64,000 nucleotides of DNA from an uncultured Clostridia bacterium (GTDB lineage: Bacteria > Bacillota > Clostridia > Christensenellales > UBA1242): NCBI GenBank assembly GCA_944383915.1, contig CALWRJ010000010.1, positions 73,178-137,177 on the forward strand, in the 5' to 3' direction. The notes beneath the pieces are model-generated. The model had not been told where the DNA came from and ran no database searches. It was given only the letters and a program-made list of their open reading frames with translations. The position numbers and the translations under genes are program-made. This document shows, piece after piece, positions 1 to 64,000 of this stretch. Numbering within the stretch: the first letter of the stretch is position 1; each line of letters begins with the position of its first letter.

Positions 1-369
1 AACTTTACACAAAATAGTCCGTACAATAAACCTCAACCTCAACCACAACCTCAAAGACCTATGCCACAAAATCAAAATATTGCGCAACCGCGACCAAATG
101 TTGCTCCACAACAGCAATTTAATCAACCGCAACAACCGCGTCCGCAAAATCAGTTTAACCAAACATTCCCACAACAACGCCCTGCAATGCCTCAACAACC
201 ACAACAACCAAGACCACAAGGCAGTCCTTTTGCACCCCCTCCACCACAACCAGCAAGACCAGCACCGCGCCCGCCAGTTACTCCATTTACAGGCGCAAAC
301 AACCCAAATACTGCGCCAAAACCTAATGGAAACAATAACGGTACAAATGGCACAAATAATGCAGTGTAA
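1..369 (+). CDS. C-terminal part of a proline/glutamine-rich low-complexity protein (5' end outside window)
   Basis: Frame 1 is open from nt 1 (NFTQNSPYNKPQPQPQPQRP...) into the listed 61..369 ORF. P/Q/N-rich composition, no recognisable domain. Confidence 0.45.
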   Translation, partial: NFTQNSPYNKPQPQPQPQRPMPQNQNIAQPRPNVAPQQQFNQPQQPRPQNQFNQTFPQQRPAMPQQPQQPRPQGSPFAPPPPQPARPAPRPPVTPFTGANNPNTAPKPNGNNNGTNGTNNAV

Positions 370-378
370 GGAGAGTTT

Positions 379-732
379 ATGAGAGAATTAAAGACTGTTT
401 GTATTCGTTGCCCTATAGGGTGTCATCTAACAATTACTGATGCAAGCGGAGAAATTGTCGTTACGGGCAATCGCTGTCCGCGTGGCGCCGAATATGGTAG
501 GCAAGAATTTACCGCACCTATGCGCACAATAACAACGGTTTATCCTAGGAAGCAAGGCGGCACTCTTGCGGTGCGCACAAGTACGGCTGTGCCAAAAGAG
601 AAGTACTTTGAAGTACTAAAAGAAATAAAGTCTGTACCCGAACCGAAAAGCCCACATTTTCACGATATTTTAATAAAAAATGTATGTGGGACAGGGGCTG
701 ATGTTGTAATTACAGAAATAAATGATGTTTAA
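379..732 (+). CDS. DUF1667 domain protein
   Basis: Begins 10 nt after the previous stop, with an AGGAG-like RBS. CxRCPxGC...GNxCPRGxEYG motif pattern typical of DUF1667 proteins. Confidence 0.75.
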   Translation: MRELKTVCIRCPIGCHLTITDASGEIVVTGNRCPRGAEYGRQEFTAPMRTITTVYPRKQGGTLAVRTSTAVPKEKYFEVLKEIKSVPEPKSPHFHDILIKNVCGTGADVVITEINDV

Positions 733-1005
733 AAAATGTCATTATAGAAATAAAAGTCTGCTTAAATTAAAAGCAGATTTTTTGATATTTTTAAATATTT
801 TTTACTATTTTCCATTCTATTATATTATACATATTTATTTAAAATATTTTGATAAACTATTGAAAGTAAAATTTAGCAAAAATGAAAAAGAAAATGCAAA
901 GTTTTATTGACAAGCAGTTATAGTTGTGTTAGAATATGTCTAGAATAATTTTTGCTAAATAAATAGCAAATTTATTTTAAATTTAATAATAACGAGGTGC
1001 CTTTT

Positions 1006-1665
1006 ATGAGTGAAAAATATTCACCAGACGAAATGAAACCGCTAGTTTTAGCAAATGCTTTTGTAACATGCCACCGCTTTTTAACAGAAGTTACAGCCCT
1101 TGGCGCGTGGGTTTTTGCTTCGGCAAAAAAATCGAAAGATTTGCTTAATGTGCACCCAAATGAGCAGAATACAAAAATTTCAATGTTATCTGTTAAAAAC
1201 CTTATTTTGCCTGAAACTGCAAGGCAAAGTATAAAGCAAAATTTAAGCGTATTTTTTGATAAAGATGGCGTTTTCCGTCAGGAATTAAGGGAAGCATGGC
1301 GCGATATAACCGGCTATGACGAAGTTATAGAATATTTTAAGGCTAATCCGCCATCAAGATATCTCGCAACTTTAAATCCGGATACCGTTCACACACTTAA
1401 TACTGATTTAGTGCGCAATTTGTCTACTGACCACAGGTATGTGTCATTTTTAAAGGATAGTGTAAGAGAATACAAAGATGCCGACCTTGAAAAAAGCAAG
1501 GATATGACGCACGAGGCTGTTTCCGAATATCTTGATGACCTTGTAGATTACGGTGTAAAATGTAACCATCGTTATGAAGCAAATCGAATATTTGAAGGCA
1601 CAGCGCAAAATACAAAATCAAACGCGTCAACAAATTCACATATTGACGAACGCGCAAAATTTTAA
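1006..1665 (+). CDS. hypothetical protein
   Basis: Long ORF. I prefer ATG at 1006 (GAGG 8 nt upstream) over the GTG at 997. Followed by a terminator; no domain recognised. Confidence 0.55.
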   Translation: MSEKYSPDEMKPLVLANAFVTCHRFLTEVTALGAWVFASAKKSKDLLNVHPNEQNTKISMLSVKNLILPETARQSIKQNLSVFFDKDGVFRQELREAWRDITGYDEVIEYFKANPPSRYLATLNPDTVHTLNTDLVRNLSTDHRYVSFLKDSVREYKDADLEKSKDMTHEAVSEYLDDLVDYGVKCNHRYEANRIFEGTAQNTKSNASTNSHIDERAKF

Positions 1666-1669
1666 TAAA

Positions 1670-1691
1670 AGAGGGCAATGCTCTCTTTTTT
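1670..1691 (+). terminator. rho-independent terminator
   Basis: Stem agagggc/gctctct with a 3-nt loop, followed by a T-run. Confidence 0.55.
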
Positions 1692-1765
1692 GTTTTATGA
1701 CGATTTTTCACGCATATTTCACAATGCTAAATTAAATTTTTATAAAATCACTTAGGAGGAAATTT

Positions 1766-2428
1766 ATGGAAAAAATTTTAATTGTTGATGATGAAAAAAA
1801 TATAGTTAATGTATTGCGTGAATATGGCGAATTTAATGGTTTTTTAGTAGATTGCGCGTACGATGGAATTGAAGCACTAGAAAAACTTGAACGCACAAAT
1901 TATGATTGCGTTCTATTAGACATTATGATGCCAAATTTAGATGGTTTTAGTACAGTAAAGGCTTTAAAGGAAATAAAAAATACGCCTGTAATAATTATGA
2001 GCGCAAAGACGCAAGAGGAGGATAAACTTCAAGGGTTTGAGTTGGGTATTGATGATTATGTGACAAAACCTTTTTCGCCAAAAGAAGTTATGGCACGAGT
2101 AAAAGCAGTTATCAAGCGCACAAAAGGTTATCTTGATTATGCTGAAATTAAAGAAATAAAACTTGATTCATTAAACAAGCGAATTTTAGTAAATGGAAAA
2201 GATGTCCACGCAACACAAAAAGAGTTTGATTTACTTAGTGTACTTATTCGTAATAAAGGGCTTGTTGTATCCCGTGAAAAATTGTTAAATGAAATCTGGG
2301 GGTATGATTACAACGGTGATGAGCGGACTGTTGATACACATATAAAAATGTTGCGCGCACACTTAGGAGAAAGTGCGAAATACATAAAAACTGCCCGCGG
2401 GCTTGGGTACGAGTTCGTGGCTGATTAG
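1766..2428 (+). CDS. OmpR-family two-component response regulator
   Basis: Receiver domain (ILIVDDE...DCVLLDIMMPNLDG...SAK) plus winged-helix output (TVDTHIKMLRAHLG...GLGYEF). GGAGG RBS. Confidence 0.93.
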   Translation: MEKILIVDDEKNIVNVLREYGEFNGFLVDCAYDGIEALEKLERTNYDCVLLDIMMPNLDGFSTVKALKEIKNTPVIIMSAKTQEEDKLQGFELGIDDYVTKPFSPKEVMARVKAVIKRTKGYLDYAEIKEIKLDSLNKRILVNGKDVHATQKEFDLLSVLIRNKGLVVSREKLLNEIWGYDYNGDERTVDTHIKMLRAHLGESAKYIKTARGLGYEFVAD

Positions 2429-2435
2429 GAGAATT

Positions 2436-3839
2436 ATGGCAAAAAATAATAGACGCGCTCGCACAATAAGAGCGAATATTTTAATAAATTATCTAATAAT
2501 TTTATGTGTTATTTTTGCGCTTTATTGGATTCTTGAAGTCGTCTTTTTTGATACTATTTATCACAGTATTAAAGTTAAGGAAGTAGAGCGCACATTAGCG
2601 CAAACTATTGAATATTATCACGAGGAAGATGGCGATGCTTTATTTGAGTTGTCTGTCACAAGTGATTGTAATATTGTTATTTTTACTACAACGGTTACGG
2701 AAACAGAAACGAGTTATAGTTTTAAATTTAATAGTTCGCGTATAACTGACCCTATAGAACTTACTAATACAATACGCTTTCTTGTAGAGGCTCTTGATGG
2801 GCGTGATAGCGTTCGGTATGAAGATGACAGATTTGATGATGACCAGGTGCTAATTGTTGGACAAAAAGAGAGCGTGGAAGGGAGCGAACCTATTTATTAT
2901 TATGTGAGTAGTGTAGTTACCGCATCGGCGTATACAACTAATGTTATAGTTTATTTACTCTTAATAATAATGTCTATAAGTCTTGTTGTTACAGTGGTAA
3001 TTTCATATTTATCATCGAATGTGCTTTCTAAACCAATTAGACAAATTGCCGACCAGGCAAAGCAACTAAATGCGGGTAATCTTGATGTAAAATTTGACAA
3101 TCGCGAATATAAAGAAATTAGTGAGTTATCTGACACATTAAATTATGCTATTGCAGAAATTCAAAAAGGTGAGAATCTAAGGAAAGAAGTTATGGCTAAT
3201 GTGTCTCATGAGTTACGCACACCTCTTACGATGATAAAATCGTATGCGGAACTAATTAACGACATTAGTGGAAATGACCCCGAAAAGCGAGCCGAACACA
3301 TAAAGATAATTTTAGAGGAGACGGATAGGCTTGAATATTTGGTAAACGATATTATGGATTTGTCGAAACTTCAAGCAGGCTCTATTTCGTACAATTTTGA
3401 GCGTTTCAATATTTCTGAGAGTCTTGAAAAGTTTGAAAAATTTTATAAAGAAAAATTCACAGACTTTCAATTTACCTTCGAATATCCAAAACGCGTCTAT
3501 GTATTTGGAGATAAAAAGAGGTTGGAACAAGTTATCATAAATTTACTTAATAACGCGGTAAATTATTCACAAGACGAAAAAAGCATAACGGTAAAATTGT
3601 ATAAGGTGCACGGCGAAAAAATTCATAGACTTGAAGTAATTGATAAGGGCGTAGGAATTAGCAAAGAGGAGCAGAAGTACATCTTTGACAGGCATTTCCG
3701 TGCGACAAGTTCTAAGCGCGCTGTTACGGGAAGCGGAATAGGGCTTTCAATTGTTAAAGAAATTTTAAATTATCACCACTGTAAATTTGGTGTTATAAGT
3801 GATGTAGGCAAGGGAAGTACTTTCTATTTTGAATTTTAA
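2436..3839 (+). CDS. sensor histidine kinase (2 TM, HAMP, HisKA, HATPase_c)
   Basis: H-box SHELRTPLT, N-box LLNNAVNYS, G-boxes DKGVGI and GSGIGLSIVK. ATG at 2436 with GGAG RBS preferred over the overlapping upstream start. Confidence 0.9.
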   Translation: MAKNNRRARTIRANILINYLIILCVIFALYWILEVVFFDTIYHSIKVKEVERTLAQTIEYYHEEDGDALFELSVTSDCNIVIFTTTVTETETSYSFKFNSSRITDPIELTNTIRFLVEALDGRDSVRYEDDRFDDDQVLIVGQKESVEGSEPIYYYVSSVVTASAYTTNVIVYLLLIIMSISLVVTVVISYLSSNVLSKPIRQIADQAKQLNAGNLDVKFDNREYKEISELSDTLNYAIAEIQKGENLRKEVMANVSHELRTPLTMIKSYAELINDISGNDPEKRAEHIKIILEETDRLEYLVNDIMDLSKLQAGSISYNFERFNISESLEKFEKFYKEKFTDFQFTFEYPKRVYVFGDKKRLEQVIINLLNNAVNYSQDEKSITVKLYKVHGEKIHRLEVIDKGVGISKEEQKYIFDRHFRATSSKRAVTGSGIGLSIVKEILNYHHCKFGVISDVGKGSTFYFEF

Positions 3840-3868
3840 TTATTAATAAAAAACTTTTATCAAAATAT

Positions 3869-3897
3869 TTGCTTTTTTTTGCAAAAAGCATTATAAT
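3869..3897 (+). promoter_or_regulatory. candidate sigma-70-type promoter (TTGCTT-17-TATAAT)
   Basis: TTGCTT at 3869-3874, a 17-nt spacer, then TATAAT at 3892-3897, about 50 nt upstream of the 3949 start. Confidence 0.4.
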
Positions 3898-3948
3898 TAG
3901 TCTAACTTGGGGCAAATTAATTTGAGGCTATTCAAAAGAGGTGGAAAT

Positions 3949-4398
3949 ATGGAAAAATTGGCTTTAACAGATGCGCAAAAAGAATTGATGGCGCAGACTG
4001 ATGGTATAATTAAAACAGGCGATGTAAACTTGATGCTAAAGCACTTTGCTTTGCTTATGACAGACGGGCTAACACCTACACCAAAGCAAATTGCAAAGGT
4101 TAGTGCATATGTATATAAAACGGGCGATGAAAATCTTATGCTAGATTTCGCTGTTGAATTTGGCGGAATGGGGGCATTCGTACAAAAACTTGGTGAGGTT
4201 GTAATTGAACAAGGCGATGCCGAGGATAATTTTGATTTTGCGCAATATGCTTCGGGGGCGGATGTAGTTGCTCACGGAAAAGCAATCAAGAAAAAGAAAA
4301 ACAAACTTTGGTGGAGTGCTTTTTGTAAGCGTTTTCCAGAGCAGGCACGCATTATAGAGCAAAATAGCAGATCAAGAGAAGAAGTGATTAATAGGTAG
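3949..4398 (+). CDS. hypothetical protein with three internal G-D-x-N-[LF] repeats
   Basis: ATG at 3949 with AAGAGGTGG RBS. Repeated KTGDVNLMLKHFA / KTGDENLMLDFAVEF / EQGDAEDNFDFAQYA. K-rich C-terminus. Confidence 0.55.
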   Translation: MEKLALTDAQKELMAQTDGIIKTGDVNLMLKHFALLMTDGLTPTPKQIAKVSAYVYKTGDENLMLDFAVEFGGMGAFVQKLGEVVIEQGDAEDNFDFAQYASGADVVAHGKAIKKKKNKLWWSAFCKRFPEQARIIEQNSRSREEVINR

Positions 4399-4406
4399 GG
4401 TAAGTA

Positions 4407-5615
4407 ATGGAAACTGATAAAATGGGAGTAGAGGAGCCACAAGGAGAAGTTACTTATTTTGTGTTTGACAATGATAAGGGCTTCGTAAGTGGAGAGCATG
4501 ATGTAAATAGAATGCGGTCGCTTCGTTTTAAAGATGTGATATTTAATGACCTTGTTGGCGATTTTGACGAAAAAGGTAAATATGTAATAGCAGAAAATAT
4601 TGAAGTTGACCTTGTCAATTTAAAAAAAGAAATAGTGGAAAATTCATTAAATGGAGTAGAAGGGCGCGCTGTTATTGATGACCGAGTATTCACTTTTAAT
4701 GTTACTCCGCCACAGCCACTAGGTAACGGTAATGCATATTGTTATCTACAGTTGCTTGAGGAGTTGCCACGCGTAAATGGTTATTATATTGATACTCTTA
4801 CTTCTACAATTGCGACATATGAATACAAAAATGATGAATATTTTTTTGATAATGCGCTAAAAGTATTCAATTTTTTTGAAAAGAAAGGTGTTGAAGATGA
4901 TGACAAGCAAATATTACCAGATAGTTTGCGTGCGCGTTTTGTAATGCTAGCGCAGATGAGGGAACAGGCATATGACCCTTTAGATAAACTTGAAGAGGCG
5001 TATTTCAATAAGCGTTTGCAACTGTTAAGTGAGGACCCCGAACTTGCTATAATTTTGGCTGAATTTGCGAACAAACGCAACAAACTAGAACCATATTTTG
5101 CAAATGCAGAGCATAAATACATTTTCTTAAATCAAATTTTAGATGAAGTGCTAGATACTGCGGTTGCTATAAAAGCACTTGATAAATCGCCTTCTATTAA
5201 GGAGCAATTAAAAGAGGCGGACAACAAGGCATATGGGCTTGCTATAAAAGTTGAGGAAAAAGTTCGTCAAGACAATACGATAGAAAAGGCGCAAGAAAAT
5301 GTGATGTTTACTGAAAACATTGGAGAAAAATCTCAACCAAAACCTGCCAACAAAAATGTAAAAGTAAATAAGGGCGGTAATGCACCAAAGAAAGAAAAAT
5401 CCGCTTGGGAATACAAGTCCAACGCAAAAGGTAATTATGTATCTCCTTACCAAAAGTCATCTAAGGATAAAGGCAATGATAAACAGGCTGGCGGTGGCGG
5501 TGGAATGTCAAATAGTAATGATGATTGGGGAAAGACAAACAAAAAATCATTTAATAATGATCGTAGTAGAAGCCCGACTCCACCGACACAAACGGGCCCA
5601 ACTATGAATAGATAA
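4407..5615 (+). CDS. hypothetical protein (402 aa) with K/N/G-rich tail
   Basis: Long ORF 8 nt after the previous gene (operon-like). No domain recognised. Terminator follows. Confidence 0.55.
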   Translation: METDKMGVEEPQGEVTYFVFDNDKGFVSGEHDVNRMRSLRFKDVIFNDLVGDFDEKGKYVIAENIEVDLVNLKKEIVENSLNGVEGRAVIDDRVFTFNVTPPQPLGNGNAYCYLQLLEELPRVNGYYIDTLTSTIATYEYKNDEYFFDNALKVFNFFEKKGVEDDDKQILPDSLRARFVMLAQMREQAYDPLDKLEEAYFNKRLQLLSEDPELAIILAEFANKRNKLEPYFANAEHKYIFLNQILDEVLDTAVAIKALDKSPSIKEQLKEADNKAYGLAIKVEEKVRQDNTIEKAQENVMFTENIGEKSQPKPANKNVKVNKGGNAPKKEKSAWEYKSNAKGNYVSPYQKSSKDKGNDKQAGGGGGMSNSNDDWGKTNKKSFNNDRSRSPTPPTQTGPTMNR

Positions 5616-5638
5616 AGAGTACTTAAATACTCTTTTTT
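5615..5638 (+). terminator. rho-independent terminator
   Basis: aagagta-cttaaa-tactctt hairpin followed by a T-run. Confidence 0.6.
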
Positions 5639-5707
5639 GTTTTTTACTCTTGAAAAATTATATTTATTATGTTATAATATTAAAAACTGAAAAGGTGGTT
5701 AAGTTTT

Positions 5708-6508
5708 ATGGCACTTACTTCAAATCAAATTTATGCTGTAGCCGGTTCGGGACAAACTCAAATAAATAATTTTTTTGAGGAAGCATTTAATAGAAACCTA
5801 CTAGGCTCCGAATCTGGTTATGTTACTCCTAGTGGCGTGTTTTATGATAACTATATTTCTCCAAATGCAAAATGTGGTAGATTGTCTACACAAGCACCAG
5901 TGAATGTAGATAAGGAATCAACTCGCGAGTTTTTTAACATCTTTATGAAAGAGTTAAATAAATATGACATCAATTCAAAGGGCAAAGATTTGATTTTCGA
6001 AAATTACTTAGCAATTATGACAAATGCTTTAAATATATATTTTGGTGGTCAAGTTGCTCAAGACGGTGCTTATAAAGATTTTACCGCAAATGGAGAAAAA
6101 TCTTTAAGTAACTTTAAAGGCTCAAATAAATCATCAGAATTAGAGCGCGCGCTTTTAGCACACAATACAAATAAGTTGCTTGGAATTAATTCTAGTATTA
6201 TCTTTAATAACAATAAAGTTTTTGTAGGTTGTGACGACCCATTCGATAGAACGGCATACACAATTTTTTATCCTGGTTGCTACATTTTCTTTAAAGACCA
6301 TTTGCCAGCGACAAGTATGACTTCTATAGATATGTCGGACAAAAACACACTTTTATACGGCAAAGAAAAAAATTCTATTACTGTCGGTGATTTTAAGGAT
6401 ATTGAACGCCAAATAGGTGTTAGCAATTTTTATCACGATTCTAATTTTGAGGTTGACATTTACTGTTTGGGACTTGAAAGAAAAATGTCTCAAACAAGAG
6501 AAAAATAA
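5708..6508 (+). CDS. hypothetical protein (266 aa)
   Basis: AAAGGTGG RBS upstream. Monocistronic, flanked by terminators. No domain recognised. Confidence 0.55.
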   Translation: MALTSNQIYAVAGSGQTQINNFFEEAFNRNLLGSESGYVTPSGVFYDNYISPNAKCGRLSTQAPVNVDKESTREFFNIFMKELNKYDINSKGKDLIFENYLAIMTNALNIYFGGQVAQDGAYKDFTANGEKSLSNFKGSNKSSELERALLAHNTNKLLGINSSIIFNNNKVFVGCDDPFDRTAYTIFYPGCYIFFKDHLPATSMTSIDMSDKNTLLYGKEKNSITVGDFKDIERQIGVSNFYHDSNFEVDIYCLGLERKMSQTREK

Positions 6509-6509
6509 T

Positions 6510-6543
6510 AAGAGTTAAGCGCGAGAACGCTTACTCTTTTTTT
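6510..6543 (+). terminator. rho-independent terminator
   Basis: agagt(t)aagcg / cgcttactct stem followed by a T-run. Confidence 0.6.
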
Positions 6544-6623
6544 ATTGCGCTTAGAGTGTATGTCAATTGTTTGACTTTTTTCATAATTTATGTTATTTTT
6601 TATCTAAAAGTGAGGGGGCTGAA

Positions 6624-8657
6624 ATGGCGCAGAAGGATATTGAATGGCAAAATGAAGTAAATCATCTTGAAAACACACTACAATCGATTGATGCAAGTAT
6701 TGAAAAATTAGACCGCGATGTTGGGGAGTTGAAAAATGTTGTTGCGGAACTTCGCGAGTACTACATTCGCGGAACGCAAATTTTCGGTGACATTGACCCA
6801 CAAGAGCGCGTAAGCATAAATGAACGAATTGATAATTATATAGAAATCGGCAATCAACATATCGACCAAATTGAGAGATTAAAGAAAAATCGCGCTCGTC
6901 CGTATTTTGGACGCGTCCGTTTTGAGTCTAAAATTGACCCAGCAGATTTTTATGTTGGGTTAATGGGGATAGAAAAAAATGGCGAATATTATGTATATGA
7001 CTGGCGTGCGCCTATTTGCGAACTTTTTTATGATTTTGGGTTAGGTAAGGCGCATTACAAATCACCAAATGGCGATATCACAGGCGAAATTACTCTAAAA
7101 AGACAGTATGAAATTGAAAACGGCAAGTTAATTGATTTTTTTGATAAAGATTTAAACCTTTATGACGAGTATTTGCAAAAAGTTTTGAGCAAAATTAGTA
7201 CCGATAAATTGCATAATATCGCATCTACTATTCAAATGGAGCAGAACGAGATTATTCGCGATTTAAAAAATGATGTCGTCATTGTGCAAGGTTATGCGGG
7301 TAGTGGGAAAACGACAGTTGCGCTTCACCGTATTGCTTATTCACTATATCGACTGAAAGATTTAAAGTCGGCAAATATTTTAATTTTTACTTTAAACGAT
7401 GCTTTTATGTCGCATATTGAGGGGGTTTTACCTGAACTAGGAGAACAAAACACTCGTAGTGCTACATTAGCGCGTTTTGCTGGAAGGTTGTTAAAATTTC
7501 CAAAACATTTTGAAGAGAGCGATATGTTTATGACGCGCTATCTCGGGCTAAACGATTTGGCAAAGGCTGAAATTTTGGCAAAACTAGACTTTTCTATAAA
7601 AGAAAAAATGGCTCAATTTGTACAAAATTTAGTAGAAAACACGCACGCAACAAAAGGTTTTAAGGTGCGCGAAGTACCTTTTACCGCAAAACTATTAGAA
7701 AGGTTGTTTACTCGTGATTTTAGTGATACTCCTTATTTAGATAGGTTTAATCAAATTTCAAAATATGTTTTAGAAAAAATTAAAGCCAAAGATGACGAAC
7801 TAGTTTTTGCGCAGGTAAAATCGCACGTGGCAAAGTGTTTTGATGCGGACATTAATCTTGAATCGCTTTATACTAAATTTTGCGTTTATGCTGGTTTTAG
7901 CGAACCTGATTTGTCTATTATAAAAATGGAAGATGCTATTTTATTATGTTTGTTAAAACAAAAATTAGAGGATATGATTATAAAAATGGATATTCGCCAT
8001 ATAGTAATTGACGAAGCGCAAGAATATCCAGCATTATTTATCGATTTTTTAATGAAAGTTTTCCCGCGCGCGCAATTTAGTATTTTTGGTGATAAATATC
8101 AGCAAACGAATCCCTTAGGCGTTGGAGATTTACAAAAAATAGTTGATATGCATTCGCACTATGGCGATTATAAATTGTACACTCTAGATAACTCTTATCG
8201 TAGTAGCGAGGAAATTGTGGAGTATTCATCTAGACTAATAGGAAATCCTCGTCACAATGCATTTAGATTGCTAAATGGGAATAAAGTTGACGAACGCGAA
8301 CTTGCAGATACTAATAAAATGGTGGCATCTCAAATTCTTTCTATTTTGGAAAGTGAAATACAAAACGGTGGAACGATTGGCGTAATTGTTGGTGATGTTG
8401 AAAGCGCGCGCGAGATTGAAAGCGAAATAAAAAAAGTAGCACCGAGTAAAGTTTGTTTGGTGGATAGTGCGCGTAGTGATGCTTTTGCGCAAGTACAAGT
8501 TTTACCAGTTATTTTGTCAAAAGGCTTGGAATTTAATACCGTTATTGTTGTTGATAATGGGGGATTGTTTGATAGTAAATTAGGTCAAAATTTGAGATTT
8601 ATTGCTTGCACTCGTGCTGTTAATAAATTGTATGTTTTGCGTAAATTTGATAACTAA
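6624..8657 (+). CDS. helD: HelD-like UvrD/Rep superfamily-1 helicase (RNA polymerase recycling ATPase type)
   Basis: N-terminal coiled coil, YFGRVRF and YVYDWRAPICELFYDF signature, Walker A GYAGSGKTTVALHRIAY, VIDEAQEY, C-terminal GLEFNTVIVV. ATG at 6624 with GAGGGGG RBS. Confidence 0.8.
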   Translation: MAQKDIEWQNEVNHLENTLQSIDASIEKLDRDVGELKNVVAELREYYIRGTQIFGDIDPQERVSINERIDNYIEIGNQHIDQIERLKKNRARPYFGRVRFESKIDPADFYVGLMGIEKNGEYYVYDWRAPICELFYDFGLGKAHYKSPNGDITGEITLKRQYEIENGKLIDFFDKDLNLYDEYLQKVLSKISTDKLHNIASTIQMEQNEIIRDLKNDVVIVQGYAGSGKTTVALHRIAYSLYRLKDLKSANILIFTLNDAFMSHIEGVLPELGEQNTRSATLARFAGRLLKFPKHFEESDMFMTRYLGLNDLAKAEILAKLDFSIKEKMAQFVQNLVENTHATKGFKVREVPFTAKLLERLFTRDFSDTPYLDRFNQISKYVLEKIKAKDDELVFAQVKSHVAKCFDADINLESLYTKFCVYAGFSEPDLSIIKMEDAILLCLLKQKLEDMIIKMDIRHIVIDEAQEYPALFIDFLMKVFPRAQFSIFGDKYQQTNPLGVGDLQKIVDMHSHYGDYKLYTLDNSYRSSEEIVEYSSRLIGNPRHNAFRLLNGNKVDERELADTNKMVASQILSILESEIQNGGTIGVIVGDVESAREIESEIKKVAPSKVCLVDSARSDAFAQVQVLPVILSKGLEFNTVIVVDNGGLFDSKLGQNLRFIACTRAVNKLYVLRKFDN

Positions 8658-8739
8658 CCGTCTAAATTTTGTTATATAGTGTTTAATTTTTGTAGTTTAG
8701 TGCTTAAATTTGCTTAGAGTAATTAAAAGGGATATTTAT

Positions 8740-9222
8740 ATGAAATGTAAGTTTTGTGGCTGTCAAGATAGTAAAGTGATAGATAGCCGTACTAATGAAG
8801 ATTGTACAATTGTACGCCGTAGGCGTGAATGTGTAAAGTGTGGTAGGCGTTTTACAACTTTTGAGGAATATGAAACTATACCAGTGCTTGTGGTAAAGGC
8901 AAATGGCGACCGCCAGCCTTTTGACCGTGAAAAAGTAAAGCGTGGTATAATAAAGGCTTGTGAAAAGCGACCTGTAACTTTTTCTCAAATAGAGGAGATG
9001 GTTTCTAATATAGAAAAATCAATTTATAATGCATTAGAGCCCGAGGTTAACAGCAGTAAAATTGGCGAACTTGTAATGGACGAGATTAAAAAAGTTGATG
9101 AAGTTGCCTATATTCGTTTTGCTTCTGTGTATAGACAGTTTAAAGATGTGAGCAACTTTATTGATTTGTTGAATGATTTTAAAAAGGATATGGAAAAAGA
9201 TAAAGCAAAAGCGACTGAGTAA
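8740..9222 (+). CDS. nrdR: transcriptional repressor NrdR
   Basis: MKCKFCGCQDSKVIDSR...RRRRECVKCGRRFTTFE zinc ribbon plus ATP-cone. RBS AAAAGGGA. Confidence 0.93.
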   Translation: MKCKFCGCQDSKVIDSRTNEDCTIVRRRRECVKCGRRFTTFEEYETIPVLVVKANGDRQPFDREKVKRGIIKACEKRPVTFSQIEEMVSNIEKSIYNALEPEVNSSKIGELVMDEIKKVDEVAYIRFASVYRQFKDVSNFIDLLNDFKKDMEKDKAKATE

Positions 9223-9394
9223 AAAATTTTTGCTTTTTCTATTATAGTTATTAGCAAATAATAAATATTTAATAAATTGATAGAAGCAAAAGGTTAGATT
9301 AAAAAATATCGCATTATGTTTTTAAATTTTTACAAAACTGCGGTATTTTTTCTTTTTTAGTCTTAAAAGACGTATTTTTTTCATATTTTAAAGT

Positions 9395-9619
9395 ATGAAA
9401 TTGACACAAGCCGAAACTAATGCGAATGTTCGCGTAATTGATATAAATGCACCTATTATGTTAAAGCGCAGAATTTACGACCTTGGTTGCACACCTAAAA
9501 CGGAAATTAAAGTGCTAGCAGGGCAAAATAGGCTTTCAGGCGGTATTTATGTTGTTAAAAATTGCGTTTTAGGTATTAAGCGCGATATTGCAGAGCGAAT
9601 TTTGGTGGAAAAATTATGA
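9395..9619 (+). CDS. feoA: FeoA-family ferrous iron transport protein
   Basis: 74-aa SH3-like FeoA-sized protein. 4-nt overlap with feoB. Confidence 0.8.
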   Translation: MKLTQAETNANVRVIDINAPIMLKRRIYDLGCTPKTEIKVLAGQNRLSGGIYVVKNCVLGIKRDIAERILVEKL

Positions 9620-11718
9620 AAAAAATATTTTTGGTAGGACTTGCGAACGCGGGGAAGTCCACAATTTTTAACGCTCTTACAAAAAGCCATGTCCATACGG
9701 GAAATTGGCACGGCGTTACGACTGATTCGGCTAAAAATATTCTCGAAATTTTAGGGGAAAAATACGCAATTTACGATTTGCCGGGCGTTTATAGTTTAAC
9801 TCCTTTTACGCCTGAGGAAAGCGTAACTGTTCGTGAGATTTTAAACAATCAAGATGCGCTGATTGTAAATATTATTGATGCGAATAATTTAGCGCGCTCA
9901 TTAAATCTTACAGTTCAACTTTTAGAACTAGGTTTAAAAGTCGTAGTTGGTCTAAATTTTTTCGATGATGCAAAAAAACGCGGTATTGAAATTGATATAT
10001 CTGCGCTTCAAAATAGCCTTAATTGTATTGTTTTGCCTTTAAGCCTAAAAAACAAAAAATTAATAGAGATTTTTAGCACTTTTATTAAACAAGGAAAGAA
10101 ATTAGAGCCACCGAAATATATAGGAGGGTGGCAGTTAGAACGAGTTTATAATTCGTTAAATGGTGTATGTAAACCTGAATACAACACCTACAACGCAATT
10201 CGCTTGCGCGAAGGAGCGGTTGACGAAATTTGGGGGTGCGAGCCGACTCTTAACGAACAAGCAAATTTGCGTAATTTTGCCTTTTTTGATGGTGTAAAAC
10301 GAATCTATGTTGATAGGCAAAAAAATATCGATAAAATACTCGAAAAATGTTTAATAAATGAGGGAAAAATACCATATGGTAGTAATAAATTAGATAAAAT
10401 TATATTAAATAAATATCTTGCGTTACCGTGTTTTTTGTTTGTAATGCTTGCGATATTTTTTATAACATTTGGATATATTGGCGATATTTTATGTAGAATT
10501 ACCGAGTATCTAGCAGTTGATGTTATCGGTGGCGGAATAATTTGGCTATTTAACTTATTGAGTGCGCCTATTTGGCTGATTGACTTTTTTAATCAAGCAT
10601 TAATAGGTGGGTTAGGAAGTATTTTTGGCTTTTTACCTCAAGTTGTTTTACTATTTTTATTTTTAGAAATTTTGGAACAAAGTGGTTATATTTCGCGTCT
10701 TGCGTGGACACTTGATTCGCTGTGCTCTCGGCTGGGGCTGTCTGGAAGAAGTGTTTTTAGTTTGTTAATGGGGTTTGGGTGCAGTACAACAGCGATTCCT
10801 ACCACAAAGACGATAAAAAATGACAACGCGCGCAAAAAAACAGTTTTGCTAATACCGTATATGTCTTGTAGTGCAAAATTACCAGTATATAGCGCGCTTG
10901 CGGGTGCGTTTTTCGGCGTAAATAGTGTTTTTATAATTTTTGGGCTTTATTTACTCGGCGTTGGGGTGGCAATATTACTTGCTTTTATTTCACAAAAAAT
11001 TTATCCAACAATTACAAATATCGAAGTGCTAGAATTTACTCCTATGCGTATGCCGAGTGCAAAAAAAGTTTTTTCAATAGTAAGTACTCATACACTTGAA
11101 TTTTTGGCGCGAATTTGGAAAGTCTTGCTCGCTTGCACGATAATTATTTGGTTTCTTGATAATTTAACACTGTCTTTTAGTTATATAACTGACGAAAACG
11201 CGCAAAATAGCATTTTGGAAAGTATTGCAAAAATATTAGCGCCTATTTTTGCTCCACTAGGTTTTGGGTGGGGCGCTGTGTGTGCTCTATTATTTGGGCT
11301 GGTTGCAAAAGAATTGACGCTTTCGGGTATTGCAATACTTAATAATGTTAGTGGAAGCGAAGTTGCAAGTAGTATTTTAGGTGGTGGAATTGTGTCGTTT
11401 ACGCCTGCTTCGGTGTTATCCTTCTTGGTGTTCTGCTTACTATATTCTCCATGCATAAGTGCGTTAATTCAAGTTAGAAATAATGTGCCTAAAAAGATGT
11501 TTTGGTGGTATATAGTAGGGCAATTTTGTGTAGCGTACATCTTTGCTTTGATTACTTACGGAATTGCGTCACTTGTCACTATGCTAGGATTGATTGAAAG
11601 TGCGTGGCTGTGTCTTGCTGTTGTAGTCGTGTTTATCGTGCTAGAAATCTTTATAATTAGCCTTATAAACAAAAAAAATTGTGGCGCGTGCAATTATTGT
11701 AAAATAAATCGTAAATAA
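9616..11718 (+). CDS. feoB: ferrous iron transporter FeoB
   Basis: N-terminal G domain (GLANAGKSTIFNALT, DLPG) followed by a polytopic membrane domain. Confidence 0.95.
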   Translation: MKKIFLVGLANAGKSTIFNALTKSHVHTGNWHGVTTDSAKNILEILGEKYAIYDLPGVYSLTPFTPEESVTVREILNNQDALIVNIIDANNLARSLNLTVQLLELGLKVVVGLNFFDDAKKRGIEIDISALQNSLNCIVLPLSLKNKKLIEIFSTFIKQGKKLEPPKYIGGWQLERVYNSLNGVCKPEYNTYNAIRLREGAVDEIWGCEPTLNEQANLRNFAFFDGVKRIYVDRQKNIDKILEKCLINEGKIPYGSNKLDKIILNKYLALPCFLFVMLAIFFITFGYIGDILCRITEYLAVDVIGGGIIWLFNLLSAPIWLIDFFNQALIGGLGSIFGFLPQVVLLFLFLEILEQSGYISRLAWTLDSLCSRLGLSGRSVFSLLMGFGCSTTAIPTTKTIKNDNARKKTVLLIPYMSCSAKLPVYSALAGAFFGVNSVFIIFGLYLLGVGVAILLAFISQKIYPTITNIEVLEFTPMRMPSAKKVFSIVSTHTLEFLARIWKVLLACTIIIWFLDNLTLSFSYITDENAQNSILESIAKILAPIFAPLGFGWGAVCALLFGLVAKELTLSGIAILNNVSGSEVASSILGGGIVSFTPASVLSFLVFCLLYSPCISALIQVRNNVPKKMFWWYIVGQFCVAYIFALITYGIASLVTMLGLIESAWLCLAVVVVFIVLEIFIISLINKKNCGACNYCKINRK

Positions 11719-11796
11719 TTGAAATTAAAAAGCAAAAATCTTGTAAAAATAATTATTTTATGGTAAAATTTGTCTAAACATTAACGAGGTGCAGAA

Positions 11797-13116
11797 ATGA
11801 ACAAGCCGATTGTGGCAGTGGTAGGGCGCCCAAATGTCGGTAAATCGAGTTTTTTTAATCGCGTGGCAGGGAAGCGAATAAGCATTGTTGAGGATATTCC
11901 AGGGGTAACGCGCGATAGAATTTACGCCGATGCCGATTGGGCTGGATATGCTTTTACTTTGATTGATACAGGTGGAATTACGCCATCAAAAGATGACGAG
12001 TGGCAAGAGTATATTTTGATGCAAGCGCAGTTGGCAATCGATGTTGCCGATGTTGTGCTTATGATTGTTGATGGACGCGAAGGTGCAACACCAAACGACC
12101 AACATGTTGCGCAAATTTTAAGAAAAAGCAAAAAACCTATAATACTTGCCGTAAATAAGACAGAAAATTTAAATCCTGATGAAGCAATAGCATTTTACGA
12201 ATTAGGACTTGGCGAACCTATGCCGATGAGTTGTACGCACGGAACGGGAGTTGCTGATGTGCTAGACGCAATAGTTGCAAAATTTAAAAATAAGGTTGAT
12301 GCGCTTTCAAAAGATGAAAGGCTAAATGTTGCTATTGTTGGCAGGCCAAATGCTGGAAAAAGTAGCATTACAAATAAGTTGTTAGGCGAGGATAGGGTGG
12401 TCGTAAGTGATGTTGCAGGAACGACTCGTGACGCGGTTGATATTCCCTTTAAGTATAATGGAAAAAATTACACGCTTATTGACACCGCAGGAATTAGGCG
12501 CAAGAACAAAATTGATTATGAGTCAATAGAAGGTTTTAGCGTGATGCGAAGCCTTGCTGCAATTAGGCGCGCTGATATCGTTATTTATGTACTTGATGCG
12601 AGCGGAGAAATTACCGAACAAGATGTACGAATTTTGGGATATGTTCACGAACAAGGCAAGCCTAGCGTTATTTTATATAACAAGTGGGACTTAGTCGAAA
12701 AAGACAGTAGCACGGTTAATCGATATAAAAATATTCTGCGTTCGAGTTTAAAATTTATGGATTATTTTGTTGTAGAGTATGTTTCGGCTTTAAAAGGTAT
12801 TCGTATGGGGCAGATTATGGAAAAGGTTGAGTATGTGTACAACAACGCTTGCACGCGTATTACAACAGGGTTACTTAACGAAATTTTACAAGACGCCCTT
12901 TCGACTCAAGAACCGCCAACACATAATGGGCGAAGGCTTAAAGTTAACTATATTACGCAGGTTGGAATTTGTCCGCCGACATTTGCAATTTTTGTAAACA
13001 ATCCAGACCTTGTACATTTTAGTTATATAAGGTATTTAGAAAATTGTCTAAGGCGCGCCAAAAATTTCGAAGGTACGCCGATAAAAATTTATATTAGAAA
13101 AAAGAGTAAAGAATAA
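11797..13116 (+). CDS. der: ribosome-associated GTPase Der/EngA
   Basis: Two tandem G domains (GRPNVGKSSFFN and GRPNAGKSSITN) plus a KH-like C-terminus. Confidence 0.95.
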   Translation: MNKPIVAVVGRPNVGKSSFFNRVAGKRISIVEDIPGVTRDRIYADADWAGYAFTLIDTGGITPSKDDEWQEYILMQAQLAIDVADVVLMIVDGREGATPNDQHVAQILRKSKKPIILAVNKTENLNPDEAIAFYELGLGEPMPMSCTHGTGVADVLDAIVAKFKNKVDALSKDERLNVAIVGRPNAGKSSITNKLLGEDRVVVSDVAGTTRDAVDIPFKYNGKNYTLIDTAGIRRKNKIDYESIEGFSVMRSLAAIRRADIVIYVLDASGEITEQDVRILGYVHEQGKPSVILYNKWDLVEKDSSTVNRYKNILRSSLKFMDYFVVEYVSALKGIRMGQIMEKVEYVYNNACTRITTGLLNEILQDALSTQEPPTHNGRRLKVNYITQVGICPPTFAIFVNNPDLVHFSYIRYLENCLRRAKNFEGTPIKIYIRKKSKE

Positions 13117-13118
13117 TT

Positions 13119-14018
13119 ATGGATATAGTTCTTATTATTGGTTTAGTAATGATTAGTTACCTTTTTGGTAGCATAAGTTTTGGGCGTTTGCTTGCGCGTG
13201 GGCAAAAAGTCGATGTTACAACTCAAGGTTCGGGGAACACAGGCGCTACAAATATGCTCCGTACTTATGGAGCAAAGTTAGGAGCGCTAACTCTCCTTTT
13301 AGATTTGTTGAAAGGAATAATTCCAGCGCTTGTAGGATACTTTGCGTTTGGTGGCGCTGGTGCCATTCCTGATAGTTACATAGGGCTTTATGCGTGCGGA
13401 CTTGCAACAGTTTTAGGGCATATTTTTCCGCTATACTACAAGTTTAAAGGCGGAAAGGCGGCAGCAACGGCTTGCGGTGTGTTTTTAGTTGCACAACCTG
13501 TAATCGCTCTATGTGCGTTCGTTTTGTGCGTTGGCCTTGCTTTTATAATAAAATATGTTTCGCCGATGTCACTTGTCTTTATGTTTATTAATGTTTTGTG
13601 GCAATGCTTGTTTATGCCAGAGTTTACTTTTGCACCAGGAGAAAGTGTTGCAGTAGTTGTGCTTGTAGTTTTAATAGGTGTAGCAGTTTATGGCGCGCAT
13701 TGGCAAAACATTGTTAGATTGTTTAATGGTACGGAGCGCAGAACGGACCTTTGGGCAAAATTTACTGAGAAGGTGAAAAAATCTAGCGATGAAAATAAGC
13801 AAATTAGCGAACAAGAAATTGAACAAGACGCGCAGGACGAAGTGAAAATCGAGAAAGAAGCGGACAGCGAAAGTTTAAATGAAAGCAACGAAATTTTAAA
13901 TGAGAGCAGTGAAAGTTTAAATAAAGATAGTGAAAAGAACAAATTTAAAGATAGCGAAAATAACGATGATGCTATTGAGAACGAAAAAGAGAATGATGGC
14001 GAAAGCAAATCAAAATAA
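13119..14018 (+). CDS. plsY: acyl-phosphate glycerol-3-phosphate acyltransferase PlsY, paralog 1, with ~85-aa acidic S/E/N-rich tail
   Basis: GSGNTGATNMLRTYG, LLLDLLKG, GHIFPLYYKFKGGKAAAT motifs. Conserved der-plsY linkage. Confidence 0.9.
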   Translation: MDIVLIIGLVMISYLFGSISFGRLLARGQKVDVTTQGSGNTGATNMLRTYGAKLGALTLLLDLLKGIIPALVGYFAFGGAGAIPDSYIGLYACGLATVLGHIFPLYYKFKGGKAAATACGVFLVAQPVIALCAFVLCVGLAFIIKYVSPMSLVFMFINVLWQCLFMPEFTFAPGESVAVVVLVVLIGVAVYGAHWQNIVRLFNGTERRTDLWAKFTEKVKKSSDENKQISEQEIEQDAQDEVKIEKEADSESLNESNEILNESSESLNKDSEKNKFKDSENNDDAIENEKENDGESKSK

Positions 14019-14046
14019 GTGTAATATTTAGCAAAGGGAGGTCGGC

Positions 14047-14931
14047 ATGAACTATTGGTTGCTTGCGATTTTAGTGGTCGTGTGCTATTTTATCGGTAAC
14101 ATAAATTTCGGTAGAATTATTTCACGCACAAAAAATGTCGACCTAACTAAAAAGGGTTCGGGAAATTTAGGCGCTACTAATATGTACCGCACTCTTGGTG
14201 CAAAACTTGGGTATCTAACTTTACTTCTTGATGCACTAAAAGGTATAATTTCGGCATTAGTTGGGTATTTTGTATTTGGTGGAGCAAGTGGAGTGTATCC
14301 TGATGCGCTGATAGGCTTGTATTCGTGCGGGCTTGTGGCAATCATTGGCCATATTTTCCCTGTAATATATAAATTTAAGGGCGGAAAAGGAATTTCAACT
14401 ACGATTGGTGTATTTTTGGTATCACAGCCACTTGTAACCCTTATAACTTTTGTCTTTTGCTTTGTGTTGGTTTGGTATGTAAAATATGTTTCGCTTGCCT
14501 CACTAATTTTGGTAACCGTTGGTGTCGTTGTGCAAAATCTAATGTTGCCCGAGCCGAATCTTACAATAACTCTTTTAACTTTTGCAATTTTTGTGCTTAC
14601 TTGGTTTGCGCATCGCAAAAATATCGAAAGGCTAATTGTAGGTAAGGAGAACGAAACAAACATCAAACTAAAAATTATGCGCGACCAGAAAAAACTCGCG
14701 CGTCTTGCGGTTAGACAAGAGCAAATAGAGGCTAAAAGCGAAATAAAGAACGAATTAAAGCAAGAAAAAATTATTTATAAAACTGAGAAAAAAGAACATA
14801 AAACGAAATACAAGTTAAATAAAAAAAGTATTAAAAATGAGAAAAAATACAACGCAAAATTTCAAAAAGCCACTCTCAAAAAGCACAAGCCTTGCAAGGT
14901 AAAGGGTAAGAGTAAAAAGAAAAGCAAATAA
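14047..14931 (+). CDS. plsY: PlsY paralog 2 with ~95-aa lysine-rich basic tail
   Basis: GSGNLGATNMYRTLG, LLLDALKG, GHIFPVIYKFKGGKGIST motifs. GGGAGG RBS. Confidence 0.9.
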   Translation: MNYWLLAILVVVCYFIGNINFGRIISRTKNVDLTKKGSGNLGATNMYRTLGAKLGYLTLLLDALKGIISALVGYFVFGGASGVYPDALIGLYSCGLVAIIGHIFPVIYKFKGGKGISTTIGVFLVSQPLVTLITFVFCFVLVWYVKYVSLASLILVTVGVVVQNLMLPEPNLTITLLTFAIFVLTWFAHRKNIERLIVGKENETNIKLKIMRDQKKLARLAVRQEQIEAKSEIKNELKQEKIIYKTEKKEHKTKYKLNKKSIKNEKKYNAKFQKATLKKHKPCKVKGKSKKKSK

Positions 14932-15080
14932 GATTTTGCTTAAAAAGAGTAAATTTTCGCAATTTTTTGATATTTTTCTATATTTTTTGCGTTTTAAATT
15001 AAATTTACTTTACAAATAAAACTGTATTTTGTAAAATATAATTAAAAGTTTGATTTTTGCTTGTGGAGATGGAGGTATCT

Positions 15081-16139
15081 ATGAAAATAAAATCAAAAAT
15101 CGGTGATGGTTTTTTTATTGGACTAGTTGTATTTACGATTTTAACTCTTGCAATGTATGTTTTGTGGGTGCTAACTAATACTTGGTGGCCTGCAATTTTG
15201 CTTACTGCGATTCTTTTAATCGTTATTGCCCCTGTTTATTTCTTTACATATTATGAATTAACGCGTACCGAACTCAAAATCTATTCTGGAATACTAGGGA
15301 AGTCTATTCCGTATCGTTCAATCATTTCAATGACCGATGCTGATAGCATTGCACCTGGATTTTGTTTGAGTCACCGCAGAATACTAATTCGCTATATGGA
15401 AGGGGACAAAATAAAGGCAACTTATGTTTCACCAGCCAACCGTGAGCAGTTCCGCGATTTAGTAAATGCTGAAATAAACAAAACTGTTGCCCTATATGAA
15501 GATGCGCCAAAGACGAAGTTGGATAAAGATGTTGCAAAGGCGCGTAAGACTCCTGTTGAACCGACAAACGCAGAAATTCGTGCGGTAAAGGTGGCAGAAC
15601 AAGAGGAACAAGCACGCAACCAGGCAGTTGTTGATAAGGAATTGAGAAATCTTGATAAAATAATCGCGCAAAATTCGAGTCCTGTATCTCAACAAGAGCG
15701 AAAGAAAGCGGAGAATAAACTTCTTGCAAAGGTTAGGAAGTTGAGTCGCAAGTCTAAAAAAGACGAAGCAGAATCTACAACAGCTCACGAAACAGAGGAG
15801 CAAAAGCAAAAGCGTCTTGCAAAAGAAAAGGCAAGCCTAATTAATGCGATTGAAAATGCGAAAAAAGACCAGTATGTTCCTCCAAAACACCAAAGTGCAA
15901 AAAGCACGGCAAAAACTGAGCCCGCAGAAGTGGTAGACTTGACGGAGTCAGTTAACAATTCGGCTAAAAAAGTTAAAAAGGTAGATACTGAAAATCATAC
16001 TGTTAATTTAGATGAAGTAAAGGCTGACGAAAAAGCAACTGAGACAAAAGAGCCTAAAAAAGAGAAAAAGACCAAAGTTGAGCAGGCGAAAAAATCAAAA
16101 GCAGTTGTTAAAAAGATAAAAAAAGTTAACCAAAGATAA
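15081..16139 (+). CDS. membrane protein with bacterial PH-like domain and long K/E/A-rich tail
   Basis: ATG at 15081 with GGAGG RBS. Two N-terminal TM helices, then a short beta-rich segment resembling YdbS/bPH-type domains. The rest is low complexity. Confidence 0.55.
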   Translation: MKIKSKIGDGFFIGLVVFTILTLAMYVLWVLTNTWWPAILLTAILLIVIAPVYFFTYYELTRTELKIYSGILGKSIPYRSIISMTDADSIAPGFCLSHRRILIRYMEGDKIKATYVSPANREQFRDLVNAEINKTVALYEDAPKTKLDKDVAKARKTPVEPTNAEIRAVKVAEQEEQARNQAVVDKELRNLDKIIAQNSSPVSQQERKKAENKLLAKVRKLSRKSKKDEAESTTAHETEEQKQKRLAKEKASLINAIENAKKDQYVPPKHQSAKSTAKTEPAEVVDLTESVNNSAKKVKKVDTENHTVNLDEVKADEKATETKEPKKEKKTKVEQAKKSKAVVKKIKKVNQR

Positions 16140-16144
16140 TAAAA

Positions 16145-16172
16145 AAATCACAGTTTTACTACTGTGATTTTT
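16145..16172 (+). terminator. rho-independent terminator
   Basis: aaatcacag / ctgtgattt stem plus a T-run. Confidence 0.65.
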
Positions 16173-16326
16173 AAATAAATGACATTTTTAAGGGAAAATT
16201 ATTTTTAAAAAAGTAAATTTAAAGAGAAAAGTTATTTTAACAAACAAGTAATGTAAAAAAATCTAAAAATAATGAAGCCATATTATTTTTGTCTACAAAA
16301 AATTTTAACATTGATTTTTAAAAGCC

Positions 16327-17073
16327 TTAATTAGTAAGGGTAGTGTTTTTTGGACTTTGAGGGAATGATTCAACATCTGGGGGAGTTATTGATTCTAGGT
16401 CGACATAGTAGTTATCGGGTTTGTTTTCGTTATAATAGACATTTACTAAACTATTTGTAGTTACGATATGGCTTTGTTTAAAGGGGAAACTCTCAAATCG
16501 CGCGTGGATATTTTCGTCAATCGGCTCGCAAATTACTACATTGTTTACAAGCCTTCCATTCATTCTGTACGAAGTGTCGGGGATAACATCAGTAATTCTA
16601 CATTTAATAATTTTTCCGTTTGCGCGAGCGGACTTTAAAAGTAATTCTTTTTTGTGGTATTTTAATAGCATTAAACTGCCAACAAGAGCGAAAACAACAC
16701 CAAATGCAAAAAGGATACAAGGAATAAAGATTGCAGGAAATAGCGAAGTCGTTTTCGTGGGGTCATTTTTGTGACAATAAATTGTTATCTCATCACCAAC
16801 TGCCATTCCCGAACTCCAATAATTTAATTCAATATTGGAGTATTGCTCTCCATTAAATTCGAAATCTACAAATACATCATAACTCCTATCACCATCTCTA
16901 TCACGATAAGAATTTATTTCTACGATTGTAGCTGTTGTGGCTTGGTAATCTTGCGTCAAAACACCATAATAAATAGCGAGCGCGATACTTCCTAAAATTA
17001 GCAAACTTCCAATAATCGTAAAAACGATTAGAATCGCGGTAGGCTGTTTACTTGCTTTAATTTTTTGCGCCAT
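16327..17073 (-). CDS. DUF3592-like membrane protein (two beta-rich modules separated by TM helices)
   Basis: TM - ATIVEINSYRDRDGDRSYDVFVDFEFNGEQY...ITIYC - TM - TM - second similar module. AGGAG RBS. Confidence 0.65.
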   Translation of the reverse strand: MAQKIKASKQPTAILIVFTIIGSLLILGSIALAIYYGVLTQDYQATTATIVEINSYRDRDGDRSYDVFVDFEFNGEQYSNIELNYWSSGMAVGDEITIYCHKNDPTKTTSLFPAIFIPCILFAFGVVFALVGSLMLLKYHKKELLLKSARANGKIIKCRITDVIPDTSYRMNGRLVNNVVICEPIDENIHARFESFPFKQSHIVTTNSLVNVYYNENKPDNYYVDLESITPPDVESFPQSPKNTTLTN

Positions 17074-17339
17074 AATTTCTCCTAAACTCTATATCAATTT
17101 ATATATTATCATATAAAAAATTAATTGTCTATAAAATATAACTAATGCTAAATTTAAAATTTGTTGTTTAATAAAATAATGTAAAGTTAATTTAATATAT
17201 TTGCGATATAAATTAATTAGTAACGATGTAAACATCATTTCAGTTTTGCGAAATTTGGTATTGCTTTGTTTTTTAGCTAGGTGTATTGAAATTAATATAA
17301 TAATATGTTATAATGAATTACAAAAGAAAGGATATATTT

Positions 17340-18845
17340 ATGAGAATAACAAGAAAGGGAATTATAGAGAATAAAGAATTTTTAACGAAGTATGTTGAGC
17401 AAAACTTGCTTAAACAAAAAGATGAATTTTATCCTATTGCATATTATAATGGCTCTCATATTTTTACTGGTTCAATAGAATCAGTAGCGGTAAAAGGATT
17501 GGATATTAATAAATCATCAAGATTTATAAAATTACCAAATCCTAGTAAAAAAGATTATTATGCTTGCGCAATATATGCTCGAAAAAATGATTTTGCTAAA
17601 ATAAACGGTATGTTTGGCTATTCGCTTAATGAAAAATTTAAAATATCTCCAGATATTGAAGTTTATAATGCCTTCAAATACAACTTTTATGGAGAAAAAC
17701 GCAAGCCACATGATATACCTATTTTAATAGCTGATGCTAGTCATTTTAGCGAGGAAAACATAACACCATTTATGCAAACTTTAAAAAATAAATATAATGT
17801 TGATACTATATACTATAAAGTTTTGCGCAATGTAAGTGGTGAGATTCGAGAGTACTTTGAGGTAAATTGCGACCTATCTGTTTTTTATAAAAATTTTCAA
17901 ACTAGTAAAAATAGAGAAAGTTATTTAAAACGGATAGTATCGGATGCTTTGAATTATTTTGATAAGCATTTTGATTATATTTATTTAGTTCAAGCGGACG
18001 GTCAAGATATTTGTAGTATTGATAAGCATAGATCAAAAATACAAAAGCGATTAGACGAGTATTCTTATGATATAAGACCGATGCCATATAAATTTGTTGA
18101 ATATTTTGCAAATAAAGGATTTAAAGTAGATTCTACCAAATTAGAGAAAGAACAAAAATCTTTGCCGTTCCAAAGAAAGTATGCAGGCATATATACAACA
18201 AGTTTAAATGAAAAAATAAATTTAGTTCGTGCCGATGATGAGTTTTATCGAACTGCTTTGTTTTATTTGGAGAAAGCAAAGAATCCTAAAGGACTTACAG
18301 TAAATGATAGTTTAGCATTAGAATATCCTGATAAAAAGTACCTTGATGTTCGAATTATTCAAGAAGACGGTAAGCCTGCATATGCAAAAAGTATTTCTGT
18401 GACTTCAAAAGACGATGAAGTTTTTGCTACAACTATGCCATTATTTTATAATAGGTGGAAAAAATTAGGTTTGTTAAATAGAGTAGACGATTTGTATTAT
18501 ATCAATGTTTACAACGAATTACGCGATTGCTCTCAAACTTCTTTTGCTATTGTGCAGACTGATTTTGTAGATGAGACGGAAAAAGTATTAAATGAATTAA
18601 GTAAACGCTATAAATATGAATTTCAATCACAGCCCATAGTTCGCGAAATAGCGGGTGAACCTAAAGAGTGTTTTGAGTTGAGTCTAGATTTGTTTTCAAA
18701 TAGTGAGTTTAGATTTTCGCGTGTAGATGAGTTTCGTAAAAAGGCTACACCTATCTTATGCGATATAAAAGCAGAAACGAGCGACTATGCTGATAAAAAT
18801 GGGCTAGAATGTTACACAATTTGCGCAAATGGTGCTATAAAATAA
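17340..18845 (+). CDS. hypothetical protein (~500 aa) with an internal ~50-aa duplication
   Basis: ATG at 17340 with AAAGGA RBS preferred. Visibly AT-rich gene. Repeat: VLRNVSGEIREYFEVNCDL vs IVREIAGEPKECFELSLDL. Confidence 0.55.
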   Translation: MRITRKGIIENKEFLTKYVEQNLLKQKDEFYPIAYYNGSHIFTGSIESVAVKGLDINKSSRFIKLPNPSKKDYYACAIYARKNDFAKINGMFGYSLNEKFKISPDIEVYNAFKYNFYGEKRKPHDIPILIADASHFSEENITPFMQTLKNKYNVDTIYYKVLRNVSGEIREYFEVNCDLSVFYKNFQTSKNRESYLKRIVSDALNYFDKHFDYIYLVQADGQDICSIDKHRSKIQKRLDEYSYDIRPMPYKFVEYFANKGFKVDSTKLEKEQKSLPFQRKYAGIYTTSLNEKINLVRADDEFYRTALFYLEKAKNPKGLTVNDSLALEYPDKKYLDVRIIQEDGKPAYAKSISVTSKDDEVFATTMPLFYNRWKKLGLLNRVDDLYYINVYNELRDCSQTSFAIVQTDFVDETEKVLNELSKRYKYEFQSQPIVREIAGEPKECFELSLDLFSNSEFRFSRVDEFRKKATPILCDIKAETSDYADKNGLECYTICANGAIK

Positions 18846-18887
18846 ATTTTGTATGTAAAAAAATTTTTTGTTTGGAGTAAAATAAGA

Positions 18888-19604
18888 GTGAAAAGTAATC
18901 AAAATAAAAATGATGATAGTATAGATATTATTGCTAAAAATATAAAAATTAAAAAAATTTTATTAGGTGTTTGGTTTGGTATACTTGCGGCACTATTAAT
19001 TGCTGTGTTTATTTTAGGACAAGCAGGGCAAGAGGGCGAGTACGAAAAGATTGAAGGTATTATTATGATTGTTTGGGCTGTTCTTGTCGTGATTGGCGGA
19101 ATAGCCGCGCTTGTTATTAATAAATTTATGCCAACGCCTGATACCGCACTTTTTCAAACTGATGTAGAAAATTTGCCCCAGTATGATTTTGATTATCAAA
19201 GTGTAACAGAGCCAAAAGCCGAATTTGATTGTTTAAAATATTTGTTAGATGAAAAAGGGCATTTTAAAGGAGAGCCTGAGCCGAGTAAAATCGAGTTTAC
19301 TGACTATGGTGTTGAGCATTTAGGACAAATTACTCAATATATTGATATAGTTATGACGCTTGAAGCGGAAGATTCGGGTGAGGAGTTTTCACTCGTTATG
19401 TCTTTTAGCACTGAACAAGGCGGTTTTGAGATTAAACTTGATAAAGATTTGATATATTATATAAAACACTTTAAAATAGAAGTCTTAAATGATAAAGAAT
19501 TTAATTTTTTAATTGAACATCAAACGAAGGCATTAATTCAACTCCGTGCATACGGGTCAATATTAGGTGTTGAAAAGAATAAAAAATCAAAAGATGCAGT
19601 ATAA
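18888..19604 (+). CDS. hypothetical membrane protein (2 TM plus soluble C-terminal domain)
   Basis: ORF is open from a TTG at 18849. GTG at 18888 has GGAG 10 nt upstream, so the start is uncertain. Confidence 0.5.
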   Translation: MKSNQNKNDDSIDIIAKNIKIKKILLGVWFGILAALLIAVFILGQAGQEGEYEKIEGIIMIVWAVLVVIGGIAALVINKFMPTPDTALFQTDVENLPQYDFDYQSVTEPKAEFDCLKYLLDEKGHFKGEPEPSKIEFTDYGVEHLGQITQYIDIVMTLEAEDSGEEFSLVMSFSTEQGGFEIKLDKDLIYYIKHFKIEVLNDKEFNFLIEHQTKALIQLRAYGSILGVEKNKKSKDAV

Positions 19605-19621
19605 AATAATATTAATAAAAT

Positions 19622-19651
19622 AAAAAATGAAGGAATAACCCTTCATTTTTT
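19622..19651. terminator. bidirectional rho-independent terminator between convergent genes
   Basis: A-run, atgaagg / ccttcat stem, then a T-run. Confidence 0.65.
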
Positions 19652-19675
19652 AGTATAAAGATAACAAAACTATTT

Positions 19676-20779
19676 TTAAATCTTGTGCATTGGGAGAATT
19701 AGATACAAGTAGTCCTCGCTTTCTTGCGGAACGATTACGCAAGGGTGAACAGGGCTACCATATTTAATTTGTACAAATTCATCTGAAATAACGCGCAACG
19801 CATCAGCAAAAAGTCTACCGTTAAATTCAATTTTAAGGTCCGCACCTGAGTGAGTGGTTTGTAAGTGTTCGGTAATGTTTCCAAGTTCACTTTCACTGCT
19901 AATTACCATATCTTTACCATTAATATCAAATTTAACAATAAAGTTGCGGTCAACACGACTCAACAAGCCTGCTCTCTCAATAGTGTCGAGTAAGTGACGG
20001 CGGTTAACATTTGTAATGGTTGTAAAATCTTGCGGTAAAATTTGTTTGTATGAAACATAATCACTTTGCATACCCATAAGACGAGTCATAAGAATTGTGT
20101 CGTCTAGGTTGATTTGCAAGTGGTTTTTCTGTGTGCAAATCTTGATTAATTGGTCGCTATCAGGAAGTAGGCGAACAATTTCAATCAAACATCTTGCGCT
20201 AACGACTATTCCAAATTCCGCACTTTGAGAAGTAATTGGCTTTTTTATAAGTGCCATACGCACACCGTCAAGCGCAACTCCGCGAATCTCGTTTTGCGCC
20301 ACTTCAAGCAAAATTCCGCGTAGCATTGGGCGAGAATCATCTTGTGCAACGGCAACGCTAGCCTTTGTTACTAAATCTTTAAAATTATCACTGCGAATTT
20401 CTACAAATTCTGGCTGGTCTAATGTCTTGGGCTCTGGAAATTCGCTTGCATCTTGGCATTGGAAGTATGCGTTGTTTTCGCCATAAGTAACATCAAGAGT
20501 TTTGTCCCTTAAATTAAATTCTATTTGATCACTGCTAATTTTACTAGCAAAGTCTGCAAAAAATTTCGCAGGAATAACAGCAACCCCAGGTACTTTTACA
20601 TCGGCTCTAATTGATTTTGTAATTGTGAGTTCGAGATCGGTACAAGTAAGCGTTAGTCGGTCGTCTTCTGCCACCATTTTTACACATTCCAAAATTGGAT
20701 TGGTCGTTCTAACCGCAGCGGCCTTAACGACTTTGAGCACTGCATCTGCAAGTTCTAATCCTTGACAACTAAATTTCAT
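19676..20779 (-). CDS. dnaN: DNA polymerase III beta sliding clamp
   Basis: 367 aa, MKFSC...L..A...V, three-domain clamp-like length and pattern. GAGGTG RBS. Confidence 0.92.
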   Translation of the reverse strand: MKFSCQGLELADAVLKVVKAAAVRTTNPILECVKMVAEDDRLTLTCTDLELTITKSIRADVKVPGVAVIPAKFFADFASKISSDQIEFNLRDKTLDVTYGENNAYFQCQDASEFPEPKTLDQPEFVEIRSDNFKDLVTKASVAVAQDDSRPMLRGILLEVAQNEIRGVALDGVRMALIKKPITSQSAEFGIVVSARCLIEIVRLLPDSDQLIKICTQKNHLQINLDDTILMTRLMGMQSDYVSYKQILPQDFTTITNVNRRHLLDTIERAGLLSRVDRNFIVKFDINGKDMVISSESELGNITEHLQTTHSGADLKIEFNGRLFADALRVISDEFVQIKYGSPVHPCVIVPQESEDYLYLILPMHKI

Positions 20780-20888
20780 CTTTTTTCACCTCGTTAGTTT
20801 TCTTGATGCGTAAATTATACCAAAGATTAACGAAAAAGACAAGACTTATTATTAATTTTGTAAAATTTAAAAAGTTACTTTTTTAAAA

Positions 20889-20916
20889 CAAAAAAGCCTT
20901 ACAGTTTTATAAGGCT
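20889..20916 (-). terminator. rho-independent terminator of the upstream XRE gene
   Basis: agcctta / taaggct stem with a T-run on the minus strand. It separates the XRE gene from dnaN. Confidence 0.6.
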
Positions 20917-21023
20917 TGAATGTTTTATTTAAATTTAAAAGGGTATGTTTTACTGATTTTTACTGCATTGTTTAAAAGGCAAGTAAGATAAAAAATAAAA
21001 TTTAACCTTTTTTTCTAATAATT

Positions 21024-21338
21024 TCATTCTTTTATTGTGAGTTTTTGGATTAGAGCGGAAAGTATTTCGTAATTTTGGTCGTCAAAAGCAAAGTCTACGC
21101 GTTTTGAGCCTTGATAAAGGGAGATAACATTGTTTTTGTCCGAGTTGTCTACGCCGAGTAAATAATTGGGGTCAGTGTCTAAAATTGAGCAAATTTTATT
21201 TAGCATTTCAGGGGGTGGGGTGGTGTTATACAATTCCCATTTACCAATATTTGTTGTGTCTACGCCGAGCATTTCGGCTAGTTTTGCCTGTGTTAGCCCT
21301 TTCTTTTTGCGTAATTCGCGCAATCTTTTGCCGTGCAT
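21024..21338 (-). CDS. XRE-family helix-turn-helix protein
   Basis: LRELRKKKGLTQAKLAEMLGVDTTNIGKWE HTH_3 signature. Confidence 0.8.
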   Translation of the reverse strand: MHGKRLRELRKKKGLTQAKLAEMLGVDTTNIGKWELYNTTPPPEMLNKICSILDTDPNYLLGVDNSDKNNVISLYQGSKRVDFAFDDQNYEILSALIQKLTIKE

Positions 21339-21359
21339 TTGTTACTCCTAGTTAAATTT

Positions 21360-22193
21360 TTAAAAACAAATAATCAAGCCTTTTTCAAGTGCGTAGTACG
21401 AACAAAGTCCGCGCATTTCGTGAATGTCTACCTCTTTAAAAGGACAAACCTCTAGCAACATTTCTTTGATTTTTAGTGCGTCATCAAGGTTATCGCAGTG
21501 GGTGATAACGAGTTTTCTATCCTTAAAGTCTGTGCAACGCTCTTTTGCGAGTTCGACAAGTTTTTTGTACGCACCGAGAGAACCGATAGACTTGCTTACC
21601 ATATCGATAGTGCCTTCTGGGCTTGCGGTACAAACTGGGCGAATAATTAGTGTTTTAGCCATAAAGCCTGCGAATTTAGACATACGCCCGTTGCTTACTA
21701 GATTATCAAATTTGTGTAGGATAAAGAATAGGTTGCGCGATTTAATAAATTCGTCTACCATTTTTATAATTTCTTGAAACTCGCGCCCTTCGTCAATAAG
21801 GGCTACAATTTTATCTACTACTAATTGCATCGTGCCTGATGTAGCAAGAGTGTTGAAAACATAAATATTTTCTTTATTTTTAGCCATATCGCGAGCGACA
21901 ACAGCCGAATTGTATGTGCCAGAAAGTTTGCTAGTCATAGCAACGGCAAAAGTGTATTCACTCTCGTCATAGTGTGAAAGCCATGCTTCTGGACTTGGGC
22001 AAGCCGAGCGCGAGCCGTCTTTACTCTCGTGCATCGCGGTAAGCATTTCGCGTGGGTTAAGAGAATCATTATCTACAAATTCTTTATCTCCTGCGTATAT
22101 AGAAAGCGGAATAATTTTAAATCCTAAATCATCGCGTTTAATGTAATCTGATTTTAAATCGCAACTACTATCAACTAATATTTGATATTTCAT
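21360..22193 (-). CDS. DegV-family fatty-acid-binding protein
   Basis: MKYQILVDSSCDL start and ~280 aa DegV architecture. Confidence 0.88.
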   Translation of the reverse strand: MKYQILVDSSCDLKSDYIKRDDLGFKIIPLSIYAGDKEFVDNDSLNPREMLTAMHESKDGSRSACPSPEAWLSHYDESEYTFAVAMTSKLSGTYNSAVVARDMAKNKENIYVFNTLATSGTMQLVVDKIVALIDEGREFQEIIKMVDEFIKSRNLFFILHKFDNLVSNGRMSKFAGFMAKTLIIRPVCTASPEGTIDMVSKSIGSLGAYKKLVELAKERCTDFKDRKLVITHCDNLDDALKIKEMLLEVCPFKEVDIHEMRGLCSYYALEKGLIICF

Positions 22194-22195
22194 TT

Positions 22196-22804
22196 TTAAT
22201 TCTCCTTATAAATTGCTTTTGAGCCAGCAATATGATACTTGTCTATTTTTTTGAGAAGTACCTTTTTTTCGTCATCACTTTTGTCCATTTCTAAAACTTG
22301 TACATACATTTGCACATTGCTTGCGATTGTCATCGCGGATATTTCAAGGAAGTGCCTAGGTAAGTCTTGATTTAGCCGAAAAATTGTTTTCTTTTTGTAT
22401 GTGAGCAAATTTTCGACAATCAAATCGAGTCGTTTATCGTATTCGCTCCCTAGGTAGTGATTTTTAAGAATTATACACCGCAGGGCATTTTTTATAAAGA
22501 AGGGATAAAAAGTTTTATCAAACCACTTCTCAATCTCAGGCTGTGCAGTGCCTACGATAATTTCGATGTGGTAAATTGTGCGCTTTACTAAAAGGTCGTG
22601 CATCTCTTCAAGAAATTCATCAGTAATGAGATTTTCGTAAATGTCTGCCTTGCTTTCAAAGTACTTATACACATTACCAGTAGAAATTCCACATTCGCGC
22701 GCAATGTCTTTTATTGAAGTTTCGTTATATCCGTTCTTTGCAAATGAGTGAAGCGCGGTGTCCAAAATCGCTTCCCTTATGTTCTCTTTTTTACATTGTG
22801 CCAT
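22196..22804 (-). CDS. TetR/AcrR-family transcriptional regulator
   Basis: N-terminal HTH (FAKNGYNETSIKDIARECGISTGNVYKYFESK). Lies 2 nt upstream of degV. Confidence 0.88.
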   Translation of the reverse strand: MAQCKKENIREAILDTALHSFAKNGYNETSIKDIARECGISTGNVYKYFESKADIYENLITDEFLEEMHDLLVKRTIYHIEIIVGTAQPEIEKWFDKTFYPFFIKNALRCIILKNHYLGSEYDKRLDLIVENLLTYKKKTIFRLNQDLPRHFLEISAMTIASNVQMYVQVLEMDKSDDEKKVLLKKIDKYHIAGSKAIYKEN

Positions 22805-22967
22805 ACTCCGTCCTTATTACAAAAGTGAACTTACATTCACTATTATACTTATTATGCGCAAATAGTCAAATGATTGAACACTTTTTTAAAAAAATTTATA
22901 GAAAACTTGCTTTTAAATTTTTGCTTATGTATAATATTGTCTATAATTGTATTATAAAGGGGGAAGT

Positions 22968-23666
22968 ATGGCATACAAACGCGAAAATTCGACAAGTTAC
23001 GCACTCGGCGCTTTTGCTACATTAGAGTTGATAAAATATAGACCGAGTGAAATCGTAAAAATATACACTCACAAATCTATGAAAGTTTCGCAAGACATCG
23101 AAAAAATTATTTCTTTTGCAAAATCACATAATATTCAAGTTGTTGAGAATAGTCATTTAATAGAAAATATTAGTAAAAAAGAAAATATATACATTATGGG
23201 TGAGTTTAGAAAATACACTAGCGAACTTAAAAGTGGCAATCAAATTGTTTTGTATCAACCTAGTGATATGGGAAATCTCGGTACAATTTGTCGTACTTCT
23301 CTTGGCTTTGGCGTGGATAACATAGTTTTAATAACACCATGCGCCGATATTTTCAACCCTAAAACAATTCGCGCATCTATGGGGGCGGTGTTTGGGTTGA
23401 ATATTGTTGAATATGACTCTTTTGAAAGTTATGCTAAAGTTAACGATATTAAAAAATATTTATTTATGCTAGGTAGCAAGCAAACTTTGCAAGATTTGGT
23501 TGTGCCGAATGAACCTGTGGCGTTAGTGTTTGGTAACGAAGCAAGTGGCCTGCCTAAAAGTGTATTAAAATTTGGCACGCCTATATTTATTCGCCACAAT
23601 GATAAAATTGATTCATTAAATCTTGCGAACTCTGTGGCGATTGCGCTTTTTAAGTTTAGTAAATAG
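22968..23666 (+). CDS. SpoU/TrmH-family RNA 2'-O-methyltransferase
   Basis: SPOUT C-terminal motifs (GNLGTICRT, VFGNEASGL, SLNLANSVAIALF). ATG at 22968 with AAAGGGGGA RBS. Confidence 0.85.
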   Translation: MAYKRENSTSYALGAFATLELIKYRPSEIVKIYTHKSMKVSQDIEKIISFAKSHNIQVVENSHLIENISKKENIYIMGEFRKYTSELKSGNQIVLYQPSDMGNLGTICRTSLGFGVDNIVLITPCADIFNPKTIRASMGAVFGLNIVEYDSFESYAKVNDIKKYLFMLGSKQTLQDLVVPNEPVALVFGNEASGLPKSVLKFGTPIFIRHNDKIDSLNLANSVAIALFKFSK

Positions 23667-23945
23667 TAGAGTTGGGCAATAGTAAATAGTACGATAATCT
23701 GAGCGCAAAGCGAGTAAGTTACTTTGTGTGTTAAAATCAAAGATATATTTTTAAAAAAGTCGGTTTTTCGTATTATTTTAAATATTACTATTGATACCAA
23801 AATACAGTCGTTTATAACACATAGTCATAAAATTTTGCGGTATAGTTGCTATTTTTAGCGAGTATATTGCAAATTTACTAGATTTAGTATATTTTTAAAA
23901 AGTTTGTTTAATATAAAGTTAGAGGCAAACTAGTAGGAGAGAAAA

Positions 23946-24674
23946 ATGATAAATTTTTTAGAGAATAAAAAGTTATTTATTATCAATATTGTTTTAGCAG
24001 TTGTAATAATTGCGATGGATATTTGCCTTATTTGCGTAGGAGAGCCTTATATTTTTAAAGTGCTTGCAAGTGTCTTTTTTGTAGTTATGGGGGCGGTGAA
24101 TTTTGCCTTTATATTAATGGAAAAAAGCGAGCGCAAGCCTTTATTTAAGTACTTAATGCTTGTTGGGTTAATCTTTGCGTGCCTTGGAGATATAATTTTA
24201 ATTAGCAATTTTGTAGTTGGCGCGGTTTTATTTGCAATAGGGCATATATTCTTTTTCGCTGGGTATTCGGTGCTTGTAAAACCGAAGTGGCGCGACTTAA
24301 TTATTTCGCTAATTTTGTTTGCGATTGCGTTGATTGTAATTCTAGTACCGCAAATTTATGACTTCCGCGGAATGATGGCTGTCGTCATCGTATATGCATT
24401 AATTATTTGCTTTATGCTAGGGAAGGCGATATCAAATGTTTTTGGAAAAGAATATAGAGCGGAAAATATTTTAATTATGATTGGTAGCCTATTATTCTTT
24501 TTGTCTGATATGATGTTGCTATTTAATAATTTTACGGACTTTTCTAATGTTTTTGGAATTTTATGTTTAGTGCTATACTATCCAGCAGAAATTATTTTAG
24601 CAGGTTCTATTTACTACTCAAATAAGAAAATTGATTATTCAAAAAGTGCTGTAATGGAGAGCGGAAATAAATAA
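23946..24674 (+). CDS. YhhN-family (lysoplasmalogenase-like) membrane protein
   Basis: ~8 TM segments. GDIILI and FAIGHIFF motifs are typical of YhhN/TMEM86. Confidence 0.7.
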   Translation: MINFLENKKLFIINIVLAVVIIAMDICLICVGEPYIFKVLASVFFVVMGAVNFAFILMEKSERKPLFKYLMLVGLIFACLGDIILISNFVVGAVLFAIGHIFFFAGYSVLVKPKWRDLIISLILFAIALIVILVPQIYDFRGMMAVVIVYALIICFMLGKAISNVFGKEYRAENILIMIGSLLFFLSDMMLLFNNFTDFSNVFGILCLVLYYPAEIILAGSIYYSNKKIDYSKSAVMESGNK

Positions 24675-24824
24675 GCATAAAAATATTTAAACCTATTTTA
24701 AGTTTTAAATATTAGAAGGCTACATTTTAGCGTAACATTTTTTGCATTTTGATAAAATTTTAATAAATAATTCGATTATAAAGTTAACAATTAATTGTAT
24801 TTACTGTATCCTTTAATAAATAAA

Positions 24825-24857
24825 AGAGATAACGCTTTTGTGTGTTATCTCTTTTTT
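24825..24857 (+). terminator. rho-independent terminator
   Basis: agagataac / gttatctct stem plus a T-run. Confidence 0.6.
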
Positions 24858-25027
24858 GATAAAGTAATTTATTTTGAATTTTTATATTAATAACAAATTA
24901 CGCCACTTCTTTTAAAATATTTAAGGTGTTCATTGTGTTAGGGAAACCAACATAAGGCAAGCATTGTAGCATAGTGGCAATAATTAGTTCACTATCGCTA
25001 TTAGTTATTTACAGGCAAAGCAAAGTG

Positions 25028-25600
25028 CTAGTTTTGTGGAACTTTAAAATTTTTTGGAAGGCGGGCAACTATTGTGCGCGGGGTGGCGACATTATTATCA
25101 TCCCCCATAGCCTCGACAATGCTTGTGTCGCTCGTGGTAGCAATTTTTACTCGTGGTGCAAAAGTGCCATTTGTGTATTTTTTGCTTGTGTCATTTATGA
25201 GAATAACTCCGTCACTGCTTCCTATTATCATTTTTGGGGTAAAGGAAGTGTCTTTTGTTGTAATAGAAGTTATATAAAATTTGTCGTCAAATTCGATTTC
25301 GTTTACATAGCCTAAAAAGTTGCCACTAATTGAGAAAACTAGCGAATTTAATAAGCTTGGAATTGTGATATCCGCCGTTACATTAAGTGCGTTGCGGTTG
25401 CGAATAATTACTGCATCGTTTATAGCAAAAATTCTCTCAATTGGCACTAAAAATGTCGTTTCGTCATCATTTCCAGAAACTAGCAAATAGCGTGCGCGAG
25501 TGCGTTTTTGATTAAATAAAATATTTATAACCACGCCAACAACAGCGCAGTTGTGCGCGCAAATTACTTGCGCTCCTATAATTTCGGTAAATTTTTTCAT
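25028..25600 (-). CDS. PRC-barrel domain protein (two modules)
   Basis: N-terminus resembles YlmC/YmxH-type PRC barrels (EIIGAQVI...VGVV..I......R..YLLV). AGGAG RBS. Confidence 0.55.
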   Translation of the reverse strand: MKKFTEIIGAQVICAHNCAVVGVVINILFNQKRTRARYLLVSGNDDETTFLVPIERIFAINDAVIIRNRNALNVTADITIPSLLNSLVFSISGNFLGYVNEIEFDDKFYITSITTKDTSFTPKMIIGSSDGVILINDTSKKYTNGTFAPRVKIATTSDTSIVEAMGDDNNVATPRTIVARLPKNFKVPQN

Positions 25601-25817
25601 ATCATACTCCTTTTTGTGATTTTTATTAAAATCTATGCTAACTCAAACTTCTTTTTTCCTAAAAATAAAGACAACTTTTAGCGAAAAATGTTTGCTTGTT
25701 CTTTTTTGTTTTCAAAAAAAGCGTCTTTTAGATTAAAATTGAATAAATTTCCTTTTTTAGTTTGCAAAAAATATTATTTGTGTAGTATAATAAGAAAAAT
25801 AAGTAAAGTAGGTAAAT

Positions 25818-27089
25818 ATGGGTTTTTTCGATTTATTTAAAAAAAAGAAACAAAGCGCTCTCCAACTTCCCGAAAAATTCAGCAGTGGGTTTATTCAGCC
25901 ACTTACTTCACAGCGTCTCGAAATAAAACTGGGCGAAAAATTGATAGTAAACGATGGTTGGAGTGCGTGTATAGTAGTAAAAGACAAACCACAAGATGTT
26001 TTTGGGGCGGGTGAGTATGAGTTAAATTTACCTATGATACCGCGCACGACTCGCGCTCTCAAACTTGATAAAAGCCGTATTGTAAAGCACAAAGGCAAGC
26101 AAGAGGTAGTTTTTAAAAATTCTTTTAAGTGCGACTTGTATTTTGTCAATATGGCGCCTTTTACCCTTCAACCGTGGCAAGCAAACCGAGTTAGCAAGAA
26201 AAATAAATTGCACGGCAAATTTAATGTTGCGTTAAACGGGACTTGTACATTTCAAACAACAAATGTAGTTGATAGTATAAAGTTATTTTTGTTAGAATGG
26301 GCAAAAATTCCAGCAGGAAAAGCGCAAGGACGTTTGCTCGAATATATTAGCGAATTTGCAAGTTCTGCGTTGGAGTGGAGCAGGGTTAGTGAGCCAGAGA
26401 TTATTAACGACAAAGTCAAAATTGCTGAAATTATTAAAGAAGGCGTTTCTAAAAATTTAAATAAGTACGGAATAGCCCTTTCTGATTTTGTTGTGGACGA
26501 AGTTATTTTTGATAGAAATATCTCGGCATATTTAGAGCAGAAAAAGCGCGATGAGCCTGAAATTAAAGCAGATGAGATTGTAAATAACCTAAATCTCGAA
26601 AAAGAGAGTGAGCCCGTAACAATTAATCTTGACAACGCAAGTGAAAGTACTGTAAGTGTCGAAAAAGACAGTAAACAAACAAATGCCGATGCGCAAGTTG
26701 TAAATCTTGATGAAGCAAATATTGAGAATGAAAAAGTTGTATTAAAAAAGGACAACAAAAAGTCTAAAAAATCTAAAAAAATAGAAAAAATTGACGAAAA
26801 ATTGTCAGAAAATAAAGAAAACACAAAAGAAAATGCCGAAGTAATTAATTTGGATAATGGCAAAGATGAAAAGGTTGAAACAAACCCTGAACCGCTAGAT
26901 TTTACAACAATGAGCGATGCGGAACTTTTAAAAAGCATTGTAAAAAAAGGAAGTAAAAAGGCGCAAAATAATGACAAAGCAAAAGAAAGCGAAAACGACT
27001 TGCCCGAAAATTCGAAAAAATGTCCAAATTGCGGAAAAATTCACAACAGTGATGACAAGATTTGTGATTGTGGTTGCAATTTAGAATAA
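25818..27089 (+). CDS. SPFH-domain protein with C-terminal zinc ribbon (COG4260/YdjI-like) and K/E/N-rich linker
   Basis: MGFFDLFKKK start, ~240-aa SPFH-like body, low-complexity linker, CPNCGKIHNSDDKICDCGCNL ribbon. Confidence 0.6.
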   Translation: MGFFDLFKKKKQSALQLPEKFSSGFIQPLTSQRLEIKLGEKLIVNDGWSACIVVKDKPQDVFGAGEYELNLPMIPRTTRALKLDKSRIVKHKGKQEVVFKNSFKCDLYFVNMAPFTLQPWQANRVSKKNKLHGKFNVALNGTCTFQTTNVVDSIKLFLLEWAKIPAGKAQGRLLEYISEFASSALEWSRVSEPEIINDKVKIAEIIKEGVSKNLNKYGIALSDFVVDEVIFDRNISAYLEQKKRDEPEIKADEIVNNLNLEKESEPVTINLDNASESTVSVEKDSKQTNADAQVVNLDEANIENEKVVLKKDNKKSKKSKKIEKIDEKLSENKENTKENAEVINLDNGKDEKVETNPEPLDFTTMSDAELLKSIVKKGSKKAQNNDKAKESENDLPENSKKCPNCGKIHNSDDKICDCGCNLE

Positions 27090-27155
27090 TTTGGAGTATA
27101 ATATCTTTTATACCACACAAACTAATTTGTGTTGAGTAAAAAGGAGAAAAGTAAA

Positions 27156-27458
27156 ATGGCTTTTAATAAAGATATGACTTTAGGCGAGATTTTAGATGCT
27201 AATCCAGATGCACGCGCAGTGCTAGAAGGTTTTGGAATGCACTGTTGCGGTTGCCCTGTTAGTCAAGCAGAAACATTAGACGAGGCTTGCGATGTGCACG
27301 GCGTAGAACTTGATTTAGTATTAAACGAGTTAAATAGACTCGATGCTTCTTGCGGATGCGGAGACCCTGCTTGCAAGTGTGGTGACGATTGCAACTGCAC
27401 ACCCGAGAATAACTGCGGTTGTTCTTGCGGAAGCGAAGCCGAAAGCAAAAGTGAATAG
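27156..27458 (+). CDS. DUF1858 (hybrid-cluster-protein-associated redox disulfide) domain protein with Cys-rich tail
   Basis: TLGEILD..P....VLEGFGMHCCGCPVSQAETLDEAC signature. AAGGAG RBS 9 nt upstream of the ATG at 27156. Confidence 0.75.
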   Translation: MAFNKDMTLGEILDANPDARAVLEGFGMHCCGCPVSQAETLDEACDVHGVELDLVLNELNRLDASCGCGDPACKCGDDCNCTPENNCGCSCGSEAESKSE

Positions 27459-27607
27459 TTTATTAAACACGCAAAAAGTGAAATTTATAGATTTTAAACT
27501 CATTAAATAGCGTGTTTTTCTTATTTTAAAAGGCATAAAGTAAAATTTAAACACAAATTTATAAAATAATTCATAAAGTACTTAAAACCTTTTTAGGAGA
27601 GTATTTT

Positions 27608-28681
27608 ATGCCTTATAATAATCCTCAAAATTACTTAATTGCAGGAAATGACGAACACGGGGTAAACCCGCCAACATTAGGAAAACGCACACCTGTTATG
27701 CCTTATATTAATAGGCAAATTTACGAAAACGAATTTAATTACGCCGCGAAAAATGCCTTTTTGGCGGACTGCTTGCGAATAGGCTTTAATATTTTAGATG
27801 TTAAACCAAATAGGCAAGATTTATCAATTTCGGAGCGTGTAACAATAGTAAATAGGGCTCGTCCTAGTGCGCTTGTTACATTTGCATACAACGCCTTTGG
27901 CGATGGCACGACTTTTAATGATGCAAACGGGCTAGAAGGATATTATTCGCCACTTAATCCTTATCCTACGCAAAGCCGGAATCTTGCAGATTTGGTGTAT
28001 AGTAGCATCTTGCTTGCGACAAATTCTAATGCGCGTGGAGTAAAACCGCTTGATGTGGGAATGTTAAGTAATGTTAATACTATTGCCTGCCTTATGGAGT
28101 GTGGTTTTATGACAAATTTCCGCGAAGCAAAACTTATGCTTGACCCTGATTTTGTGAATGCAGTTGGGCGCGCTGCTTGTCGTGGTGTTTGTCAGTATTT
28201 TAATGTCGAATATATAAATATAGAAGACTTCACTTTTAGTACTTTAAGAGTTGGGAGTCAGGGTAGTCTTGTTAGATATCTGCAATTTTTATTAAAAACA
28301 TTAGGTTATTCAGTAGGGAGCGTAGACGGAATTTTTGGAAGTAATACAGAAAATGCGGTGCGTGCTTTCCAACAGGCGAACGGACTTGACCCGGACGGAA
28401 TAGTTGGGCGGTTAACATGGTATAAACTAAATAATTTGACGCCTGAAGCAAGTACTTTGCGATATGGCAGTTATGGTGCGGAAGTGCGCTATTTACAGCA
28501 AAAATTATATAGTAAACTTTATCCTGTTGGTACGATTGACGGAATTTTTGGAGCGAACACACAGCAAGCGGTAAAAGATTTTCAACAAGCAAATGGGTTA
28601 GTGGTAGACGGAATAGTCGGCAAAAATACCTGGGCTGCGATTGCTGATGAAAGTACTTCGCGTCCGTATCCTACCGAGTAA
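27608..28681 (+). CDS. N-acetylmuramoyl-L-alanine amidase (Amidase_3-like) with two PG_binding_1 repeats
   Basis: LMECGFMTNFREA amidase motif. Two GIFGxNTxxAVxxFQQANGLxxDGIVG repeats. The position usually holding the third Zn-ligand His seems to read FAYNAF and needs a proper alignment. Confidence 0.78.
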   Translation: MPYNNPQNYLIAGNDEHGVNPPTLGKRTPVMPYINRQIYENEFNYAAKNAFLADCLRIGFNILDVKPNRQDLSISERVTIVNRARPSALVTFAYNAFGDGTTFNDANGLEGYYSPLNPYPTQSRNLADLVYSSILLATNSNARGVKPLDVGMLSNVNTIACLMECGFMTNFREAKLMLDPDFVNAVGRAACRGVCQYFNVEYINIEDFTFSTLRVGSQGSLVRYLQFLLKTLGYSVGSVDGIFGSNTENAVRAFQQANGLDPDGIVGRLTWYKLNNLTPEASTLRYGSYGAEVRYLQQKLYSKLYPVGTIDGIFGANTQQAVKDFQQANGLVVDGIVGKNTWAAIADESTSRPYPTE

Positions 28682-28759
28682 TTGTATTTTGGGCTTGCTT
28701 TTTATTAAAAAATATGATATAATATAAATTATAATAGTAATTAAGGAGAAAAATCACTT

Positions 28760-29185
28760 ATGGAAAACGACAAAATCGAAGTTGATGGGCAAGCAACTCC
28801 TGTTGTAAAACTTGATGACGACATCAATACTTTTGAAAGTAACGACAAAGACCCCAATCTTAATTTTGACAAGCAAAAGGCACGCGAGGAAAGCGAAAAA
28901 GAGCGCGTTGAAATTGAAGAGCCTGTAGAACGCAAATTTACAATTTCATTAAGTATGCTAAACATAATTTTAAGTGTTGTGGCAATTACTCTTGGTGTGC
29001 TTGTGCGTTTGTTTGCAATGAATGGTTGGGGCGTTGTAGTGCTAGTATTTTATTGGCTTGCAGTGATTGCTTTGATTGCGACTTTGGCAATTTATATCGT
29101 TCAATTAATTAAAGACAAAAAAGTTGCATTTGACCCGTCATTTGTTTTATTAATACTTGCAATTTTGATAACCGCAGTTATTTAA
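28760..29185 (+). CDS. hypothetical membrane protein (acidic N-terminus, 3 TM)
   Basis: AAGGAG RBS. Hydrophobic C-terminal half. Confidence 0.5.
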   Translation: MENDKIEVDGQATPVVKLDDDINTFESNDKDPNLNFDKQKAREESEKERVEIEEPVERKFTISLSMLNIILSVVAITLGVLVRLFAMNGWGVVVLVFYWLAVIALIATLAIYIVQLIKDKKVAFDPSFVLLILAILITAVI

Positions 29186-29199
29186 TGTAAAAAATGAAA

Positions 29200-29226
29200 A
29201 ATACTGTATAAAGGCAGTATTTTTTG
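29200..29226. terminator. rho-independent terminator
   Basis: aatactg / cagtatt stem plus a T-run. Confidence 0.6.
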
Positions 29227-29229
29227 TTT

Positions 29230-29421
29230 TTATTTAATTATTGCTACGTACCATTTTTTATTTTGCGGGCACCTTAAAACCGCGTAGTTAGGGCACGAGC
29301 GCCACAAATATTCGGGAGTGTGCCCGTTCGCGTTGTATGCGTACTCTAAAACTTCTTTGCGAGTTGCTCCGTCTATTTTTTTCCATAATTTTTCACCTTT
29401 GTTGTAACTTTTTACAATCAA
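29230..29421 (-). pseudogene. N-terminal fragment of an MmcQ/YjbR-family protein
   Basis: 63 aa with EYLWRSCPNYAVLR..NKKWYVAI resembles the first half of ~115-aa YjbR proteins. TTG start, no RBS. Confidence 0.45.
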
Positions 29422-29575
29422 TATAATTGTATAACATTTATTAGTATTTTCAAAATAAAATTAAAGATTTTAATATTTTAGCATAATAAAATAAAAATAA
29501 AAAACAACTATTTTTGCAAAAAATCTATTGACTTAAAGGCGGGAATTTAATAATATAATATCTACGAGGTTTAAA

Positions 29576-31735
29576 ATGAAAAGATATGTTTATGAAATAC
29601 GAAATATAGACTGCGCACAATGTGCAAAACATCTTGAAACGGCGATTTCGCGCATAAAAGGTTTTGAAAATGTCAGTTACAACTTTGCCACTATGAAGTT
29701 GACTTTTGAAACGGAAAGAACGGACGACTTTTTCCCTGACCTAAAACGCGCAGTTTACAATACCGAACCCGATGCTCAAATTATTCACGATAATTCGCAA
29801 CATCGCACGCGCAAAAAGTTTTTTACCCTTGATTTAATTCTCTTTTTAGTGGGGGCGATAATCGGCTTTGTTGGATATTTAGTGCCTATGCCAGTTACTG
29901 CTAAAATTGTTTTAATCAGTATTGGTATGTGCTTGCTTTTATATAAAACAGCGTACAAGGCGGGCGTGCAATTATTCAAAAATAAAAATATCGGCGAAAA
30001 TTTCTTAATAACTATTGCAGTACTGGGTACTTTTGGACTTGGGCTATTTAATACGATTGTTGAGGAAGGGTATCAAGCGCTCGGCGAAGGTATTGAAGAG
30101 TGCCTTATGGTAATCGTTTTATATAGTATCGGCAAAATGCTAGAATCAAGCGTGCTAGCAAGTTCGCGTAAAAGTATTAGCAACCTTATGGAAATTCAAC
30201 CTGATTTTGCAATGCTTGTTCATGGTGACCACGAACACAAAGTTCCGCCACAAGATGTAAAGATTGGAAGTATTATAAAAGTGCGTCCAGGTGAAAGGGT
30301 GGCGCTAGACGGAGTCGTTAAAAGCGGAAGTGCGAGTGTCGACATTAGCCATTTAACAGGGGAGAGCCTGCCTATTAGTATGAGTAAAGGAAGTAAAATT
30401 TTGGCTGGCACGATTTTGTTAGACGGTGTGCTTGAAATCGAAACTACAAGCCTTTATACTGAAAGCGCGGTGGCTCGCATTATGGACTTAATCGATAACG
30501 CGAACGACAAAAAAAGCAAGACGGAAACTTTTATAAATAAATTTTCAAAATGGTATACCTTAATCGTTATTGGACTTGCTGTAATTGTGTTTTTTGGCGC
30601 GTGGGCGCTAGGGTATCCTATCACGACAGGAATTTATTACGCGTTAATTTTGCTCTTTATCTCGTGTCCGTGTGCGTTTGCAATAAGCGTGCCACTGGCG
30701 TATTTTAGTGCGCTAGGACGAGCAAGTAAAGACGGAATTTTAATTAAGGGAAGTAATTACCTAGATATTTCTGCAAAAGTTAGCAAAGTTATTTTTGATA
30801 AAACAGGTACTTTAACCACAGGGCAATTCGTGGTAAAAGATATCATTTCGCTAGACACAAAGTATTCTACACAAGATATTTTAAAATTTGCCGTTCTCGG
30901 TGAACAAAATTCTATTCACCCTATCGCGCGTGCAATTCAACACCGCGGGCACGGAATAAAACTTGAAAATGTTTCAAATTTTGTGGAAAACAGCGGAAAG
31001 GGTGTAAGTTATACTTATAAGGGCGATGTTGTGTTTGTGGGGAATATTTCTCGCGACTCGACAGACGATTTAACAAGCGTCCAAGTAATAATAAACGACA
31101 AGCCAATTGGTAAGATTCTCCTTGCGGACTCGCTAAAAGCAAATTCGGTGGAGTTGTGCGAGTATTTAAAAAAGCAAAATGTAAAACTCGCTATGCTTAG
31201 CGGGGACAATAAACAAGTAACTTCTCATGTAGCCGAAATGTTAGGAATTGACGAATTTAAATCAGGGCTAACTCCCGAGCAGAAGTACACACTTTTAGAG
31301 GAGGACCTCAAAAATAAAAACAAAGATGAGTATATCGCCTTTGTCGGTGACGGAATTAATGACGCGCCGAGTTTGTCGCGTGCAGACTTGGGAATTAGTA
31401 TGGGGCTTGCGGGAAGTCCTGCCACTGTCGAAGCAAGCGATATAGTCGTTGTAGACGATGACCCAGGTAAAATCAAAGACTTGCACAAATTATCAAAATA
31501 CACGCGCGGTATTGTTTGGAGCAATATAATTTTTGCGTTGGTTACTAAAATTGTAATAATTGTGCTTGAACTATGTGGCGTGTTTAGTGAAGGAATGCTA
31601 GTTGCAGTTTTTGCCGATGTCGGCGTAACACTTCTTGCAATAATTAATTCATTAAGATTACTAAAATACAACTTTGGCAAAAAGAAAGCCAAAGGCGAAA
31701 AAATCGTAACTATTAAAGAACAAAGTGCACACTAA
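29576..31735 (+). CDS. heavy-metal (Cd/Zn/Co-type) translocating P1B-type ATPase
   Basis: N-terminal HMA CxxC (DCAQCAKH), TM CPC motif (SCPCAF), DKTGTLT, GDGINDAP. Confidence 0.93.
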   Translation: MKRYVYEIRNIDCAQCAKHLETAISRIKGFENVSYNFATMKLTFETERTDDFFPDLKRAVYNTEPDAQIIHDNSQHRTRKKFFTLDLILFLVGAIIGFVGYLVPMPVTAKIVLISIGMCLLLYKTAYKAGVQLFKNKNIGENFLITIAVLGTFGLGLFNTIVEEGYQALGEGIEECLMVIVLYSIGKMLESSVLASSRKSISNLMEIQPDFAMLVHGDHEHKVPPQDVKIGSIIKVRPGERVALDGVVKSGSASVDISHLTGESLPISMSKGSKILAGTILLDGVLEIETTSLYTESAVARIMDLIDNANDKKSKTETFINKFSKWYTLIVIGLAVIVFFGAWALGYPITTGIYYALILLFISCPCAFAISVPLAYFSALGRASKDGILIKGSNYLDISAKVSKVIFDKTGTLTTGQFVVKDIISLDTKYSTQDILKFAVLGEQNSIHPIARAIQHRGHGIKLENVSNFVENSGKGVSYTYKGDVVFVGNISRDSTDDLTSVQVIINDKPIGKILLADSLKANSVELCEYLKKQNVKLAMLSGDNKQVTSHVAEMLGIDEFKSGLTPEQKYTLLEEDLKNKNKDEYIAFVGDGINDAPSLSRADLGISMGLAGSPATVEASDIVVVDDDPGKIKDLHKLSKYTRGIVWSNIIFALVTKIVIIVLELCGVFSEGMLVAVFADVGVTLLAIINSLRLLKYNFGKKKAKGEKIVTIKEQSAH

Positions 31736-31926
31736 TTTAGTGCGCTTTATTTTTTATTTAGATAATAAATTATTTTTATCCTATAAAGTGATAGGTGATA
31801 AATTTCAATGTTTGCGTTAATAAAGTATTTATAGTAAGGCATTGTTGATAGTTATTAATAGTGTTATTTAATGCCATTTTGAATTTTTTAAAATAACCTA
31901 AAAATAAAAAAATTTAATAAAATACT

Positions 31927-31961
31927 TGCATAATACCTATGCATAATACCGTGCATAGTAC
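31927..31961. repeat. 35-bp element with three direct TGCATARTAC repeats
   Basis: tgcataatacc-tatgcataatacc-gtgcatagtac. A near-identical copy lies at 40693-40727. Confidence 0.8.
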
Positions 31962-32181
31962 TTTAATTTTGTTATTTTTTGCGATTTTTTAGTATTTTTA
32001 TATATTTTTAAAAAATAAAAAGCACCCTCGCGCACAAAGGATGTTTTTATGTTTAAAAGGAAAGTTTTATTATGGAATTTTATTAAGGTACGCATTGCCT
32101 TATAAAAGCGCACCTAGACGAAAAGAATAGTATTTTTAAGTAAAGGAGCGGAGGTTATTTTATTATGTTTAAAAAGGTAGG

Positions 32182-32895
32182 TTATTTGTATTCTGTTCTG
32201 TTGATTGTACTGCCTTGCATTATTAGGCAGTTTGTAGTAGAGTTTGAGGTAGATGATACACCTTCTGCGTTAATGACCAATTCGGAGTTATTAATGGTCA
32301 ATACATTTGAAACGAAAACTCGTCCACTCGCAGAGATGTCTAAATTTACCGCGGAAATATTTATGCTATCCGCAATTATACCGTCTCCGCCAAGTCCTGT
32401 AATAATTAATTTGCCCTCGCCACTAATTTTTATAGACTTTTGGCAGTTTATCGCACCGCTGGTATTTACCAAACTATCGGCAAGATAATTTTCGGTATCT
32501 TTGAGTGCAATAATTGAGCATTTACCGCAATTTTCGGTAAATTGAATGCATGCGCCATTATTACTTATAATTTGCACATTGTTTAAAATAATGGAAACAT
32601 TTTGTAGGTTAGTATCAACTACAATGTTGCCTTCAAAATTACCACATAACTTGTAGTTTCCACCACGAGTTATATAGAGAGTATCATTCGAGAAATTAGC
32701 ATATTTCGTAGACTTGCGCTCATTTAAATCAATGACCGTTATATTTATTTTGTCTGTGCGCTTCTGGACAAAATCGTGTAAGTTGATAAAAGCGTGTACT
32801 TTGTCTTTTGCGAGAATGTACTTCGCTCTAATTCCGTCATTTGAAATGTAAGCGCTAAGAGTAAGAGGTAATGCCCAAAATTGTTTTATTTTCAA
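32182..32895 (-). CDS. Cthe_2159-like carbohydrate-binding / beta-helix protein (short form)
   Basis: TTG start with AGGAG 8 nt upstream. ITRGGNYKLCGNFEGNIVVD...VSIILNNVQI pattern is typical of the PF14262 family. Confidence 0.5.
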   Translation of the reverse strand: MKIKQFWALPLTLSAYISNDGIRAKYILAKDKVHAFINLHDFVQKRTDKINITVIDLNERKSTKYANFSNDTLYITRGGNYKLCGNFEGNIVVDTNLQNVSIILNNVQIISNNGACIQFTENCGKCSIIALKDTENYLADSLVNTSGAINCQKSIKISGEGKLIITGLGGDGIIADSINISAVNLDISASGRVFVSNVLTINNSELVINAEGVSSTSNSTTNCLIMQGSTINRTEYK

Positions 32896-33026
32896 AAATT
32901 TTTGCTCCTTTTATCTCAAAAATACGCACTCATTTTAAGCGGAATTTGTGTAATTATTGTGAAAATAAATACTTTTTTTAAAAATTTTTAAATTTTTTTT
33001 AAAAAACAAAAAAGCGCGTTTCTGCG

Positions 33027-33917
33027 CTATTTGTATTTGTTGCTTTTTAATAAAAAGTCGAAAAAATTTTCAACTTGTTGTAATCGCGAGTACGCGTTTA
33101 GGTATTCGGCGGTGTTCATTTTTGTTTCAATAGACAAAAAGTTTAGTGTTATACTATATCTAAACATATCTATTGTAATAGACAAGTCATCGCAGTACGC
33201 CTGCCCGTTGCGATTGTACAAATTTTTATTTGTGTGTACGCGCAACACATCTTCCCAAGCATAAGTTTTTCCGTCACCACGGTCACCTGTAAGTAGCCAC
33301 TTGTGATATGTGTAGTTTACTAATAGGCGAGTGTAACTGTTTACTTCGAGTATCTTTTCACTGTCAAAGTCGGTATAATTTTTAGCACGGCGCTTTAAAA
33401 GTTTGTTCGCTTGCGAGCCCGCTATATTTAAAACTGTGCCTAATATGGTAAAAATTATTCCACCAGCAAGACTAATGTAGGGTAACCATTCCGCCACGCT
33501 AAAAAAGAGCAAAATCACAAACGCAAAAAGCAGGAACGCGCCCAGCACATTAAAAAGCGTGCCGAAAATATGGTTTAAACTGCTTTTTCGCTCTAAGTCT
33601 ACACCCCAAATTTTCATACTTCCGCCCGAAATAGCAAGATTGCGCAAATCGCGGAAGTGGTACACATCATTTACTTTTAGTGTGTGAATATTTTGCGGAC
33701 CAACATTTTTTATAACCACATTTGCGTTTTTTAGTCCGCCAAGCGTGCTAAAATTAATTTTTGCACCGCATTTTTCGCATAGCCCCGTTGCGTTAGACCA
33801 AAGCCCACGCTTTATGTGTACTTGCCAATGCGTGCGCTCGTTGCAAAAAGGGCATTTTGTTAATTCGCTATCCAAATAGTTTTGAATGCGCGAATGTTTG
33901 TATCTTTTAAATTCCAT
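33027..33917 (-). CDS. hypothetical membrane protein with N-terminal zinc ribbon
   Basis: CPFC...CEKCG ribbon, two TM helices, C-terminal soluble domain. Confidence 0.55.
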   Translation of the reverse strand: MEFKRYKHSRIQNYLDSELTKCPFCNERTHWQVHIKRGLWSNATGLCEKCGAKINFSTLGGLKNANVVIKNVGPQNIHTLKVNDVYHFRDLRNLAISGGSMKIWGVDLERKSSLNHIFGTLFNVLGAFLLFAFVILLFFSVAEWLPYISLAGGIIFTILGTVLNIAGSQANKLLKRRAKNYTDFDSEKILEVNSYTRLLVNYTYHKWLLTGDRGDGKTYAWEDVLRVHTNKNLYNRNGQAYCDDLSITIDMFRYSITLNFLSIETKMNTAEYLNAYSRLQQVENFFDFLLKSNKYK

Positions 33918-34053
33918 AACTTTTCACCGAAATAATTATATCACTTTTTAATATCTATTTCAAGAGTAAAGGACAAATTTGGTTTTAAGAGATTTTGGTA
34001 TGAAAGTCTGTTGCTATATTGTGTTTTTTAAATCTTAAAAAATAGTTATGCTT

Positions 34054-34223
34054 GTAATAAGAGATAGGGCATATGTAATAAGAGATAGGGCGTGTGCAAG
34101 AAAAGATAGAGTATTTGTATAATAAGAGATAGTATTTGTAATAAAGAGATAGAGTATTTGTAATAAGAGATAGAGCATCTGTAATAGGAGACAGGGCATT
34201 TGTTAATGAGAGATGGGGCGCGT
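34054..34223. repeat. tandem array, 8 x ~21 bp (consensus GTAATAAGAGATAGRGCATNT)
   Basis: Units read directly at 34054, 34075, 34096, 34117, 34138, 34160, 34181 and 34202. Edge units are more diverged. Confidence 0.85.
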
Positions 34224-34291
34224 GTAATTAAATAAAAAATATGTAATTATGTAGATAAGAGTTGAATTAATAAATTTTTTATCATAATAAA

Positions 34292-34520
34292 TTATTCATC
34301 TAGCGGTGCGCCACAACTCTTGCAAACTTTGTCCGTCCCTTCATTCTTACGACCACAGTAACTGCAAATTTTAGGTTTCGTTTTATTTAATTCTCTTTTT
34401 ATTTTTTCTTTTTCCAACTTGTTTTTAAGTTCTATAAGTTCGCTATCGATGTGATTTTCATTATTTGTATTTTCGTCTTTTTACTAAAATAACAGTTGCT
34501 GAAATTTTATTGTTACCCAT
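34292..34520 (-). pseudogene. small zinc-ribbon protein gene interrupted by a frameshift in an A-run
   Basis: GGAGAAATT-ATG MGNNKISATVILVKRRKYK* then, in the +1 frame, KDENTNNENHIDSELIELKNKLEKEKIKRELNKTKPKICSYCGRKNEGTDKVCKSCGAPLDE*. Confidence 0.4.
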
Positions 34521-34677
34521 AATTTCTCCTATGTACAATTAAAGATAAAATTTTTTGCGTTATTTTTATAGACGCTTTCAATTAAAAGTCGTATAAAATT
34601 AATTATCATTTTATTTTGATATTTGCTTAAAATTTGATATAATTAAAGAAATGCTAAAATATTTTAGGGGGAATTTT

Positions 34678-35706
34678 ATGCAAAATAGAATTACAAAGCC
34701 TACCAAACTATTAGATGATGAAGGGAATTTGATTGAACCTGGGTATGCTACTTCGTTGTTGTATGAGTACAATCGTAACGAAATAGGGGCGAATCCGTGG
34801 CGCATTAAGGAATGGGACTATTATTTGATTTACAATCAAGATTTTGCTATCGCGCTAACCGTTGCGGACAATAGTTATATGGGTATGGTGTCGGCTAGCG
34901 TGATTGACTTTAAAAAGCCGACAGAAAAAACGGTTAGTCCTATGTTTTGGGCGCCATTTGGTAAGACGAATTTGCCACATACTTCAAAAACGGGGGACAC
35001 AAAGTATAGAAACAAGCGCGCAAATTTCGAGTTTGTAAATTTTGAAGGCAAGCGCAAACTTCGTGCCGAGATAAAAAATTTTGATGATGATAAAGATTTT
35101 GTTTGCGAGTTTGAACTTTTTGACGAGCCAGCCGAAAGTATGGTAATCGCTACGCCTTTTGATAAGCCAAAGCACTTTTATTTAAATCAAAAAATCGTTG
35201 GTTTTCGTGCGAGTGGTTTTGCGCAGGTGGGAAGTGAGAATATAAATTTTGATAAAAATAATACTTTCGCCATTCTTGATTGGGGGCGCGGTGTCTGGAC
35301 TTACAAAAACACTTGGTATTGGTCTAGTGCGGTGGGCGAGATTGACGGAAATATTTTCGGCTTTAATCTCGGTTATGGTTTTGGGGACACTAGCAAAGCC
35401 ACCGAAAATATGCTCTTTTACAACGGAACTGCCCACAAACTCGAGGACATTCAATTTATCATTCCAACGAAAGACGGCGAGCCTGATTTTATGGGTGAAT
35501 GGAAGTTCGTTTCTAAAAACGGACGATTTAATGCGACTTTTACGCCTATTATTGACCGCCATTCAAACACGAACGCGCTAGTTTTAGGTAGCGACCAGCA
35601 CCAAGTTTTTGGACGATTTAATGGTACAGCGATTTTAGATGATGGTAAAGTTATAAAACTAAACGACTTTTTAGGTTTTGCTGAAAAAGTGGTGAATAAG
35701 TGGTAA
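34678..35706 (+). CDS. DUF2804-family protein
   Basis: N-terminal LLDDEGNLIEPGYA...NPWRIKEWDYYLI pattern. ATG at 34678 with GGGGGA RBS. Confidence 0.65.
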   Translation: MQNRITKPTKLLDDEGNLIEPGYATSLLYEYNRNEIGANPWRIKEWDYYLIYNQDFAIALTVADNSYMGMVSASVIDFKKPTEKTVSPMFWAPFGKTNLPHTSKTGDTKYRNKRANFEFVNFEGKRKLRAEIKNFDDDKDFVCEFELFDEPAESMVIATPFDKPKHFYLNQKIVGFRASGFAQVGSENINFDKNNTFAILDWGRGVWTYKNTWYWSSAVGEIDGNIFGFNLGYGFGDTSKATENMLFYNGTAHKLEDIQFIIPTKDGEPDFMGEWKFVSKNGRFNATFTPIIDRHSNTNALVLGSDQHQVFGRFNGTAILDDGKVIKLNDFLGFAEKVVNKW

Positions 35707-35937
35707 AAACGCACTTTCCCTTAAAGGAAAGGCTTTTTATTTTTTTCAAATTTTGCAAATTAATTTAAGTAAAATCAGCACTTATTTTTAATTTTTGCGG
35801 TCTGATAATAAAAACAAATAATCGATAATAAAAACTAAAAATACTATATAATATGAAAAATTTTAAATCATTATAAATTTTATCAACTTGCTAGTGTAGT
35901 TATTGCTTTGGAATAAATTTATAATTTTCGTAGATAT

Positions 35938-36387
35938 TTAAAATGAATTCATAATATCATTTACCATACTCATAACAGCAAAGTAGTATATAAGCCCTAC
36001 AATCAAACCTACGGCAATGACCGTTCCAAAGCCAGAGCCCCAGCCCTTTAAAAATGTTTCGCGTTCATAGTCTTGATACATAAACAACCCGATAATTAGC
36101 CCGATTATTCCTAAAAAGAAGCCACAGACAAAGCCAACACCTTTTTTGGAATCGCCGATTGCCTGTTTTTGATGCTTTTCTGCGGAGTGATTTTCCATTC
36201 GCTCGTTTTGATAATAATTTACTTGTCGCCGTAATCTTTCGATTTCGCGGTCTTTTTCGTCATAATTGAATGCGCTATTATTACTAGAATAAGAGTTTGT
36301 GTTGTTTTGCTGTGATTTTTGCGAATTTTCTTTGGCTTTGTCGTCCTCGTATGCTTTTAATAATCTTTTGTATTCCTCGTCATCCAT
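35938..36387 (-). CDS. hypothetical membrane protein
   Basis: Charged N-terminal half and two C-terminal TM helices. AAGGGG RBS. Divergent from the XRE gene. Confidence 0.55.
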   Translation of the reverse strand: MDDEEYKRLLKAYEDDKAKENSQKSQQNNTNSYSSNNSAFNYDEKDREIERLRRQVNYYQNERMENHSAEKHQKQAIGDSKKGVGFVCGFFLGIIGLIIGLFMYQDYERETFLKGWGSGFGTVIAVGLIVGLIYYFAVMSMVNDIMNSF

Positions 36388-36490
36388 TTTTAACCCCTTT
36401 TTTATTTAAAAAGTAAAAGTGCAGAAAAACTTTTTAACACTTTTTTATAAAAAACTTTTTCTTTTGCTTTCCCTTTTTTATTATTATACT

Positions 36491-36533
36491 CTTACAATAG
36501 TAAGAAGTCAAGTATTTTTCTTACAATTGTAAT
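36491..36533. promoter_or_regulatory. two candidate operator half-palindromes CTTACAAT(A/T)GTAA
   Basis: cttacaatagtaag at 36491-36504 and cttacaattgtaat at 36520-36533, 29 bp apart, immediately upstream of the XRE gene in a divergent intergenic region. Confidence 0.4.
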
Positions 36534-36546
36534 AATAATAGTAATT

Positions 36547-36753
36547 ATGAAAAATGTTTTCGGTGAAAATTTAAAAGCGCTCAGGCTTGAACAGGGAATA
36601 GGGCAAGTCGAGTTGGCAAAGCAAATAGGAGTTAGTAAGGGTATTATTTCGCTTTGGGAAAATGGCTTGCGCGAGCCAACACTTTCTAGTCTTGTGCGTC
36701 TTGCGCAATTTTTTGGTGTTAGTATTGATTATTTAGCAGGTTTGGAAAATTAA
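36547..36753 (+). CDS. XRE-family HTH transcriptional regulator (68 aa)
   Basis: LKALRLEQGIGQVELAKQIGVSKGIISLWENG HTH_3 signature. Confidence 0.85.
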   Translation: MKNVFGENLKALRLEQGIGQVELAKQIGVSKGIISLWENGLREPTLSSLVRLAQFFGVSIDYLAGLEN

Positions 36754-36966
36754 AAAAGCCATAGCAAACGGCTATGACTGTTTTTTATAAATTGTGGAGT
36801 TTTTACAAATTTGAGATTAATTATATACAGCGAGTTTTCTTTATTTAATAATTTTTTATAAAGATATAAATTTAAAATAATTTCCATTATATTTTTTATT
36901 TATTAATTAAAAAGAGTGTAATTTTACTTAAAAACTATAATTTTTTAGCAATTTTTCTATTTTTCG

Positions 36967-38088
36967 TTATTTTTTAGTTTTTATATGGAATTTTAATGTT
37001 GTTGCAGGCTTTGAAATTTGTTTTTTATTTTTGAGTACTATAGAATTAAACTCTATAAATTTTCCTATACGAGTTGCGGGCAAGTCGGCTTTTAATTTCG
37101 TGATTTGGCTATTAAGTTGATTGCGCTTCTTTTCGAGATTTTTAATCTTTTTCTGCTTTGATTGCTTGTGAAGTTTATCAAATGCGCCGATTTCTAGAAG
37201 TTTTGGGGTCTCAACTTTCGGCTCTGGCTTTGGCTCAACTCTTTTAGGAAGTGGTGCTTTGTCATAGGGCAAAACTACATCATCATTTCGCATACGCACT
37301 TCAATTGAACTATAAGATAACGAAATGCCGTTGCGCTTAAATTCGTTGTACACGTGTTCCATTATGTAGAAATAAACATCCCAATATGGCGCTTTTGTCC
37401 AGCAAGTTAAGAACAAACTCATACCCGAATCTTTAAAGTATTTTAAATTTACTGTTGGTTCGGGGGTAAGAATAATGTTTCCGTTACTGTGGCAAACATC
37501 TAAAATTACTTTTTTAGCAAGATTAATATCAGTTTCATAAGCCACATCAAAGTACATCTCAAGCCTACGACTGCCTTGTGTCGAATAATTTATTACTTCC
37601 GAACTCATAATTGTTGAGTTTGGAATTACAATCGTCTTGTTGTCTGTTGTAATGAGTTCGGTATTCATAATTTTTATGCTTTTAACAGTGCCCTCTAGGT
37701 CGTCAATTTGAATGTAGTCGTTTTGTTTAAAAGGTTTGTTTGTAATAATTATCATACCACACGCTACATTTGATAAACTGTCTTTTAGTGATAAAGCAAT
37801 CGCAGCACCAGCCGTTGCAAGAACTGTTACAAGTCCGGTAATAGGTATGCCGAACATCTGTAAAACTGCAAAAATTAAAACGACATACAACAAAACTTTA
37901 ATTATTGAGCGGATAAAACCCTGTGCTATGCGTTCAAGTTTTGTCTTTAAAAGCAATTTCGCAACTAATTTGTTTATTAGTTTTATTGCAATTAAACCAA
38001 CAATCAAAACTAGAATCGCATACAAGAGTTGTAGTCCATTAGTTGTAAAAAAATTTACAATGTTTGTCCAAATAGTATTCCAATCCAT
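36967..38088 (-). CDS. MscS-family mechanosensitive channel with extended K-rich C-terminus
   Basis: 3 TM segments plus the conserved beta domain (NVACGMIIITNKPFKQNDYIQIDDLEGTVKSIKIMNTEL). Confidence 0.88.
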   Translation of the reverse strand: MDWNTIWTNIVNFFTTNGLQLLYAILVLIVGLIAIKLINKLVAKLLLKTKLERIAQGFIRSIIKVLLYVVLIFAVLQMFGIPITGLVTVLATAGAAIALSLKDSLSNVACGMIIITNKPFKQNDYIQIDDLEGTVKSIKIMNTELITTDNKTIVIPNSTIMSSEVINYSTQGSRRLEMYFDVAYETDINLAKKVILDVCHSNGNIILTPEPTVNLKYFKDSGMSLFLTCWTKAPYWDVYFYIMEHVYNEFKRNGISLSYSSIEVRMRNDDVVLPYDKAPLPKRVEPKPEPKVETPKLLEIGAFDKLHKQSKQKKIKNLEKKRNQLNSQITKLKADLPATRIGKFIEFNSIVLKNKKQISKPATTLKFHIKTKK

Positions 38089-38271
38089 TTTTTCACCTTC
38101 TTTGGTATTTCTTTTGTACCCTTATATTATAGCCTCATTTTGATAAAATGACAATACTTTTTTAAATCTTTTAATAAAAATTTTAACTTTTGCGATTGTA
38201 TATGGCAAAATAAAAATTAAAGAACTTATATAATATAAATTATAAAAAACTTAATATGATATAATTTAGTA

Positions 38272-40512
38272 TTATTTATTATTTATAAAGCGCAAATCAA
38301 TTAAGTTTCTTGTTGCTTGGCGTTTGTCTATTAATTTATTAGAAAATAGGGTAAAATAGCAAGAGGAAATAGTGTGCCTAAATATATTGTATTCGCGTCC
38401 ATCATTTCCTACAAATTTTAAATTTTTGCTAAATTTACAGTTTTTACACGAATTTTTAAATAGCGTTTTAAAAGGGCAGTGGGCAAAGGACATAAGCGAG
38501 TGTTTGCCAAAAGTTAATTGATAAAAGTTTTCGCTAGGAGATTTTCTTTCTTTGCTCCAAATTATTTCACTAACTCCTAAATTTGATAAAATATTAGCGT
38601 CTAAAATATTGTAAACATTCATTCCTAATCCTGCAATAATATTGCGGTTAGTTTTAGTATAAATTAGTCCCGATAAATTATTAATTACTAGACTAAAATC
38701 TGCTGGCAATTTTTCTATTATTTTATTTAAAATTTTAATATCTTTTCCGTTTGATATAATAGGGAGTTCAAGCGCAAAATTTGCTGTATTTTTTATAAAA
38801 TTTTCTTTAATTTTTAGTATTTTCTCTAAGTTGTAACTCAGAGGGTTAATAATTACCAAATCGTTATTCGTGATTTCGCTAATAGGTGAAAGATTATTTT
38901 CATTCACTACATACATATTATTATATTTACGAGCAAATTTTTGTTGCATAGTACCTAAAAAATGTTGCATAGTACTGAATTTTTGGGTATTTTCTGCACT
39001 TTTTATGTTATTTTCATATTTTTCAATTATATCTTGTCTTAACTGCATAGCATCATCACGGCGTGCTTGATTTAATATAGATTTTGGAATAAATAAATTT
39101 TGGGCGGTTATTTTTGCGTTTTCTAAAACAAAATCAGTATCATTAAGTTTGTTAATTTGTGTTAAAATTTCATCTTGCGAAGTGGGTGAATTTTGTGCTC
39201 TTGAAACTATATAATCACTTGTGATTTTTGCGCTAATTTTTCCATCTTTTGTTGTATATAAAAACTCTAATGTAAAGGGCTTATTTTCTTGTGCGTCAAA
39301 AACGCAATCAATACCTAATTTTTTTGAATTACTTAACAAATTTTCCTCAAAAAATTTATCTAGTGTGCGGTATACCGTATAGTTTTGTTTTACTCGCGTT
39401 TTGGAGTATATATTATAGCGATTATCATCTATTTTTTCGATATTTCCGACACCTAAACTTGCGCGTTCATTCTCTTGCTTGTCTAAAAATTTTAAGCCGT
39501 CACCAGAGTGAATTTCTGTATTGAGTTTTAGTGTAATTTTAAATAAATCTTTAAATGGTGTGATTTTTTCTACAAAGCCTATTTTTTCACCTAAATGATT
39601 TTGGATAGTAGGATTAATAATATTATCGGGTGTGCCAGAATCTAGATATGCGCGTTTATTATATTCGCCACGGGCAAAAACTTTCTTTAAAACATTAATT
39701 TCAGTGTTAAAATTGATTTTTTCGTTATTTTTTAGGGCATCAACAGCAAATCGATAACTTTTCACGCTTTGAGCAACATAAGCGGGTCGGCGTAAGCGCC
39801 CTTCTATTTTTAGACTATCAACGCCGGCATTTTTTAATTCTGCTAAATTTTCAATTAAACATAAATCACGCGCGGAGAGCAAGAACCCTGTGCCGATTTT
39901 TTTATTGTCAATGTAGGCAGTATAGGGGAGTCGGCAAAGTTGTAGACATTGTCCGCGGTTTCCGCTTTTGTCGTGTTCGAGTGCGCTGAGATAACAATTT
40001 CCGCTAAAAGCAACGCAAAGTGCGCCTTGCACAAAATACTCAATTTCAAGCCCTGTTTCCTTCTTTATTGCGCGAATGTCATCTAACTTTGTTTCTCTCG
40101 AAAGTACTACGCGAGTAAAACCAAGTTCTTTTGCTATTTTTGCTCCTTCAACATTATGGATACCCAATTGTGTACTTGCGTGAATTTCAACATTATCAAA
40201 AGCATCGCGTAAAATATTTGCTACCGCCAAATCTTGTACGATAAACGCATCTGCTCGTGCTTGTATGCATTTTTTAGCAAATTCAAGAAAAGATGGTATT
40301 TCATCATCTTTTAGTAAAGTATTTGTAGTAATGTATACCTTTACGCCGAAAAGGTGGGCGCGCTCAATAAAGAAACGAATATTTTCTAAATTAAAAAAAG
40401 TTGCTTTTGCGCGTGCGTTAAAATCGCCGAGCCCTAAATAAATAGCATCTGCACCATTATTTATTGCGGCTTCAAAACTTTCACCATCGCCACAGGGCGC
40501 TAAAACTTCCAT
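38272..40512 (-). CDS. U32-family peptidase (long form)
   Basis: MEVLAPCGD..., E..VQGALCVAFSGNCYLS, LKIEGRLRRPAYV motifs of peptidase U32. Confidence 0.88.
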   Translation of the reverse strand: MEVLAPCGDGESFEAAINNGADAIYLGLGDFNARAKATFFNLENIRFFIERAHLFGVKVYITTNTLLKDDEIPSFLEFAKKCIQARADAFIVQDLAVANILRDAFDNVEIHASTQLGIHNVEGAKIAKELGFTRVVLSRETKLDDIRAIKKETGLEIEYFVQGALCVAFSGNCYLSALEHDKSGNRGQCLQLCRLPYTAYIDNKKIGTGFLLSARDLCLIENLAELKNAGVDSLKIEGRLRRPAYVAQSVKSYRFAVDALKNNEKINFNTEINVLKKVFARGEYNKRAYLDSGTPDNIINPTIQNHLGEKIGFVEKITPFKDLFKITLKLNTEIHSGDGLKFLDKQENERASLGVGNIEKIDDNRYNIYSKTRVKQNYTVYRTLDKFFEENLLSNSKKLGIDCVFDAQENKPFTLEFLYTTKDGKISAKITSDYIVSRAQNSPTSQDEILTQINKLNDTDFVLENAKITAQNLFIPKSILNQARRDDAMQLRQDIIEKYENNIKSAENTQKFSTMQHFLGTMQQKFARKYNNMYVVNENNLSPISEITNNDLVIINPLSYNLEKILKIKENFIKNTANFALELPIISNGKDIKILNKIIEKLPADFSLVINNLSGLIYTKTNRNIIAGLGMNVYNILDANILSNLGVSEIIWSKERKSPSENFYQLTFGKHSLMSFAHCPFKTLFKNSCKNCKFSKNLKFVGNDGREYNIFRHTISSCYFTLFSNKLIDKRQATRNLIDLRFINNK

Positions 40513-40692
40513 AATATCACCACTTCTTTTTTGTTAATTTTATCAAATTTAAGCAAAATTGTCAAATTTTTAATTTTCGGTGGTTTTGTCTATTTTTCTA
40601 TATTTAATTTATTTAGGGATATTATAAACCTTATATTTTTAAATTAAATAATTCTATTGTATTTAAAAATGCCCTAATCGAATTGTTTTTAA

Positions 40693-40727
40693 CGCATAAT
40701 ACTATGCATAATACCTATGCATAGTAC
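40693..40727. repeat. second copy of the 35-bp triple TGCATARTAC element
   Basis: cgcataatac-tatgcataatacc-tatgcatagtac, about 180-215 bp upstream of the U32 peptidase start. Confidence 0.8.
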
Positions 40728-40931
40728 TTAAGTTTTTATAAAAATAAATTAAAAATTAATAAAAATATTAAAAAATAAGCAAAATTTCTATGATTATGTT
40801 TTTGTTTGATAAATTTTTATATAAATAAATTTTATTTTTTTGATTTTAATAAAATTAAAAAAAATAACAAAAACAAGCAATTAATTAAAATAAAAACCAC
40901 TTTATTTTTGACTAAATAAAGTGGCAAAAAA

Positions 40932-41420
40932 TTAATTGTAACTTTTGTCGTAGTTTTCTCTTTTTTCAATATTATCTTTGTGTTGTTCGACTATTTCGTT
41001 GTATTCGGTTTCTTTCTTTTCATATTGTTCTATAGAATAATCGTGAAATAAAATACAATTTTTTTGAGCGCGTCTTGTATAAATATATCCGCCAGCAACA
41101 ATGCACGCAGAAGCGCCAAGAAAAGCAGTATTTAAAATGGGGGAGGTATTAGAAAGTAAATCTCTTGTTAAATTAACTGCACTTATGATACCTGCTCCAA
41201 TTCCTGTGCTTGCGGTTAATAAATTCATAAATTTTAAATATTGAAGCGCCAAACTGCAATTGTTTATATTATTTTGCAAGGCTTCTTTTTCGTTTTCTAA
41301 TTCATCCAATTTGTCATCATTGATATAAAAAAGTCTGTTATTTACGAACATCGCGCGGTATTTAGTTTCATTAGTTTCCGTGTTTTCGTATTCATCGTCA
41401 TAATCGTCAAAAGATTCCAT
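40932..41420 (-). CDS. hypothetical protein with central TM hairpin
   Basis: AGGAG RBS. Acidic N-terminus, G/A-rich hydrophobic core. Confidence 0.5.
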   Translation of the reverse strand: MESFDDYDDEYENTETNETKYRAMFVNNRLFYINDDKLDELENEKEALQNNINNCSLALQYLKFMNLLTASTGIGAGIISAVNLTRDLLSNTSPILNTAFLGASACIVAGGYIYTRRAQKNCILFHDYSIEQYEKKETEYNEIVEQHKDNIEKRENYDKSYN

Positions 41421-41672
41421 AATAAACTCCTATGGTTTGTTGTTGATTGAATTATATCATAAGATAATCAATTTTGCAATAGCGAATATAAAATTAGATG
41501 ATTTTTATTTTTCGATAAAAAACGAAAGTAAGGATAGATTATTAATTGCATTGCTCTTTTAAAATTTTTAATTTAACTAATTTTTTTATTTTAAATTATT
41601 GACAAACATTATAAAAAGTACTATACTAAATAAGTATCTACAAAAAGGTACTATCTTTATTATACATTATAT

Positions 41673-41706
41673 GCGCCATTAGCTTTAGTTGATAGAGCGT
41701 TGGTCT
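41673..41706 (+). pseudogene. 5'-half copy of tRNA-Arg (acceptor 5' strand, D arm, 5' anticodon stem)
   Basis: gcgccattagctttagttgatagagcgttggtct matches nt 1-34 of the intact tRNA at 41877 except in the D loop. No matching 3' half follows. Confidence 0.6.
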
Positions 41707-41876
41707 AAGACAAGCAAGGAGATGATCGAACCGCTTGCGGATTCGAAAATCGGGCTTGCGCAGTCGCCTTGGTAATATGAATCTTTTGCGAAGCAAAGGT
41801 GCGTAGCATCCATATTACCAAGACAGGAACCTTTGGTTCCGTACAAGTTTATTTTTTACAACTGAATAGTATTTAT

Positions 41877-41953
41877 GCGCCATTAGCTCAATTGGATAGA
41901 GCGTTGGTCTACGGAACCAAAGGTTGGGGATTCGAGCTCCTCATGGCGCACCA
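41877..41953 (+). tRNA. tRNA-Arg (anticodon ACG), CCA encoded
   Basis: Cloverleaf folded by hand: GCGCCAT/ATGGCGC acceptor, GCTC/GAGC D stem, TTGGT-CTACGGA-ACCAA anticodon arm, GGGGA-TTCGAGC-TCCTC T arm. Confidence 0.9.
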
Positions 41954-41958
41954 AAGAA

Positions 41959-41991
41959 AGTGTATGCCTAATTTATGGCATACACTTTTTG
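41959..41991 (+). terminator. rho-independent terminator after the tRNA
   Basis: agtgtatgcc / ggcatacact stem plus a T-run. Confidence 0.7.
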
Positions 41992-42175
41992 TTTTGTGTT
42001 GTTGTCGCTTGAATCCTGTTGGGGATTTGGTCCTTTCGGACACGAACCGCGAGCAAGTTGCTCCCACCTTTCGTTAAAAAGCATATAATGTAACAAAATT
42101 AGAAAAGTGAAAAGTAAAACAAATTTTGCTAATTTTATAGTTTTTGAAAATTTTTGGTTATTTGTGTAAATTTGA

Positions 42176-42206
42176 TTGACTTGGAGTGTACTCCAGGTGG
42201 TAAAAT
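42176..42206 (+). promoter_or_regulatory. MerR-type promoter with 19-bp spacer containing a palindromic operator
   Basis: TTGACT, then a 19-nt spacer tggagtgtactccaggtgg holding the inverted repeat TGGAGT/ACTCCA, then TAAAAT. Lies 28 nt upstream of the merR-like start. Confidence 0.6.
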
Positions 42207-42233
42207 TAGTGGCAAAGGAGGTCGAAAACTAAA

Positions 42234-42623
42234 ATGAATATAAGTGAAGTGAGCAAAACTTGCGGAGTTTCGCAAGACACTTTGCGGTACTATGAAAAAG
42301 TTGGGTTGATTAATCCCGTGCCAAAAAAGAACGGCAAGCGCGACTACGGTCAACGCGATTTGGACAACATAAATTTTATATTATGTATGCGAAGTGCTGG
42401 GCTTTCGATTGAGATTTTAAAGGAATACATTTCGCTAACTCGCGAAGGTGACGGCACGGCTGAGCGTAGAAGGGAAATTTTGATTGAACAACGGGATAGA
42501 CTCAAAGAGAAAATTAAGGAAATGCAAGATGCTTGCAAAAAACTTGATTACAAAATTGATGTTTACTACACAAAAATGCTGTCTAGTGAACAAAAATTTT
42601 TAAAAGGAGAAGGGCATGAGTAA
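42234..42623 (+). CDS. MerR-family transcriptional regulator
   Basis: MNISEVSKTCGVSQDTLRYYEKVGLI HTH plus a coiled-coil dimerisation helix. Confidence 0.9.
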   Translation: MNISEVSKTCGVSQDTLRYYEKVGLINPVPKKNGKRDYGQRDLDNINFILCMRSAGLSIEILKEYISLTREGDGTAERRREILIEQRDRLKEKIKEMQDACKKLDYKIDVYYTKMLSSEQKFLKGEGHE

Positions 42624-43128
42624 AGTTTTAGTTGTTTATTTCTCGCGTGCTGGGCAAAATTACACTACTCACGGACTACAAAATTTGCAAAAAGGCAATA
42701 CTGAAATTGTGGCTGAAAAAATCGCAAAATTTTTAGGCGCGGACTTGTTTAAACTCGAAACAGAGCGCTCATATAGTACGGAGTATTATGCTTGTTGTGA
42801 TGAGGCAAAAGAGGAGCAGAACAACGATGCGCGCCCAGCACTAAAAAGCGTGCCAGATATTTCAAGTTTCGATACAATCATTTTGGGGTATCCAAATTGG
42901 TGGGGCACGATGCCAATGGCTGTTTGGACATTTTTGGATAGCGTTGACACGAGTGGGAAAACTATTTATCCATTCTGCACAAATGAAGGTAGCGGAATGG
43001 GGCGTAGTGCTAGTGATTTAGCGAAACTTGCTCCCAGCGCAAACATCCAAAAGGGCTTGGCAATCATTGGTTCTCACGCAAATGAAGCGGACGAAATGAT
43101 AAAAAATTGGCTAAAAGATTTGGCATAA
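42616..43128 (+). CDS. flavodoxin-like protein (Flavodoxin_4 type)
   Basis: KVLVVYFSRAGQNY...ILGYPNWWGTMP pattern. 8-nt overlap with the merR-like gene. Confidence 0.85.
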   Translation: MSKVLVVYFSRAGQNYTTHGLQNLQKGNTEIVAEKIAKFLGADLFKLETERSYSTEYYACCDEAKEEQNNDARPALKSVPDISSFDTIILGYPNWWGTMPMAVWTFLDSVDTSGKTIYPFCTNEGSGMGRSASDLAKLAPSANIQKGLAIIGSHANEADEMIKNWLKDLA

Positions 43129-43255
43129 TTTAAATTAATTTTCAGCATATTTTAATATTTTAGGAAATTTTTAGCCATTTTTCTATATATTAAGTTTTTC
43201 AAAAATTTATAAATAAATATTAGGGCTATTGATATTATTAAAAGATTAGAAAAGT

Positions 43256-43317
43256 TTAAGGAGTTATTACTTAAAATATTATAACTAGGTATTCCAGCCA
43301 TAATTCAAAATTCAAAA
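43256..43317. repeat. left arm of a 62-bp perfect inverted repeat (mosaic-element copy, minus orientation)
   Basis: ttaaggagttattacttaaaatattataactaggtattccagccataattcaaaattcaaaa is the exact reverse complement of 45938-45999. Confidence 0.85.
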
Positions 43318-43456
43318 ACCTAATTCAAAACTAAGCAAAGCCGAACAGCAAAGCGTAAAGTTCATAGCGTAAGAAAGGCTTTGTTTTTTTATTTTTTCAG
43401 TGCAAACACTTGCTTAATATTACTCATTTTTTGTATAATAGATTAGAGGTTGTGTT

Positions 43457-43594
43457 ATGTGTCTATTTAGATTATTAAAAATTTTTATACCTATTGCAAT
43501 AATTGGTGTTGTGGTGTATTTTGTGTTTTTCTTTGATACATCGCAAACTGATGAAAGCGCAGAGGCGCTATTGCATTTAAATTCTATTTTTTAG
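43457..43594 (+). CDS. candidate 45-aa small membrane protein
   Basis: AGAGG RBS 7 nt upstream. MCLFRLLKIFIPIAIIGVVVYFVFFFDTSQ... has one TM. Stop is 9 nt before the next gene. Confidence 0.4.
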   Translation: MCLFRLLKIFIPIAIIGVVVYFVFFFDTSQTDESAEALLHLNSIF

Positions 43595-43603
43595 AGGTGA
43601 GTA

Positions 43604-44227
43604 ATGCAAGAAAATGAAGATTTAGAACAAAATAACGAAAGTCAAAAAGATTCGCAAGAATCTCAAGCGAGTGCGAATTTAGATGAATCTAATAGACAAC
43701 AGGCAAAAGGTGCAACTACTCTAGAATCGGAGCAAAGTGCTCAAGAAACAGATATGAGTGGCAAGCGCAGTAATCCTATAAAAGAAGCGCAAAAGCGCCG
43801 AGAATTAAAAAAAGCAAAGAAAACGACTATGAAAACTTTGCGTAAGAACCCTTATCGCAAAAATCAAATTATTTTACGAAAGGCTGAAAATCAAGCAAAG
43901 GAGAATCCTCAACTTCGGTCTAATTTAAAAAATTTTAAAGATAAGGTAAGACAGCGTGAACAACTTGGACCTAAGATTCGTGAAGCAAATGATATTGAAC
44001 AATTAAATGAATCAAAAAATGAACTAGAAAAAGAGGACAACAAACTACAAAATATGTCTCAACCTATAAAACTTATGATGTTCCTAGAGGATATGAAAAA
44101 TGTCTTTTCTGGTCCAAAGGGTTGGGTGAAAGGTTGTAAGGGGTGTTTTTCTAACTATTGTATAATGCTTTGCGTTATAGGAAGCGGTGTGTTGACAGGT
44201 ATCCTAGCGCTTACAGGGGTGTTTTAG
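43604..44227 (+). CDS. hypothetical tail-anchored protein (Q/E/K-rich, C-terminal TM)
   Basis: AGAGGTGA RBS. Disordered body, Cys-rich juxtamembrane segment (GCKGCFSNYC) and a terminal TM. Confidence 0.55.
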   Translation: MQENEDLEQNNESQKDSQESQASANLDESNRQQAKGATTLESEQSAQETDMSGKRSNPIKEAQKRRELKKAKKTTMKTLRKNPYRKNQIILRKAENQAKENPQLRSNLKNFKDKVRQREQLGPKIREANDIEQLNESKNELEKEDNKLQNMSQPIKLMMFLEDMKNVFSGPKGWVKGCKGCFSNYCIMLCVIGSGVLTGILALTGVF

Positions 44228-44230
44228 TTA

Positions 44231-45052
44231 ATGGCTAAATTAAAAAACAAAAAAGGTTGCTTAAAATATGGTATTTTGTTTCTTGTGGCTTTTGTAATTG
44301 TTGCGGTTGTGGCAGTTATTTTGATACTTAATAGTCTAAATAATCAAGAAACTTTTAATACGCGTTTAACCGAACTTTTGTGTAGGGAATATACTCCGCC
44401 AACAAATATGGTTGACGAGTACGCGGTTACATCTTTTAACAACAAAATTTCTACCACGGTTAGCGCACTTGACGGCGAGCCGTTGGTTGTGAATAATGTG
44501 CTTGATGTGGCGAGATTTGTTTCGAATAATATTGTTTTTCGCAGTCAGTTAGTGTTAAATAGATACGATATTGCAGTTTTTGTAAATGATTTTTTTGCGA
44601 ATCAAAATGTTGGTGATAGCGAAATAAATTCGGCTTTTAGCCTTGTAAATTTAGATATAGATTATCAAGTTGAGTCAATGCGCAGGATAGTTTACAGGGC
44701 TACTTTTCAAGTTGAGTTGGATAAAATGCTAACACTTCCCGTTAATAAATCGCAAGCGCCAGAATATATGTATCTAACTTTAAGTGCTACATACAATCTA
44801 GATGCGCAGACGCAGAACGCGATTGAAAGTGCTAGTTTAAGCGTAAATGGGCTTTGGGGTGATGATAACACTTATGCGGTAGAACAAATTTTAGCAGTGT
44901 TTGATAAAACAACGAATGATATAGCAGGCTTTGCGCGTGCGCCTTTTGAATATATAACAAGGCAGTGTCAGGTGTGGGGCGTAATATTTGGTGTAGAAAA
45001 AGATAGTTTAGACAATACTTTGTTTACTTTTGGTTATAGAACAGGTGATTAA
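44231..45052 (+). CDS. hypothetical N-terminally anchored extracytoplasmic protein
   Basis: Signal-anchor LKYGILFLVAFVIVAVVAVILIL. Starts 3 nt after the previous gene. Confidence 0.55.
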   Translation: MAKLKNKKGCLKYGILFLVAFVIVAVVAVILILNSLNNQETFNTRLTELLCREYTPPTNMVDEYAVTSFNNKISTTVSALDGEPLVVNNVLDVARFVSNNIVFRSQLVLNRYDIAVFVNDFFANQNVGDSEINSAFSLVNLDIDYQVESMRRIVYRATFQVELDKMLTLPVNKSQAPEYMYLTLSATYNLDAQTQNAIESASLSVNGLWGDDNTYAVEQILAVFDKTTNDIAGFARAPFEYITRQCQVWGVIFGVEKDSLDNTLFTFGYRTGD

Positions 45053-45682
45053 ATGCAAAATGATTTATACGAAATTTTATCTAAAAAAGATGTTTTTTTA
45101 ATGGATTTTGACGGTACAATAGCGGACACCGAACCGCTAAATTTCCTTACTTTAAAAACTCTACTTAAACGCGATGGGCTCGAATTTACAGACGAGCATT
45201 TTCGCCAAATGGTAGGGAAAAGTGCTTTTGAATATTTAGACCTTATAAATAAAATTTTCGGTACTCATTACACAACCGAAAATGAAGGAAAGTTGTATAT
45301 CGATACTTTTAAGGAAATTGCGCATACTCACGCGCTTCCTGTTTTTAAGTATATTGGTGAATTGCTACAAACTTTCCCTAATAAACGCAAAATTATATTA
45401 TCTAATCAGTCTGATTCTGTTATTAGAGATATTTTGTCCAATTGTGGTATTGTAGATGAATTTGAAAACATTGTTTCGTGTTTTGTAAAGCAAATTAAAA
45501 AGCAAGATTATTATCTTAATACGAAAGAATTTTTAAATGCCGAGCCTGATAAAATTGTTCTTTTTGAGGACTCGCAACGCTACATTGACAATGGCAAAAG
45601 CGCAGGCTTTACTACAATCGGCGTAACAAATATTTATAACGGCGGAAAATTGAAGGCAGATTTAATTATTGAGGGACAATAA
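45053..45682 (+). CDS. HAD-superfamily hydrolase (subfamily IA, phosphatase/beta-phosphoglucomutase-like)
   Basis: DFDGTIADTE motif I. ~210 aa with a cap domain. Confidence 0.85.
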   Translation: MQNDLYEILSKKDVFLMDFDGTIADTEPLNFLTLKTLLKRDGLEFTDEHFRQMVGKSAFEYLDLINKIFGTHYTTENEGKLYIDTFKEIAHTHALPVFKYIGELLQTFPNKRKIILSNQSDSVIRDILSNCGIVDEFENIVSCFVKQIKKQDYYLNTKEFLNAEPDKIVLFEDSQRYIDNGKSAGFTTIGVTNIYNGGKLKADLIIEGQ

Positions 45683-45690
45683 AATTAATA

Positions 45691-46306
45691 AATTAGCAAT
45701 TAGCAATGAGCAATTAGCAGTTGTTGTGCGCGTGCGCGCAAGCCTTTACGCTTCGCCGTTCGGCTACGCGTAAATTAGGAATTAAAAATTAAATTAATTT
45801 TTATCATATTATGCAAAAATTTTTGCAAGTAGCAAAATCTTTTTGCAAGATAAAATTCCGCTACGCGCGGTGCGGCGGGGGTAGAGCCCCCGCTGGCTCA
45901 TTACGCCTTCGGCGAGTACTTTATCGCTATGCTCAAATTTTGAATTTTGAATTATGGCTGGAATACCTAGTTATAATATTTTAAGTAATAACTCCTTAAC
46001 TGCTAATTGCTAATTGCTAATTCTCGCAAAGCGAGTAAGACTGCTAATTGCTAATTGCTAATTCTCGCAAAGCGAGTAAGACTGCTAATTGCTAATTGCC
46101 TTTACGCTTCGCCGTTCGGCTTCGCTTAATTTTGAATTTTGAATTTTGAATTTTGAATTAAGGCTGGAATTATTTAAATATAATATAATTTTATACTCAG
46201 CAATAACTGCTAATTGCTAATTGCTAATTGCTAATTTGCGCTACGCGCATAGGCTTGCGCGCACGCGCCCCGTAATTCCTAATTACTAATTCCTAATTTC
46301 TAATTA
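45691..46306. repeat. mosaic repeat island B (heptamer arrays, triloop hairpins, GC-rich modules, AT-rich cores)
   Basis: Read directly. (AATTAGC)4 at 45691; GC module at 45721-45770; 16-bp palindrome tgcaaaaatttttgca at 45812; three-hairpin module at 45855-45935; (GAATTTT)n at 45936 and 46128; (GCTAATT)n at 46000, 46043, 46084 and 46208; 41-bp tandem units at 46023 and 46064; (TAATTNC)5 at 46273. Confidence 0.9.
45938..45999. repeat. right arm of the 62-bp perfect inverted repeat
   Basis: Exact reverse complement of 43256-43317. Confidence 0.85.
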
Positions 46307-46330
46307 ATTTTTAGTGATAACTTTTTTATT

Positions 46331-47065
46331 TTAATCGTTGTTGCGGAGAATTAGTATAGTTGTGATAAAACGGACAAGGGTAAGTATACTTATCAAAAGC
46401 GAAGCGACATAAGTCATTGCTGCGGCGGTGAGCATTGATTTCGCTTGCTTTATTTCGTCATCGGTGGTGATATAACCGCCTTCTTTTAATTGCCTCATTG
46501 CGCGTTTTGATGCGTCAATTTCGGTAGGCAAGGTTACAAGACTAAAAAGCATTGCTAGTCCAAAAAATGCAATTCCCGCGTACATAACAATATTTCCAAA
46601 AAGCGAATTCCAGCCTGCGAAAATATTTATAAGTAGCCCTATTATTACTAATGGCCATAAGATTTTGTCGCTAAAATTGATTACTGGCACTAAAAAAGTA
46701 CGAATTTTTGATGCAAGATTACCTTCTTTTCGTTGAATGGCGTGTCCAACTTCGTGCGCGGCTATACTAAGAGATGCAATAGTATTTTGTCCATAAACAC
46801 CTTGGCTTAGCGAAATTGTATCTTTGCTTGGGTTGTAGTTGTCCGTCATTTCGCCTGGAATTGATACAATATTTATCTCATAAAGGTCGTTTTTGTCTAA
46901 AATTTCGCGTGCGACTTGGTCACCTGTCTTATCGGTGCTAGATGGTTTTATGCCTTTTGTGCGTTTGTACGCGCTAGAAACTTTTGCTTGCGCCCAAATG
47001 GCTAAAATAATACCTGGCACCATAATAATACCTAATAGCCAATATAAAATATAAAAATCTAACAT
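46331..47065 (-). CDS. putative neutral zinc metallopeptidase (Zn_peptidase_2 / PF04298-like membrane protein)
   Basis: HEVGHAIQ zinc motif, TM helices at both ends. GGAGA RBS. Confidence 0.85.
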   Translation of the reverse strand: MLDFYILYWLLGIIMVPGIILAIWAQAKVSSAYKRTKGIKPSSTDKTGDQVAREILDKNDLYEINIVSIPGEMTDNYNPSKDTISLSQGVYGQNTIASLSIAAHEVGHAIQRKEGNLASKIRTFLVPVINFSDKILWPLVIIGLLINIFAGWNSLFGNIVMYAGIAFFGLAMLFSLVTLPTEIDASKRAMRQLKEGGYITTDDEIKQAKSMLTAAAMTYVASLLISILTLVRFITTILILRNND

Positions 47066-47241
47066 ATTTCTCCTAAAATAGTTTTTATCATTATACTATA
47101 AAATTAAGATAAAATCAAATGTTTAGCGCTCACTCTTTTATTAATTAAAATAATAACATTATTATAAACAAAATTGTGTGAATTTTGTGTAGTTTTATCT
47201 ACATTTCCACTTTTTTGTGGAAAACTTTGAGCGCAAATATT

Positions 47242-48204
47242 TTATGCGTAATCGATGTTTGTTATACGGTTTTCGCGAATGTCAAAGTGGTAAGTTTTGG
47301 TAAAACGCGGATTGCCGTTATATACGAGTGTTAGGTTATATGGTGTTTGTTCTAAACATTGTCGCACCTCGATAAAGTCGCCGAAATATGCGCGCAAATG
47401 CTCGTTTTTTAGGCTTGTGCTAAGGCTCGGGTGAAGGTATGTCCGCGCAAGTGAGTAATTTTCGATATTCAAGGCTTCCATAAAGGCTTGCGGAATTGCT
47501 TGCGGGCAGGCGGGCGAAATTGGTTCATTTTGAGTGAATACGGAATATTGATTATCCTTTATAAATGCTCCGTTTTTTTGTTGGTAAACGCTAACTATAC
47601 CGTGCCGTGCAATATCTTGTAAATTTTTTAGCGTAACAATTTTTGTGCCGTCAAACTCGATTTTGTCGGCGGTGTATTCAAATGCCACTTGTAAATTTTT
47701 ATTAAGTAACAATAAATAACTTTGTTCGTTTGCTAGTTTGCCTAAAATTTGGATAAAATCGTAATTTTTTGTGGCTTTTACATCAAATAAATCATTATTT
47801 AGCGGGTACGACAAATTGAGTTTGCCATTGCTGATATTTAGCATATGCTTATTGATTGTAATAATTGTGTCATCGAGAGTTGTATAAAAAGGTGCGGTAT
47901 TTTGTGCGGTGTTTGGAAGGGTTAGTGACGATGTCGAAACAATAAAGTTTCGCGCGCCGTAGTCGATAATTGCAATATTTGAATGGTCGCAAAGAAGTTT
48001 GTTGGCGCTAATATTAAGTTTTGCGGAAAACGGAATTGAAATTTCGTCTAACGAGTTTGAAAGGGGATAACATGACAAAATAAAGTCCTCGTCTATTTCA
48101 ATTGATAAGTAGTCGTTAGGGCTTTCAACAAAACCGATTTGATGATTGTTTATACAGTACATAGTTTTATCATTACTTGTGATATGCACAAAAATTTGTT
48201 CCAA
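47242..48204 (-). CDS. hypothetical protein (320 aa)
   Basis: TTG start with GAGG 8 nt upstream. No domain recognised. Confidence 0.5.
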   Translation of the reverse strand: MEQIFVHITSNDKTMYCINNHQIGFVESPNDYLSIEIDEDFILSCYPLSNSLDEISIPFSAKLNISANKLLCDHSNIAIIDYGARNFIVSTSSLTLPNTAQNTAPFYTTLDDTIITINKHMLNISNGKLNLSYPLNNDLFDVKATKNYDFIQILGKLANEQSYLLLLNKNLQVAFEYTADKIEFDGTKIVTLKNLQDIARHGIVSVYQQKNGAFIKDNQYSVFTQNEPISPACPQAIPQAFMEALNIENYSLARTYLHPSLSTSLKNEHLRAYFGDFIEVRQCLEQTPYNLTLVYNGNPRFTKTYHFDIRENRITNIDYA

Positions 48205-48308
48205 AATATAAACCTCGAAAGTGTATTTATTATAAAATATGCTTTTTAAAGTCTAAAATATAATTTTTTGGTTAATAATTGCCTTGATAATTTATTTAGG
48301 GGTGAATT

Positions 48309-49373
48309 ATGAAAGACTTTTCTATAATGGGTTGGAGCGAATTGGAGATTAAAAGATTGTTAAGTTTTGTGCTAAACAGGGGAGATAAAAGTTTATTATC
48401 CGTTTTTGATGATTTTGCAAGTAAAACGGGAAGGCGTCCGTATAGCGTGCGTAATTTTTATTATAAATTAATAAATCTTGCAGAGAAAAATAGCGAAGTG
48501 GCAAAGGCGGTTAATTTTAATAAAATTTCTAACAATATGAAAAATAATCATTTTTCACAAAACGACACTAAAAGTTTATTACGCACACTATTAAATAATG
48601 ACAAAAATATTAGTGTTAGACGCGCGTGCTTAAATCTAGCGAATGGTGACGCTAAACTTATGATTAGGTATCAAAATAAATATCGCAATATTTTAAAAAC
48701 TAATATAAAACTTGTTAACGAAGTGGCAAACGAGTTAAGACAAAATGGTGTGCGCGTGCGAAAATATGATAAATTTGGCAATAATTTAGTAAAATTTGAT
48801 AAAAATTATGGAAATTTCAATGATTTTGCACAAAATTCAACAAAATTTAGCGAAAATTATCAAAAAAATAATAAAATAGCAAAAAATACAGCAAAAATTA
48901 ATGAAAATTATTTAAAAAATGAGATTTTTAATCAAAAATCGGCAAAATTTAATGAAAAAACATTAAATTTTGATAAATTTAACCAAAATATAGCAGTTAT
49001 GCCTACGCAAAATGATAAACTTACGGAAAACGATATGCAGGCGCTTTTTTTAGGGCTAGTGCGTTTGGTGAAGCGGAGTGCCGAACACGAAGTAGCGCAA
49101 AATTTAAAAAGGGAAGCCGAATTTGCTAACTCCGCGCTTCAAAATTCTCTTATTGATTTAAGGCGTAAAGAAGTGTTGATAGCCGAACTTAAAGAGCAGA
49201 ACGAAAAATTAAAAATAAAACTCGATAAATTAGAGAAAAATTTCCAAAAAAATCAAGAAAAAATGGTTGGCAACATCTCGACAATTTCTGTTTTGTTAGG
49301 TAACTCTAAAATAGACGAACTAAAAAATTTTGTTGAGAAATTAAGTTTAAAAGAAAGGGGAGAGTTTGATTAG
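48309..49373 (+). CDS. hypothetical protein with SANT/Myb-like N-terminus, N/K/F-rich repeat region and C-terminal coiled coil
   Basis: AGGGGTGA RBS. WSELEIKRLLSFV...RRPYSVRNFYYKL. Central NF-x-KF-N degenerate repeats. Confidence 0.5.
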   Translation: MKDFSIMGWSELEIKRLLSFVLNRGDKSLLSVFDDFASKTGRRPYSVRNFYYKLINLAEKNSEVAKAVNFNKISNNMKNNHFSQNDTKSLLRTLLNNDKNISVRRACLNLANGDAKLMIRYQNKYRNILKTNIKLVNEVANELRQNGVRVRKYDKFGNNLVKFDKNYGNFNDFAQNSTKFSENYQKNNKIAKNTAKINENYLKNEIFNQKSAKFNEKTLNFDKFNQNIAVMPTQNDKLTENDMQALFLGLVRLVKRSAEHEVAQNLKREAEFANSALQNSLIDLRRKEVLIAELKEQNEKLKIKLDKLEKNFQKNQEKMVGNISTISVLLGNSKIDELKNFVEKLSLKERGEFD

Positions 49374-49374
49374 T

Positions 49375-49909
49375 TTGCATAGCACTATGCTTTAGTGCTA
49401 TGCAAAAATTAGCAATTAGCAATTAGCAATTAGCAGTTAAGGAGTTATTTCTTAAAATATTTATAATCTAATAAATTTCAGCCTTGATTCAAAATTACAA
49501 GAAAAATACGAGTTTTTATATGCATAGTACCTAAAATTTGTGGTTTTATGCATTATTTTTAGTGCATAGTACTATAAAATTTTGAACTTGTGTTCAAAAT
49601 TTAATTAGCAATTAGCAGTCTTACTTGCTACGCAAGAATTAGCAATTAGCAATTAGCAGTCTTACTTGCTACGCAAGAATTAGCAATTAGCAATTAGCAG
49701 TTATTGTGCGCGTGCGCGCAAGCCTATGCGCTTCGCTTAATTTTTGCCTTGGAGTATGCAATGCACACGGAAAGCCAGCCAATAGTTAGAGTAATTGTTA
49801 AAGTGAGTGGCTCACGGCTGAATTTTGAATTTTGAATTACGGAGTTATTTCCAAAAGTCATCTTATATTTAGAAATACCTTCCTTAACTGCTAATTGCTA
49901 ATTGCTAAT
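49375..49909. repeat. mosaic repeat island C
   Basis: 11-bp-stem palindrome ttgcatagcac/gtgctatgcaa at 49375; (AATTAGC)n; TGCATAGTAC motifs at 49520 and 49562; palindrome aaattttgaac/gttcaaaattt; two 41-bp tandem units with CTTGC-TAC-GCAAG hairpins at 49623 and 49664; GC module at 49703; (GAATTTT)n at 49820; (GCTAATT)3 at 49888. Confidence 0.9.
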
Positions 49910-49974
49910 TTGTAAAAGGTTGCTTTAATTTTTATTTTATGCTAAAATTGAATAAAAATTACAAAGGATAAAGT

Positions 49975-52900
49975 ATGCAACTTAATTTTGTTTTTGGAGA
50001 TAATTTTAACGACATTACAAGCGAGCAAATTTCGCTTATTGGTAAAGGTTTAAAAAACAACAAAAAGCAACTTGTAATTGTACCAGATAGATTTTCGCTA
50101 ACTATGGAAAATCGCATTTTAAAAGAGTTAAACTTGACTGCTACTTTCGATATCGAAGTAGTTTCTTTTGCGCGTCTTGCGAGCAAAGTTTTATCTAAAG
50201 AAAATGCTCCGCAAGTGTTATCTAGTCTTGGCGCGACTATGGTAATTGAAAAAATTATCACTGACCACGCAAACGAGTTGCAGTGCTTTAAAAATACTTC
50301 TAAAACTATCGCCTTTGCAAGTGTGTTGTTTGACTCAATAGCGCAGTTGAAAAGTTGCAAGGTTACGCCTGCTGATTTATTTAAAAATATGGATAATATT
50401 AAAAACAACGCACTCCGTTTAAAACTTAACGATATTGCGCTTGTCTATAAATATTATGAAGATTTTTTGGCGAACGATTTTATTGACTCAAATAATAGGC
50501 TGACGCTATTAGGCGAGATAATTACGGACTCAATAGATTTTGAAAATACCGATGTGCATCTATGTAATTTTGATAGCACTACGGCACGCGCGCTCGATGT
50601 TGTGCGCATTATGATTAAACACGCAAACTCGTTTAGTGTCGGGCTTCTTGTTCCTGAACAAAATCAAAAAAACGGCGATTATTATATTAGCGATATGCAA
50701 AATTACTTTTTTACACTTTCTAAAAATCTAGGCATTACTCCTAACTTTATTACCGCAAAAAACACGATGCCAGCCCTTTTTCGCCAAATTTTGCACAACG
50801 CTTTGGCAGTCGAGCCTGAAAAAAAAGAAATTACAACAAATGACGAAGTGCGCCTTTTTAGCACAAACAGCCCAAATAGCGAAGTCGAGTTTGTGGCGCA
50901 AGATATTATTTACAAAGTGCATAACGGTGCGCGTTTTCGCGATTTTGCGATAAACTGCACGAATATTGAGAGTTACGCGCCTATTTTTATTCGTGTTTTT
51001 GAAAAGTATAAAATTCCGTATTGGATAGACAACCCTGTAAAACTCGAGGATATCGAAGGCACAAAATTTATTTTGACCGCACTTGATGTCTTGCTTGATA
51101 ATTTTCAAGTAAAAGATGTGTTGAGTTTTGCGAAAAATGCGTTTAGTAATTTAAGTATCCGCGATTATTCGGTATTTGAAAATGTGGTTACAAAATACGG
51201 AATTGTTGGCGAGCGGTTTATGTCTAATGAAATCCCTGAATACGCCGATGATGAGTTTAAAGAATATTTGAGCATTAAGCAATTTTTAGTGCCACTTTTT
51301 GACCTTGATAAAAATATTTCGGGAAGCCACACGGTAGGCGAGATGATTTCGGCACTTCGCAATTTTATGACACAAACTAATCTGGAAGCAAATATTAATG
51401 GAATGGCGCAGGCGTTTAGCGAGAGCGGAAATTTGTTAAAGCAAAGTTTGTCGCGTCAAAATTTTGCAAAAATTGACAATGTGCTAACACAAATGCTCGA
51501 TATTTTAGGCGGTGTTGAATGCGATTTAGGGCAGTTTATCAAAATTTTACGCGCTGGAATCTCGACTGTAACGATTTCGCCCTTGCCTATGAGTGTCGAC
51601 TGTGTCTACATTGGGCAAAGTCTTGCGAGCGTCTTTAATGTAGTAGATTATTATTATATTGTCGGCGCGGTGGACGGAGCCTTTCCTGCATATGTCCTTG
51701 ATGTTGGGCTTATTGCCGATTATGATATTTTAGAACTCGGCGAGTCCGCTATAAAAATTTCGCCGTCTATTAGGGAAGTGAATGCGCGCAGTCGTGCAAG
51801 TGTCTTAAATAGTCTAGGAATGGCGCACAAGCAATTAAATATTTTGTACCCGCTTAATATGGGGGAGGATGAATGCAAACCTGCAAGCGTGGTAAGTAGC
51901 ATTTGCCAAATTTTACAATATAAAGGTGAAAATTTGCCTATTATTTCGCTTCCTGAAATGCTTGCGGACAACAACGCATTTGGCGGGCAAGAGCGAAGGC
52001 TAATGTTTCTTTGGAGCGAGCCAAACAAGATGTTGCGCGGTTTCGTTGACGAACTCCAAAACCCAAACAGCACGATTACTCCGCCGACACTTGCAAGTAT
52101 TTATAATTATTTAGTTGAAAAGGGCTATAAAGATAGGCTTGACGAGATTTTTAAAAATCTATATAGGCAAAATGTAGTTGAAAGGCTAAATAACCCTGAA
52201 AGCCTATTTTTTACGAATGGTAAAGCACGCGTAACGCAAATTGAACGCTTTTTTAACTGTCCGTATGCGCACTTTTTAAACTACGGACTTCGCCTTAAAG
52301 AAAGGGAGAAAAGTACGCCCGAGGCTGTGGATATTGGTAACATCTTGCACGCCGTTTTTGAAAATTTCGGCAAAATTATCCGCGAGCGCGAAGTAAGTGA
52401 TAGTGAGATTGAAAGCATTGTTCCTAAAATTTATGACGAGATTTTAGCGCGCAAAGAGTACGGAAGGCTTTTATATAGTGGCGAAAACGCGTACTTGCTT
52501 GAAACTTTAAAAAACGAGGCTGTGCGCGCGTGTAAAGCAATTAGTTATCAACTTTCGCATTCAAATTATAAAATAAAATTTATCGAAAGCAGTTTTGGAA
52601 GTCCTAACTTTGCGCGTATTCCCGAAGTGGCGGTGATTAATACTAATATTAAGGTAAAAATTAGCGGAAAAATCGACCGCGCCGATGTTTTTGGAAATCG
52701 ATTAAGACTGATTGACTACAAGACGAGTAAGGCGAGCGGAACGCTAAAACTTTTAGACTTTTATTTAGGCAAAAAAATACAACTTTTCTACTATATGCAA
52801 GTAATTTTACACGATTTAGGGCTTCAGCCTGGCGGTGCGTATTATTTGCCCGTTCACCGTGAATACGAGCGAGAAGGCAAGTCTACAATATATTCAAGTT

Positions 52901-53298
52901 ATCGTTTTGACGGAGTGTCTGTTTACACAGAAGCAAATATGCTGGCGCAAGATGACCAACTAAACTACGACCACCCGACAAGTGATATTGTCCCTAGTAA
53001 GATTAGTACTGCTAAAAAATATGTTGATGAAGGTGTTATAAAACTAAATGACATAAAGAATAGTTCGGCAACCGAGGAGCAGTTTAATAATATGCTAAAA
53101 TACGCAAAGGCGGTGCTAGAAGGTGCGATAAATGATATTTACAATGGCGAAATTAGACCGCTATTTATCGAAAACGCGTGCGAGTACTGTAAGTATAAGT
53201 ATATTTGCAAAAAAGGTGCTTCACCAAGCGTGTTAGAGCGCAAGAAAAATTTTGATGTAAAACTTGATTCTTTCGATTTAGGGGGAAATGATGGCTGA
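49975..53298 (+). CDS. addB: helicase-nuclease AddB/RexB subunit
   Basis: Position upstream of and overlapping addA. C-terminal RecB-type nuclease (GKIDRAD...LIDYKTSK) and Fe-S cysteines (CPYAHF...CEYCKYKYIC). N-terminal Walker A is degenerate. Confidence 0.9.
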   Translation: MQLNFVFGDNFNDITSEQISLIGKGLKNNKKQLVIVPDRFSLTMENRILKELNLTATFDIEVVSFARLASKVLSKENAPQVLSSLGATMVIEKIITDHANELQCFKNTSKTIAFASVLFDSIAQLKSCKVTPADLFKNMDNIKNNALRLKLNDIALVYKYYEDFLANDFIDSNNRLTLLGEIITDSIDFENTDVHLCNFDSTTARALDVVRIMIKHANSFSVGLLVPEQNQKNGDYYISDMQNYFFTLSKNLGITPNFITAKNTMPALFRQILHNALAVEPEKKEITTNDEVRLFSTNSPNSEVEFVAQDIIYKVHNGARFRDFAINCTNIESYAPIFIRVFEKYKIPYWIDNPVKLEDIEGTKFILTALDVLLDNFQVKDVLSFAKNAFSNLSIRDYSVFENVVTKYGIVGERFMSNEIPEYADDEFKEYLSIKQFLVPLFDLDKNISGSHTVGEMISALRNFMTQTNLEANINGMAQAFSESGNLLKQSLSRQNFAKIDNVLTQMLDILGGVECDLGQFIKILRAGISTVTISPLPMSVDCVYIGQSLASVFNVVDYYYIVGAVDGAFPAYVLDVGLIADYDILELGESAIKISPSIREVNARSRASVLNSLGMAHKQLNILYPLNMGEDECKPASVVSSICQILQYKGENLPIISLPEMLADNNAFGGQERRLMFLWSEPNKMLRGFVDELQNPNSTITPPTLASIYNYLVEKGYKDRLDEIFKNLYRQNVVERLNNPESLFFTNGKARVTQIERFFNCPYAHFLNYGLRLKEREKSTPEAVDIGNILHAVFENFGKIIREREVSDSEIESIVPKIYDEILARKEYGRLLYSGENAYLLETLKNEAVRACKAISYQLSHSNYKIKFIESSFGSPNFARIPEVAVINTNIKVKISGKIDRADVFGNRLRLIDYKTSKASGTLKLLDFYLGKKIQLFYYMQVILHDLGLQPGGAYYLPVHREYEREGKSTIYSSYRFDGVSVYTEANMLAQDDQLNYDHPTSDIVPSKISTAKKYVDEGVIKLNDIKNSSATEEQFNNMLKYAKAVLEGAINDIYNGEIRPLFIENACEYCKYKYICKKGASPSVLERKKNFDVKLDSFDLGGNDG

Positions 53299-56200
53299 TA
53301 ATTTCAACAAGGACCAACTTTTAGCAATAAACACTTTCGACAAAGATATTTTAGTATCTGCGGGGGCGGGAAGTGGTAAAACAAGTGTTATGATTGAGCG
53401 AATCGCGAAAAATATCATTGAAAACGATGTAAATGTCAATGATATGCTTGTCGTTACTTTTACTAACGCCGCGGCAAATGAAATGCGCCTAAAACTTGAA
53501 AAAAAGTTGTTTGATGTCTTAAAAACTACCACTGATGAAGGTGTTAAAAAGCGCCTAAGAGAACAGATTGATATGCTCGGGCAAAGTGATATTTCTACAC
53601 TCCATAAATTTTGTATATCGGTAATTCAAAAGTACTTTTATATAATCGATGTTGACCCATCTTTTGCGGTCGGTGATGAGAGCGAAACAGCGCTAATTCG
53701 TGCGCGCGCTTTAAATGATGTTGTGCGCGAGTGTGTTAAAAATAATGATGCGAATTTTAGGTTGATTGCTTCGACTTTTGACAGCAAGCGAAATTTTGAT
53801 AAAATTAAGCAAAATATCTATAAAATTCATATATTTTTGACTAATTTACCCGATATAAACGAGTACAAAAACCGCATAAACAAGGCATATAGCGGGGGAA
53901 TTGACGACAACGATTTTGCAAAAATTTTAAACAATTACATATTAGAAATTTTTGAGCATTATTCTTTGTTATTTAGTGATTTAAAAAATGATGCCACAAT
54001 TTTAGGCTATACTGATTTAGTTGCATACTTAAATGAAATTATCCCTATTTTAAATAATATTACCCCTGCTAAATCGTTTTCAAAAAACACTTTTGCAGTT
54101 TTTAACCTTCCACAATTTCCGCAACTTAGGATAAAGACAACTTCGCCCGAGCAAGACGATTTAAAGGATAAAACGGGTAAGGTAAAAGAAAGTTTTTCAA
54201 ACACCTTAAAGCAACTGCGCGAAAAATTAATAACTGACGATTTAGAAAAGTTGGAAAACGATTTACTTGACACCAAAAAAATAATTGACGCGATGTTTTA
54301 CCTTGTTGAAAAGTTTGAAGCGCGCTACGGGGCTCTTAAAAAAGAGCGTAATATTTACGATTTTTCGGATTTAGAGCACTTTGCGTATAAAATTTTGTGC
54401 GATGACACCGTTTGCGCTGAAATAAAAAACCGATATAAACAAATTTATGTAGACGAATATCAAGATATAAACGATATTCAAGAAGGAATTATTGCTCGCG
54501 TACATACCGAGCGCGACCTATTTTTAGTTGGCGATGTAAAGCAAAGTATTTACGGTTTTCGTAATACTAACCCGCAAATATTTTTGGACAAATTAAACGA
54601 TTTTGATAATTTAAATAACGATGAAAACTGCGCGATTAGATTAAATTTTAACTATCGAACGGACCAAAAAATTTTAAATCTTGTAAACTTCGTATTCGGC
54701 AAACTTATGACAAAACACCTAGGTGGAATAGACTATTTGCCGTCTAATAAAATGGAGTCTGACATCGAGTTTAAAATGCCAAAAAATAGCCTTCCTGAAA
54801 TCGAATTTAATATAATAAATAAGCCTTCTAACGAAAAAGAAAGGGAGGAGGTAAGTGGCGTTTACCAAGTTAGCACAGCGCCAATTATAGAAAGTGTAGA
54901 GCGCGACTACGCACACAGCGAAGGTGTGAAAATTGCCGAAAAAATAGCCGAATTTATGACAAAACAACGCGTTATTTATGACGCAAAAAACAAGACTTTC
55001 CGCGATATAAAATATAGCGATATCACCCTTTTGTGTAGCACGCGCTCTGACGATGTCTACACAATTTTAGACACTATTCGCGAGTACGGTATCCCTGTCG
55101 GCATTCTCAATAAAGACGATATTTTTAACGAGTACGAAATTCAAGTTTTGTTTGCGTATTTAAATTTGGTAAATAACCCCTTTAATGATATTTATCTAAC
55201 TACACTCCTTGCTAGCCCTATTATAAATTTAAGCGAAAACGACCTCGCGCGCGTGCGTGCGTGTGCGCCCGAGCGCGACAATTATTATGAATGTGTGCTT
55301 GATTATCTAAACCGCGATGATGAGATAGCGAAAAAACTAAATTATTGCTTTGAATTGATAAATAATGGTGTTGATTATTTATTAAATGACAATATTTATA
55401 ATCTATTAAATTATTTTTGCGAGCAAACGCAGTATTTGGTACTTATTAGTTCGCTTGAAAATGGTACTAACAGGGTAAAAAATATGATAGGGTATATAAA
55501 TAGTTTTACAGGCAAGAAATACAACAACAATTTGCGCGATTATTTGTCGAGCGTTGAGCAGGCGGAAAATACGCCAAAAGTTACGCCTGAAAACTCTATC
55601 GGCGATGATGCAATAAATATTGAAACGATGCACAAGAGTAAAGGGCTTGAATATCCTATTGTCTTTTTAATTAACACAGGTCACCGCTTTAATGACGAGA
55701 ATAGAAAGGGCGACTTTATACTTCATAATACCCTAGGTATAGGCACAAATAAATACGATGTCGAAACGCGTACGCAAGTGCCGACACTATCTCTTAATGC
55801 TATAAAAATTGCGATGCGCGACAAAGAATTTGCCGAAAGCCTAAGGCTATTGTATGTCGCAATGACGCGCGCAAAAAACCACTTAATTATTACAGGGTGC
55901 GCCGATGTTGAAAACCTAAAATCAAGTATAACAACATTTGCAATCAAATCAAATAACAACTTTTTACAAATTTTACTTTCGGCTCTAAATAAAGACGAAA
56001 TTACTTCTTTATCAAGTGGTATTACAGAGTTAAAACTGCCAGTAAGCGAAAATAACAGCCTAAAAATTTCCGTTTTTGAGCATATCGACTACAACACAGA
56101 AAAGCAATCTAACATTATAAAAAAGCACGATTTTGACAGCATAAACGCAAAAATGAGCGAGATACTTGCAAATTTTGGTGACTATACCTACAAATTTGAT

Positions 56201-56809
56201 AATTCCACGCACCTAGCACTTAAAAATTCGGTAACCGCGTTAAATCGCGAAAGCGAAAGCGAAGGCGAGAGCGTAAACCCCGAGCCAAAGCAATTTTTAA
56301 TTACGGAAAATAACACTTCTAGCGTGTCGACTCTACAAGGTATTGCGTACCACAAGGCAATGCAATTAATTGATTTTGATTTGCCTGATGCCGAGTCTAT
56401 TAGGCTATTTTTATTAAATAAAATGACGCCGAGCGAACTCGAATTAATCGACACAAATAAAATTTTTTCGGCAATACAAAATATTCGCCCCTTACTAGAT
56501 AATGCCCGAATATTACGCGAACAGCAGTTTATGATGCGAAAACCGTATTATAAGCTCGTAGGAAGTGGCGATAATCAAGACGAAATTTTGGTGCAGGGAA
56601 TTATAGATTTAGTCATAATTAGAAACAACGAAGTTATTTTAGTCGATTATAAAACGAGTGCCTCGCATAACATAGAAAAAACTGCACAAAACTATATTAC
56701 ACAACTTAATTGTTACGCTCAAGCAATCGAAGGGGCGCTCGGTGTGCTACCTACTAAAAAATTTCTTTACTTTTTTTTGCAAGAACGCTTAATATTAATT
56801 GACAATTAA
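53288..56809 (+). CDS. addA: helicase-nuclease AddA subunit
   Basis: UvrD-type motifs (AGAGSGKTSVMIERI, VDEYQDIN, GDVKQSIYGFR, LLYVAMTRAK) plus a C-terminal nuclease (GIIDLV...LVDYKTS). Confidence 0.93.
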   Translation: MMADNFNKDQLLAINTFDKDILVSAGAGSGKTSVMIERIAKNIIENDVNVNDMLVVTFTNAAANEMRLKLEKKLFDVLKTTTDEGVKKRLREQIDMLGQSDISTLHKFCISVIQKYFYIIDVDPSFAVGDESETALIRARALNDVVRECVKNNDANFRLIASTFDSKRNFDKIKQNIYKIHIFLTNLPDINEYKNRINKAYSGGIDDNDFAKILNNYILEIFEHYSLLFSDLKNDATILGYTDLVAYLNEIIPILNNITPAKSFSKNTFAVFNLPQFPQLRIKTTSPEQDDLKDKTGKVKESFSNTLKQLREKLITDDLEKLENDLLDTKKIIDAMFYLVEKFEARYGALKKERNIYDFSDLEHFAYKILCDDTVCAEIKNRYKQIYVDEYQDINDIQEGIIARVHTERDLFLVGDVKQSIYGFRNTNPQIFLDKLNDFDNLNNDENCAIRLNFNYRTDQKILNLVNFVFGKLMTKHLGGIDYLPSNKMESDIEFKMPKNSLPEIEFNIINKPSNEKEREEVSGVYQVSTAPIIESVERDYAHSEGVKIAEKIAEFMTKQRVIYDAKNKTFRDIKYSDITLLCSTRSDDVYTILDTIREYGIPVGILNKDDIFNEYEIQVLFAYLNLVNNPFNDIYLTTLLASPIINLSENDLARVRACAPERDNYYECVLDYLNRDDEIAKKLNYCFELINNGVDYLLNDNIYNLLNYFCEQTQYLVLISSLENGTNRVKNMIGYINSFTGKKYNNNLRDYLSSVEQAENTPKVTPENSIGDDAINIETMHKSKGLEYPIVFLINTGHRFNDENRKGDFILHNTLGIGTNKYDVETRTQVPTLSLNAIKIAMRDKEFAESLRLLYVAMTRAKNHLIITGCADVENLKSSITTFAIKSNNNFLQILLSALNKDEITSLSSGITELKLPVSENNSLKISVFEHIDYNTEKQSNIIKKHDFDSINAKMSEILANFGDYTYKFDNSTHLALKNSVTALNRESESEGESVNPEPKQFLITENNTSSVSTLQGIAYHKAMQLIDFDLPDAESIRLFLLNKMTPSELELIDTNKIFSAIQNIRPLLDNARILREQQFMMRKPYYKLVGSGDNQDEILVQGIIDLVIIRNNEVILVDYKTSASHNIEKTAQNYITQLNCYAQAIEGALGVLPTKKFLYFFLQERLILIDN

Positions 56810-56873
56810 TATCGATATTTTATATAATTATCAAGCAAAGATAGACAAATTTTTGTAAAAATGGGAGTTTATT

Positions 56874-59800
56874 ATGTTTTCAACATTAGGTGCTGATGCA
56901 GTAAATGCAATTGTTAACTTTATAGGAGACCTCTTAGGAAGTTTAACTTTTGACCAATTATTTTATATTTTTGTCGGTATTATTGCTGGCATTATCTTAA
57001 TTAGCGGTATTCGTCTTATTTGGTGTTATGAAAACCGCGCTATTAGGGCGATGCGAAGCGTCAACAAGTATTTAAAGAACAATCCAAAAGTTACCGATGA
57101 TAATTTAGTTGAGTTCCATAGTAAGATGAAACAACTTCCGCGCCGTATGCGTGACCGTTGGCAACTTTTTATGCTTGAGCGCGAAGGGAGTCCTAGTAGG
57201 TATATGACTGTTGAATACTGTGTTAAGCGTCCCTTATATAACAGTGCAGTTTTGATGAGCCAAAAACAAGTTTGGTATTTATCTATAATTTTGGCAATTT
57301 TAGGCTTTATTTTTGGGCTTTCAAACATTTCAATTAATGGACTAGGGGCTGACCTTGCGGGGATTTTACTTAACTCATTTGTTATCCCTGCCATTGTGCT
57401 AATTTTAGGTAGTATCTATGTAATGATTTTGCAAATTAGATACAACGCAATCAACCACGACTTTTACGATATGTTTACAAACTTTGTCCGCAATATCGAC
57501 AAAGCCACAAACACGATGCCAGATTATGTAGACTACGAACTCCTATTTACCAAAAAAGAAATCAACAAAGGTATTCCTGTTTTGCGTGAGTACCTAGAAA
57601 AGCGCGCTATGGAGGAGCAAAGACTTCTTGAAAAAGCAAAAAGGGAAGAGGTTAACCACAGCCCGTACGACTTTTCAAGTCTTGGCGTAAACGGTGCGCA
57701 ACTTATTGAACGCGCGGTAAACGAGAGTGAGCAATTCTTGACGCACAAAATTCAACTTCAAAATGAAATTAATGACCTCGAAAAGCAAGTGCAAAAGTCT
57801 GATGCCAATATGGAGGACATCGAGCGCGAGGCAAACAAGAAATTGCAGGCAATTAAGGAAAACCTCGAAAGACTTGATAAGGCTATGAACGAAACTACAA
57901 ACCGTGTAGAAATTAGTTATAACCGCCGTCAAGCATCTGCCGAGATGGACAAAAAACTAATGCTAGAAAAAGACCTCGAGAATATGTTAAACAAGGAAAA
58001 AGTTGCGCAAGATGCCCTAAAAGTTGAGATTCAAAAGCGCAAAGAGGAAATCGAGGAAAACAAAAAAGAAGTCGAGGAAGCGCTCAAATCGGAGTACGAT
58101 ACTTTTGCTACCAAAGTTTATGACGAGTTAAACGAGAAAATTACGCGCGATAACTCGGAGCAGTTGCACGAAATGGAAATGACTATCGCGCGCTTAAAGG
58201 CGAAGGTAAAAGAGTTTACTCGCGATATCGAAAAGAAAGATTCTCTAATTGAGGCGCGAAACCTTGAACTTGACAATATGCGCCAGCAAGTTAGCAAGCA
58301 AAAAGGAAAATCGAAGTCCAAAAAAGACTTTGGGCAAGATTATATAAAGGCGCAAGACAATGTGCCAGAAGGGACTATTAATGCGGTGCAAGTCGACTAC
58401 AACGACACCGTTCCGCAAGAAAATCAAGTGGCTGAAATTCAAAATGCTGAAAACTATGCGCAACCTAACGAGCAGTACGATTCTAGCATTTATCAGCCGA
58501 CTGAACCGCAGTACGATGTGCCACCACAAGACAATCAGCCCGACTATGCAGGGTATGACCAATATAATCAGCCTTATGACAATTCGCAATACAACGGCGA
58601 GTACACAGAAGGCGCTCCATATAATTATGACGGGCAACAATATGCGGAAAATGGCGAGCCGTATAATTACGAAATGCCACAGGGTGACGCTCAACCTGTT
58701 GAAAATGGTGAGCAAAATGGTGAAAATGGCGATTTAAATAGCGGACAGGGCGAGTTGCAACCTGAAAATGCGCAAAACTTTGACAATCAAAACGCAAATT
58801 ACGATGCGCAAAACTATGATGTAAATGGCTATTACGACCAAAACAATGTTGATTATAACAATCAATATGGACAGCCTTACCAAGACGCGCAAAATTATTA
58901 CGCACCGACTGACCAAACTGGAGAGCAGGGCGGAATTTATATGCCCGAGGACACAACCGATTTCAGCGTTGCGGAAAATCAAGCAAATGACGGACAACAG
59001 TACGCAGAAAATGGCGAAAATGCGCCTGTGGAAAATGTTGCGTCACAAGAAAATATCGAAGGTGTGCCTGCTGATAATGTTGCGCCACAAAATGTTGGTG
59101 ACGCAAACGGCGAGCAACCTGTTGAATTAACTCCTGAAAGCGCTCAACAACAAGCGGGAAGTGATGAACTTGTCGTAAGTGACGAAAATGTTAGCCTAGA
59201 CAATTCGGCTAACGCAAATACTGACACTGTAAATCTCGACAGCGACACCATTTCTCTTGACGAAGCGCCCGTTTCATTGGACGAGCAATCACCTGTTTCT
59301 CTTGATGAAAAGGCAAATAAAGAAAACGAGAGCGAAACAATTTCGCTTGACGAAAGCGCTACTGAACCTAAAAATGAAGCAAAAGAGAGCGAGCAAGCCG
59401 AAGTTAGTCTTGACGAAAAGAAAGACAGTGACGAGATAAAACCAGCAAAGAAAACGACTGCTAAAAAGTTTACTGACGGTAAGTCTAAATCTAGCGACAC
59501 TGAAAGCGAGAAAAAAGACGAGAAAGCAGACAAAGACGAGAAGGGAAGCGTTAAGGACGACAAAGCCGAAAAAGACGATTCTTTAAACGATGACGACAAA
59601 GGCAAAAAGGCAGATAAGGATGCCGACAAGCAAGAGCCAAAAGAGAGTAAGAAAAAATATGTAGAAAATGACGATTTGGAGGCTTTGCAGAAAAAGATTG
59701 AGGAGGAAAACGCTAGATTAAAGAAACAGCAAGAGGAGTTGCGCGCTCAAATTGATAAGACTTTGGCAACTATGGAAAAAGCCGAAAACGCGACTAAAGC

Positions 59801-59966
59801 CGAACGCACTCGTAATATTAAGAAAATTAAAGAAATGATTGCAAAACTTAAAGAGGAGGCGGAAACAGCAAAGGCGCGCGGAGCAAGCAAGACTCAAATT
59901 AATAAAATTAATAAGTCCGCTGCCGAACTTTTGAAAGTCCTAGCAGACTATCAATCTAAAAAATAG
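56874..59966 (+). CDS. large membrane-anchored coiled-coil protein with Q/N/Y/D-rich and (V/I)SLDE-repeat low-complexity regions
   Basis: GGGAG RBS. 4-5 N-terminal TM helices, ~300-aa coiled coil, prion-like Q/N/Y segment, seven [VI]-[SN]-L-D repeats, K/D/E tail. Confidence 0.6.
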   Translation: MFSTLGADAVNAIVNFIGDLLGSLTFDQLFYIFVGIIAGIILISGIRLIWCYENRAIRAMRSVNKYLKNNPKVTDDNLVEFHSKMKQLPRRMRDRWQLFMLEREGSPSRYMTVEYCVKRPLYNSAVLMSQKQVWYLSIILAILGFIFGLSNISINGLGADLAGILLNSFVIPAIVLILGSIYVMILQIRYNAINHDFYDMFTNFVRNIDKATNTMPDYVDYELLFTKKEINKGIPVLREYLEKRAMEEQRLLEKAKREEVNHSPYDFSSLGVNGAQLIERAVNESEQFLTHKIQLQNEINDLEKQVQKSDANMEDIEREANKKLQAIKENLERLDKAMNETTNRVEISYNRRQASAEMDKKLMLEKDLENMLNKEKVAQDALKVEIQKRKEEIEENKKEVEEALKSEYDTFATKVYDELNEKITRDNSEQLHEMEMTIARLKAKVKEFTRDIEKKDSLIEARNLELDNMRQQVSKQKGKSKSKKDFGQDYIKAQDNVPEGTINAVQVDYNDTVPQENQVAEIQNAENYAQPNEQYDSSIYQPTEPQYDVPPQDNQPDYAGYDQYNQPYDNSQYNGEYTEGAPYNYDGQQYAENGEPYNYEMPQGDAQPVENGEQNGENGDLNSGQGELQPENAQNFDNQNANYDAQNYDVNGYYDQNNVDYNNQYGQPYQDAQNYYAPTDQTGEQGGIYMPEDTTDFSVAENQANDGQQYAENGENAPVENVASQENIEGVPADNVAPQNVGDANGEQPVELTPESAQQQAGSDELVVSDENVSLDNSANANTDTVNLDSDTISLDEAPVSLDEQSPVSLDEKANKENESETISLDESATEPKNEAKESEQAEVSLDEKKDSDEIKPAKKTTAKKFTDGKSKSSDTESEKKDEKADKDEKGSVKDDKAEKDDSLNDDDKGKKADKDADKQEPKESKKKYVENDDLEALQKKIEEENARLKKQQEELRAQIDKTLATMEKAENATKAERTRNIKKIKEMIAKLKEEAETAKARGASKTQINKINKSAAELLKVLADYQSKK

Positions 59967-60021
59967 TCGCTAAAGTTAGTTAAATAAACTTAAAAAAGTA
60001 ACTTATTAATAGCGAAAAATA

Positions 60022-60057
60022 AAAGAACTTATCTAAATGTGGATAAGTTCTTTTTTT
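60022..60057 (+). terminator. rho-independent terminator
   Basis: agaacttatc / gataagttct stem plus T7. Confidence 0.7.
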
Positions 60058-60128
60058 GATTGATGTAAAATTAGTCAAATAAAAACTGTTTTGCTTTTTA
60101 AATAATTTCCCCGTGTCGCTTTTCGTGT

Positions 60129-60446
60129 TTAGAGTAGGGTGTCTAAATCGGCTCTGTATTTTTTTAAATCAACGCGCCCGCGCCAAATTTCGACTCCCTC
60201 GGCTAATAATTTTTTAGCCTGCATATTTGAGCCACCAAACGCATAGTTTGGCGCAAGACGACCAGCACTATTTACGACCCTATGACACGGAATATTTATA
60301 GGGTCTGTGTTTGAGTGTAGCGCGTTTCCAACCGCACGCGCACCGCCATTCACTCCAACCGCGCGCGCAATGTCGCCATATGTCGAAACTTTGCCTTTTG
60401 GTATTTTTGCCACCACTTTAAAAACTCGTTCTCTAAAATTTTCCAT
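60129..60446 (-). CDS. MGMT-family protein (methylated-DNA-protein-cysteine methyltransferase DNA-binding domain only)
   Basis: IPKGKVSTYGDIA...IPCHRVV with the PCHR active-site motif. ATG at 60446 preferred over the listed TTG at 60461. No clear RBS for either. Confidence 0.8.
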   Translation of the reverse strand: MENFRERVFKVVAKIPKGKVSTYGDIARAVGVNGGARAVGNALHSNTDPINIPCHRVVNSAGRLAPNYAFGGSNMQAKKLLAEGVEIWRGRVDLKKYRADLDTLL

Positions 60447-60466
60447 AGTAAGAGTATACAATAAAA

Positions 60467-61082
60467 ATTAGGAATTAGCAAGCAACTCGCTATGCGAGAA
60501 TTAGCAATTAGCAGGTAGCAATTAGCAGTCTTACTCGCTACGCTCAAATTAGCAATTAGCAATCTTACTTGCTTCGCAAGAATTAGCAATGAGCAATTAG
60601 CAATTAGCAGTTGTTGTGCGCGTGCGCGCAAGCATATGTGCGTAGCGCAATTTTGAATTTTGAATTTTGAATTATTGCAGGAATATCTAATAATTTTTTG
60701 CTCTTTTTAAACCATTTGCAAATTTTAGAACATTTGTTCGTTGGTACAAATAAAGTATTAACTTATAAATTAAGCACATTAAAACCTATGTTAATTAATA
60801 AATTAATTATAGTACTATGAGAGTTTTACTCTCATGATATTTCCTTGATTTTTAGTGGTAGTACTTTTAATTGTTGTTTGTTATAAAGCTATGAGAGTTT
60901 TACTCTCATCGCTATAAGTTAAATTAGGAATTAGTAATTAGGAATTTTGGTCGCTGACGCTCGAATTTTGAATTTTGAATTAGGAATTATGGCTAGAAAA
61001 TATTTAAAAATATTTTTAAATGCTTGCGCGCACGCGCACAACAACTGCTAATTGCTAATTGCTAATTCGCAACGAAGTTGCG
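60467..61082. repeat. mosaic repeat island D, left part
   Basis: Hairpins CTCGC-TAT-GCGAG (60486), CTTGC-TTC-GCAAG (60568) and CGCAAC-GAA-GTTGCG (61068). Also (AATTAGC)n arrays, GC module at 60611-60648, (GAATTTT)n at 60650 and 60964, two copies of ctatgagagttttactctcat at 60816 and 60889, and (GCTAATT)3 at 61046. Confidence 0.9.
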
Positions 61083-61110
61083 GAAAGCGCAGCCGAAAGG
61101 CGAAGCGTAA

Positions 61111-61209
61111 AAAAACAACCTAAAAACAACCGAAATTCAACCGAAAAACAACCTAAAAACAACCCAAATTCAACCCAAAAACAACCCAAAAACAACCCAA
61201 AAACAACCA
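61111..61209. repeat. tandem array, 9 x 11 nt (AAAWWCAACCN)
   Basis: Units counted base by base: aaaaacaacct, aaaaacaaccg, aaattcaaccg, and so on. Confidence 0.9.
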
Positions 61210-61463
61210 ATTGAAAATGAAATCGTGATCGTAAACGGAAATTCCGAACGATAAAAAAAATAAAAACTTTCTCTCTTTCTATGGCTTGTTGGGTGGCGAT
61301 AAAATGCTAATCTAATATTTATAATAATTTTAAATTTTAGTGGTGATAAAAACTTGTTAAAACAGTTTTAATGGATTTCATTTATATCACTTTTTAGAAA
61401 TATAATTCTAAATTTTTCGTCTATGAATGAATGGCTTTAATATAATCTAAATCACTTACAAAA

Positions 61464-61595
61464 AACCAAGAAAATAACCAAGAATAAAACCAGCAACATA
61501 ACCAGAGAAACAACCAGAGAAACAACCAAGAAAACAACCAGAGAAACAACCAAGAAAACAACCAGAAAAACAACCAGAGAAACAACCAGAAAAAC
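61464..61595. repeat. tandem array, 11 x 12 nt (AACCAGAGAAAC-like)
   Basis: Units counted base by base. Followed by a GGAAA-rich run and a ~60-bp tail shared with the 61111 array. Confidence 0.9.
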
Positions 61596-61740
61596 AACCA
61601 AAGGAAAAGGGAAACGGAAAGGAAAACGGAAACGGAAATTCCGAACGATAAATAAATAAAAACTTTCTCTCTTTCTATGCTTTGCGGTGGGGGAGAATAA
61701 AAAATCTTGTACAACAACATAATTATTACTCGCTACGCTC

Positions 61741-61855
61741 GAATTTTGAATTTTGAATTAGGAATTAAGGCTGAAATTATTAAATATAATATAATTTTAT
61801 ACTCATCCTTAACTGCTAATTGCTACCTGCTAATTGCTAATTCTCGCAAAGCGAG
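61741..61855. repeat. mosaic element copy (GAATTTT array - AAGGCTGAAAT core - GCTAATT array - CTCGC-AAA-GCGAG hairpin)
   Basis: The core aaggctgaaattattaaatataatataattttatactca is nearly identical to 46161-46199. Confidence 0.85.
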
Positions 61856-61874
61856 CAAACCGAATGGCTCAGCG

Positions 61875-62942
61875 TTAAGCAAAGTTTTCTAGTTTTAATC
61901 TTACTTCCTCTTTGTGTAGGGCATCGAGCATTTCGTCAATGTCGCCCTGCATAAAGTTGTTTATCGAGTGTAGACTCAAGCCTATTCTGTGGTCGGTAAC
62001 GCGGTCTTGCGGGAAGTTGTAAGTGCGAATGCGTTCACTTCTATCCCCAGTGCCTACTTGACTTTTTCGCTGTTGTGCGTTTTCATTAATTGCTTTTTGA
62101 CGCGCCATATCCTCTAGTTTTGCGCGCAAAATTTTCATCGCGCGGTCTTTATTTTTAATTTGACTTCGCTCGTCTTGGCAAGTTACGACAATTCCAGTTG
62201 GCAAGTGCGTTATGCGAATGGCGGAGTCGGTCGTGTTAACCCCTTGTCCACCGTGCCCGCCTGCGCGGTATGTGTCGATGCGCAAATCTTTGTCGTTAAT
62301 ATCAACATCGCTTTCCTCGACTTCAGGTAAAACTGCCACGGTAACGGTGCTTGTATGCACGCGCCCTTGCGATTCGGTCTCTGGCACTCGTTGAACGCGA
62401 TGCACACCGCTTTCCCATTTAAGAGCGCGGTAAGCCCCAACACCATCGACAAGCATTACGCCTTCTTTAAGTCCGCCAACTTCAGTTTCGCTGTACTCAA
62501 TAACCTCAACTTTCCACCCTTTTTTATCAGCATAACGGCGGTACATATTAAATAATTCCGCGCCAAAAAGCGATGCTTCATCACCACCAGCGGCTGGCCT
62601 AACTTCGATATAAACACTGTTGTCATCGTTCTTATCTTTCGGCAAAAGCATTATTCTAGCCTCGTCCTCAAGCCTTTCAATTTCCGCGCTCGCCTCGTCC
62701 TTTTCGACTTGCGCCATCTCGCTCAATTCAGCGTCCGTACTTTCCCCTAAAACAGCAACCGCCGAATCCAGTTTTGCCTTCGCCTTCTCGTATTTTTCGT
62801 ACAAATCATTGTATTCGCTAAGTGCAGAATGTTCTTTTGCGATTTTTGTGTATTGCGCTAAATCGGCAATAACATTAGGGTCGCACATTTTTTCGCCTAA
62901 CTCTTTGTATTTTTGTACGAATGGTAAAATTTTTTCAATCAT
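61875..62942 (-). CDS. prfA: peptide chain release factor 1
   Basis: PxT-type domain and RAGGHGGQGVNTTDSAIRITHLPTG GGQ motif. 355 aa. Confidence 0.95.
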   Translation of the reverse strand: MIEKILPFVQKYKELGEKMCDPNVIADLAQYTKIAKEHSALSEYNDLYEKYEKAKAKLDSAVAVLGESTDAELSEMAQVEKDEASAEIERLEDEARIMLLPKDKNDDNSVYIEVRPAAGGDEASLFGAELFNMYRRYADKKGWKVEVIEYSETEVGGLKEGVMLVDGVGAYRALKWESGVHRVQRVPETESQGRVHTSTVTVAVLPEVEESDVDINDKDLRIDTYRAGGHGGQGVNTTDSAIRITHLPTGIVVTCQDERSQIKNKDRAMKILRAKLEDMARQKAINENAQQRKSQVGTGDRSERIRTYNFPQDRVTDHRIGLSLHSINNFMQGDIDEMLDALHKEEVRLKLENFA

Positions 62943-63760
62943 TTTTTACTCCTTGCAATTACAAATCTATCAAAACCATAATAATCACTCATAATGTCGC
63001 AGTCAAAATTTTTATTTAAAATTTCAGCCACCGCGTCTGCTTGAAAATCGCCGACTTCGAGATACATAACACCGCCCGAATTTAAAAATTTGGGGGCTTC
63101 TGCGCTTAATTTTTTATAAAAATCAAGTCCATCGACACCACCAAAAAGGGCGCTACTCGGCTCGTAGTCTTTTACGCTTTTCGGCAAATTTTCAATTTCT
63201 TTTTCGCTCAAATATGGCGGATTGCAAACGATGATATCAAAAGTCCCTGTTACGCGCTCAAACATATCGCCAGACACAAAATCGACCTGTGCAAAGTTGG
63301 CTAGCGCATTTTGGCGCGCCACACTCAACGCTTTTTCGCTTATATCTGTTGCCAAAACGAATGCGTCAAGATTTTTTGCTAGTGCAACCGCGATGCAACC
63401 ACTACCTGTGCACATATCGAGGATTTTAGTCGGCACGCCCTCGTATTCGTTAATAATATAGTCGCAGAGTTGCTCCGTTTCGCTTCGTGGAATCAAAACA
63501 TCAGGGGTAACCTTAATTTCGCAGTTTACAAAAGGCACAGTACCTAAAATATATCCTAGCGGTTCGCCTGATTTTAGTCTTTTTAAATCGCGCTTAATCT
63601 CGTTCTGGTCCTTTGTGGAGATAACCTTGCTCCCCCATTCGATAGGCTCGCTTTTTAATTTTTCAACAATAAGCCAACCAAAATCGCGCGCCTGATTTTT
63701 ATCTAAATCTTTGTTATTTTCTGTAAAAAAATCTTTTATCGTCAATTCGTCTTGCTCCAT
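62939..63760 (-). CDS. prmC: release-factor glutamine N5-methyltransferase PrmC/HemK
   Basis: LDMCTGSGCIAV SAM motif and VCNPPY catalytic motif. ATGA overlap with the prfA start. Confidence 0.9.
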   Translation of the reverse strand: MEQDELTIKDFFTENNKDLDKNQARDFGWLIVEKLKSEPIEWGSKVISTKDQNEIKRDLKRLKSGEPLGYILGTVPFVNCEIKVTPDVLIPRSETEQLCDYIINEYEGVPTKILDMCTGSGCIAVALAKNLDAFVLATDISEKALSVARQNALANFAQVDFVSGDMFERVTGTFDIIVCNPPYLSEKEIENLPKSVKDYEPSSALFGGVDGLDFYKKLSAEAPKFLNSGGVMYLEVGDFQADAVAEILNKNFDCDIMSDYYGFDRFVIARSKK

Positions 63761-63827
63761 TTTTTGATTTAAAAATTTAAATTTGTTTTTATTTTATAAT
63801 TTATTTGATACTTTTTTGGCTTAAAAA

Positions 63828-64000
63828 TTCCCGCTACGCGAAAACATTTAAGCAAAGTAAACAAATTTTATTAATTTCAGCCACAATTCCTAATTTCTAA
63901 TTTCTAATTCCTAATTATCTTTGCACTCCGTGCAGGGCGGGGATAGAGCCCCCGCTGGCTCGATAGCGCGCAAGCGCGCGTACTTTATCGCTGGCGCTCA
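63828..64000. repeat. mosaic repeat island E (runs off the window)
   Basis: attcccgctacgcg at 63828, (TAATTNC)4 at 63886-63916, and a three-hairpin GC module at 63921-64000 homologous to 45855-45935. Confidence 0.85.

Follow-up and report, generated by a model that had tools for sequence, protein, structure and literature searches.

The DNA analysed here, referred to as the window, is the 64,000-nucleotide stretch at positions 73,178 to 137,177 of contig C10 of genome G000 (1.18 Mb, 23 contigs). Both of the repeat cassettes described below lie in one gene-free mosaic repeat island of the window (60462-61874), bordered by a 110-aa MGMT-like ORF (60129-60461, minus strand) and by prfA (61875-62942, minus strand), which is followed by prmC, also on the minus strand. 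The island is crowded with AATTAGC/AATTTTG heptamer arrays and small GC hairpins, as detected by TRF. Array 1 with its tail is denoted W1 and array 2 with its tail is denoted W2. The features of the island, with the evidence for each in brackets, are as follows.

60462-61874, no strand: gene-free mosaic repeat island, 1.4 kb (ORF list; TRF heptamer and hairpin repeats; sequence)
61111-61209, plus strand: W1 iteron-like array, nine units AAAAACAACCN / AAATTCAACCN, AACC every 11 nt (TRF; regular expression)
61210-61252, plus strand: W1 proximal tail, degenerate GAAA-type repeats and an inverted repeat (sequence; inverted-repeat search)
61250-61296, plus strand: W1 A/T-rich run GATAAAAAAAATAAAAAC and distal tail CTTTCTCTCTTTCTATGGCTTGTTGGGTGG (alignments)
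61297-61459, no strand: spacer between W1 and W2, 163 bp, 19.6% G+C (composition; blastn)
61464-61599, plus strand: W2 iteron-like array, 12 AACC cores at exactly 12 nt (TRF; regular expression)
61600-61643, plus strand: W2 GGAAA/GAAACG hexamer repeats with the palindrome CGGAAATTCCG at their end, 61633-61643 (TRF; inverted-repeat search; alignment with the C2 gene)
61644-61694, plus strand: W2 A/T-rich run AACGATAAATAAATAAAAAC and distal tail (alignment)

A whole-genome search with regular expressions revealed AACC at exactly 11-nt spacing nine times in succession (window 61117-61208) and at exactly 12-nt spacing twelve times (window 61464-61599). TRF reports a period of 11 over 61111-61208 (8.9 copies, 87% matches) and a period-33 super-repeat over array 1 (3.0 copies, 92%), confirming the nine 11-nt units that a sequence-only reading of the window had described. 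For array 2, TRF reports 11.8 copies of period 12 over 61460-61601; the 12-nt period given in that reading stands, and its count of eleven units is corrected to twelve by the regular expression. The first four units of array 2 diverge in their non-core bases, and the last eight are of the (A/G)AAACAACCAGAG/AAGA type. The window contains 6 runs of four AACC spaced at 11 nt, where 100 shuffles give an expectation of 0.00.

The tail reported to follow each array is borne out by alignment, the two copies being ~90% identical and alignable from AAACGGAAATTCCGAACGAT through GGTGG, and the palindrome CGGAAATTCCG is present in both (61236-61246 in W1, 61633-61643 in W2). In W1 this palindrome forms the core of a longer inverted repeat, ATCGT-AAA-CGGAA-A-TTCCG-A-ACGAT; in W2 it is preceded by a period-6 repeat (AAACGG, 5.5 copies, 61600-61638, TRF). 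Each cassette thus has a direct-repeat array adjoining an A/T-rich run, with nine units leading through the inverted repeat to GATAAAAAAAATAAAAAC in W1 and twelve units leading through it to GATAAATAAATAAAAAC in W2. In the window, array 1 is open only as a 51-codon frame without gene context. The spacer has no second copy in G000 by blastn against the genome, and W1 has no blastn match in the phage database.

A scan of the whole genome identified a third array with its tail at C2:18718-18881, 83% identical to W1 and 79% identical to W2. This copy is in frame within an intact ORF of 422 aa (C2:17949-19217) that has a good ribosome-binding site, AAAAGGAG, and an N-terminal DUF6291 domain (Pfam PF19808, 7e-11). 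The array encodes ...EQKQPKNNPNSTQKQPKNNPKTIQ... and the tail encodes ...KTETEIPNDKKNNIFYL..., running into the C-terminal domain, and the two together form the inter-domain linker, which is predicted to be disordered. The earlier view that coding is excluded by a period of 11 nt is therefore wrong: three units make 33 nt, or 11 codons, and the homologous C2 array is translated as KQPKNNPNSTQ... within a gene. The absence of par or rep genes noted earlier holds for the window, but a gene of the cognate type is present on another contig, at the C2 locus just described. Relative to the C2 copy, W1 carries a recent 33-nt duplication, and neither W1 nor W2 has kept intact the A/T palindrome AAAATAATATTTT seen in the gene copies. 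Contig C2 is ordinary chromosome (dnaG, rpoD, tex, dut) in which the DUF6291 gene is solitary; a mosaic island precedes it. The C2 protein has an extra low-complexity insert of ~150 aa between the GGAPKGNKNAQK motif and the array (422 aa, versus 241-278 aa in its relatives), and two of the seven units of its array are mutated to CAATCC.

Homology of W1 and W2 to genes stops near TTTCTAT. The distal tail beyond is common only to W1, W2 and the first 64 nt of contig C22, which are 100% identical to window 61657-61720. This fourth copy lies at the very start of C22, its distal tail cut by the contig end; C22:1-93 corresponds to the W2 tail with adjoining island sequence, identical over 93 nt, beyond which it departs from the window sequence through related island modules. 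At least one further orphan cassette, with its array unassembled, is probably present at the C22 start. The search of the genome and its relatives for the tail and arrays that the sequence-only reading had proposed thus yields other copies (C2, C22 and genes of relatives), but W1 and W2 were not found in the 16 same-genus genomes searched. The two cassettes resemble mosaic intergenic repeat islands (REP/BIME-like) in being embedded in one and seemingly duplicated with island modules; they differ from the heptamer and hairpin modules in that they can be traced to a protein-coding gene family. In the related genome G012, an MGMT-like gene (G012:C10:4809-5144, L085) lies between homologs of G000:C10:204.7-206.1 kb and 206.7-207.0 kb; the slot between these segments in G000 is a mosaic-island module, and the MGMT-like gene is now found beside the W1/W2 island. 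Mosaic islands appear to mediate such gene relocation.

DUF6291 homologs are present in 14 of the 201 genomes of the family, a distribution that fits a mobile gene. Two genomes of the same genus, G012 and G010, encode homologs of 266-274 aa in which the elements are ordered as in the C2 gene: the DUF6291 domain, ending in GGAPKGNxNAQK, is followed by the ACAACC array, GAAACG repeats, an inverted repeat, an A/T run and the C-domain from IFYLS onward. The G012 gene lies inside an insertion of ~25 kb that adjoins tig and is absent from G000. This insertion also carries a large serine recombinase, a CI-like S24/HTH repressor, a Cro-like gene, a DUF3846 gene and an XRE gene, and is the early region of a temperate element. 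We considered whether W1 and W2 mark the site of a decayed integrated element of this kind and rejected it, as the G012 element adjoins tig and the homologous site in G000 lies elsewhere on the contig.

Across the 201 family genomes, all A-rich ACAACC arrays are located directly after a DUF6291 domain, with the exception of W1, W2 and one orphan in genome G112. About 20 DUF6291 genes, compared as DNA or protein, have an AACC array after the domain, with spacing mostly of 10-11 nt, followed by an A/T-rich hexamer tract, and in ~50 protein clusters a K/Q/P/N/T signature follows a GGAPKGN or GGRPK motif. An inverted-repeat search found an inverted repeat of 5-8 bp at the position of the proximal tail in every family member. 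The core differs by class, being AAACC in GGRPK-class genes (L088 4001-4765, L089 4000-4860) and CAACC in the GGAPKGN class; the repeat core may covary with the AT-hook-like motif at the end of the DUF6291 domain. Two of the DUF6291 matches, G192:C7:1356-1751 and G103:C12:6319-6711 (L011, L012), each contain one in-frame TGA, which may be a stop ahead of the true start or a case of recoding.

The most serious alternative to a role of the AACC arrays as DNA is that they have no such role anywhere: they would be slippage-prone sequence coding for a tolerant linker of K, N, Q, P and T, and W1 and W2 would be pseudogene scraps of it, duplicated as the island modules were shuffled. We regard this reading as possible but unlikely. 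The linker is predicted to be disordered (AlphaFold gives confident N- and C-domains, with pLDDT values under 50 at residues 80-134), the island is pieced together from repeats, the orphans are species-specific when compared with the 16 same-genus genomes, and the 33-nt duplication in W1 is recent. In-frame arrays of 12 nt also occur in genes: three genes of the C2 subfamily (L076, L077, L079), with units AACCAAGA / AAAACCAGTG, have 12-nt arrays in constant frame, as does W2, so that helical phasing near 10.5 bp is not universal, and these 12-nt arrays could be ordinary coding repeats.

Against this reading, genes of different genera keep array periods of 10-11 nt within their coding sequence, and the core occurs in every reading frame. 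Nine genes, drawn from at least six genera, place CAACC in frames 0, 1 and 2 in nearly equal numbers (22, 23 and 21), and 49 of the 57 spacings are 10 or 11 nt, with a further 6 of 20-23 nt; the A-tract preceding CAACC is conserved, and the base that follows it is unconstrained. As a period not divisible by three has been kept in the coding sequence of several genera, the constraint would lie on the DNA and not on the peptide. The GGRPK-class genes L088 and L089, on phage contigs of 36-37 kb, have ten AACC at exactly 11 nt with the other seven bases differing from unit to unit, which argues that the regularity does not derive from recent slippage. Unit number is also stable among close relatives: it does not change among 21 near-identical protein clusters, whereas the length of the DIDMD (GATATN) hexamer tract beside the array does. 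Closely matching DUF6291 proteins recovered from many metagenomes (P0012-P0032) differ in size by steps of 2 aa, all of them within this DIDMD tract. Taken together, the sequence comparisons point to an AACC array that is constrained as DNA rather than as protein.

The gene-less copies also bear on the reading of W1 and W2 as scraps. W1 and W2 hold linker DNA only and neither protein domain of the DUF6291 genes; a tblastn search of the island with ten family proteins, at an E limit of up to 50, matched only the array and tail and no domain remnant. At the 80% identity seen in the tails, domain sequence duplicated together with them would remain detectable. A second, independent orphan is present in another genus, at G112:C42:13939-14008 (L054, about 1020-1340). 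This gene-less copy has nine AACC units at 10-11 nt followed by a (GTAAAT)n tract of ~270 bp; it starts exactly at the first unit and ends where the globular C-domain would begin. In an intact DUF6291 gene of the same genome (G112:C40), the (GTAAAT)n tract encodes NVNVN, and the junction sequence is identical to that of the orphan. The G112 orphan lies 2.5 kb upstream of a gene for a sigma-like regulator and a large terminase gene. That two independent orphans, in G000 and G112, keep precisely the linker and no flanking domain sequence makes random pseudogene decay hard to uphold.

The genes to whose linker DNA these cassettes are homologous have the character of replication-module genes. A C-terminal DnaB_2/DnaD domain was found in three of the five class-wide homologs scanned (5e-15 to 2e-14), with a fourth below threshold, and the C-domains of class-wide homologs match phage genes annotated as 'DNA replication protein'. 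In G112, a G39P-type helicase loader (PF11417, 2.5e-8) is encoded downstream of the DUF6291 gene. The DUF6291 gene follows CI/Cro-type genes in temperate elements and SSB, ERCC4, RecT or YqaJ genes in phage contigs. Fold matches of the predicted structure in BFVD are mostly to other DUF6291 proteins and to phage proteins described as 'replisome organizer' or 'DnaD domain' (E ~1e-3). A Foldseek search against the PDB returned no match to the N-domain fold at E<1; the PDB thus lends no independent support to a DNA-binding fold, so that DNA binding by DUF6291 is putative. Our literature search found no paper mentioning DUF6291. By their domain fusions, gene neighbours and fold matches, DUF6291 proteins look like phage-type replisome organizers.

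Based on these observations, we read W1 and W2, with a probability of roughly 0.6, as detached copies of the linker DNA of DUF6291 organizer genes, DNA that in phage-like elements is most likely a replication origin. At the level of sequence, it is evident both that W1 and W2 are homologous to the linker of the genes and that the AACC phasing is conserved as DNA. By analogy with the phage systems below, the cassette would be an origin or an initiator-binding site, and the orphans W1 and W2 may still be bound by an initiator. In the proposed origin, the phased array of AACC-core iterons would be the initiator-binding part, the GAAACG repeats and inverted repeat after the iterons would be the second part, and the A/T-rich stretch would be the third, the region to be melted. 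W1 and W2 would represent a tandem pair of such cassettes placed in a recombination-prone mosaic island of the host chromosome. The C2 DUF6291 protein, whose own gene contains a closely related cassette, would be the natural candidate to bind both. As the pair is not conserved in sister species, its cellular effect is probably small. Of the options raised by the sequence-only reading, protein-binding iterons or an origin-like relic is the one favoured by the evidence, to which the homology to the array-plus-A/T segment within DUF6291 genes is now added.

This arrangement has counterparts in known phages. In phage lambda, the segment of the O gene that codes for a flexible inter-domain linker contains the iterons and, after them, an A/T-rich region with a palindrome, and the origin has four iterons of 19 bp; we know of no orphan copies of the lambda origin. 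The DUF6291 cassette shares with lambda O/ori its layout and its place in the linker-coding part of a gene, here that of a putative initiator, and differs in having 5-12 short AACC units at 11 bp in place of four 19-bp iterons.

[quoted passage not shown] Like oriL, the gene-borne DUF6291 cassettes combine direct repeats with a putative A/T-rich unwinding region within a gene of the organizer type; oriR is a second copy of the repeats elsewhere without the gene, as W1 and W2 are, and a G39P-type helicase loader is found beside the organizer gene in the relative G112. In contrast to SPP1, the N-domain of the putative organizer here is DUF6291, which is not known to be related to gp38, and W1 and W2 are a tandem pair with periods of 11 and 12 nt, located in the host chromosome outside any recognisable phage. 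ORF13 of TP901-1 and Rep2009 of Tuc2009 bind repeats in their own genes, which serve as origin, and origin repeats of the lactococcal P335 group cloned in trans on multicopy plasmids give the PER ('phage-encoded resistance') phenotype (PMC8965321). The likeness to these temperate phages of Firmicutes would be a repeat-rich origin inside the cognate organizer gene, and a detached copy of the origin has a known effect there, titrating replication factors. The repeat sequence and the protein family are different, and PER is obtained via multicopy plasmids and not from single chromosomal copies.

The lactococcal precedent raises the idea that W1 and W2 are kept as origin decoys or initiator traps that bind an incoming phage's AACC-reading DUF6291 organizer, or the resident C2 protein, and thereby titrate phage replication or fire abortively, amounting to a natural chromosomal PER. 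We consider this very unlikely. A maintained function of W1 and W2 is argued against by their absence from 16 same-genus genomes, by the shuffling of modules and by the loss of the AAAATAATATTTT palindrome, and the absence from these genomes together with the shuffled-module island fits young, unselected debris equally well.

The sequence-only reading had also raised a partition site. A plasmid-type centromere resembling parC, in which phased iterons are bound by a ParR-like adaptor, is highly improbable here. The cassettes do share with ParR-parC centromeres short direct repeats of 10-12 bp on one strand, phased at about one helical turn. However, no copy has a par operon beside it (the neighbours in the window are the MGMT-like ORF, prfA, prmC and addAB-side genes), and the association across genomes is with DUF6291 genes. 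The gene-borne copies lie inside the coding sequence of replication-module genes, near SSB, RecT, helicase-loader and repressor genes.

An even smaller likelihood is given to the other option raised earlier, a non-coding RNA that contains the repeats and might, for instance, act as a sponge for an RNA-binding protein. Many identical short motifs on one purine-rich strand would suit such an RNA, and minus-strand read-through from prfA is possible, as no canonical terminator follows that gene. However, nothing relevant was found in Rfam (gathering thresholds over the whole window; E<=10 over 60400-61950), promoter-like sites are at shuffle expectation, and of three weak terminator-like matches one, on the minus strand, lies inside the cassettes and none frames a transcript over the array. 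The homologs are all inside protein-coding sequence, and the cassette is not conserved at the locus in relatives. Equally implausible is the proposal that the arrays are contingency (phase-variation) repeats, in which gain or loss of 11 nt shifts the frame of the organizer gene and the orphans are by-products: 11 is not a multiple of three and stand-alone DUF6291 proteins of 89-94 aa do exist, but the unit number is constant in the 21 near-identical clusters, the units of L088 and L089 are too dissimilar for slippage, and the gene-less copies are left unexplained.

On contig C10 (214 kb), the maximum of the cumulative GC skew coincides exactly with the cassettes, and the orientation of the genes changes at the same place. 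A replication terminus or fork trap at this position was nevertheless rejected, as the strand-corrected GC3 skew shows no clean sign flip: separated by strand, it is 0.1-0.3 up to 120 kb, about 0 to -0.08 at 120-172 kb and 0.2 beyond. A search with a dif consensus found no dif-like site. The segment of near-zero skew corresponds to ~47-64 kb of the window and the sequence beyond it, and at 172-214 kb the minus strand carries nearly all of the genes even though it is the plus strand that is G3-rich. This pattern of skew and gene strand suggests past inversions or acquired segments in C10.

Under the preferred reading of W1 and W2 as detached copies of organizer-gene linker DNA, a puzzling pair of non-coding repeats is explained, and, for annotation, tandem arrays with periods not divisible by three can be inside real genes. 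The design of an origin within the initiator gene, with a detached copy, is already established in SPP1, lambda and lactococcal phages, so the gain is incremental unless the orphans act as decoys; if they did, they would extend PER, so far known only from cloned lactococcal phage origins. What the cassettes probably represent is a known origin design in the uncharacterised family DUF6291, and not a new kind of element. The family thereby gains a concrete candidate role: its members would act as phage replisome organizers, with binding sites (AACC every 11 bp) and an unwinding region both contained in the DNA that codes for their own linker, a cassette that is also found without its gene in two genera.
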